The position numbers and the translations under genes were made by a program. Positions 1 through 32,000 of a DNA stretch of 32,000 nt are shown one piece after another; the first letter of the stretch is position 1, and every line of letters begins with the position of its first letter. Under the pieces are notes generated by a model. It worked only from the letters and a program-made list of their open reading frames with translations. It was not told where the DNA came from and ran no database searches. Source of the DNA: an uncultured archaeon (GTDB lineage: Archaea > Asgardarchaeota > Thorarchaeia > Thorarchaeales > Thorarchaeaceae). The DNA is taken from contig CAYHAA010000002.1 in the NCBI GenBank assembly GCA_964354495.1, positions 150,001-182,000 of the forward strand. The letters are read 5' to 3'.

Positions 1-1
1 T

Positions 2-1843
2 GACTCAATTGAGGAGTTCTTTGAATCACCTCAAGATGTCGAATGGGCAATTGACCAGCAGGGAGAAATCCATCTCCTGCAATCCCGTCCAATAACGGCT
101 AAGGCAAGAATAATGGGCAAAGACAAGGACGAGATCTTCTGGACTCGAGGATACGCCGACGATTACTGGAACGATCCCGTGACGCCTCTATTCTACAGCC
201 TGCTAGGGGACCAGATAACATACATTGTGAACATCGAAGCTAATGCAGTAATGGGCTACAAGAATATGCCCGATACGCTTCTCAAGCTCTACAAGGGACA
301 TGCCTACTTCAATCTCGACGTGCTTCGCACGAAGGTCGTGAATGAGATGCCGCCGTTCATCAGATCAGACGATGTGATGAATTACTTCCCAGAGGGATCT
401 GGACCGTACGGCAAGGATACCATGAGGAAACTCCCCTTCGCCCTCCCAACGAGAATCATGGCCGAGATTCGAGTGATGCTACTTGATGCCGATGGCAGTA
501 TGACGAAGACAAACTCAGCGTACGAAAAATGGACAAAAGAGACCTTCGAGCCAGCATGCAAGGTCTTCGACTCGAAGCTGGAAAGCCTAAGGGAAAACGG
601 CACCCTAGAGGATTATATTGAGATTGCAGATGACCTAGATAAGACGATGATGCGTCACTTTAGAATGGTCAGGTACGGTCTTCCAGTTCATACGCTCGGC
701 ATGAATCTGATCACCAATTATCTGCTAAAGCGATGGTTGGGCGAAAAGGCTGCAACTACACTGTATCCGATTCTTCTCTCTGGTCTCAAACACAAGACCC
801 GCGAAACCAATAGGAGAATCGATGAGCTTGCTTCAATCATTCGAGATAGTCCTGAACTCACGAGAATCTTGCAGGACGTTCCTTCTCAGGATCTTCTGGT
901 TCATTTCCGAAGACAACCTGAGGCGGGTTCTCTGTTTATGACGAAGTTCGATGAGTTCATGGTTGACCTAGGTGACCGTGGTTTCACGAGAGAGCCATAC
1001 TTCCCGAGATGGAGAGAGCATCCAGCCTATGTTTTTGACATACTGAAGTCACTCGTGTCTGAGGGATCAAGAAACCTGAAGCAAGGAGAAGAAGATCTGG
1101 CACAAAAGCGTGCGAAAGCCGAGAAGCTGGTAGTAGAGGTAATTCGCGCTCAGAGATATGGCCCCATCAAAAAGATGCTCTTCTCAACCATCCTAGGAAT
1201 GGCAAGAACTTATGTCTGCTTCAGGGAGAATCAGAGGTTCAATCTTGACCGCTGGATCACTCGTGAGAGAAATGCATACCTCGAGATTGGCAAGCAACTT
1301 GTCAAGAAAGGATACTTTGGAGAGCCAAAACATGTGTTCTTCCTCTTTAGAAATGAGTTGAGAGGGGTAGTGAGGGGCAAATCGAAACTTGATAAAGAGA
1401 ATGTCAAAAGCCTTGTTGCGGAACGCTACGAGGAATTCCTCAAGTATGAGAACATCACGCCCCCAAAGTTTCTGCATGGCGATAGAGAGTTTGATGACCC
1501 AATACCGACATCTGCCGAAGGTTTCAAGGGAATGCCTGCAAGTCACGGATTGGTTACGGGGCAGGTACGTGTGTTAGCGAGCGTTGAGGAAGTTCCACAG
1601 GTGCGAGCTGGTGAAATACTGATCGTGCCGCGAACAGATCCCGGATGGACTCCGGTCTTTTCCAAAATAGGGGGTCTTATCACAGAAACTGGAGGAATTC
1701 TCTCTCATGGTGCAGTGGTAGCACGCGAGTTTGGCATTCCTGCTGTCACTAATGTGCGGAATGCCTGCCAGGTTTTCAAAACAGGACAAAGAGTGACAGT
1801 AGACGGAAATAAGGGAATTGTACTTAGGCTTGATTCGGAGTGA
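2..1843 (+). CDS. PEP-utilising dikinase of the rifampicin-phosphotransferase (RPH)/PigC architecture (ATP-grasp, substrate domain, C-terminal phospho-His swivel); 5' truncated by window edge
   Basis: The frame is open from base 2 (DSIEEFFESPQDVEWAIDQQGEIHLLQSRPIT, the end of a PEP/pyruvate-binding ATP-grasp domain), so ATG 113 is internal. The middle domain begins FWTRGYADDYWNDPVTPL. The C-terminal mobile domain is TDPGWTPVFSKIGGLITETGGILSHGAVVAREFGIPAV. There is no PEP-binding TIM barrel after the His domain, so it is not a canonical PpsA/PPDK. Confidence 0.9.
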   Translation, partial: DSIEEFFESPQDVEWAIDQQGEIHLLQSRPITAKARIMGKDKDEIFWTRGYADDYWNDPVTPLFYSLLGDQITYIVNIEANAVMGYKNMPDTLLKLYKGHAYFNLDVLRTKVVNEMPPFIRSDDVMNYFPEGSGPYGKDTMRKLPFALPTRIMAEIRVMLLDADGSMTKTNSAYEKWTKETFEPACKVFDSKLESLRENGTLEDYIEIADDLDKTMMRHFRMVRYGLPVHTLGMNLITNYLLKRWLGEKAATTLYPILLSGLKHKTRETNRRIDELASIIRDSPELTRILQDVPSQDLLVHFRRQPEAGSLFMTKFDEFMVDLGDRGFTREPYFPRWREHPAYVFDILKSLVSEGSRNLKQGEEDLAQKRAKAEKLVVEVIRAQRYGPIKKMLFSTILGMARTYVCFRENQRFNLDRWITRERNAYLEIGKQLVKKGYFGEPKHVFFLFRNELRGVVRGKSKLDKENVKSLVAERYEEFLKYENITPPKFLHGDREFDDPIPTSAEGFKGMPASHGLVTGQVRVLASVEEVPQVRAGEILIVPRTDPGWTPVFSKIGGLITETGGILSHGAVVAREFGIPAVTNVRNACQVFKTGQRVTVDGNKGIVLRLDSE

Positions 1844-2814
1844 CCATCATGGAACCATTGACCCATAGACCAACGTCGAGACATCATCAATGGAATGAGA
1901 GCTACTACTTCATCTTCTACGACAAGGACAACAACATTGGCGGTATGAGTAGATTGGGCTTCAAGCCCAACAAGAAGGAAGGTATGACATTCTTCTTCTT
2001 GTTCTTGCCAGATGGCACAGTCGGAGCCTTCCATGCCAATGATGATGCTCACAACTATCCGCAGGTACTGAAAGTCGAAAACGTTCATTATGACTGTCAG
2101 AGTGATGGTAACTGGCACTACACATACGAAGGGCCATTGCTGATATTCGACCGGCCAAGGGATTTTGCACAGGTTCAGGAGAATCCGGAAGTCATCAGTG
2201 ATTTGGTAGGTGCAAAAGTCGATTTGAGATACAAGGCGCTCAATGAAACCTATGAATACAGTAAACACATGACAGCCAAATCTCTTGAGATTGGAAAGAA
2301 GACTGGTGACATGCATTGGGAACAGATTGGCAAGGTGAGTGGCAGTGTTCAGATCGGCGAACGATCATTCACTATTGACGAATGTATCGGACAGAGAGAC
2401 CATACACATGGAATTAGGGACTGGACAGGAGTAGGCAACTGGTTCTACTTCGTGATCTGGTTCAATGAGAACCTTGCGCTGAATCCCGCTGCAGTTGTCT
2501 TGGATGATGGCCGAATCGGTTCAGGTGGCTTCATCTACAAGAACGGAGAGAATATACCAATTAAGACCATCCGAATGCTCGAACATTTGTACGAAGAAGA
2601 TGGTGTCTTCCCAATATCAACGAAACTCGAAATAACTGATCAAAATGGCAAGAGGTACATCCTCAAGGCTGCTCCGGGCCCTATCGTGCCCGTGCCATTC
2701 AGAGGAAAAGATGGCAGTCTGTCCTATCTCATCCAATCCTTCGGCTCATTTCAGCTTGACGACTTGGTAGGAGGATATGGTTCGTACGAGGTCTTGAGAA
2801 GAGCACTAAAGTAA
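1840..2814 (+). CDS. Uncharacterised beta-rich protein, probable AttH/CrtC/tocopherol-cyclase-like double beta-barrel
   Basis: 324-aa ORF overlapping the upstream stop (GTGA); ATG 1849 is an alternative start. Motifs WNESYYF, HWEQ.G.V.G and GQRDHTHGIRDW recall the actinobacterial WxESxYF / RDHSWGxRxW beta-barrel family. The fold call is inference. Confidence 0.65.
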   Translation: MTIMEPLTHRPTSRHHQWNESYYFIFYDKDNNIGGMSRLGFKPNKKEGMTFFFLFLPDGTVGAFHANDDAHNYPQVLKVENVHYDCQSDGNWHYTYEGPLLIFDRPRDFAQVQENPEVISDLVGAKVDLRYKALNETYEYSKHMTAKSLEIGKKTGDMHWEQIGKVSGSVQIGERSFTIDECIGQRDHTHGIRDWTGVGNWFYFVIWFNENLALNPAAVVLDDGRIGSGGFIYKNGENIPIKTIRMLEHLYEEDGVFPISTKLEITDQNGKRYILKAAPGPIVPVPFRGKDGSLSYLIQSFGSFQLDDLVGGYGSYEVLRRALK

Positions 2815-2864
2815 CGAAAGATGATAGGCTCGAAAATGTTAAACACACACAGCAATAGAGCAGG

Positions 2865-3533
2865 GTGGCGAGAGTAATGTTCGAATATGTCCAAGAAAGA
2901 GACCTATCAAGGCGACTCGACCCGAGAACCATGGTCTATGTAATCACACATGGTGAATATGATAGGGAGAACATGGGCAAGCTATCTGAGAGAGGTAGAA
3001 ATCAGGTCACTGAATTAGCCCATTCTCGTCTAGTTGTTGGCGTACGAACGTTTTACAGCTCCCCTGCAAAAGAAACTCTCGAAACATCAGTAATGCTGCG
3101 GAAGGAATTCGATTGCACGATGGAGAAGAGAGAATGTCTAGCAGATGTGAAACTGGGCTTTGGCTGGCAAGACATAGAACTCATAAGAGAGAGAATTTCT
3201 TCAATGTGGAGAGATGAGAGCCTTCGAATCGAAAAAGGCGAGTCTCTGGCTGATGCTCGCGAACGAATTGGCGAATGTTTGAATGAGATTGGCGCAAAAC
3301 ATCGAGGGGACAGCGTTGCAGTAGTCACCCATCCCTTCATTGCAACTCTATTCTATTCACTTGTGACTGCAGCACCTCTTGATATCAATGAGTGGCTCAT
3401 GACAGGGTTTGCTTCCTGCGCAACATATGAGTATGCAACCTCAGGATGGACACTTCTCATGCCATCTGATAATAGCTTCCAGAGCAATCCATCATCTGTA
3501 GCCGATTGGCTGCCTGACAATGTATTTGATTAA
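2865..3533 (+). CDS. Histidine phosphatase (phosphoglycerate-mutase-like) superfamily protein with degenerate active site
   Basis: VYVITHGE (RHG motif), LSERGRNQ, FYSSPAKETLET, KGESLADARERI and VAVVTH follow the His_Phos_1 motif order. The start could be GTG 2865 or ATG 2877. Confidence 0.8.
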   Translation: MARVMFEYVQERDLSRRLDPRTMVYVITHGEYDRENMGKLSERGRNQVTELAHSRLVVGVRTFYSSPAKETLETSVMLRKEFDCTMEKRECLADVKLGFGWQDIELIRERISSMWRDESLRIEKGESLADARERIGECLNEIGAKHRGDSVAVVTHPFIATLFYSLVTAAPLDINEWLMTGFASCATYEYATSGWTLLMPSDNSFQSNPSSVADWLPDNVFD

Positions 3534-3580
3534 AAAGAAGAAATGGCGTTGAAGTACGATCAGAACGACCGAGCTTCAAC
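3532..3580 (-). terminator. Hairpin plus T-rich tract downstream of the large surface-protein gene
   Basis: Inverted repeat GTTGAAG (3548-3554) / CTTCAAC (3574-3580) with partial inner pairing. On the minus strand it is followed by gccatttcttcttttta. It lies between convergent genes. Confidence 0.5.
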
Positions 3581-3595
3581 AACCATTATTCCATA

Positions 3596-6500
3596 CTATC
3601 TACGTCGGTACATTGCACAGACGATGATGACCAGAGCAACGACTCCACCGACTATTAGGTAGAGGGTGGCTGGATTGCCGCCTCCATTCGTTGATGTAGT
3701 GGTGGTAGTAGTACCTGATGTCTGCAACGCGCTCGTATATGCCACAAAGACAGGGTCACAGAATATCTCTTCACCGCCCCAGTTCTTATAGCCCGATGTC
3801 ATGAAGAGCATGGACGCATCGACATTGAAGTTCGTCACAGAAGTTCCAGAGCTCGACTCAAACATGACACTGAAGGCTCCTATTGGTGCTGTAGACGATC
3901 CAGAGGTGTGAATCGTTGTGTGATTATCGCCACCCCAAGTATATGGTAGTCCGCCCATTGTGACATTCGCAAAGGGAGTGTCCTCAGCTCCAAACTGGTA
4001 GTATGAAGCATCAAGACTAGCACCATTAGTGTCGGTCACAGGACGTTGCCCAGCAGTATACATTGTGGCAGTTCCGGTTGCCAGAACTCCGAAGAAGTTC
4101 ACAGCCAGACTACGGCCCTCAAGAACTGTGTCATCAAAGTCGTAGAGTGTCCATTCACCAAATCGTTGATCCACCTTGAATGTGACTGCATGATTCCACG
4201 TCGTTGGATCTTCCGCATCGTACGAGGTCATATCAACTGCAAAGGTAATGTCAAACGCCATCTCATCGATGGTTGCTTGAGTCACCCGATAGTCGAAGTT
4301 CGTTGAGTTCAGGCCAATGGAACCTTCGTATGTTTCTCTGAAGTCCCACGCGCCTCTTAAGGCAGATGAATGCTCGACACGAAGTGGGTATATGGTCACA
4401 TTGACATCGGAGATAGTCACACCAAAATTGACTTCGGTGTCAGGACTAACGATGACATTGCCTGTGTTGTTGGTCGCGCCGAATGGCCTCCTAAGCTCAA
4501 CATCTCCAACGCTGTCTATGAGCACGAGATGAGTCACCTCATCGGTAAGCACCTGGCCTCCAATGATGGAGAAATCTGGAGCACTCTCCGTCGGTCCTAC
4601 ACCATCATTGAAGATCAGCAGTCCTGCATATTCAGCACGGAAGTGTGCTAGAGTTGCTTGCGTATCGGACACCGCAACGAGAAAGTCCTGTGTTGTTGCC
4701 CATGCAAACCAAGTCGTTGACCATTTGCCTCCCTCGATACCTGGTACATTATCAAGGATCAGCGTTCGATTCACGGACAACCATGACACATACTCGTAAC
4801 CTGGCACAGGTATGTCATCATCCATGTCAGCCCACAACAAGTCCTGTATCTCAGCCATTTCGCTTGTATTGAGTGCACTGCCATCGGAGGCGTGGTACCA
4901 GTAGAAGGTTTCATTGGCCTCATACCAGATGTTCATCTCTACAACGCCCATCCAGTTCCTTGATACGAACTCATCACCAGGAATGCCAGGACTTGGATCA
5001 AACCCAACTCCGACCGCCATTCCATCAATTGTGATGTTTCCCTCATCACTCCAGTAACCAGTGCGTAGCACAAAGTACTGATCTTCGGTGGTGTAGACGT
5101 TTCCGTCAAGGTCAATTGCACCGTTGTCTGTCACTGTCCAGATTCGCGGTGTGTAGGACGGGACTACGCCAAGACGAAGGTGACGCGGACTCCAGAGCGT
5201 GTTGCTGGAAATGTCAGCCTGACGATACTCATCTGTCCAAAGGTCTACAAGGGTATTGTACTCTTCAATGGTCAGTTGCGTTCCGTTCAGGAAGGCAGGA
5301 TAGTCCCAAGCAGTTTCGTTCCAAAAGCGAACGTTCTGAATGAGTCCAATCTTTACAGTTGCTGTATCAATGACCATTGAAGGGGCTTCCATATTGAAGT
5401 TGAACAGTACCTTCAGAGTACTCAGGTCCTCGCCCAGAATAGTTTCAAAGCCCGTAACAGTCAAGTCATTGCGGGGTACCACCAAACTCCAAAGGAGCGT
5501 ACTACCTCTAAGATACATAGTGACTCTGTATTGAGAACCGGTGGTAGCAATACCTGTCTCGAAATCGATGAATATAGTGTGTTTTATCTCATATCTCCAG
5601 TAGTGAGTCTCGTTGCCATCCATACCAGAACCACTGACCTCAAGAGTGAAGTCCTTGATTTTCTGGGTGAGATTGAACAATTCACCTGCTTTCGGTTCAA
5701 AGATGATTGACCCATTGAGTTCGTTGATGTTTCTATGGACTAACATAGTCAGATTAAGGGGGTCTCCCTGCTGGGCGATTCCTGCAATGTTGCCAGCCAT
5801 GTCAAAGACAAATGCTTCTATGAAGGCTGAGCGGAATGCCAGTTTCATGGTTTCCTTTTCAGTAACCTCAGGTCGCTTGTAGAGAGGATTTCCACCCATA
5901 TCAAGAACTGTCACCAAATCCATCTCAGGCTGAATGTTTCCACCAAAGCCATAGCTGGGATCGAGGTCGGTTTCAGTGGTGAAATAGCCGCCCCACTGAA
6001 TACGGTGGCGTCCATCAAAGATGCCCGTATTGCTATCGTTGTAAACGAAGTACTTGTTGAGGTCAATCGTAGAGTTCTCGATGACTGTTATGAATGGGAA
6101 CCACATGCCGAGACCACCGCCTAGGTCCAGCCAGCTCCATGTGACATCAAGATAGCCTGCAAGTATGTAGGCATCGGTCGCATTGACCTTCAAGAACATC
6201 CAAGGATAGAGATCTATTTCAGTTTCCGTCCACGCTACATCATGGTCGAACAGCACCGCTTCGCTTGCGCTCAGACCAACAGGCATTGTCCAGTTCTCTT
6301 TTACAAGATAGGACGAATCCCATGTCAACTGTGTGAACGGAATCAAGGTCCGTCCGATTTCAGCAGAAGACTTCATTCTCACAATGAACGTATCGTTGAC
6401 ATCAGCGTAATGGAGAATCCGATTGCTCTCATCGATAATGTCAGCATAGTAGTAATCAGGTAATGAGAAGTCCAGAGGGTTGACAGGCTTTTCAAAGCCA

Positions 6501-7153
6501 ATTGGTGGTGATGCATATTCTCCACGTGTTGTGGATGCAAGCCAAGATGGTGCTATCGGTCTTCCGTCAGTATCAACAGCCTGCATACCTGTGTAGAAAA
6601 TGCTGGGCATAATAGCTTCTTCATAGGTGATGGCAAAAACCACTCGAAAGAGAGCAGGCTCTTCAGAGTATTCCGAGGCGATACTATCCAATGTTATGAA
6701 GCTATCTGACCTAGGTTCCTCTGCTGCGGGAACGTATACAAACGCCATGCTGTTCCACCTATCAGATGTAGCGTTATACTCAAGACCAAAGAAAGGAGCT
6801 CTTGGTCCCTCTCGAACGCCCCAAAACTGGACTGAGTCAAGTTCACTTCCAACTCCAAGGAATGCCTTTGGAATTGTTATATTCACGAACAGGTTGTCTC
6901 CAACAGCTATTCGATAGTTATTCGTGGCGATGTCTGTCAGGTTGTCAGCATACCCAATCCAGATGCGCGGCTGTGGACCGAAGATCCATTCAGAGTGTTG
7001 GTCTACGTTAGTGAATTGCGTAACGCTATCCTCCACACGCCAAGCAACATGCATTTGTGCCTGACCTGCCGTCTGGGCTGTAGTGGGAGTGACTACACCT
7101 GCGAAACTCACCAGAAGAATTGAGATTATTGCGATTGTGCTTATCTTCTTCAT
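3596..7153 (-). CDS. Large secreted, C-terminally membrane-anchored surface glycoprotein (about 1185 aa), function unknown
   Basis: ATG 7153 is preceded by the RBS GGTGAGGTGG. Signal peptide MKKISTIAIISILLVSFAGVVTPTTA, many N-x-S/T sequons and a beta-rich body. A Thr-rich linker TSGTTTTTTSTNGGG leads to TM LYLIVGGVVALVIIVCAM and a basic stop-transfer RRR. Confidence 0.85.
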   Translation of the reverse strand: MKKISTIAIISILLVSFAGVVTPTTAQTAGQAQMHVAWRVEDSVTQFTNVDQHSEWIFGPQPRIWIGYADNLTDIATNNYRIAVGDNLFVNITIPKAFLGVGSELDSVQFWGVREGPRAPFFGLEYNATSDRWNSMAFVYVPAAEEPRSDSFITLDSIASEYSEEPALFRVVFAITYEEAIMPSIFYTGMQAVDTDGRPIAPSWLASTTRGEYASPPIGFEKPVNPLDFSLPDYYYADIIDESNRILHYADVNDTFIVRMKSSAEIGRTLIPFTQLTWDSSYLVKENWTMPVGLSASEAVLFDHDVAWTETEIDLYPWMFLKVNATDAYILAGYLDVTWSWLDLGGGLGMWFPFITVIENSTIDLNKYFVYNDSNTGIFDGRHRIQWGGYFTTETDLDPSYGFGGNIQPEMDLVTVLDMGGNPLYKRPEVTEKETMKLAFRSAFIEAFVFDMAGNIAGIAQQGDPLNLTMLVHRNINELNGSIIFEPKAGELFNLTQKIKDFTLEVSGSGMDGNETHYWRYEIKHTIFIDFETGIATTGSQYRVTMYLRGSTLLWSLVVPRNDLTVTGFETILGEDLSTLKVLFNFNMEAPSMVIDTATVKIGLIQNVRFWNETAWDYPAFLNGTQLTIEEYNTLVDLWTDEYRQADISSNTLWSPRHLRLGVVPSYTPRIWTVTDNGAIDLDGNVYTTEDQYFVLRTGYWSDEGNITIDGMAVGVGFDPSPGIPGDEFVSRNWMGVVEMNIWYEANETFYWYHASDGSALNTSEMAEIQDLLWADMDDDIPVPGYEYVSWLSVNRTLILDNVPGIEGGKWSTTWFAWATTQDFLVAVSDTQATLAHFRAEYAGLLIFNDGVGPTESAPDFSIIGGQVLTDEVTHLVLIDSVGDVELRRPFGATNNTGNVIVSPDTEVNFGVTISDVNVTIYPLRVEHSSALRGAWDFRETYEGSIGLNSTNFDYRVTQATIDEMAFDITFAVDMTSYDAEDPTTWNHAVTFKVDQRFGEWTLYDFDDTVLEGRSLAVNFFGVLATGTATMYTAGQRPVTDTNGASLDASYYQFGAEDTPFANVTMGGLPYTWGGDNHTTIHTSGSSTAPIGAFSVMFESSSGTSVTNFNVDASMLFMTSGYKNWGGEEIFCDPVFVAYTSALQTSGTTTTTTSTNGGGNPATLYLIVGGVVALVIIVCAMYRRR

Positions 7154-7393
7154 TATTTCCACCTCACCAAGAACCAAGCGTGCTGTACTCGTCCTTTCGG
7201 GCATGTCCTAGATCCGTACGAAGAATTGTAAGAACTCGGTAGGAGCGAGATGCTGGTTCTCGTTGTCTTGGTGTCTTCATCGTAGGTACTTTCATAGTAA
7301 CCTGTGATGGAAAAAACCGACAAACTGCAGTCTATAGTACGCAGAATTAGTATATAGAACAATTGTGAATGAATCGTATACTCAATATCTGCA

Positions 7394-9409
7394 TCATAAC
7401 TCATCAAAATAGACACGGAGGAGTTCTGCAACGCTCCTAGCTCTGGATACAGTGCCCCTATCTCGGTGAGGCATTGATCCGTCGAACATGTCAGAAATTG
7501 TGCCGAGGCAACCTCTCCGGACAGTGCTGAGGACAGGCCGGAAGAATTTCTTCTCAGCCTTTGCCTTGTTCTCAGGAGTCCTGCCATTGACCGTGAGCCA
7601 TGCAGATATGTAGGGGCCTATGAGCCAGGGATGCACACTCCCTTGATGAGTCGCGGCTGCTCTACTTCTTGGGCCCCCCGTATATGCACGAGCATACCTT
7701 GTATCTGTGGGCGATAGAGTCCGTAGGCCAAATGGTGTGAGTAATTCCCTGGTTACTATTTTCAGCACTGAGTTTGCTTTCAGGCTGTCAAGAAGAGGGT
7801 ATGGTAGACTAACCGCGAATATTTGGTTCGGTCTTATTGACTTATCATTCTCTTCATCAGTGACAACATCGTAGAGATAACCCAGGTCGGGATCCCAGAA
7901 TGTCTGATCGAAAGCTTCACGAATCCAGGAAGCTACAGCTTGAAACTCATAGGGGTCCCTTCCGACAAATTCACACATCTCACCCATGGCCATTAGTGCA
8001 TTGTACCATAATGCGTTGACTTCGACGCATTTCCCAATTCTAGGAGTCGGACACGAGTCGTCAACACGTTCATTCATCCACGAAACCTCCACACCATCTA
8101 TTCCTGAGATGATGAGACCATCATGATCCTCGTGGATGTTGAATTTCGTGCCAATTCTGTATGCTGTGATGATAGAGTCCATAGTATCCCAGATTATACC
8201 TCGCAAGAACTCCATATCATTCGTAGCTTGGATATAGCGTCGGACAGCCATGATGAACCAGAGCGATGCACCAACAGAGTCATATTCGGGCTGAATGCCC
8301 CTGTCAGGAAAATCGTTGGGGACAAGGCCATACCGAGAGTACCGAGCATAGTTCGTGAGAATTGCTCGGGCATCTTGGAAACGTCCGATAGAAATGGTGA
8401 GACCCGGAAGAGAAACCATTGCATCGTGACCGATATCAGCGAGCTCATGGTAGCCAGCAATTATGGATCTCATATTTGTGGAAACCCTGTCGACGATGAA
8501 CGTGTCTGCATCCAGGACAAGCCATTCCATGTCCTCATCACGCTCCCGAGAGGACATTGAAAACGCACGGTCATTGAGTATCTTCCTCCGTCGAAGTTCC
8601 TCAAATCGAAGTCGGGCAAAGTCTTGCCGTTTCGCTTTTGCTAAAGGACCAAGGCTCGACATGAGGTCCTTGCGATTTGGCCCAGCTGCAAAGAGGAAAG
8701 AGAGGAAATGTTCGCCGGGATCCAGAATGGTATGAAAAACACCGGGGATAATCATCTGTTCTTGATGCGGTAGGCCCATTGCTTGATCGCGTCGATAAAT
8801 CTGAGGCTCAGTAATGCGAATCTCGCTAGGCATGAATTCAGCATCTGGAGTATATGCATACATCCAGGGGCTGTTTGGACGCTCGTCGAATGCAAAATAA
8901 GAATGACTGTCAGCAACTTCAATCTCTGGAGTGAAGTCAAGAACTGGAGGTCTAGCATGAAGGTTTCTACAGGTCTGCAATGGTGTGACTGTCAGGACTG
9001 TTTCTTCAGTGTTCTTCAGTTCGTAATTCACAACTGTCAAATTCCTTCGATATGCCATGAAGACAGTCTTCTCAAGCTCAACGCTTCCTGTCGAATAGAT
9101 CATCTGTGGCAGCGGATTAAGGTCAAACCGCTTGAGATACTTATAGCCGCGATGAGTAACTCCCTCAGTAGTCTGCTCGGTGCTCAAGTTGCATTCTCCT
9201 TCAGAGTTCACCATGGCCTCATCCAATCGGGAGAGGGTGAGCCATCGGTCCACTGGGGGACTCATCGATGATACAAGAAGACCATGGTAGCCACGAACAT
9301 TCAGACCGACAATAGTGGAAGACGTGTAGCCCCCTAAACCATTTGCATAGAGCCACTCGAATGTGATAGCTCTATTCAGTTTTAGGTCAGCATCTTCCAA
9401 TGTTATCAA
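7394..9409 (-). CDS. Glycogen debranching enzyme (amylo-alpha-1,6-glucosidase, GH133, archaeal type) homolog with altered catalytic motifs
   Basis: N-terminal EWLYANGLGGYTSSTIVGLNVRGYHGLL. C-terminal (alpha/alpha)6-barrel motifs IIAGYH..D.G.D.MVSLPGL, GKCVEVNALWYNAL, IRPNQIFAVSL, GLRTLSP and HQG.V.PWLIGPY. TTG start with GAGGT upstream. Confidence 0.9.
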   Translation of the reverse strand: MITLEDADLKLNRAITFEWLYANGLGGYTSSTIVGLNVRGYHGLLVSSMSPPVDRWLTLSRLDEAMVNSEGECNLSTEQTTEGVTHRGYKYLKRFDLNPLPQMIYSTGSVELEKTVFMAYRRNLTVVNYELKNTEETVLTVTPLQTCRNLHARPPVLDFTPEIEVADSHSYFAFDERPNSPWMYAYTPDAEFMPSEIRITEPQIYRRDQAMGLPHQEQMIIPGVFHTILDPGEHFLSFLFAAGPNRKDLMSSLGPLAKAKRQDFARLRFEELRRRKILNDRAFSMSSRERDEDMEWLVLDADTFIVDRVSTNMRSIIAGYHELADIGHDAMVSLPGLTISIGRFQDARAILTNYARYSRYGLVPNDFPDRGIQPEYDSVGASLWFIMAVRRYIQATNDMEFLRGIIWDTMDSIITAYRIGTKFNIHEDHDGLIISGIDGVEVSWMNERVDDSCPTPRIGKCVEVNALWYNALMAMGEMCEFVGRDPYEFQAVASWIREAFDQTFWDPDLGYLYDVVTDEENDKSIRPNQIFAVSLPYPLLDSLKANSVLKIVTRELLTPFGLRTLSPTDTRYARAYTGGPRSRAAATHQGSVHPWLIGPYISAWLTVNGRTPENKAKAEKKFFRPVLSTVRRGCLGTISDMFDGSMPHRDRGTVSRARSVAELLRVYFDEL

Positions 9410-9427
9410 TTGGTGGATACCTCAGAG

Positions 9428-9529
9428 TCGATTTCAGTTCACTCACGAGTTCTGACCACGGATACACTTTAAGGGTTGTGTCACACGGCTTTGGTACAGA
9501 CAGGCATCGTCATAAGCAGCTGAAATCGA
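9428..9529. promoter_or_regulatory. Divergent promoter region bracketed by a 10-bp inverted repeat
   Basis: TCGATTTCAG at 9428-9437 and its reverse complement CTGAAATCGA at 9520-9529 flank a TATA-like CTTTAAGG (9467-9474) between divergent genes. Confidence 0.35.
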
Positions 9530-9560
9530 TTTTTCTTCCGGCTTCTAGGGGTGCTCGATT

Positions 9561-10844
9561 TTGTCGGACAAAGGCTGTACACCGCCAACGGCTATTAGTT
9601 CAGTCGGCACTAGGCAACCAGACAGACGGAGGCTGGGGCTGAGCGGAAACCTATGGAGGCTCGCGGGAGTTGCAGGAGTTGCCCAGTTCAGTATGAGTCT
9701 CTGGGCTTGGCAATTCGGCATCTTTCTCTCGGGCGTTGTTGAGAAGTGGCAGATAGGTCTTACATTCTCAGTCGGCACTTTTGCATTGATTGTTGGCTAT
9801 GCAGTTTCGGGTACTGTTGCAGACCTCATCGGACGCAAGCATGCCATGACATTCGCCTTCGTACCAATGTCGGTGGGACTTTTCGCACTAAGATTCTTTC
9901 CGATTTGGCCTCTCATACCGTTGGAATACGGAGTCACATACTTTGGTTGGGCTTTTGTCATTATCATGAGCAGAGCCATGCCTGCAGATGAGATTGCCCA
10001 GACAGGCGGGCAGAACTCCGCCCGTATCTTCAACATGACGCTGCTGCCAGCGTTTCTGGTAGACGGTATCAGTCCCATCATCGCAGCGATTTTGCTTGAC
10101 TTAGGCTATGTGGCCGGAGACCTCCATCTATTGGCTTCGATCGGGGCGCTAGTAGCAATAGCTGCTAACACGCGGATTGTAAAGGAATCTCTTTGCAAAG
10201 ACTTGATGGAGCGGGCAAAAGCAGGGCCGATGTTCACGCTTAGAGGGTTGGGGAAGAACTTCTGGATCTTCACATTGGGTATGCTCGGATTCGTGTTCAT
10301 TGGAAACCTTGCATTCCCATATCAAGGAAACCTTGCTGTTCAGGAGTGGGGTCTCAGCGATTCAGTATATGGGTATGCCTGGGCAGCATATTCCTTCACG
10401 TGTGTAATCCTCATGTATAATGTGAGTAGTCTTGTGGACAAAAACGTTCGAGTTGCGTTGATTCTTGCAATGTGGAGCATTGCAGTCATTTTGGGCGTTA
10501 TGGCATTCAGCTCAGGCGTACTGGCACTAGTTATAATCAACATAGTCTGGGCAGCGCCTCTAGTGATTTGGACAGGAGCAGAGAACAGCCTTGCAGTGAA
10601 TGGGGTCAGCAATGAACTGAAGGGACGAGCTCTTGGCACGTATCAATTAATGATGAGTGCAACACATCTCTTTGGGGCGTTTTTCGGTGCGATTTTATGG
10701 GACTATTTCGGAAGCCTGCGCACAGTCTTCAGCATTGCAAGTATTGGAGGGCTAGTCGCAGTAATAGTTCTAACATACGCACTGATGTCAGTAGAGATCA
10801 TTAGGAACCCTCGTTCAACAAAAGAGCTAGACAAGACCGAATAA
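9561..10844 (+). CDS. MFS transporter
   Basis: About 12 hydrophobic segments, MFS motif A (GTVADLIGRK), and second-half motif ELKGRALGTYQ. TTG start with GGGGTG upstream. Confidence 0.9.
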   Translation: MSDKGCTPPTAISSVGTRQPDRRRLGLSGNLWRLAGVAGVAQFSMSLWAWQFGIFLSGVVEKWQIGLTFSVGTFALIVGYAVSGTVADLIGRKHAMTFAFVPMSVGLFALRFFPIWPLIPLEYGVTYFGWAFVIIMSRAMPADEIAQTGGQNSARIFNMTLLPAFLVDGISPIIAAILLDLGYVAGDLHLLASIGALVAIAANTRIVKESLCKDLMERAKAGPMFTLRGLGKNFWIFTLGMLGFVFIGNLAFPYQGNLAVQEWGLSDSVYGYAWAAYSFTCVILMYNVSSLVDKNVRVALILAMWSIAVILGVMAFSSGVLALVIINIVWAAPLVIWTGAENSLAVNGVSNELKGRALGTYQLMMSATHLFGAFFGAILWDYFGSLRTVFSIASIGGLVAVIVLTYALMSVEIIRNPRSTKELDKTE

Positions 10845-10910
10845 TACGATTGATTGAGTCTATATCATGAGTGCTCAGGTGCTCTGCAAATGAATCGAAC
10901 ACGTCACTTC

Positions 10911-11630
10911 TCATTCTCTCGCTTCTTTCGTCATGGACTCAATTCTCGAGATGTTTCTGGTCTTAGCTAATTTCCCCAGTAGGTGACCAGCCCTCTTTTC
11001 TTTAGTCTCAAGATAAGCACGATTATACTCGGAAGGCGGTATGATCAAAGGCAATCTCTCATCAATCTGTATTCCTGCCGAAGCTAGTTGCCTGATTTTC
11101 TCGGGATTGTTCGTGAGCAGCCTGATTGAATGGATTTGCAGGTTCTTTAGGATGCTCGCTGCAATTCCATAGTCACGTTCATCCGGTTGGTAGCCCAAGT
11201 GCAAGTTAGCATCAATAGTATCTAACCCATGATCCTGAAGTGCATATGCTCTGATCTTTTCCGTAAGACCAATGTTGCGACCTTCTTGACGAAGATAGAG
11301 CACGACACCAGTACCCTCTCTCTCGATTATCTTCAAGGACTCAAGAAGTTGATCTCTGCAATCACATCTCTTGCTTCCCATCACATCGCCCGTCAAGCAT
11401 TCTGAGTGGACACGGGTGACAACTCCCCTCTTGCCAACTATGTTGCCCTTGATGATTGCGGTGTGTTCTTTGCCATCACAGGGACTTATGAATCCACAGA
11501 TTTGAAAATCTCCAAACCTGCTTGGAAGGTCTGCAATGGCGACCAACTGAACGCAGCACTCATCTGTAACACAGACTTGCTTTGCACTCTCATCAATGAG
11601 CTGAGCAATCTGCTCTTCGGACAACTTCAT
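10911..11630 (-). CDS. ribA: GTP cyclohydrolase II
   Basis: RVHSECLTGDVMGSKRCDCRDQL (Zn cysteines), YLRQEGRNIGL.EKI.AY.LQD.GLDT..AN, DERDY and LLTNNPEK. Likely start ATG 11630 (MKLSEEQ); the ORF track extends to 11696. Confidence 0.95.
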   Translation of the reverse strand: MKLSEEQIAQLIDESAKQVCVTDECCVQLVAIADLPSRFGDFQICGFISPCDGKEHTAIIKGNIVGKRGVVTRVHSECLTGDVMGSKRCDCRDQLLESLKIIEREGTGVVLYLRQEGRNIGLTEKIRAYALQDHGLDTIDANLHLGYQPDERDYGIAASILKNLQIHSIRLLTNNPEKIRQLASAGIQIDERLPLIIPPSEYNRAYLETKEKRAGHLLGKLAKTRNISRIESMTKEARE

Positions 11631-11761
11631 TCTTTCCAACCCAAGATTCGAGTTTTTGTTTCGAATATAGAGATTTGCCTTTGGTCTTTCCGGCATCGCT
11701 AAATATGGGCAGCGAAGCGTAAGGAGAGGAAATCACTAGACTACAACTCATTGGTGAATCC

Positions 11762-12832
11762 GTGATGAAGCGCGACCATAAGGCCATTGTTGAAGAGATG
11801 CAGAAACTGCTCAAGCAGAATACAAAGAGATACGCGTTCAAGAAACTTGACAAAGAGGTCATAAAGACGGGAGCATGTGTGGAATGTGGTTCATGCGTTG
11901 CTGCTTGTCCAGTTCAGGCAATCTCAGGAGATCGCACTGACAGAAAGTATGTTCCCATCCTCACCGGTGACTGCATATCCTGTGGTATTTGCTACGCTAT
12001 GTGTCCAAGAACCTTCATCCTTCAGAATCAGCTAATTGGTGAAGTCAAGAACTCATGGAAGCTGCAATCAACAAGAGATCATATTCGACAGGATGGAGGA
12101 GCAGTCACTGCCATCCTTGGATACATGCTGGATGAGAGAGTGATCGAAGGCGCAGTAGTGACTTGCCAGTCATCAGAGAAGCCATGGCTACCAGTTGCGA
12201 CCACAATCAATAGGAGAGAAGATCTCTACAAGTGCGGGGGAACGATTTACTCTCATGCGCAGGTCATCGATGAAATGCTACAGGGTTTCCAAAAGAACCT
12301 CTCATCCCTCGCTGTCGTGGGTACTGCATGCAATATCGAAGCCATTCACAGAATGGAAGCACATCCAGAAGGCTTGTTCAACATAGACAGAGCAGCATCT
12401 GTTTTCAAAATCAGCTTGTTTTGTATGGAGTCATTCAGCTATCGTGATCTCGTGGCATTTCTCAAGAAAGCAGGAATCGATATCGAGAGTGTCAACCACT
12501 TTGCCATCACAGGGGGCGAACTCAAGGTCACCCTTGAAAATGATGAGCGTAGCTGGCCAGTAGCTGAATTGAACACAGCATCGGCTTCGTCGTGTGCCTT
12601 TTGTCAAGACTTCACAGGAAAACACTCGGATCTCTCTTGTGGGAACATAGGTTCAGATGAGGGCTGGACGACGGTTTTGGTAAGAACCGACAGGGCAGAA
12701 GACATCATCAAGCGTGCACTCAAGAAAGGAGTCGTAAGAGGAGAAACACTTGATGCTGAATCTCTTCAAGCTGTCATGAACTCAGCCCGGTTCAAAATGA
12801 ACAGGTACTACCATCTTCAAAATGGACACTAG
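11762..12832 (+). CDS. Coenzyme F420 hydrogenase/dehydrogenase beta-subunit (FrhB/FdhB) family protein with N-terminal 2x[4Fe-4S] ferredoxin
   Basis: CVECGSCVAACP and CISCGICYAMCP, followed by QDGGAVTAIL, VVGTACNIEA, SLFCMESF, CAFCQDF and DLSCGNIGS..GWTTVLVRT. Confidence 0.92.
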   Translation: MMKRDHKAIVEEMQKLLKQNTKRYAFKKLDKEVIKTGACVECGSCVAACPVQAISGDRTDRKYVPILTGDCISCGICYAMCPRTFILQNQLIGEVKNSWKLQSTRDHIRQDGGAVTAILGYMLDERVIEGAVVTCQSSEKPWLPVATTINRREDLYKCGGTIYSHAQVIDEMLQGFQKNLSSLAVVGTACNIEAIHRMEAHPEGLFNIDRAASVFKISLFCMESFSYRDLVAFLKKAGIDIESVNHFAITGGELKVTLENDERSWPVAELNTASASSCAFCQDFTGKHSDLSCGNIGSDEGWTTVLVRTDRAEDIIKRALKKGVVRGETLDAESLQAVMNSARFKMNRYYHLQNGH

Positions 12833-12933
12833 TGCTATCGCGAGTTCCAATGCAGGCATACGTGGGGAGAGATGAAGGATGCCTAAGAATGGACGTCTAG
12901 TCTTGGTAATTCTGAAACTCATTATCTCTGAGA

Positions 12934-14691
12934 TCACTTCACCCTAGTTCGGAAGTACAGAACAAGGACAACAAGAAGCGAGAGACCACCCAAGAGAAAC
13001 ACCGCAATATAGATTTGTAGAGGGCCTCCGCCATAACTCATCGCTGAAATTGTGATGTTTGTCCATGGAGTCTCTTCGATATTATTGACAGATGAGTTGT
13101 CCTCGGCTATGACCTTGAACCATACTATTTGCCCATGGGTATACTCCCCTAGAGAGGCACCGAAGAAATCACCAATCTCAGTGCGTTCCATGGACCTGTT
13201 CTCGAACACGAAACCAGCATCTTCGGGGTCTCCAACTCCCCATTGGACTTCTATCCTCTTGATATGGTTCAGGTCCCAGACATATGCCTGAACAGTCAGA
13301 TTATTGGTTATCTGAGTTGTCAGCGTTTGAATCACATAGATGTTGGAAAGGATTGGATTGTGTGCATCTGGCGTAACATGAACTTGAATGACTGCAAACG
13401 ACGTGAAATTGAAGTAGTCGCTCAGAGTCATATTGTAGGCATAGTCGCCAACAGCAAGGCCATCGACGAATATTGTGAAGTTGTCGCCTCTCCAGGTCCC
13501 GTTTTGTAGGACTTCGCCATTTCTTGTGAGATTGTACCACAGGGGATTGCTCTCTTCGACACCCCAAGTGATATTGTATCCGGTGTAGCCCTCCTCGTAG
13601 GTGAGATCATCTGCAGGCTCGATGACTGGTGCGCGAATGTCCATGTATACAGTGACATTTACGGAGTCTGTTGAGTTGAATCCAAAGTCGTCAAAAGCGG
13701 TCAGTTTTATCGTGTAATTGCCCAGAAACAGACCATCCAAGGTAACGATGATTTGCTGTCCCTCTGGATCTGAGAAACTCCAGTTCGGTTGGACTATATC
13801 GACAAATGGATGAAACGCTGAGACATTACCATAAGCCGTATCATTGTAGTGAACTGTTGCTTTCACCGTGTAGTTCTTGGGATTACTATCGTAGACGGAC
13901 CAATTGATGTAATGTCCTTCAGAACCGAACTCAAATAGAATATTATCTGGAGATGACAGTAGCGGGTTCGTTAGGTCAACAGTCACTGTAACGTTCACGA
14001 AGCTAGTCGCGTTTCGACCAAACGTATCATTGACAAAGAGGGCATACAGATACCAGCGACTGGCATTGAGATCATCAATGTCCACAACGATATTTGTTCC
14101 GTTCCAAACACCACCTGCAATCCGGGTATAGTTAGAAGTTGGTTCGTTTGATGTCCGTGTGACATTATAGTAGTCGGGATTTGACTCTGTTACATTCCAG
14201 TTGATCTCATGTCCGAAGCTTCCTACTTCGTATGTGATGTTATCATGCTGCTGAATAATCGGCGCAGTTTCGTCAAGAATGACTCTCAGTACTGTCTGCG
14301 CAGAAGCAGACTCATTTGCTTCGTTGTTGACTGTGACTTCGAAGTTGAATTGCATGGGCAATGTAGTAATCATGTGTCTTGTGTAAAGATAGACCAAATT
14401 CACGGTAAGCTTGCCGCTAGCCCAAACGCCACTGTCGTAGCTACTGCCATTGGCAGTGACGGAGTAGTTCTTTGGATTTGCATCGAATGTGTCGTAGATG
14501 AGGGTCTCGCCCACACTGCCATTTTCGAATTGATAGAAAGTGGGACCTGTTATCGTTGGAGCAGCTGGTTCCATCACACGAATCTGAGCGAAAGGAATGC
14601 TCACATCGTTGATCGAGATGACATATGGCGAAAGTACGAACCAAGTCAACATGAGTGCGATAATAAAACGGCTGCGATTCAATGAAACCAT
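12934..14691 (-). CDS. Secreted, membrane-anchored glycoprotein with tandem Ig-like repeats
   Basis: N-terminal signal/TM, four repeats of about 100 aa, dense N-glycosylation sequons, and C-terminal TM LQIYIAVFLLGGLSLLVVLVLYF followed by RTRVK. Confidence 0.85.
   Translation of the reverse strand: MVSLNRSRFIIALMLTWFVLSPYVISINDVSIPFAQIRVMEPAAPTITGPTFYQFENGSVGETLIYDTFDANPKNYSVTANGSSYDSGVWASGKLTVNLVYLYTRHMITTLPMQFNFEVTVNNEANESASAQTVLRVILDETAPIIQQHDNITYEVGSFGHEINWNVTESNPDYYNVTRTSNEPTSNYTRIAGGVWNGTNIVVDIDDLNASRWYLYALFVNDTFGRNATSFVNVTVTVDLTNPLLSSPDNILFEFGSEGHYINWSVYDSNPKNYTVKATVHYNDTAYGNVSAFHPFVDIVQPNWSFSDPEGQQIIVTLDGLFLGNYTIKLTAFDDFGFNSTDSVNVTVYMDIRAPVIEPADDLTYEEGYTGYNITWGVEESNPLWYNLTRNGEVLQNGTWRGDNFTIFVDGLAVGDYAYNMTLSDYFNFTSFAVIQVHVTPDAHNPILSNIYVIQTLTTQITNNLTVQAYVWDLNHIKRIEVQWGVGDPEDAGFVFENRSMERTEIGDFFGASLGEYTHGQIVWFKVIAEDNSSVNNIEETPWTNITISAMSYGGGPLQIYIAVFLLGGLSLLVVLVLYFRTRVK
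13369..14562 (-). repeat. Four tandem ~100-aa protein repeats (Ig-like beta-sandwich)
   Basis: Repeat starts: APTITGPTFYQFENGSVGETLIYDTFDANPKNY; APIIQQHDNITYEVGSFGHEINWNVTESNPDYY; NPLLSSPDNILFEFGSEGHYINWSVYDSNPKNY; APVIEPADDLTYEEGYTGYNITWGVEESNPLWY. Confidence 0.85.
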
Positions 14692-14736
14692 ATGACCAAC
14701 ATCCTGTGCATCCTTGTTACACGTATAGACCGGTCG

Positions 14737-14755
14737 GACTTCAGAGTGCGGTTTT
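14737..14755. repeat. 19-nt intergenic motif, copy 1 (GACTTCAGAGTGCGGTTTT)
   Basis: Matches 20816-20834 at 18 of 19 positions, in the same orientation. Confidence 0.6.
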
Positions 14756-14758
14756 ATA
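14752..14758 (-). promoter_or_regulatory. TATA box of the Ig-repeat gene
   Basis: The minus strand reads GAAGGGTATAAAAC (purine-rich BRE-like segment plus TATAAAA), about 60 nt upstream of ATG 14691. Confidence 0.5.
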
Positions 14759-14891
14759 CCCTTCGGTATTTCAGCTGCTGCACGTTATTTCGGCAGGGCA
14801 TTTATCAAGAATAGGCTGATAAGACCATATGCTTCTCACAGTGCAATACCTTCGCTAGTTGGGACACATTGAAGCAGGGGAATAAAAGACA

Positions 14892-15809
14892 GTGCCTAAG
14901 GCTATCTTTTCCATTTGGTGGGATGACCGTCTTGGACCCATGGTCGGGCGTTCGTATCCTGAGGCAGCACCACTCTCCAGTGAGGAGGCCGTCACAGTCT
15001 TCATGGGTCATGGAGCGAACATGGAGATACAGGTAGGATACTCCAAGATTCAGAGTGGCGTTGTGATATCATATATGAGACCACCAAACTGCATAGCCGT
15101 TCTCCTAGATGATGGGGAGAACAGCTCGACAATAGAGAGGAACCTCTTGCGGCTTGCGCCTACTATTGATTTCAATAGCGATACCTGGGATAGAGAACTG
15201 GAAAAGGCATATCGTGGTCTTGAGGACCTAATCACTGAAACCACTGGCGAGGAACTACTCCTGAATCCGAATGTGAAGCATCTCGTCGCAGATATGATGA
15301 ATGGCCGGCTTGCGTCAGTAGCACCAAAACATGTACTGAAGGCAACAATCAGATACCCAGATGCACATGAGTATCTAGGTAACGACGATGAAGAAGTGCT
15401 GAGACTTCTCAGAGACCTCGAGGATGAGGAAGTGCTTGAGTCGCGTACGTATGGCCGAAGAGTTGAGTGTCGCCAGTGCGGTGATTCTGATTTGATAGTC
15501 AGTCTTCTGTGTCCTTCATGCAACTCTGAGGACATACACAAGGTCTACACAGTGTATTGCCCTAAATGCGGTAATCAATTCCAGACATTATTGGCCGATG
15601 ATCTTGCAGTAGTCAAATGCTTGAGCTGCAAACAACCAGTGAAGGTCAGCCAGCTCTCTGTCATCGATGTCGAGCCGCTATGCAATAAATGCGGTACTGC
15701 ATCCAATGACCCAAAGATAGTGTTCAAGTGTGGGACATGCGGAAAGCAGTTGAAAGGGGCCGATCTACTATCGGGCACTGGATTGTCGTACTATTTCAGG
15801 AATGTGTAG
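14892..15809 (+). CDS. uDENN/longin-like N-terminal domain fused to a winged-helix / multi-Zn-ribbon domain (TackOD1-like)
   Basis: N-terminus AIFSIWWDDRLGPMVGRSYPE fits the uDENN/NPR2-type start pattern. The C-terminal half has EEVLRLLRDLEDEEVLES followed by six CxxC pairs (CRQC, CPSC, CPKC, CLSC, CNKC, CGTC). GTG start. Confidence 0.7.
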   Translation: MPKAIFSIWWDDRLGPMVGRSYPEAAPLSSEEAVTVFMGHGANMEIQVGYSKIQSGVVISYMRPPNCIAVLLDDGENSSTIERNLLRLAPTIDFNSDTWDRELEKAYRGLEDLITETTGEELLLNPNVKHLVADMMNGRLASVAPKHVLKATIRYPDAHEYLGNDDEEVLRLLRDLEDEEVLESRTYGRRVECRQCGDSDLIVSLLCPSCNSEDIHKVYTVYCPKCGNQFQTLLADDLAVVKCLSCKQPVKVSQLSVIDVEPLCNKCGTASNDPKIVFKCGTCGKQLKGADLLSGTGLSYYFRNV

Positions 15810-15832
15810 GACCAGAAAATCACAGATGGTCC

Positions 15833-17440
15833 CTAGCTATCTTCCTTCTTCTTTCCTTTCTTTATTGTCTTCTTCACTACAGTTCTTGCATCTTTCACTA
15901 TCTTCTCAGCGCGTGCGTCACTGAGTCCATCGATCTTCTGTGCAAGCCTTTGCGGCGTTTCACCAGCGAGCTGGACGGCAGACTCGTAACCAGCCGCCTT
16001 CAGCTTCTTCTCCAGAGCCTCGCCAATTCCAGGAATTCCTTGAAGGGACAGATTTGACTTTGAATCTTCACCGAGTATCTCACTCATATCGTTGTCACTC
16101 AACTCAGCACTCGCATCGATTATGTCGAGCTGGCTCTTTACTGAATCAAAGTCATGTGCTCCAACAAAAGCGTCAACGGTCTTTTTCACTTGACGGTCAT
16201 CAAAGTCAAAGGCCAATTCCTCAATCTCTATCTCCCTTCCTAGAATCTCTGGAAGACCCCCTATAAGGTACATGGCAATAAGAGATGAGAATATGGCCAC
16301 TTGTCCACCGAAGACTGGTAGGTAGTCAGGAATATGAAACTGTATCCCGAAAACAAGGATGTTGAGATCAACAGCCCAGTACAGTACCATATAACCAAGA
16401 AAGAAAAACCAAATCAGGGATAGCCGAAGTCCCTTTGTTCGAACAGAGCCGAGCTCTGGCCAGATCAGACACAGGCATAGTCCAAGAAGGTAGCCCTCGA
16501 AGAACCTTTCAGAACTGAGTAGGACCTGAAGCAGTGAGAACAAGTCCGAATCCTGAAAGAAACCAGTGTATAGAGTGGAACCAAAAATAGCCAATAATCC
16601 CATCATCAAAAGAGCAAAACTGAAGGCGGGCTTTCTACCCCTAATGTCAGCCATGACGCCAGCAACTGCTATGCCAAGGATGAGAGCAAGCGTTTCGAGT
16701 ATGGGTAAGTTAACATACTGACTCAATGATTCAAAAGAGGGCTCTCCTGCAAAATACTTCTGAAAGCTGAGTTTCATCACCAAATACCAAAGCATGTATG
16801 AAGCCATAATCAATACAGTAGGGACGAAATATGTGAGAACATTCCCTGATGCTGCGAGACGCACCCTAGGTTGCCGCCAGGGCTTCATGCCAATTGAAAC
16901 GGTCAGAAACACAATCCCGATAACTGCGGGTAGGGTGAGATAGGAAGAGCCCAGGAGGATGCTCATCTGCTCAAATAACGCATAGAGAGTGACGAGGATT
17001 ATTGTGACGGACAGGAATATTGCTACCGTGCGACCCCGATACTTCACAATGATGCCTTGATTGACACGAACAGTCCATAGAACCAAGAGAGAGGCCAATC
17101 CAGCAAATGAAGATAGTACTAGGAGCAAGTCCACAGTTTCCAGTTGCTGCAACGTGAGCGGAGCAAGTCTAAGCAATGCAACTATTGGCGTGACTACCGC
17201 GGCGAGTACTATCAAGAAGTCAATTCTTCGTATCCGATCTGCAAGAATACCCGTCAATGGAAGTGCAAAGACAGCAGCGAGTGCACCGAACCCTAGTAGT
17301 CCGTAGTGTTCTAGGAGTGTCAGACCAAAGAGAGTGCCTGATATCAGTTTCAGCAGGATATAGGTATTCAGTGCTGCAGGACCAGCAAATAGAATGAAGA
17401 TAATTGCAGTCTTTGTCGGGAACTCACGATACTGAAGCAT
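15833..17440 (-). CDS. MFS-type transporter with C-terminal helix-hairpin-helix (RadA/Rad51 N-terminal-like) domain
   Basis: Motif A occurs in both halves (GILADRIRR, GVMADIRGRK) among about 12 TMs. An acidic linker leads to GIPGIGEALEKKLKAAGYESAVQLAGETPQRLAQKIDGLSDARAEKIVKDAR and a Lys-rich tail. I prefer ATG 17440 (GGAG upstream); the ORF track starts at 17491. Confidence 0.8.
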   Translation of the reverse strand: MLQYREFPTKTAIIFILFAGPAALNTYILLKLISGTLFGLTLLEHYGLLGFGALAAVFALPLTGILADRIRRIDFLIVLAAVVTPIVALLRLAPLTLQQLETVDLLLVLSSFAGLASLLVLWTVRVNQGIIVKYRGRTVAIFLSVTIILVTLYALFEQMSILLGSSYLTLPAVIGIVFLTVSIGMKPWRQPRVRLAASGNVLTYFVPTVLIMASYMLWYLVMKLSFQKYFAGEPSFESLSQYVNLPILETLALILGIAVAGVMADIRGRKPAFSFALLMMGLLAIFGSTLYTGFFQDSDLFSLLQVLLSSERFFEGYLLGLCLCLIWPELGSVRTKGLRLSLIWFFFLGYMVLYWAVDLNILVFGIQFHIPDYLPVFGGQVAIFSSLIAMYLIGGLPEILGREIEIEELAFDFDDRQVKKTVDAFVGAHDFDSVKSQLDIIDASAELSDNDMSEILGEDSKSNLSLQGIPGIGEALEKKLKAAGYESAVQLAGETPQRLAQKIDGLSDARAEKIVKDARTVVKKTIKKGKKKEDS

Positions 17441-17501
17441 AGATCTCTCTCCAAGGAATGAAGTATCCTGAAACTGATGGGTTATGGACATTTCGACTTC
17501 T

Positions 17502-17510
17502 TATTTATAT
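17502..17510. promoter_or_regulatory. TATA-like element in the divergent promoter between the MFS-HhH gene and the longin operon
   Basis: TATTTATAT reads as ATATAAATA on the minus strand and TTTATAT on the plus strand. Confidence 0.4.
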
Positions 17511-17598
17511 CGAGTGACCTGAAGATGCGCCACCAATAAACATCAGCGATATCTTAAAGACCTCCTAGTTTTTCCTCAGATGCAAGGAGTAAGAAAGC

Positions 17599-18501
17599 TT
17601 GGTTGGGAAGCTCGGCGTAAACGAATTCATGGTCTTGACTACAGGAGGTACTCCGATTTTCCACTACTCTACAACAGACACTCCAAAGCTTGATCATCTC
17701 CTCTCGGGATTCATTAGTGCAATAACAAGCTTTGCAACTGAATTTGGCGAGCGATCCGTTCAGAGCCTATCATTCGAAGGTTCACAGCTTCTCTATGAGC
17801 AACACGAGAATAGCTACCTCTTTGTTTTCCTTGTAGAAACTGGTTCATCAGAGAAGGTGCTTCGCGCAGTACTGCGTGAGCTAAGCAAGAAATTCATGTC
17901 ACAATATGAAGACGAGTTGAAGATGGATGTCCCGATTCTAGATGTCTTCATGGCCTTCGAACAAGAGGTCAAAAGCGTACTATCTCACTATGAAGGAGTT
18001 CTTACAGCAATATCAGGCTTCAGCAGCTTCTCAGTCCCTGAAATCAAGAAGGCGAATTTGGACACAGCAATCGAATCAGGCGGTTTTCTTGACGAATTCC
18101 ATCGTGACTTTGGCACCTCGGGCAACAGAATTCTATCCATGATAGATGGCAAGAAGACGCTTTATGATATGAGTCGTGATCTCGGAATCACTCCAGAGGA
18201 AATCCGAGATGTGGTTGAATACCTGGCCATCAGAGGATTCCTAGGCATCTCAAGACTCTGCCCACTAATAAAAGGGAATGATGCGCGCTTTGAAGCATAC
18301 CTAGACATTGTGGGCCTTCCAAGCAAAGACTATCAGCTTCTTGAGAGAGCAAAGAATCTCTGCAACGGGGAGAGAACACTTGGAGAAGTCAGTGAAAGAC
18401 TTGGAGTCAATCCTGAGAGGCTCTATGATGTTCTCGAGAAGATGGGAGAGGAGGTTGAATGGAAACTCGTTGAAGTTTCTACTTCTTTCCATGCACGATG
18501 A
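17599..18501 (+). CDS. Longin domain + tandem winged-helix protein A (NPRL2-like architecture)
   Basis: Longin signature FMVLTTGGTPIFHY...LLSGFISAITSFATEF...LRELSKKFMSQY. Two wHTH-like units: ILSMIDGKKTLYDMSRDLGITPEEIRDVVEYL and LCNGERTLGEVSERLGVNPERLYDVLEKM. TTG start with AAGGAG upstream. Confidence 0.75.
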   Translation: MVGKLGVNEFMVLTTGGTPIFHYSTTDTPKLDHLLSGFISAITSFATEFGERSVQSLSFEGSQLLYEQHENSYLFVFLVETGSSEKVLRAVLRELSKKFMSQYEDELKMDVPILDVFMAFEQEVKSVLSHYEGVLTAISGFSSFSVPEIKKANLDTAIESGGFLDEFHRDFGTSGNRILSMIDGKKTLYDMSRDLGITPEEIRDVVEYLAIRGFLGISRLCPLIKGNDARFEAYLDIVGLPSKDYQLLERAKNLCNGERTLGEVSERLGVNPERLYDVLEKMGEEVEWKLVEVSTSFHAR

Positions 18502-18576
18502 CCTTGGTTCACTTTCTTCGAAGTGATTAAGTAGGTCTTTGTTTATGGCGAACCACGGTTCTGGGAGAATACTCCA

Positions 18577-19854
18577 TTGGTCAAAGAGATCATTGTGCTG
18601 CAAGAAGGAGGGATACTTCTCTTCCACTATAGCATCGGTGGCACGAAGAAGCTGGATGAACTGGTTGCAGCATTCCTATCCGCAGTCGATTCGTTGGCGC
18701 AGCAGGTAGGACGAGATAGAATCACAACGATTTCGTTTGCTGCCAATAAGCTAGTCTGGGAAAAAAAAGGTAACCTGTTCTTCATTGCAATGATTTCTGA
18801 GGAGAGCACCAATGAGATATTTAGAATCATACTTAGAGACCTCGCTGAGCAATTCGTAAGCATGTATTACGGGGACTTGATGAACGAATTCTTTGACTTG
18901 GGGAGATTCAAGTCATTCACAGATGTTGTGGAAACGACACTCCACAAATTCGACGGTATTCCCGGCTTGGCAAGGCGGTATAAGACGATCCTGCTACCAT
19001 CTGAAGAGCTGAATGTCTTGGCAAAAAAGCTTGTTGAAGTAGAAATCAGCCGAAATATCCTTCGAGGATGTCTTATCACTTCAGATGGGTACATTGCTCT
19101 ATCGCATCTTCGCGCCTATGAAATCGAGATAGTTCTGGACCTTATGCCCATTCTGCTTCGAGATGTTGAAATCAGGGAGCATGCGAGTCTCGAAAAACCA
19201 ACAGCTCTTCTTCTCATCAGGACTCGTAACAAGGGCATCGCCGCATTCATCGTAAGAATTGGATTATCTGAGGAGTCGTACTATGAATTGGTGACACCAT
19301 TCATAGCCTATGCTTCAGAGGCTGATTTTGAAAGCGCAAGGAAACTGGAGCCTGAGAGGATAGAAAGTCAGATTTCATTCTACGATTTTGATAGAGTCAA
19401 GCCCATTGCCAGTATCGACAGCATTGAGGACGAACTGAGTTCGCTGCTTGGCTCAGCCTCTGAAAACAGCCGTTCAGGCGCAATCAAACTGAGAGAAACG
19501 CTTCCAGAAACGCCACTAGTGGCTGAGATCGAGCAGATTCTGGATCTACCTAAGAATCAATTAGACGAATTGCTAGCCAATCTAATAGCTAGAAACATGA
19601 TCAGAATAATGAAGGTGTTTCCAACTCTCGACGAGCGTGATGAGAGGTTCTCAGTGTTTCTGGAGGTCATCGGGATTAAGAAGAAAGACTTCGATGTCGT
19701 TAACACTATCTGGAAGTATTGCGATGGTAGTCTTTCAATACAGGAAATCTCAGAAAGAACAAGCATTCCTGCGCCTAGGATTATGGAAGTCCTGCGCGCA
19801 CTTGGAAACAATGTTACTTGGTCCAACGATCGGAGGTTAGTTCATGTCAGGTAA
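18577..19854 (+). CDS. Longin + roadblock-like + tandem winged-helix protein B, paralog of 17599..18501
   Basis: Longin IIVLQEGGILLFHY...LVAAFLSAVDSLAQQV...LRDLAEQFVSMY. Central ILRGCLITSDGYIALSHL is a roadblock-like pattern. The C-terminus ERFSVFLEVIGIKKKDFDVVNTIWKYCDGSLSIQEISERT aligns by eye with protein A ARFEAYLDIVGLPSKDYQLLERAKNLCNGERTLGEVSERL. Confidence 0.75.
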   Translation: MVKEIIVLQEGGILLFHYSIGGTKKLDELVAAFLSAVDSLAQQVGRDRITTISFAANKLVWEKKGNLFFIAMISEESTNEIFRIILRDLAEQFVSMYYGDLMNEFFDLGRFKSFTDVVETTLHKFDGIPGLARRYKTILLPSEELNVLAKKLVEVEISRNILRGCLITSDGYIALSHLRAYEIEIVLDLMPILLRDVEIREHASLEKPTALLLIRTRNKGIAAFIVRIGLSEESYYELVTPFIAYASEADFESARKLEPERIESQISFYDFDRVKPIASIDSIEDELSSLLGSASENSRSGAIKLRETLPETPLVAEIEQILDLPKNQLDELLANLIARNMIRIMKVFPTLDERDERFSVFLEVIGIKKKDFDVVNTIWKYCDGSLSIQEISERTSIPAPRIMEVLRALGNNVTWSNDRRLVHVR

Positions 19855-20596
19855 AATCATATCAATACATAGTTTTCGTGGAGGAACAGGAAAGTCGAAC
19901 ATTGCTGCAAATCTTGCAGCACATGCTGCGTTGCAGGGAAAAAGAGTAGCAGTCATGGACACTGACATGGCATCACCAGGCATCCATGTCATATTTGGCC
20001 TGGGCCGGGAGAAATTGAAGTATACGCTCAACGACTATCTAAGGGGTTCATGTGATATCACCGATGCTTGTATCGATTTGACAGACCGTTTGGGTATCAA
20101 GAGAGGAAAGCTCTTCCTTATTCCGAGCTCCATGACTGCCACGGATATCACTCGAATTCTGAGAGAAGGCTATGAAGTGGGAGACCTCAAGAAGGGCTTC
20201 ACTGACGTGATTAAGGCAAAAGATCTTGACTACCTCATTATTGACACGCACCCGGGGTTAGACAGAGAGACTCTACTATCGATGGCAATAGCACACTACC
20301 TGTTTGTCGTAGCGAGAATAGATGAACAAGACCTCTTAGGAACAGCCGCCACATTGAGCGTTGCAAGAAAACTTCAGGTCCCTGAAATACGAATCATCAT
20401 CAACAAAAAACCCGGAATCTATGAGGACAAGGCGATTATTTCTGAAGTTGAAACAAAATTCAAGGCACGAGTTGCCACAATCATTCCACTTCTTCCATTA
20501 TTGATAGAAGTCGGTAGTCGCTTCGTGGTCATCTTGAGATATCCGGAAAACGAATTCGCAAAGAACATTGATGACATCTACAGAATAATCCTGTAG
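19844..20596 (+). CDS. MinD/ParA-family (SIMIBI) P-loop NTPase with atypical Walker A
   Basis: HSFRGGTGKSN, VMDTDMASPG and YLIIDTHPG. The start overlaps the upstream gene by 11 nt. No obvious MinD C-terminal membrane-targeting extension. Confidence 0.9.
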   Translation: MSGKIISIHSFRGGTGKSNIAANLAAHAALQGKRVAVMDTDMASPGIHVIFGLGREKLKYTLNDYLRGSCDITDACIDLTDRLGIKRGKLFLIPSSMTATDITRILREGYEVGDLKKGFTDVIKAKDLDYLIIDTHPGLDRETLLSMAIAHYLFVVARIDEQDLLGTAATLSVARKLQVPEIRIIINKKPGIYEDKAIISEVETKFKARVATIIPLLPLLIEVGSRFVVILRYPENEFAKNIDDIYRIIL

Positions 20597-20600
20597 ATCA

Positions 20601-20717
20601 TTAGCCAAACAATCGAGGCGCCTGTATGATGATCACAGCAAGGACTAGAATTATGAAGCAAATTAGGAGAAGGAAAAAGAGGACGGAATCAGACTTTGAT
20701 TGAGGCTCGTATGTCAT
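20601..20717 (-). CDS. Small single-pass membrane protein (38 aa), not in ORF track
   Basis: Translates to MTYEPQSKSDSVLFFLLLICFIILVLAVIIIQAPRLFG. It fills the gap between the MinD-like gene and AOR and stops 4 nt from the convergent MinD-like stop. Confidence 0.6.
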   Translation of the reverse strand: MTYEPQSKSDSVLFFLLLICFIILVLAVIIIQAPRLFG

Positions 20718-20740
20718 CGCTATCAAGTATGTGGACAATC

Positions 20741-20750
20741 GAGTTAACTC
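20741..20750. promoter_or_regulatory. Perfect 10-bp palindrome GAGTTAACTC at the TATA position of the small membrane-protein gene
   Basis: Lies 24-33 nt upstream of ATG 20717, the spacing expected for a leaderless archaeal transcript. Flanked by GTGGAC (20731-20736) and GTCCAC (20760-20765). Confidence 0.35.
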
Positions 20751-20815
20751 TTATGTTGGGTCCACTATCGCAACATGGTTCTGAAGAGGAGCGAAAGTAA
20801 GCCTGTCTTAGGAAA

Positions 20816-20834
20816 GACTTCAGGGTGCGGTTTT
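20816..20834. repeat. 19-nt intergenic motif, copy 2 (GACTTCAGGGTGCGGTTTT)
   Basis: Matches 14737-14755 at 18 of 19 positions. It overlaps a small hairpin GTCTT-AGGA-AAGAC (20805-20818). Confidence 0.6.
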
Positions 20835-20846
20835 TCTAGGTCGTTC

Positions 20847-22664
20847 CTAGACTATAGAAGATAGTCCTAGCGCTTCTACTGTTTCCTTCGTTGGGACTCC
20901 TTTATTGTTCCAGCCCCGCAGCGCATAGTACTTGTCCAAACATTCCTCAAAATCGTTCTGGCTAATGTACGCCTTCATACCCTTCGAAGGACCTATGGTT
21001 TCCTCCTGCCAGAACTTGGAAGGAAGGATATCATCAGCTCTGGAGATACCTTCGCGTATATTGAACAAGCGTATGAGGGCTTCTACTCTCTGACCAAATC
21101 GAGATACGCTCTCATCAGTGTATTTCAATCCAGTTGCACCATTCACCAGTCTGATCTTCTGTTCCCTAGGCATTGGAAAGTGCCAGGTGAAGTGGCACAC
21201 AATCATGGAGTCTGTGAAGGCCTTTGTATCTCTCTCACAGACCATGGACTCTACTACATCTAGGGCTGAGGAATTGGGCTTTTCGGCGGTCTGCGGCCAA
21301 CCTCGTAGATGGCTAGCTCCTACGTCGCCTGTTGCATATGTGAGACCAAAACCCTTCTTACCTCGAGGGTCCCAGGCGGCTGCTTCAAGCCCCTTTACAT
21401 GCACAGCAAGGTCTGCACTTCCGCGTCCGATGTCCTCTGCAGCTTTTCGGGTCCCCTTGGCAAGGATTCGGCCAAAACCTTCCCTAGATGCCATCATCCT
21501 CATGAGTCGGAGTGCAGCAGCACCATCTCCAAAACGCAAGGGAAATCCGATATCATCTTCACTAAGCATACCTGTTTCAAATGCATCCATCGCGAAGCCA
21601 ATTGCAGAACCAGCACTGATAGTATCAAGTCCGAGATCATCTGCAAGGAAGTTGAGTTGGAGGACTGCCCGGAAATCATTGATGCCCAGACTACCTCCAC
21701 ACAATCCCAAGGTTTCGTACTCAACCGTAGATTCGACAACGACGCCGGGATTGCTTGGATCTTCAGTCTTGTAGGCATGGGTACAACGCATAATACAATG
21801 CGGGCAAGAGAGATGTGCTCCAGCGGCCAACTCAGGGTAGTTCTCTGGCATGAGTAGCCTGTAGTCTTCAAAGTAGCTATTTCTCCAGTTTCTTGTTGGA
21901 AACTGCCCTCGTTCATTCGCTACTTCAACAAGAGAACCAGTGCCGTAGTACTTGAACTCGTCATTGGTCTTTTCCTTCCAGATTGCCGCGACCGATTGGT
22001 TTACTTCACGTAGAACGCTTGGGTCGTGAACTACCATTTTGTTCGTACCTCTTGCGGCAATGCCCTTGAGATTCTTGGAACCAAGAACTGCGCCGACTCC
22101 GCCTCGTCCGGTCTGATGAGCAAGTTCGCAGCAACCCGTTGCAGTGAGTACCATGTTCTCACCTGCAGGTCCAATCACATAGACAGCAGATCCCTTTGCT
22201 GTGGATTCATGCATTAGTTTCGTGGCTTTTTGAGTTCCTTTGCCCCAAAGACCCTGAGCATCATTGCACTGAACAACGTCGTCTTCAATGCTCAACCAAA
22301 CAGGTGTGTCCGATTTGCCATTCACCGCAAGTGCATCATAGCCAGAGTTCTTGATTTCGCGGCCGAGAGCTCCACCACAGTGAGAATCAATGAAGAGCCC
22401 TGTTAGTGGCGATTTTGTGATGAGAGACCACCTACCCACATTGGGAGCAGGCAGTCCTTGAAGTGGGCCTGTCATGAAGAGCAACACATTCTTGGGTCCC
22501 AATGGGTCGATGCCTGCGGGAAGCTCACGATACAGCAAGTAAGCACCAAGCCCCTTTCCTCCGATGAAGTCTTCATACGACTTCAATGGCAACTTCTCAA
22601 CCCTAGTCGTTCTTTCAGTCAAGTCGACCCAGAGTACCTTCCCATTCCAGCCTTTGTACTTCAT
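20847..22664 (-). CDS. aor: Tungsten-dependent aldehyde:ferredoxin oxidoreductase family protein
   Basis: KSPLTG.FIDSHCGG, GPAGEN, GRGGVGAVLGSKNLKGI, cluster cysteines CPHCIMRC, EYETL, DDLGLDTISAG, GASHLRG and YYALRGW. I prefer ATG 22664 (GAGGT 7 nt upstream); GTG 22703, overlapping the upstream stop, is possible. Confidence 0.95.
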   Translation of the reverse strand: MKYKGWNGKVLWVDLTERTTRVEKLPLKSYEDFIGGKGLGAYLLYRELPAGIDPLGPKNVLLFMTGPLQGLPAPNVGRWSLITKSPLTGLFIDSHCGGALGREIKNSGYDALAVNGKSDTPVWLSIEDDVVQCNDAQGLWGKGTQKATKLMHESTAKGSAVYVIGPAGENMVLTATGCCELAHQTGRGGVGAVLGSKNLKGIAARGTNKMVVHDPSVLREVNQSVAAIWKEKTNDEFKYYGTGSLVEVANERGQFPTRNWRNSYFEDYRLLMPENYPELAAGAHLSCPHCIMRCTHAYKTEDPSNPGVVVESTVEYETLGLCGGSLGINDFRAVLQLNFLADDLGLDTISAGSAIGFAMDAFETGMLSEDDIGFPLRFGDGAAALRLMRMMASREGFGRILAKGTRKAAEDIGRGSADLAVHVKGLEAAAWDPRGKKGFGLTYATGDVGASHLRGWPQTAEKPNSSALDVVESMVCERDTKAFTDSMIVCHFTWHFPMPREQKIRLVNGATGLKYTDESVSRFGQRVEALIRLFNIREGISRADDILPSKFWQEETIGPSKGMKAYISQNDFEECLDKYYALRGWNNKGVPTKETVEALGLSSIV

Positions 22665-22699
22665 CCTCGAAACCTCGAATTGCGCACCAGAGTATCTAT

Positions 22700-22849
22700 T
22701 CACTCAATCTCTATCTTTGAGATTGTATCGATATAAACATCCCGAAGATTGCTGAGTATAGCCATCATGACATCATTGACCAAATTTGCTACAAAGTCAT
22801 TCATAGAGAGTTTCTTACCCTTGACGTAAACTTCAATATTCTCAACCAT
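22700..22849 (-). CDS. Small 49-aa protein upstream of AOR, resembling the C-terminal extension of some MobB proteins; not in ORF track
   Basis: Translates to MVENIEVYVKGKKLSMNDFVANLVNDVMMAILSNLRDVYIDTISKIEIE. RBS GGTGA lies 6 nt upstream of ATG 22849, and it is co-oriented with AOR. Confidence 0.75.
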   Translation of the reverse strand: MVENIEVYVKGKKLSMNDFVANLVNDVMMAILSNLRDVYIDTISKIEIE

Positions 22850-23002
22850 GGCAATTCACCAAAATTCTATTGTAGACTGCATTGAATTGCCTTCTGCTAT
22901 TATGCTTTTCCAGCAGGCCACGCGTTGTCCATAACGGTTTTATACCACACATCTCAGTTTCTTGCGCCTGATGGTAACTATCACCATGAGAGGAATTACG
23001 AA

Positions 23003-24979
23003 ATGGCCCGTCTGAGTTCTGCATTGTCTGCTATTGGGAGAAAGAAGACGGAAGGAGAGCCAGCTGATGTCGTTGGCCGGCTTGCTGGTGTTGGCAATGT
23101 TTTCGGCATCATCGCTGCTGCTGTTGGTCTTTTGGCTGGAGTTTCTCTTATTCCGCTTACTGCTACTACTTGGGAAGTTACCTCCACAGCGCCATTTCAA
23201 TGGATTGTTGGGGGTAATGCCATGTATCCAACATTGACAACTGCTTTCATGGGATTGCTAGCCATTGGATTGCTGCTTCAGGCTCTTGGCTCTAGGGACT
23301 TGCGGGCGCGCCTTGGTACCATTTTCGGATCAGTTCTTTATATCGCTTTCATTCTTGCCTGTTTCATCGCAGTCTATGCTCTTCTCGGATTCCGCAATGT
23401 AACCTATGCAGGACTAATAGAAGGATATCTTCAGATAATGTATCTGTTTGGATCCATCTTCGTCATTGCATGGCAGATGGTATCCGTCCTCTATGTCGAT
23501 TCGAGTAAGACTTGGGTAGGCTTCGCTGCAGGGATGCTTAACGGTATGTTCATTCCAGTACTTGCACTTGGACAGGTGTTTGGCCCCTTGCTTACATATG
23601 GTGCCTATGGCATCCTACTCGTCGGTCAGCTAGTGTCAGTGTCATTCTGGTGGGCATCTTACTCAACCATAAGGGAATTTGCGAGAAGTCCCAATAAAGC
23701 GAAATTCGCCTTTGGACTGAGTGGGCTTTTAACATTCTTAATTGGCTCGGCGGCTGTATTCATTGGTCCATTAGCAGAACACCCTTCAGGGGGATTGATA
23801 TGGCGTCCGTGGAGCACAACAGCACCTTACAACACATCGCTCTATAGTTCTCCGATTGAATATATTACGAACCCAGCACTGGTTTTCGGTTTTCTTGCAG
23901 CAATGGTATTTTGGCTTACACTCTCCCCGAGGCTTGGCGCAAGGGAATTGAAGACTACAACGATAGGCGATGACATCATCAAGGGAGGAAGCAAATGGCT
24001 TGCTATCTTCTTGGCAATGATTGGTGTTTTTGCTTGTGGCCAAGCAGGCACGTTTTCGGAAGGTGTGGGTTCATGGGCATTCTTCATTGTCATCGGTCCT
24101 GCAGGTGCAATGATTCTCATTGGGGCACTTTACACAGCCAAGACGGACATAATAACAGGGTTTCCGCTTATAATTGCGGGAGCCCTTACAATGGTCAGTC
24201 CATTTTCACTGGGAGTTCTTGTCACCGTTGCATGGGCTATGGTCATCCTAACACAGCTGTTCCTGATGATTGAGAGCCTTGTACGTGGGCTGACTGGATT
24301 CAGTCAAGGAGCTCTCTCAGTTGTAATGAGTCTAATAGCATCGTTGGCAATCATCGTCTTCATTCTCGGGGGATTGGGTAGCGGACCACTAGCTCTCTGG
24401 CCAACCAACAGGTGGTTCAACATTTCTCTAATACCTGGAATCTCTCCCTATGTTCAGTCATCTGTAATCATCATTCTGCCTTTTCTTATGCTGCTTCTCA
24501 GGAATGCTGCACTCACAGGGTTCGCACATGGCAGAGGATACACAACAGGGGGCATTTTGATGGGCGTCACAGCACTGTCTGCGCTAATGATCCCCGTGAT
24601 TGCAGGAAATGTCACAGTGACACATGAAGCCAATACCGGAGCTGCATTGATGCTCGCACTCTATTCAGTAAGCGTGATGTTGATCATGTCCCTGAACTTG
24701 AACTTGGCAAATGACGTACAAGAACGAGGCCATTCTTTCGAAGGAACATTCATCAAAGTCGCCACTATGGCGCAGGTAATCCTTGCAGCAGTTGTGTTAA
24801 TACTGGTGCTACTCTATTTCAGCGGTCACCCGACACCAGAGGATATTGCACTTGTGATATCGATTTTCGTGACCTTCGTGGTGGGCACTGAGATTCTTTC
24901 AATAATCGGATGGCTAATCGCTGGCATCAGGCTGGGCCTCCTAAGAGAGGGTTTCAGATTCCAAAGAATCGAAGCATGA
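23003..24979 (+). CDS. Large polytopic membrane protein of unknown function (roughly 18-20 TM segments by eye)
   Basis: Almost entirely hydrophobic helices with short loops. ATG 23003 has GAGAGG upstream (the ORF track starts at 22925). No recognisable transporter motif. Confidence 0.75.
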   Translation: MARLSSALSAIGRKKTEGEPADVVGRLAGVGNVFGIIAAAVGLLAGVSLIPLTATTWEVTSTAPFQWIVGGNAMYPTLTTAFMGLLAIGLLLQALGSRDLRARLGTIFGSVLYIAFILACFIAVYALLGFRNVTYAGLIEGYLQIMYLFGSIFVIAWQMVSVLYVDSSKTWVGFAAGMLNGMFIPVLALGQVFGPLLTYGAYGILLVGQLVSVSFWWASYSTIREFARSPNKAKFAFGLSGLLTFLIGSAAVFIGPLAEHPSGGLIWRPWSTTAPYNTSLYSSPIEYITNPALVFGFLAAMVFWLTLSPRLGARELKTTTIGDDIIKGGSKWLAIFLAMIGVFACGQAGTFSEGVGSWAFFIVIGPAGAMILIGALYTAKTDIITGFPLIIAGALTMVSPFSLGVLVTVAWAMVILTQLFLMIESLVRGLTGFSQGALSVVMSLIASLAIIVFILGGLGSGPLALWPTNRWFNISLIPGISPYVQSSVIIILPFLMLLLRNAALTGFAHGRGYTTGGILMGVTALSALMIPVIAGNVTVTHEANTGAALMLALYSVSVMLIMSLNLNLANDVQERGHSFEGTFIKVATMAQVILAAVVLILVLLYFSGHPTPEDIALVISIFVTFVVGTEILSIIGWLIAGIRLGLLREGFRFQRIEA

Positions 24980-25009
24980 GAAACCCATATTCCTAAGGGG
25001 TAATCGATT

Positions 25010-25765
25010 ATGGTTCTTCAGGTGGCGGGCGTCGAAACAAGGCCCCGGGGAGCCTCTGTGGCTTTCTTGCTAGTGCACGGATTCTGTGCGGCACCGGATG
25101 AGCTTAGAACACTCGCTCAGTTTCTTGAGATTCAAAACATTGCTTCCTTCGCAGTTCAGATTGCGGGTCATGGTACCACTCCTGATGATTTGAAGAGAAC
25201 CACTTGGCTCGATTGGTATAACTCAGTCAGGGATGGATTCAGCCTTGTGAAATCATGGAATCCAACTCGTCTTCTAGTGGCAGGTTTCTCAATGGGAGGC
25301 GCATTGTCAGTACTGCTTGCCTCTCAGGTGAGCGGTGTTGACGGGCTTGTCCTTCTGGCTCCAGCTCTAAAGATCGAGGGAGTGCTTCCCAAGTTCGTTC
25401 CAATTCTCAAGCATTTCGTGGGCGACCGAGAAGTTGACATCGTCAGGGCACAGGAACCGTATGAGATTAAGAGAACCAAATACTCACGAGAACCGGTTTC
25501 TGCTTACCACGAGCTGTTCAAACTACAGAAGAAAGCTCGCCAGAATCTCAGAAGAATCACTATTCCTACCATCATCATTCAGGGAACAAATGATAGGACG
25601 ATAAATCCTCGAAATGGAGAGACTGTGTATAACGGTATAAAGTCCCAAGAGAAGAAACTGTACATGATAGAGGGTGCGGAGCACGTCATTCCATGTCATT
25701 GGACTAGAGCAAAAGCATACCCCTTGATTCAGAAGTTCGTTGAGGAGATCATGACGAAGGCTTAG
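25010..25765 (+). CDS. Alpha/beta hydrolase (carboxylesterase / monoacylglycerol lipase-like)
   Basis: LLVHGF, GHGT, nucleophile elbow GFSMGG, acid in IIQGTNDRTI, catalytic His in GAEHVI. Confidence 0.92.
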   Translation: MVLQVAGVETRPRGASVAFLLVHGFCAAPDELRTLAQFLEIQNIASFAVQIAGHGTTPDDLKRTTWLDWYNSVRDGFSLVKSWNPTRLLVAGFSMGGALSVLLASQVSGVDGLVLLAPALKIEGVLPKFVPILKHFVGDREVDIVRAQEPYEIKRTKYSREPVSAYHELFKLQKKARQNLRRITIPTIIIQGTNDRTINPRNGETVYNGIKSQEKKLYMIEGAEHVIPCHWTRAKAYPLIQKFVEEIMTKA

Positions 25766-26460
25766 GTTGAGAATTCACTCAGTACATCCAGTCCAACATT
25801 CGGGAAATCAGTAATTATGCCATCAACCCCAAGTCGAAGAAGTTCAAACATTCTTGATGCATCATTCACAGTCCATGGATAGATTCTCAGTGATTTCCTA
25901 TGAGCTTCTTCCACCAAATCATGTGTGACTAATGAATGAAGGGGATTCAACGCATCTGCGCCAAGGTCTACAACGTAGGAGACTAACCCTTCTTTTGATT
26001 CTGCAATCAAGGCACTAGTAGGAACATTCGGGTTGAGCTCCTTCATGGCAAGAATAGACCCATGGTAGAAGGAGGACACAATAATGCTATCAAGCATACT
26101 TCTGTCGGTCACCAAATCAAGGACTTTTTTCTCTACACCCAGGGCTTTCAACTCAATATTGACACTCATACGGCCACGAGCCAGATCAAGAACTTCGCTG
26201 AGGAGGGGGACTCTCTCGCCTAGGCCAGCATCAAGCCCCCGGATTTCGCGCAGAGTCATCTCCGCCACAATCCCAGAACCATCTGTTGCCCGATCTACAG
26301 AACTGTCGTGTATGCATACCAGATGGCCATCGATAGTCTCATGGATATCTAGCTCAATCATCGGTACTCCTAGATCCAGAGCTGTGCGATATGATAGCAT
26401 TGTGTTTTCTGGAGCTAGTCCTGCGGCACCTCGGTGTCCAATTATCAAGCATTCCTGCAA
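25762..26460 (-). CDS. Glycerophosphodiester phosphodiesterase (GDPD/GlpQ-UgpQ family)
   Basis: IIGHRGAAGLAPENT, IELDIH, VCIHD, NIELK, IYPWTVND and GVDGIITDFP. I prefer TTG 26460 because the longer ORF overlaps the upstream gene. Confidence 0.92.
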   Translation of the reverse strand: MQECLIIGHRGAAGLAPENTMLSYRTALDLGVPMIELDIHETIDGHLVCIHDSSVDRATDGSGIVAEMTLREIRGLDAGLGERVPLLSEVLDLARGRMSVNIELKALGVEKKVLDLVTDRSMLDSIIVSSFYHGSILAMKELNPNVPTSALIAESKEGLVSYVVDLGADALNPLHSLVTHDLVEEAHRKSLRIYPWTVNDASRMFELLRLGVDGIITDFPNVGLDVLSEFST

Positions 26461-26485
26461 TACCTGTGACCCCTGTGAACTTGTA

Positions 26486-26773
26486 TCATTCGTCTTCTGG
26501 AGTAATGCCTGTCCCTCCGCAACGAGGGCAAGTTTCACCGCTGACACTCCCACTGCCCCTACAATAGTAGCAGTCCTTGCGTTGTACTTCCATGGACTTC
26601 CCGGCGCCTTTTGATACTGCGACTCCAATGGCAATCAGTACTATTCCTGCGAACATGCCAAATAATGAAGGAACGTAGTAAAGCTCAGATAATGGCAGCA
26701 AAATAAAGAGTGAAACTAGAAAGACCAATACACCAATAGAGCCGAGCCCGAAACCGATTTTCGATCGTTCCAT
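26486..26773 (-). CDS. Small membrane protein with two TMs and a minimal DnaJ-type zinc finger
   Basis: Two hydrophobic helices, then CYYCRGSG and CPRCGGTG (CxxCxGxG twice). Confidence 0.8.
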   Translation of the reverse strand: MERSKIGFGLGSIGVLVFLVSLFILLPLSELYYVPSLFGMFAGIVLIAIGVAVSKGAGKSMEVQRKDCYYCRGSGSVSGETCPRCGGTGITPEDE

Positions 26774-26959
26774 ACGAATACCCCATTCAGGTCAGTCATT
26801 TCGGACTGAGTCGAATCACACCTAGAGCGCACCCTCTCTCTCTCCCTCTAAATAGATTGTGGCATAACAAGATTCTTCATTTCTATTGGCGAAGAGTCCA
26901 ACCCTAAGAGATAATAGCAGAGAACGCACAAGATGCTCCAATGTGGGAGATAGGACAGG

Positions 26960-27877
26960 ATGTCGAGAACTGACCTCTTTTCAAGATATGCACAGCTATA
27001 CGCAAAGGCACAGGCAAGAGAGATTGTTCCTGCAGGATCATTTGTGAGGCAGCTGACAGATATTCCTCGAAAGCGGTATGACGTGGGATTATTCTTCAGA
27101 CCAACGCGGACTACCCGAACTGCTCAACTGTACTTGGGGAATCCCATTCCAAGTGAGATATGCGAACAGGAAGGTTTCTTGGAAACCGATGATGCGACCT
27201 ATCTAAGCAGAACCCTCCTCTCGAAGTTTCGGACTCTAGACTTCCTCAGGGTAGTGATCTCCGCTGGAGGAGTGTGTGAGAGTAAGCAGGAGCGTTTGGA
27301 TTTTCTAAAGACGGGGCAGCGCGTGATTGACGTGATATTGAGGAAACTGCGCAATGTCATGCATTTGGCTGAGTTTGCACCTTTTCGATTTGATAGATGC
27401 GTCAAAACGTTGAATGAATTCCTTGTAACAGATTTGAAGATGGATGACGTTTCTGTTGAGGCTGCTTCAATCCCGTTTGCTGTTGCAGGGCCTCAATACA
27501 TTCTCCTAGCTCAGAATGACTTAATCGTCGTTGACGATGAACCACGGGTCCCGCAAGGCGAATTCTTCCTTGTCGGAGGTTTAGGATATGCATTCGACAA
27601 GACCGAGGGTGCTGTGAGTGAAGCGCGTTTGTTCAGATCGACGACAGACCTAACAGCTCAGGGGATTGATGAGGCGTATATTGATAGAATGATCTCAAGA
27701 ATAACGGAGGACTTTCAGAATAGTATGCACTCCCTCATTTTCGCGGATGTTTGGAAGAAGGGCAGTGTGAAACCAGTAGGAGTCAACTTCGGTGGCGACC
27801 TTCTTGTGAAGGCAGAACCAAGCAGTGAAATATGGGCGGGTGTCTTTGAAGTATATGTGAAGTCACCTAAAGCATAA
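26960..27877 (+). CDS. Hypothetical soluble protein (305 aa)
   Basis: Long ORF with GGGAG/AGG upstream that fills the space between neighbours. No family recognised. Confidence 0.65.
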   Translation: MSRTDLFSRYAQLYAKAQAREIVPAGSFVRQLTDIPRKRYDVGLFFRPTRTTRTAQLYLGNPIPSEICEQEGFLETDDATYLSRTLLSKFRTLDFLRVVISAGGVCESKQERLDFLKTGQRVIDVILRKLRNVMHLAEFAPFRFDRCVKTLNEFLVTDLKMDDVSVEAASIPFAVAGPQYILLAQNDLIVVDDEPRVPQGEFFLVGGLGYAFDKTEGAVSEARLFRSTTDLTAQGIDEAYIDRMISRITEDFQNSMHSLIFADVWKKGSVKPVGVNFGGDLLVKAEPSSEIWAGVFEVYVKSPKA

Positions 27878-29456
27878 GGATATCAAACGCATCAATTGCC
27901 ATGAAGACTGCTCTGAGGGCATATATTCTGAATGTGTAGGATGCTTCTCCCTCTACTGTTTCATCAATCGCATTTCGCAAGATGGAAAGCGAATTGGGGC
28001 CAAAGGTATCCAGTAGCGATGCAAGACTGCCCAGAGTCAAGTAACGGACTCCATTTCCAGCAGCCAACGCAACATCATTGACAAGGACCTTGAGTGACCC
28101 ATAGATATTGTCTGGCCTTCCAGAAACGTCGGTAGCGTTGCCAACATTCCCTAGGCGCATGGACCAGTGAGAACCTAATCGTGCAATCGAACTTGAATAA
28201 GAATGAACAAGGTACTCGCCTATGTCGCCCTGCATCTCAAAAGAAAAACGTGAGCGTTCACAAAGAACTGTGTACTGGTCCCACATGTCCATTGTACTGA
28301 CAGTTAGACCACACAACCTCATAGTCAATGTATCACCATCCTGAATGTCATCAACTACGAAGGTCTCCACCAAGATGCCAGCCTCTATTCCGAAAGAGGT
28401 AATATCCTCATGCAACTGTATTGCCTCATACTCTACAGCATCTAGATTGACTGAGTACAGCGATGTCCTCATGAGCCCGCTGAACCCGATAAGATCAAGG
28501 CTTCGAGTCTCAAGCATCAGTGCCTGCCATTCCTGCCTCGAAAGAGTCATGTCAAAAACAACACGCAGAGGCATATTAGCAATGTTTGACAAAGTCACAT
28601 TCATCAGGTATGATAGTGATACTCTGTGGCGTCTGTAGATGTCCTCAATCAATTCAGTCGTGGCTAGTGCAGAGGGAGGATTCTCATCAAGCGCATCGCG
28701 ATCAGGGGTGAGTGTGATGGAGTATGGGATTTCAGTTTCGTTGATCTCCACCAACCAATCGCGTAATCTAGACCACGATAGCGTATCATTTTCGAGGACT
28801 CTAAAATCAAGATTGAACGAATTAGCAGAGATGTTCGAGAGCAGCTCCGCGGTCGGCACAACTTCTCGATATGGGTAATCGAAACTCGACAGAGGCATGC
28901 TTAGGGTGATCTGGGGAACTTGCTCCACACTTGATATGGCAATAGGATTCTGCCCCATCAATACAATGGATACTGGGAATGTCAGACCGAGCAAATTGAT
29001 TAGCAGGATGTATGCCAGTCCTTTCTTTCGTGCCTGTTTCAGGCTGCTTTTGGGGCGGAATCGGCCCAAGAGGAAAATGACAACTGCCGCGACGATATTG
29101 AGCAGTAAGCAAATCAGGAAACCTCTGATGAGACTAGACAATACACCGAAGAAGATCGAACATATTATTAAGAAAACAAAATTCCAAACAGCAATGCGTT
29201 CGCGATAATAGGCAATCGTCATCAGTGGGAGAAAAAACATCAAGGGAAGGATATAGAGAACGATCGGCAGCGAATCAACAGGCCCTACACCACTCAGGGT
29301 CATGCGCAATGTCACTGCTAACATCACATATAGAATAAGAATCACATTGATTGCCAAAACTACTGTGACCAAGAGATGCAGAAATCTATCGTATTTGCTG
29401 ACAGAGTTGATCTTTCTTCTGATGCCTCTGCGTGCCTCAAGAATCTTGCTCATCAT
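27867..29456 (-). CDS. Membrane protein: N-terminal multi-TM region plus large soluble C-terminal domain, function unknown
   Basis: About five hydrophobic helices, then about 350 aa of alternating beta/alpha sequence. ATG 29456/29453 preferred (the ORF track starts at 29507). Confidence 0.7.
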   Translation of the reverse strand: MMSKILEARRGIRRKINSVSKYDRFLHLLVTVVLAINVILILYVMLAVTLRMTLSGVGPVDSLPIVLYILPLMFFLPLMTIAYYRERIAVWNFVFLIICSIFFGVLSSLIRGFLICLLLNIVAAVVIFLLGRFRPKSSLKQARKKGLAYILLINLLGLTFPVSIVLMGQNPIAISSVEQVPQITLSMPLSSFDYPYREVVPTAELLSNISANSFNLDFRVLENDTLSWSRLRDWLVEINETEIPYSITLTPDRDALDENPPSALATTELIEDIYRRHRVSLSYLMNVTLSNIANMPLRVVFDMTLSRQEWQALMLETRSLDLIGFSGLMRTSLYSVNLDAVEYEAIQLHEDITSFGIEAGILVETFVVDDIQDGDTLTMRLCGLTVSTMDMWDQYTVLCERSRFSFEMQGDIGEYLVHSYSSSIARLGSHWSMRLGNVGNATDVSGRPDNIYGSLKVLVNDVALAAGNGVRYLTLGSLASLLDTFGPNSLSILRNAIDETVEGEASYTFRIYALRAVFMAIDAFDILML

Positions 29457-29574
29457 TGGTTCCCACAAAATCAGAACTCCCCAGATAAGGTTAGGGTAGG
29501 CAGACAAATGAGCGAAACACGTTCAACCGTTAAGATGAAGTGGATGTCAGAAATCCCATTACTGGTCATTCCTC

Positions 29575-30768
29575 ATGTTCGATGTAGCTGTCATTGGTGC
29601 AGGTCCAGCAGGATCTACAGCCTCGCGATACTTGGCAAAGCAAGGGCTGAAGGTTTGCATCATAGACAAAGATACATTTCCGAGGAGCAAACCATGTGGG
29701 GGTGGATTCGCACAAGCGCTCTTAGACGATTTCCCGTATGTAAAGAAGAGAGCCAATGAGTTTCTCAAGGGCATTGCTAGACTAGGCATCCTACATTCCC
29801 CGAATCGACATATTGCGCTATCTGGCAAAGTAGAAATGGCATTGACATTGAGAACCGATTTTGATAATGTGCTTTTTGAAAGTGCTCTGGAGCAGGGTGC
29901 AGTTCCTTACGTCGGTTCGCGGGCAAAGCACATTACAATCAATTCAGGTTCTTCACAGGTCGAGCTCGCCGATGGCAACTCCATTAAGGCATGTATGATT
30001 GTTGGAGCCGATGGAGTCTCCAGTATGGTCGCACGTGAATCAGGTCTTCTGCGTAGGTGGCCCAAGAGCAAAATAACTGCTTGTCGTGTTGCAGAAGTAC
30101 CAGCTAGGCAGGATGAGATCATTGATAGATATACAGAAGACCTGCACTACCATTTCTTCGCCAGCTTTGGCGGACTACCCGGATATGGATGGATTTTTCC
30201 GAAACATGAAACGATCAATATAGGTCTAGGAATCGTCGGCGTTCATGCACGAGGACTGCCGAGAGTATTCGAAGCATTTGTTCGGTATCTAAAGAGCGAG
30301 AATCTTCTCATGGAAAATGCAGACCTCTCGTCAGTCAGGGGAGCTCTTGTTCCAACAGGGGGACCTGCGAAAGAAACAATCAGCCGCGGCTGCCTCATTG
30401 CTGGAGATGCGGCCGGTATGGTAGACCCTCTGACTGGAGGAGGAATTGCGTACGCCATGAGAGCTGGTCGTCATGCATCGAAAGCCATTGCTACTGCTTT
30501 CGAGAATGGGCTGGAGCATGAAACTCTCGTGCAGTACGAGCAGTCATGGAAAAACGATTTTGGAAAGTACTTCAAGGATCATTTGCTCGCACAGAAGGTC
30601 ATCACGAGTCCCTTTACAGACCTGTTTTTTGAGATAGGTCGACGTGATGAGCTTATTCAAAAGATGGTGTCCGAGTCCATGGATAATTCGTCTGAAAGCA
30701 GAATCGATACAAGAGACTTGGCATTGCGAATCCTACTTGTCTGTCTACGCGGAGCTCTAAGGATTTAG
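29575..30768 (+). CDS. Geranylgeranyl reductase family FAD-dependent oxidoreductase
   Basis: DVAVIGAGPAGS, DKDTFPRSKPCGGG, VGADGVSSMVAR, PGYGWIFPK and IAGDAAGMVDPLTGGGI. Confidence 0.92.
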   Translation: MFDVAVIGAGPAGSTASRYLAKQGLKVCIIDKDTFPRSKPCGGGFAQALLDDFPYVKKRANEFLKGIARLGILHSPNRHIALSGKVEMALTLRTDFDNVLFESALEQGAVPYVGSRAKHITINSGSSQVELADGNSIKACMIVGADGVSSMVARESGLLRRWPKSKITACRVAEVPARQDEIIDRYTEDLHYHFFASFGGLPGYGWIFPKHETINIGLGIVGVHARGLPRVFEAFVRYLKSENLLMENADLSSVRGALVPTGGPAKETISRGCLIAGDAAGMVDPLTGGGIAYAMRAGRHASKAIATAFENGLEHETLVQYEQSWKNDFGKYFKDHLLAQKVITSPFTDLFFEIGRRDELIQKMVSESMDNSSESRIDTRDLALRILLVCLRGALRI

Positions 30769-30866
30769 GAGGATAGCCATGGTCGAAAACCCATCAGAAG
30801 GGATAAATGATGGTACTCGCCTGTAATCGTATTCCGTTCTCAATGTGCGAGAGAGGCGACTAAGCT

Positions 30867-32000
30867 TTGGAAAGACCATGGTACAAGAATTATGTTGAAG
30901 GTACTCCCAGAGAGATTAAGATTCCAGAAGGACCGCTTTGGAAAGGTCTTGATGATGCTGTCAAGAATTATCCTGATAACATCGCGCTCTTTTTCGAAGG
31001 AGTCAAAATCACATATCGCGAACTCGGAGAGCTCGTAAACAAAGCAGCAAATGGCTTCGCGAAGTTGGGAGTGACGAAGGGGGACTCTGTGGCAATCATG
31101 CTCATCAACTGTCCCCAATTTGTAATATCATACTTTGGCGCACTGAAGTGTGGAGCAATAGTCACGCCAGTCAACCCCTTGGCTGTGCCCAAGGAGTTGA
31201 GAATCTACTTGCAGGATACAAAGGCCAAGGTTATTGTCGTTCTCAATTTCTTCTACGGAGTCGTTGAGGCTGTACGTGCAGAGTCGAGCCTTGAGAAGGT
31301 CATAGTCGCTGCTGGTTGGGATATGATGTCCAAGATCAAACAAATTCTGGCACCCAAGACAGTCTACAAGAAAGAGATGAAGCATGTTCCTCCGCTTCGC
31401 GAAGGTGACATTCTCTGGAATGATTTCATCGCTAGTGCAGTCCCAGAACCGCCAGCAGTCAAAATAGATCCAGCTAACGATATCGCAGTCTATCAGTTCA
31501 CGGGTGGAACAACAGGAATCCCGAAGGCTGCCATGCTTACCCACAACAATCTCAAGGCAAATTGCGAGCAGTGCGGTGCATGGATGGAGTGGCTGGCTGA
31601 GCGTGGGAAGGAATCCTTTTTCGCTGCACTGCCACTTCAACATATTTTCGGGCAGACAATCTCCATGAACTTGGCAATAGCTTGGGGAAGTACAATGATC
31701 TTGGTGCCAAATGCCAGAGATATCAAACACCTGCTAGAACTCATACACAAACAGCGACCCACATTCTTCCCGATAGTATCGACTCTGGCGATAGCTATTT
31801 ACAGTCATCCTGAAGCCAAGAAATATGATTTGACTTCACTGAAACTCTCAATCGCCGGTGCGATGGCATTGCCGCCAGAGGTGACTCGAAGATTCGAAGA
31901 AGTCACAGACTCAATGATTATCGAAGGATACGGTCTCAGTGAGGCTAGCCCTGTCACTCATGCCAATCCGCTTGATAAGAAGTCAAGGAGAATTGGCTCA
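30867..32000 (+). CDS. fadD: Long-chain fatty-acid--CoA ligase (AMP-binding), 3' truncated by window edge; not in ORF track
   Basis: TTG 30867 follows an in-frame TAA and has GAGAGG upstream. It reads MERPWYKNYVEG...GVTKGDSVAIMLINCPQF...YQFTGGTTGIPKAAMLTHNN...LPLQHIFG...IEGYGLSEASPVTH and is open to the end of the window. Confidence 0.93.
   Translation, partial: MERPWYKNYVEGTPREIKIPEGPLWKGLDDAVKNYPDNIALFFEGVKITYRELGELVNKAANGFAKLGVTKGDSVAIMLINCPQFVISYFGALKCGAIVTPVNPLAVPKELRIYLQDTKAKVIVVLNFFYGVVEAVRAESSLEKVIVAAGWDMMSKIKQILAPKTVYKKEMKHVPPLREGDILWNDFIASAVPEPPAVKIDPANDIAVYQFTGGTTGIPKAAMLTHNNLKANCEQCGAWMEWLAERGKESFFAALPLQHIFGQTISMNLAIAWGSTMILVPNARDIKHLLELIHKQRPTFFPIVSTLAIAIYSHPEAKKYDLTSLKLSIAGAMALPPEVTRRFEEVTDSMIIEGYGLSEASPVTHANPLDKKSRRIGS

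Follow-up and report, generated by a model that had tools for sequence, protein, structure and literature searches.

The DNA analysed here, hereafter called the window, is a stretch of 32,000 nucleotides from an uncultured archaeon of the Thorarchaeaceae (contig CAYHAA010000002.1 of assembly GCA_964354495.1). The gene of interest, its parts and the neighbouring genes which bear on its interpretation are located in the window as follows, with residue numbers referring to the predicted protein:

12934..14691, minus strand: divergently transcribed gene for a membrane-anchored PKD/Ig-like surface protein of 585 amino acids (Pfam K319L-like_PKD)
14892..15809, plus strand: whole gene of the longin-linker-TackOD1 protein, 305 amino acids, GTG start, stop codon at 15807-15809
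14892..15242, plus strand: longin domain, residues 1-117 (AF2 model and structure searches)
14919..14939, plus strand: motif W10-D11-x-x-L14-G15-P16 in the beta1-beta2 hairpin (conservation and C9orf72 spacing)
15243..15335, plus strand: predicted helical linker, residues 118-148, with helices 119-124 and 126-136 (AF2 models)
15336..15461, plus strand: predicted winged-helix core of TackOD1, residues 149-190 (VIA search with the full model)
15462..15761, plus strand: three predicted Cys4 zinc ribbons, residues 191-290, with six CxxC pairs (invariant Cys, Pfam and AF2)
15762..15806, plus strand: C-terminal tail DLLxGTGLAYY, residues 291-305 (conservation; DSSP strand 297-302)
15833..20596: genes for an MFS-HhH membrane protein (minus strand), two paralogous longin-like/winged-helix proteins, A and B (plus strand), and a MinD/ParA-like ATPase (plus strand) (Pfam, NCBIfam)

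The open reading frame 14892-15809 is real and uninterrupted according to the ORF list and its translation, and corresponds to 305 amino acids from a GTG start codon, as originally predicted. The homologs have a Met at the same start position (MPKAIFSIWWDD), and the N-terminal string on which the original prediction was based corresponds to residues 3-24. A search of 5.8 billion proteins returned 143 homologs at E ≤ 1e-3, most of them of approximately 305 amino acids and nearly all containing the Pfam family PF18551, so that the match of the ORF is far beyond chance. Those with a named source are almost all from metagenome-assembled genomes of Thorarchaeota, and are annotated as 'hypothetical' or as 'TackOD1 domain-containing metal-binding protein'. 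Of the 76 other genomes of the window's own family among 301 sampled from the phylum, 63 had a single-copy match. The source genome itself (3.3 Mb, 97.7 % complete) has the longin-TackOD1 gene as its sole TackOD1 gene.

More distant relatives, with 18-30 % amino acid identity, were obtained with residues 1-150 from 1.8 billion representative sequences and with the full-length protein from the 301 Asgard genomes. Some of these have the same architecture, and others have the same N-terminal domain followed by ordinary winged helices, without zinc ribbons. An extra search starting from relatives of P0130 yielded no more than two further proteins. The best explanation of these data is a soluble, acidic protein consisting of three parts, a longin domain, a helical linker and a TackOD1 module.

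The N-terminal domain was modelled with AF2. With an alignment of 22 close homologs, residues 1-65 were below pLDDT 50, which was fixed by a deeper alignment of 40 sequences including the distant relatives (A2), from which residues 1-117 were modelled with pLDDT 87.5 and pTM 0.73. The predicted secondary structure consists of strands 4-11 and 15-22, helix 30-38, strands 48-53, 56-63 and 66-71, and helices 78-91 and 99-115, corresponding to the beta-beta-alpha-beta-beta-beta-alpha(-alpha) topology of longins with a five-stranded sheet packed against helices.

In an exhaustive VIA comparison of this model with 48,161 PDB chains, the best 50 rows were all longin or roadblock domains. The best match was a chain of the SEA complex, 8adl_S (Z 10.2, rmsd 3.0 over 115 residues), followed by an AP-3 chain, 9c58_M (Z 9.8), GATOR1, 8fw5_C (Z 9.5), a Lokiarchaeal longin, 8yqg_B (Z 9.4), Lst4 (Z 9.1), DENND1A (Z 8.8), chains of the FLCN-FNIP2 complex (Z 8.5 and 8.4) and a chain of the C9orf72-SMCR8 complex, 7o2w_A (Z 7.6). 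Structure searches of the ESM Atlas gave Asgard hypothetical proteins first (TM 0.64-0.70), then eukaryotic NPR2 (TM 0.65, 134-142 residues aligned over residues 1-142), and also DENND11, Afi1/Avl9 uDENN proteins and MON1. The ESM Atlas feature search, the scores of which (0.81-0.83) serve as leads only, included one cluster with 19 % NPR2. Foldseek E-values were weak with either AF2 model (3.5e-3 or worse), with match lists rich in longins.

The confident AF2 model together with the longin and roadblock matches in VIA and the NPR2, DENND11 and Avl9 matches in the ESM Atlas confirm the modelled fold of residues 1-117 as a longin, and the N-terminal half thus models as originally predicted. The ranking agrees with a 'GAP-type', uDENN-like longin of the kind found in FLCN, SMCR8, C9orf72 and NPRL2, the longin subtypes being separated by small Z margins of about 1-2 units. 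At the sequence level, residues 1-150 of this protein and of four relatives had no relevant match to any Pfam or NCBIfam family at E ≤ 10, and hmmscan of the same regions gave no match to the NPR2 (PF06218), uDENN or Avl9 models. The A2 HMM profile and a single-sequence search found no longin among the PDB sequences, only spurious helical or DARPin matches, and a profile of the full-length protein found nothing useful there. The prediction of a uDENN/NPRL2-type longin is therefore borne out by the fold, for which Npr2/NPRL, FLCN/FNIP, uDENN and Avl9 proteins provide the nearest structures, but not by any Pfam match, and the assignment to the NPR2/uDENN subtype depends on the fold and on a short motif.

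In the eukaryotic complexes, the loop of the first beta-hairpin lines the nucleotide pocket of the client GTPase. The corresponding hairpin of the window protein contains G15-P16 between strands 1 and 2, that is, in the loop before strand 2, and these residues are invariant in 21 of 21 aligned longin-TackOD1 proteins from several Asgard families. D11 is nearly invariant, and residue 10 varies between W and F among the homologs. The relatives which have only winged helices likewise retain D11 and G15. A GP motif just before strand 2 has been described as a specific feature of the GAP-type longins, namely C9orf72, SMCR8, FLCN and NPRL2, and as absent from the FNIP2, NPRL3, adaptin, TRAPP and DENND longins; in C9orf72 its neighbour is the essential W33-D34 (Kalvoda et al., PMC12290439). 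According to the same paper, GP-motif longins occur in some Asgard archaea. The window protein reads W10-D11-D-R-L-G15-P16-M-V and human C9orf72 reads W33-D34-N-I-L-G38-P39-R-V (sequence from PMC12114033, numbering from PMC12290439). The spacing of WD and GP is thus identical in the two proteins, with seven of the nine residues reported as matching (six of nine by the printed letters). In the VIA alignment, residues 1..117 of the model correspond to 24..190 of 7o2w_A, consistent with both motifs being in register.

An arginine finger next to the GP loop is supplied by the FLCN, NPRL2 and SMCR8 subunits, and none comes from C9orf72. R20 of the window protein is invariant only within the window's family, and the alignments of relatives contain no Arg that is kept throughout the domain family. 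It is therefore doubtful that this chain could act as a catalytic GAP by itself, and the domain may resemble the finger-less C9orf72 more than a catalytic subunit.

The C-terminal half was assigned to TackOD1 by Pfam, PF18551 matching residues 149-296 with E 1.6e-16 and 60.9 bits (gathering cut-off 32) over profile positions 33-182 of 188. This score is moderate compared with the 82-130 bits of other Asgard TackOD1 proteins. There are exactly six CxxC pairs, as the original prediction had stated (C193/196, C207/210, C223/226, C243/246, C264/267 and C280/283), and none of the twelve Cys varies among 22 homologs with 54-82 % identity. The region also matches zinc-ribbon Pfam families below threshold, and AF2 models it as beta-hairpins with pLDDT of about 70-88. 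In the tail, D291, L292, L293, T296, G297 and Y300 are invariant.

In the full-length model the C-terminal two thirds have pLDDT of about 70-90, and the winged-helix core consists of helices 156-162 and 166-178 and strand 182-187. Compared with the PDB by VIA, the full model matched only winged helices of the ArsR/MarR/Phr type (Z 7.9-6.5, rmsd about 2-2.5 over 62-71 residues). The alignments range over 118..305, yet only approximately 68 residues are aligned. The span of these matches and the predicted strands 182-187 and 297-302 suggest that TackOD1 may be a winged helix with the three zinc ribbons inserted in its wing, which would be closed by the C-terminal strand 297-302.

TackOD1 has been described from Thaumarchaeota and other TACK archaea, in which it occurs as a stand-alone protein (arCOG06883) and in REC-TackOD1 and REC-wHTH-TackOD1 proteins (Galperin et al. 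2018, PMC5847659). The original prediction placed the longin in the position of the receiver domain of such a response regulator. As architecture this is a fair description, since no REC domain was found by Pfam or NCBIfam and the N-terminal domain folds as a longin, but the logic of an input and an output is a matter of interpretation. In Asgard archaea TackOD1 is also fused N-terminally to Lrp/AsnC regulators, so that it is better described as a mobile module than as an output domain in the strict sense. Its fusion partners thus include REC, longin and Lrp/AsnC domains.

The winged helices on which the TackOD1 core superposes are of a DNA-binding type, and the gene is transcribed divergently from that of the PKD-like surface protein. 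The divergent pair is kept in the family and also in a sister family, in which the longin-TackOD1 protein has 25 % identity with that of the window; it is the only adjacency surviving there, the other window genes tested not being found nearby. The protein could accordingly be a transcription factor, with the winged helix and ribbons of TackOD1 binding DNA and regulating the PKD-like gene, and with the longin serving as a sensor or dimerisation domain. The Asgard TackOD1-Lrp/AsnC fusions would be compatible with such a function, as would the REC-TackOD1 fusions of TACK archaea, where many output domains bind DNA (PMC5847659). The charge of the protein argues against it: the winged helix has a net charge of -5 (mean -1.9 across the homologs), the sequence of its presumed recognition helix is DDEEVLRLLRDLEDEE, the zinc ribbons form a neutral to acidic region, and the pI of the whole protein is 5.0. 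From the acidic winged helix and the low pI, the partner of TackOD1 is more likely to be a protein than DNA. The winged helices of NPRL2/3-like proteins, moreover, are protein-binding modules. As the two families belong to one order, the conserved pairing with the PKD-like gene may also be inherited synteny. Regulation of the PKD-like gene by DNA binding is thus considered quite improbable.

The original prediction further proposed that the protein may belong to the same system as the longin-wHTH-MinD operon downstream. Proteins A and B (17599-18501 and 18577-19854) are encoded 1.8-2.8 kb downstream and are paralogs of each other (E 1.2e-49). Like the window protein, they have a longin-like N-terminus, followed in their case by tandem winged helices, and they belong to the same block of genes conserved across the family. 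The window protein could therefore be a third subunit which works together with A, B and the MinD-type ATPase (1.8-4.9 kb downstream), for example by longin-longin pairing, without a small GTPase. Such pairing would have a precedent in the GAP-type longins of eukaryotes, which act as heterodimers (PMC12290439).

Synteny was compared in 20 loci of the family, covering about 12 genera and identities of the longin-TackOD1 protein down to 44 %. The order PKD-like gene (minus), longin-TackOD1 gene (plus), MFS-HhH gene (minus) and longin-wHTH gene A (plus) was kept in all 20, and in 14 of them B and MinD followed A uninterrupted. The MFS gene on the opposite strand was, however, always in between, and in 13 of the 20 loci an extra gap of approximately 1 kb separated it from the longin-TackOD1 gene; in the single locus examined, this gap contained an Mtd gene (E 8e-109). 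The conserved block is also much larger than the operon, extending over 15-20 kb and including genes for GTP cyclohydrolase II, an FrhB-like protein and AOR, so that adjacency to the operon need not be functional.

Outside the family, the longin-TackOD1 and lonB-like genes were on different contigs in every genome for which both were listed. The lonA profile had matches in 283 of the 301 sampled Asgard genomes and the longin-TackOD1 protein in 103, clear orthologs over the full length being confined to the window's family, and there is thus no specific co-occurrence with the operon. By sequence, A and B represent another longin family, having matches below threshold to Pfam Fuz_longin_1 where the window protein has none, and profile-profile comparison of their longins with the N-terminal domain (hhalign) was not significant (E 0.11 and 0.016). 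A and B also lack zinc ribbons and have a GG-x-P motif, not WD...GP, and their profile matches are nearly universal in Asgard archaea. Within the family the linkage is therefore genuine (20 of 20 loci), but it was absent from the other Asgard families checked and is not evidence of a shared system. With the intervening MFS gene, the housekeeping character of the synteny, the separate contigs and the dissimilar longins, the claim of a common system is not supported, and a role as third subunit of the neighbouring system is regarded as unlikely.

The distant relatives have a different neighbourhood. In 20 loci from other Asgard families, a gene for a Ras-superfamily GTPase was located within 370 bp of 11 of the 21 distant homologs. 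The recurrent GTPases either match Pfam Ras (E 1e-47 to 1e-54) or are Arf/Roc-like with an N-terminal extension of approximately 120 amino acids. At least four independent arrangements occur in different lineages, as follows:

Three genomes of one genus: GTPase gene 33-43 bp upstream, co-directional
Three genomes of another genus: 5-9 bp apart, convergent
Three genomes of the lineage named 'Promethearchaeati': 269-370 bp apart, divergent
Two Odinarchaeota genomes: the genes overlap by 8 nt

For the homolog from Freyarchaeum, the GTPase gene is located 1.8 kb upstream. Ras-family genes number about 15-30 per genome, with 27 in the source genome; as they make up an estimated 1 % or so of the genes, a flanking GTPase gene would be expected in approximately 2 % of cases.

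The source genome itself encodes two paralogs of the domain, of 402 and 368 amino acids and without zinc ribbons. Each is followed on the same strand by the gene of an Arf-like GTPase (Pfam Arf, E 5e-21 and 3e-19), after 449 bp in one case and with an overlap of 4 nt in the other. A strong association of this domain family with small GTPases is thus apparent, in agreement with what the fold and the motif would predict. The window protein and its family orthologs are the exception. There is no GTPase gene inside the window, the nearest Ras-family matches in the source genome being about 19-38 kb away, and most of the 20 family loci have no GTPase gene within about 9 kb. Among the Thorarchaeal proteins, no ortholog of the lineage-paired GTPases stands out, all matches having 32-39 % identity. 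A complex of the operonic Rab-like GTPase and its longin-TackOD1 partner at locus L069, modelled with GTP and Mg, scored 0.17, below the mark of 0.32, which counts neither way.

Taken with the GAP-type longin fold and the WD...GP motif, the GTPase neighbourhoods point, with a likelihood somewhat above even, to a small-GTPase-linked adaptor or regulator in which a GAP-type longin is combined with a metal-stabilised winged-helix module. The longin would dock onto a Ras-superfamily small GTPase, as a subunit of a GAP or GEF or as an effector, and it may pair with a second longin which supplies the arginine finger, as SMCR8 does for C9orf72. The rigid, metal-bound TackOD1 would then couple the state of the GTPase to another partner, which its charge suggests to be a protein more probably than DNA. 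What the analysis shows is the architecture, the folds, the motifs, their conservation and the tendency of the domain family to adjoin GTPase genes; that this particular protein would bind a GTPase, that it might act as a GAP and what TackOD1 would do are inferred. This adaptor reading, DNA binding at the PKD-like gene and participation in the neighbouring system are not mutually exclusive.

In a more specific and distinctly speculative form, for which the chances appear low, the protein would be the C9orf72-like, finger-less half, with its WD and GP residues, of a longin GAP or GEF which in archaea acts on a Rab- or Arf-like GTPase, and TackOD1 would relay the GTPase state to an output of prokaryotic style, for example a regulator of transcription or of surface structures. 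If true, it would be a direct physical bridge between small-GTPase signalling of the eukaryotic type and archaeal signalling of the two-component type, and the operonic GTPase/longin-TackOD1 pairs of other Asgard lineages would be its ancestral, experimentally tractable form.

The longin GAP complexes GATOR1, folliculin and C9orf72-SMCR8 control nutrient signalling at the lysosome. The longins of NPRL2/NPRL3 (GATOR1/SEACIT), FLCN/FNIP and C9orf72/SMCR8 have the same fold as that of the window protein and are among its top structural matches. The window protein shares with these complexes the GP before strand 2 and the WD at the spacing of C9orf72, and with NPRL2/3 the succession of a longin, a helical segment and a winged helix; in addition, its domain relatives adjoin small-GTPase genes. 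In contrast, no sequence homology with the eukaryotic proteins was detectable with Pfam NPR2, uDENN and Avl9 or with PDB longin chains. The window protein also lacks a DENN domain, the C-terminal domain specific to NPRL2 and a family-wide arginine finger, and ends instead in the archaeal TackOD1.

Asgard NPRL2-like longins fused to domains related to two-component systems are presented by Liu et al. (bioRxiv 10.1101/2020.10.19.343400, Fig. 5c), and the principle of joining an NPRL2-like longin to such a domain is, from that figure, already published. These fusions and the GP-longins of PMC12290439 agree with the window protein in lineage, in design (a eukaryote-like longin with a prokaryotic signalling module) and in the GP motif. 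The Asgard longins of PMC12290439 are said to keep the arginine finger, whereas the window family has no clear one. The details added here are the register of WD...GP with C9orf72, the wing-insertion reading of TackOD1, the confinement of the linkage with the MinD operon to one family, and the recurrent adjacency to GTPase genes, which provides testable partner pairs. Which GTPases, if any, are partners of the Asgard GP-motif longins is a question asked in PMC12290439. The gene family offers concrete candidates for such pairs, with a longin gene beside, and sometimes overlapping, that of a Rab- or Arf-like GTPase, which could be co-expressed and assayed.

The TackOD1 of TACK archaea has five CxxC motifs and one HxxC (about 11 conserved Cys), occurs in thaumarchaeal type IV pilus loci and is of obscure function (PMC5847659). 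It has in common with the C-terminal half of the window protein the Pfam match, the multiple CxxC pairs and the winged helix before the ribbons. Compared with REC-TackOD1 proteins, the window protein has a longin and no receiver at its N-terminus and is not encoded in a type IV pilus locus, and its HxxC is replaced by a sixth CxxC, giving twelve conserved Cys. For this module the model provides a structural reading, as a putative winged helix the wing of which carries three zinc ribbons.

Two paralogs of the longin domain of the longin-TackOD1 protein, of 402 and 368 amino acids and lacking zinc ribbons, are encoded in the window's own genome. Each is followed on the same strand by a gene encoding an Arf-like GTPase with an N-terminal extension of approximately 120-130 amino acids, and in one of the two pairs the genes overlap by 4 nt. 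The pairs are regarded as candidate operons:

L075:3774-7357 (contig C1, ~146.8-150.4 kb), both genes on the same strand, longin paralog and Arf-like GTPase
L076:3875-5829 (contig C1, ~398.9-400.8 kb), both genes on the same strand, longin paralog and Arf-like GTPase

At two other Asgard loci the longin-TackOD1 gene lies about 6 kb from a gene for a fusion protein, in which an N-terminal TackOD1 domain (113-130 bits) precedes an AsnC-type HTH and a ligand-binding domain of the Lrp/AsnC type, an architecture missing among those given for TackOD1 in the consulted passages of Galperin et al. 2018 (PMC5847659):

L053:2967-4070, (-), TackOD1-AsnC-type HTH-Lrp/AsnC ligand-binding protein
L070:2703-3917, (-), the same fusion

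Homologs from the Freyarchaeum lineage carry an additional C-terminal region of about 170 amino acids. Behind each homolog lie two genes, with products of 326 and 960 amino acids that have weak similarity to longin-wHTH protein A of the window, in its longin part:

L053:9532-10941, longin-TackOD1 homolog
L054:1130-2530, longin-TackOD1 homolog

Other genes in the window include:

12934-14691, (-), 585-amino-acid protein with a weak PKD-like match
19844-20596, (+), MinD/ParA-like ATPase

The PKD-like protein has hydrophobic segments at both termini and numerous N-x-S/T sites, and the divergent arrangement of its gene and the longin-TackOD1 gene persists as far as the sister family (L052, L077, L078). 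The ATPase, in which Walker A starts S-F-R-G-G-T-G-K-S, shows much stronger conservation within the family, with identities of 75-96 % compared with 33-94 % for its neighbours.

A gap of about 1 kb separates the longin-TackOD1 and MFS-HhH genes in 13 of the 20 family loci and is absent from the window's genome. The one gap examined holds the gene below; the 12 others are of similar size.

L033:10473-11339, (+), methylene-H4MPT dehydrogenase (Mtd)

Directly downstream of longin-wHTH relatives in Odinarchaeota and one other Asgard lineage, giant proteins of 1375-2028 amino acids are encoded (L060:11010-15137, L061, L062, L066, L067). The L060 protein, the only one scanned, had no Pfam match; a signal-peptide-like N-terminus is common to the set.

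Follow-up and report, generated by a model that had tools for sequence, protein, structure and literature searches.

Why should a membrane protein of the MFS fold end in a helix-hairpin-helix (HhH) domain, and why should its gene stand head to head with genes for longin-domain proteins and a MinD-type ATPase? These questions are raised by a Thorarchaeota (Asgard) gene located in the window, by which we mean the whole 32,000-nucleotide stretch of DNA analyzed. A preliminary description of the locus had read the gene product as a 12-TM MFS body followed by an acidic linker, a RadA-NTD-like HhH domain and a Lys-rich tail, had placed it under a promoter shared with a divergent longin-wHTH-MinD operon, and had suggested that the topology, the spread of the architecture and the synteny be examined. 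The architecture, topology, fold, conservation and gene linkage of this MFS-HhH protein are reported below as we observed them.

Gene and reading frame

The gene occupies an open reading frame of 552 amino acids on the minus strand (15833..17491). The N-termini of all aligned homologs (30/30) lie at or near M18 (MLxYREFP), an SD-like GGAGAG is found 6-11 nt ahead of the ATG at 17440, and the upstream candidate start, the ATG at 17491, sits within a conserved promoter-like motif. On these grounds the true coding sequence is likely to be 15833..17440 on the minus strand (535 amino acids from M18, plus the stop codon), which agrees with the coordinates given in the preliminary description, and the longer reading frame up to 17491 is probably not used. 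Residue numbers follow the 552-residue reading frame, in which M18 is the likely start. The protein consists of a 12-TM MFS-fold body, an acidic linker, an (HhH)2 domain and a Lys-rich tail.

A divergent MFS body with cytoplasmic termini

We analyzed the body (residues 18-416; 16244..17440, minus strand) by AF2 modeling, Foldseek comparison, a TM-only profile, hydropathy and positive-inside analysis. The AF2 model contains 12 long helices with pLDDT of 80-94, and the hydropathy peaks agree with them. In a Foldseek search against the PDB, each of the best 50 matches is an MFS transporter (TM-score on target 0.5-0.67, prob 1.00, E 1e-5 to 1e-4); among them are sialin, VMAT2, MFSD2A, MCT8, DgoT, LacY, OxlT and YajR. 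At the level of sequence the relationship is much harder to see. The Pfam MFS_1 model scores 17.8 bits against a gathering cut-off of 33.4 and is matched at E<=1 by only 4 of 17 orthologs, and neither Pfam nor NCBIfam has a family that covers the TM body. A sequence-profile search of the PDB returned no MFS match; MFS kinship is visible only by fold comparison and through the family's own profile. That TM-only profile finds bona fide MFS_1/Sugar_tr proteins at E ~1e-4 despite the sub-threshold MFS_1 score, which on sequence evidence makes the body a divergent member of the MFS that current sequence models miss.

None of the six predicted outer loops contains a Lys or Arg residue and the inner loops are basic; because of the complete absence of these residues outside, both termini and the tail are predicted to be cytoplasmic. 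The HhH domain is thus placed on the cytoplasmic side of the membrane. We also considered an HhH domain of the ComEA kind. ComEA, the competence DNA receptor, is likewise membrane-bound and carries a DNA-binding HhH domain; it has a single anchor helix and its HhH domain is extracellular. The tail analyzed here follows TM12 of an N-in/C-in 12-TM body and the HhH domain is cytoplasmic, so that a ComEA-like extracellular arrangement was rejected.

In MFS proteins motif A has the consensus G-x-x-x-D-(R/K)-x-G-R-(R/K) and lies in the TM2-3 and/or TM8-9 loops. We found it in both halves of the body. The first copy, G81-I-L-A-D85-R86-I-R-R, lies in the TM2-TM3 cytoplasmic loop (17225..17251, minus strand); D85 and R86 are invariant in an alignment of 31 Thor sequences. 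This copy is kept in two Asgard families, f1 and f12, with the form G-x-x-x-D-K in f12; we do not see it in the one sequence from a third family, f2, or in one f1 locus (L058). The second copy, G278-V-M-A-D282-I-R-G285-R286-K287, is in the TM8-TM9 cytoplasmic loop (16631..16660, minus strand), and its D282 and R286 are invariant throughout f1, f2 and f12. Alignment conservation also points to an acidic residue in the middle of TM10, E328 (SERFxEG; 16508..16510, minus strand), which is kept across the three families except that the f2 sequence has Gln here; by analogy, E328 is a candidate site of protonation or substrate binding. W344xE346xG348 and R356 are conserved in all three families. A conserved motif B is not claimed, the TM4 Arg being present in only a subset of orthologs. 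Because both motif-A charge-relay loops and the acidic residue of TM10 are conserved, the body probably still undergoes alternating-access cycling.

Linker, HhH domain and Lys-rich tail

The body is followed by an acidic cytoplasmic linker (residues 417-480; 16052..16243, minus strand), delimited by alignment, AF2 and charge count, with the consensus GREIEMEDLxFDFDERQVKxTVDAFV...DFDSIRSQLDIIDA..SDxDMSEILG. Residues 410-480 contain 19 D/E against 6 K/R, for a net charge of -13, and the linker is acidic in every ortholog examined (18/18). AF2 predicts it to be helical at low confidence (pLDDT 35-58). At the other end of the HhH domain the protein closes with a Lys-rich C-terminal tail, TVVKKTIKKGKKKEDS (15836..15883, minus strand), as judged by translation, charge and orthologs; the tail is basic in most, not all, of the orthologs examined.

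The (HhH)2 domain itself is of the RadA-NTD type (residues 481-536; 15884..16051, minus strand) according to Pfam, PDB profile search and AF2 superposition. Pfam HHH_5 matches residues 482-536 with 33.9 bits against a cut-off of 27, and the two hairpins, of Gly-hydrophobic-Gly type in a five-helix unit, are PGIG, with invariant G488 and G490, and DGLS, with invariant G522. In the PDB profile search of the tail, 2bke, the RadA N-terminal domain, ranked first (E 4.5e-5). In an AF2 model of the tail only, the HhH region has pLDDT of 86-91 and superposes on the RadA NTD with an rmsd of 0.9-1.2 A over 57-59 residues; identity to RadA/Rad51 NTDs (e.g. PDB 2bke, 3ew9, 2fpm) is 31-36%. The four parts named in the preliminary description are therefore all present: the 12-TM MFS body by its modeled helices, its Foldseek matches and motif A in both halves, the linker by its charge, the HhH domain by the HHH_5 score, the profile match and a superposition of about 1 A, and the Lys-rich tail by its sequence. 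Membership among the recombinases was rejected. The NCBIfam RadA models match only at their positions 2-66 of ~311-316, with 25-31 bits against cut-offs of 259-361; the remainder of the protein is a membrane domain, and the RecA-type ATPase core with Walker A/B that RadA/Rad51 recombinases have behind their NTD is absent.

The HhH core is weakly basic in the source protein (+1), and for most orthologs its net charge is positive too, at +1 to +7; the value of +10 in the f2 sequence takes in an inserted K-rich stretch. In the orthologs a basic stretch usually precedes or follows the domain. NusA AR domains are among the fold matches of the tail. More generally, (HhH)2 domains can also serve as protein-binding modules.

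The same HhH cassette occurs on unrelated proteins of the lineage, namely Top6A, eL32, RpoK and HEAT-like proteins, and the identified carriers, HEAT-like proteins aside, are nucleic-acid-handling proteins. Within the source genome, the paralogous copies nearest to the tail are those on Top6A (44%), eL32 and RpoK, to which the tail is closer than to RadA of that genome. Other Thor genomes show the cassette tandemly amplified, with K-rich spacers, in their Top6A and eL32. The HhH-extended archaeal eL32, RpoK and Top6A resemble the protein described here in that their (HhH)2 is flanked by a Lys-rich low-complexity stretch, and the HhH arrays of Topo V can be grouped alongside. These carriers are soluble nucleic-acid machines; our search for the lineage's carriers yielded no membrane protein besides the MFS-HhH protein. 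Because Top6A, eL32 and RpoK bear the same cassette, which is presumed to bind nucleic acid without sequence specificity, the most likely effect of the tail is to lend the membrane protein an affinity for DNA, or less likely for RNA. The preliminary description held that a tail appended promiscuously in this lineage, with no conserved link to the locus, would speak against its reading of the fusion. Promiscuous the cassette is, being found on several unrelated proteins, but the link of the MFS fusion to its locus is kept in two deeply separated families.

Distribution of the fusion

The family is very narrow, with 35 clusters among 1.84 billion proteins. More than 140 homologous sequences share the architecture, and PF14520 is found on nearly all listed homologs. 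Across f1, f2 and f12 the fusion persists while identity falls to 24-28%, and both the linker core and the HhH domain are retained. By this comparison it is an old feature, fixed in part of the Asgard archaea. The three families represent few independent events. A chimeric assembly was rejected, as the architecture recurs in this many sequences and in three families. An assembly or gene-calling artefact that joined a membrane-protein gene to an HhH gene is likewise wholly improbable, for the same uninterrupted reading frame is present in all of these sequences and in many independent assemblies.

Databases label the proteins "HhH domain-containing protein" or, wrongly, "flap endonuclease-1-like nuclease", and the transporter part is entirely absent from the public annotation of the family. 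Our literature search turned up no earlier account of an MFS protein that ends in a cytoplasmic (HhH)2 tail. In a distant relative, P0147, a MarR-type wHTH occupies the same C-terminal position, so that a second DNA-binding fold is attached to the same body. Just two sequences of this MFS-MarR type are known, P0147 included, and P0147 was not found in the Asgard genomes sampled. Relatives in families f10 and f15 have no tail and show no clear link to longin genes.

Conserved genomic neighborhood

The divergent neighbor of the MFS-HhH gene encodes longin-wHTH protein A (17599..18501, plus strand, 300 aa). It is followed on the same strand by longin-wHTH protein B (18577..19854, 425 aa), an ortholog of which is the divergent neighbor in f12 too, and by a MinD/ParA-type P-loop ATPase (19844..20596, 250 aa), which has 75-96% identity within f1 and 52-55% in f12. 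On the other side, a longin-TackOD1 zinc-ribbon protein is encoded convergently (14892..15809, plus strand), an arrangement kept in f1 only.

The spacer between the divergent genes measures 158 bp. A BRE/TATA-like motif at 17483..17495 (minus strand; TATGGACATTTCG on the plus strand, CGAAAnGTCCATA on the gene strand) lies ~45-55 nt upstream of the ATG at 17440, and of the 18 orthologous spacers compared, most contain a version of it; it is the putative promoter of the MFS-HhH gene. Spacer conservation also reveals a promoter-like motif of the longin-wHTH/MinD operon, GCGATATCTTAAAGAC (17546..17561, plus strand). A shared operator was sought in the spacer, where only these two promoter-like motifs are conserved. 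Thus the divergent arrangement proposed earlier stands, but the shared promoter resolves into two separate, conserved, back-to-back promoter-like motifs.

The divergent adjacency of the MFS-HhH gene to the longin genes, with MinD downstream of them, holds at all f1 loci examined (17/17) and in at least 14 f12 genomes. Because the wider neighborhood is also syntenic within f1, only the comparison with f12 is informative on linkage; there, no further gene of the window is in common besides MFS-HhH, longin and MinD. In f2 the longin-MinD operon lies apart from the MFS-HhH gene. Among 30 families sampled, full-length orthologs of longin B occur in the same three that have full-length MFS-HhH matches, and two f1 genomes, 92-97% complete, lack both MFS-HhH and longin B as judged by the queries used here. 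We saw no centromere-like repeats in the five-gene block; the sole repeat noted is a 19-nt pair, which lacks conservation. This direct repeat, which flanks the block and is essentially unique within the genome, was rejected as a mobile or regulatory mark, its second copy being missing in the closest relative.

Possible roles of the MFS-HhH protein

Domain identity and gene linkage suggest, with roughly even chances of being right, that the protein is a working transporter or transceptor that acts as the membrane member of the longin/MinD module and carries a nucleic-acid-binding tail. It would be a lineage-restricted, divergent secondary transporter forming the membrane-embedded part of a conserved module, in which its partners would be one or two NPRL2-like longin-wHTH proteins and the MinD/ParA-type ATPase. 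The mechanism may be likened to that of the tail-bearing MFS sensors Snf3 and Rgt2: the substrate or the conformational state of the MFS body would be relayed via the linker and tail to the longin and ATPase partners, to membrane-held nucleoid DNA, or to both. It is in this sense that we infer nucleic-acid binding, contact with the products of the neighboring genes and any signalling by the protein.

It is also conceivable, if unlikely, that the protein is an ordinary solute transporter. The cassette would then be a "sticky" appendage typical of the lineage and without a signalling role, serving localization near the nucleoid, for example, or merely persisting, and the position of its gene beside the longin/MinD genes would come from common regulation or an inherited gene order rather than from physical cooperation. 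Intact MFS hallmarks, the promiscuity of the cassette, unlinked genes in f2 and synteny of the entire region within f1 are all in keeping with such a transporter, but it accounts poorly for a fusion and acidic linker core maintained through three families at so low an identity, for a divergent adjacency that persists in f12 where the other neighbors differ, and for a co-occurrence with longin B confined to the same three families. The MinD/ParA-type ATPase encoded in the module, together with multiple domains of DNA-binding type (HhH and wHTH) and a cassette in common with Top6A, could instead point to a nucleoid-membrane tether of a ParA-type positioning or partition system. In such a system the MFS body would be mainly an anchor, the HhH domain would hold DNA non-specifically, the wHTH longins would be adaptors and the ATPase would drive positioning. 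We give this a low probability, since a mere anchor would need neither two conserved motif-A loops nor conservation of an acidic residue within the membrane, the block showed no centromere-like repeats, and longin domains indicate NTPase regulation rather than centromere binding.

The remaining alternative concerns the tail. The (HhH)2 domain might be a protein-protein module, comparable to the acidic repeats of NusA or the filament contacts of RadA, that docks the longin dimer or the ATPase and does not bind nucleic acid. NusA AR domains among the structural matches, a core that is near neutral in the source protein, and the conserved acidic linker adjoining it are what this would lead one to expect. 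Nevertheless, the closest paralogous copies are all on nucleic-acid enzymes with K-rich spacers, the domain is net basic in most orthologs and usually adjoined by a basic stretch, and a MarR wHTH takes its place in a relative, all of which make a purely protein-binding tail distinctly doubtful. A transporter or transceptor belonging to the longin/MinD module remains our preferred interpretation.

Comparison with known systems and significance

Among the closest known parallels is E. coli YajR (PDB 3wdo), rank 11 among the Foldseek matches of the body, a 12-TM MFS protein whose motif A is of textbook form and which has a small cytoplasmic soluble domain after TM12. The extra domain of YajR is the ferredoxin-like YAM domain; a long acidic linker is absent, and YajR is not known to be linked to longin/MinD genes. 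It differs from the MFS-HhH protein in having YAM instead of HhH, and a sequence relation beyond the superfamily is undetectable. Snf3 and Rgt2 of yeast and UhpC of E. coli are MFS bodies that serve as ligand sensors; in Snf3 and Rgt2 the signal passes through a long C-terminal tail in the cytoplasm, to which partner proteins are recruited. In transceptors of this type, what the MFS body senses is passed on to cytoplasmic partners, and net transport is slight or absent. These proteins offer an analogy only: they are members of the sugar-porter or organophosphate families, their tails show no relation to the one described here and have no HhH domain, and no homology beyond the MFS superfamily was found. 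The long conserved cytoplasmic tail and the linkage to regulator genes are consistent with a protein that works like a transceptor, which does not imply membership in those families.

In eukaryotes, SLC38A9 with Rag-Ragulator/FLCN and PQLC2 with C9orf72-SMCR8-WDR41, as well as GATOR1 (NPRL2/3), are comparable in that longin-domain NTPase regulators have a polytopic protein of transporter fold as their partner; the recruitment of longin-domain GAP complexes via amino-acid transporters has been reviewed (PMC12290439). The eukaryotic pairs involve an APC or PQ-loop transporter and a Rag or Arf GTPase, whereas here the transporter is an MFS protein and the NTPase a MinD/ParA-type ATPase, and the transporter-longin link consists of gene adjacency. 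An NPRL2-like family is reported for most Thor MAGs (Liu et al., preprint, 10.1101/2020.10.19.343400). One could speculate, at rather long odds, that the MFS-HhH protein is an Asgard transceptor docking NPRL2/3-like longins and a MinD-type ATPase at the membrane, and that it corresponds in prokaryotes to the nutrient-sensing pairing of transporter and longin GAP in eukaryotes (SLC38A9 or PQLC2 with GATOR1/FLCN/CSW), perhaps as its precursor. Were this so, the output would go straight to DNA via HhH and wHTH, and not via TOR.

MFS transporters and HhH domains are each commonplace; what we found no precedent for in the literature is a cytoplasmic (HhH)2 tail on an MFS body. Read conservatively, the locus still represents a new MFS family of narrow distribution that bears a putative nucleic-acid-binding appendage. 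If the linkage reflects a physical complex, the MFS-HhH protein would supply the missing membrane anchor for an Asgard longin module, and the locus would offer a testable prokaryotic model for the coupling of a transporter, a longin regulator and an NTPase switch.

Gene Model and Membrane Body

The MFS-HhH open reading frame occupies 15833..17491 of the window on the minus strand and would encode 552 amino acids, to which residue numbers of this protein refer; the window itself (C2:150001-182000) belongs to a genome of 3.3 Mb with 97.7% completeness. In a 31-sequence alignment, however, homolog N-termini lie at or near the equivalent of M18 (MLxYREFP), GGAGAG precedes the ATG at 17440, and the upstream ATG at 17491 falls within a motif conserved across orthologous spacers. 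Therefore the real coding sequence is most likely 15833-17440 (535 aa), the interval already given in the preliminary description.

The Pfam MFS_1 model scores 17.8 bits on the protein, below its cut-off of 33.4, and matches only 4 of 17 orthologs; no MFS protein was among the matches in a profile search of PDB sequences. The twelve-helix MFS body reported earlier is nevertheless borne out by structure prediction. An AF2 model built from 31 sequences contains 12 long helices (pLDDT 80-94), and the best 50 Foldseek matches in the PDB are all MFS transporters (probability 1.00, TM-score on target 0.5-0.67), including sialin, VMAT2, MFSD2A, MCT8, DgoT, LacY, OxlT and YajR. By its predicted fold, the membrane body is clearly a divergent MFS transporter. 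We also searched 1.84 billion representatives with a TM-only profile (A2) made from 17 orthologs of three families, and obtained no more than 35 proteins at E<=1e-3, of which 20 reached E<=1e-30. The weakest matches (P0150-P0154) are genuine MFS_1/Sugar_tr proteins; since the profile reaches true MFS members and has so few matches, the family shares ancestry with MFS and has a very narrow membership.

Motif A of MFS transporters has the consensus G-x-x-x-D-(R/K)-x-G-R-(R/K), and a copy was found in each half of the body: G81ILADRIRR between TM2 and TM3, conserved in families f1 (that of the window) and f12, and G278VMADIRGRK between TM8 and TM9, conserved in f1, f2 and f12. Conservation extends to (Y/F)RGR in the TM4-5 loop, to W344xE346xG348...R356, and to the acidic residue E328 in the middle of TM10 (replaced by Gln in the f2 sequence). 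We do not claim motif B, since only some orthologs have an Arg resembling it in TM4. Together, the conserved motifs argue for what is probably a conformationally active transporter over a decayed anchor. All six predicted outer loops carry 0 Lys/Arg, which are found in the inner loops and helix ends, and motif A loops are cytoplasmic in MFS proteins. This places both termini, and with them the entire C-terminal extension, in the cytoplasm. A second weak MFS-like gene in the window (9561-10844, plus strand) also falls short of the MFS_1 cut-off, at 26.8 bits, and resembles the MFS-HhH protein only in a motif-A-like stretch.

The C-terminal Extension

The linker (residues 410-480) is strongly acidic, with 19 D/E against 6 K/R, and is acidic in 18 of 18 orthologs examined. 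It is more than a mere spacer: even in f12 and f2, where overall identity is down to 24-28%, its first part, GREIEMEDLxFDFDERQVKxTVDAFV..DFxSIRSQ, is still recognisable. Both AF2 models (full protein and tail only) predict the linker as helical with low confidence, a result that would fit a flexible segment or one that depends on a partner.

The (HhH)2 domain follows at residues 481-536 (Pfam HHH_5, 33.9 bits; cut-off 27). The best PDB profile match is the RadA N-terminal domain (2bke, E 4.5e-5), followed by Topo V, Rad51 and the eL32 HhH, and matches to NCBIfam RadA models are confined to their first ~66 positions. The tail-only model (pLDDT 86-91 over the HhH) superposes on RadA N-terminal domains at 0.9-1.2 A over 57-59 residues with 31-36% identity. 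The protein lacks an ATPase core, and therefore is not a recombinase; nor is it ComEA-like, because its HhH is cytoplasmic. The Lys-rich tail described previously is present and is basic in most orthologs, not all; the f2 sequence instead has a K-rich stretch before the HhH.

The A2 profile also matched an MFS-like protein, P0147 (E 1.3e-6), whose best matches in Asgard genomes are MFS-HhH genes. Its C-terminus (residues 398-441) carries a MarR-type winged helix in the HhH position, and only two such sequences are known (P0147 and P0156). That this position can hold another DNA-binding fold hints, modestly but independently, that the function of the tail has to do with DNA. In families f10 and f15, relatives of the MFS body that lack the tail adjoin polyprenyl synthase genes (loci L078, G009:C264, and L079, G048:C110); in L078 the next genes encode a small wHTH protein, a ParA/MinD-like ATPase and a PadR-like protein.

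Distribution and Genomic Neighborhood

The protein search gave 144 matches; each of the 120 listed covers the full length or almost all of it, and all but three have PF14520. Named homologs are all from "Candidatus Thorarchaeota" or "Promethearchaeota", which makes the source organism an Asgard archaeon; the best existing label among those listed is "HhH domain-containing protein", and several JGI records read "flap endonuclease-1-like 5' DNA nuclease". Across 301 genomes sampled from the phylum, listed matches including the TM body are restricted to f1 (most genomes), f2 (1 of 1; same order as f1) and f12 (18 of 19 with a match; a different class-level group). The same three families, and no others in the sample, have full-length orthologs of the 425-aa longin-wHTH protein (E<1e-50).

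In the window, longin-TackOD1 (14892..15809) converges on the MFS-HhH gene, which diverges from longin A (17599..18501), longin B (18577..19854) and the MinD-type ATPase (19844..20596) on the plus strand. All 17 f1 loci, drawn from about a dozen genera, keep this order, with longin B present in some; much of the wider region is syntenic as well. The informative case is f12, where at least 14 genomes keep the divergent MFS-HhH, longin (424 aa) and MinD arrangement, at ~25% MFS-HhH identity and with other window genes absent nearby. The exception is f2, in which MFS-HhH and longin-MinD are both present on different contigs. Two f1 genomes, G124 (97% complete) and G131 (92%), lack both MFS-HhH and longin-wHTH with these queries; as co-loss this is weak support, because adjacent genes drop out together in incomplete assemblies. 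The five genes from longin-TackOD1 to MinD, with MFS-HhH, longin A and longin B between them, are flanked precisely by the two copies of a 19-nt direct repeat, GACTTCAGRGTGCGGTTTT, at 14737-14755 and 20816-20834. Allowing up to 1 mismatch, the genome contains no further copy, and the closest relative (L043) has the first copy only.

The 158-bp spacer between MFS-HhH and longin A (17441-17598) contains two motifs, versions of which occur in most of 18 orthologous spacers examined. One (17483-17495, TATGGACATTTCG; gene strand CGAAAnGTCCATA) is a BRE/TATA-like putative promoter ~50 nt before the MFS start, and the other, GCGATATCTTAAAGAC (17546-17561), lies ~40 nt before the longin gene. They look like back-to-back core promoters, and no additional shared operator was seen in the 18 spacers. 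The divergent arrangement proposed earlier stands, but with two promoter-like motifs rather than a shared promoter.

Other Carriers of the HhH Cassette

HHH_5 was found in 11 proteins of the window's genome: RadA, a RadB-like paralog, PolX, UvrC, a MutS2-like protein, Hel308 and Hef; RpoK, eL32 and Top6A, to which it is added as an N-terminal cassette (in two copies on Top6A); and MFS-HhH, the sole membrane protein among them. The MFS-HhH tail is closest to the cassettes of Top6A (44% and 35%), RpoK (34%) and eL32 (33%), with RadB-like and RadA a little more distant. RpoK (Rpo6; C5:53859-54536, L002:1417-2094, plus strand) has an N-terminal (HhH)2 (48.5 bits) besides its RpoK equivalog match; eL32 (C7:42530-43468, L005:778-1716, minus strand) has an N-terminal HhH with a Lys-rich spacer; the Top6A copy (C1:554783-557053) includes a stretch of N. 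Elsewhere among Thor genomes, Top6A (L067, G124:C4) and eL32 (L068, L069) have as many as four copies of the cassette, with K-rich spacers that in Top6A are reminiscent of Topo V arrays, and two soluble HEAT-repeat-like proteins (L065 and L066; G299:C37 and C96) carry it too. The module is therefore mobile in the Thor lineage, and its company is nucleic-acid machinery. Promiscuous attachment to many unrelated proteins with no conserved link to this locus had been named as a refuting result; attachment to unrelated proteins does occur, but the MFS fusion is stably kept and tied to its locus, and the proposal is not refuted.

Putative Function

The HhH/K-rich cassette is cytoplasmic and sits on a conserved MFS body behind a conserved acidic linker, and the gene linkage to longin-wHTH protein(s) and a MinD/ParA-type ATPase is old. 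The closest architecture is that of E. coli YajR, an MFS protein with a cytoplasmic C-terminal domain, although of a different fold; closest to the tail are the RadA N-terminal domain and the HhH extensions of archaeal eL32, RpoK and Top6A. We give about an even chance to MFS-HhH being the module's membrane component, a transporter or transceptor whose tail would bind nucleic acid non-specifically, dock partners, or both. This would tie the state of the MFS body to the ATPase/longin switch where membrane and nucleoid meet, in analogy with the tail-bearing MFS sensors Snf3/Rgt2. More speculatively, the acidic linker may mask the basic HhH and tail until a partner or a conformational change frees them.

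The conserved body could instead belong to an ordinary transporter with a sticky tail, a rather unlikely reading alongside the conserved linker and gene order. The neighboring ATPase recalls a ParA-type positioning system in which the protein tethers nucleoid to membrane; this we hold to be unlikely. The cassette's carrier pattern, if anything, favours nucleic-acid binding by the tail, and a purely protein-binding HhH in the style of NusA-AR seems a little less probable again. An artefact is practically out of the question for an architecture recurring across the listed homologs. The observation in the preliminary description is thus confirmed and its interpretation partly supported, with binding, transport and signalling still putative.

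SLC38A9 is linked to Rag-Ragulator. At Pfam level, the neighboring longin proteins show sub-threshold Fuz_longin_1 and a TrmB-type wHTH. Liu et al. (preprint, 10.1101/2020.10.19.343400) describe an NPRL2-like family in most Thor MAGs and mention no linked transporter, and lysosomal recruitment of the CSW longin complex depends on PQLC2 (PMC12290439). These two transporter pairings, with CSW and with Rag-Ragulator, make the MFS-HhH/longin linkage interesting by analogy only. The protein represents an MFS family of narrow distribution that carries an (HhH)2 tail and has so far gone unannotated, and its gene forms, with longin-wHTH and MinD-type genes, a conserved module of part of the Asgard archaea.
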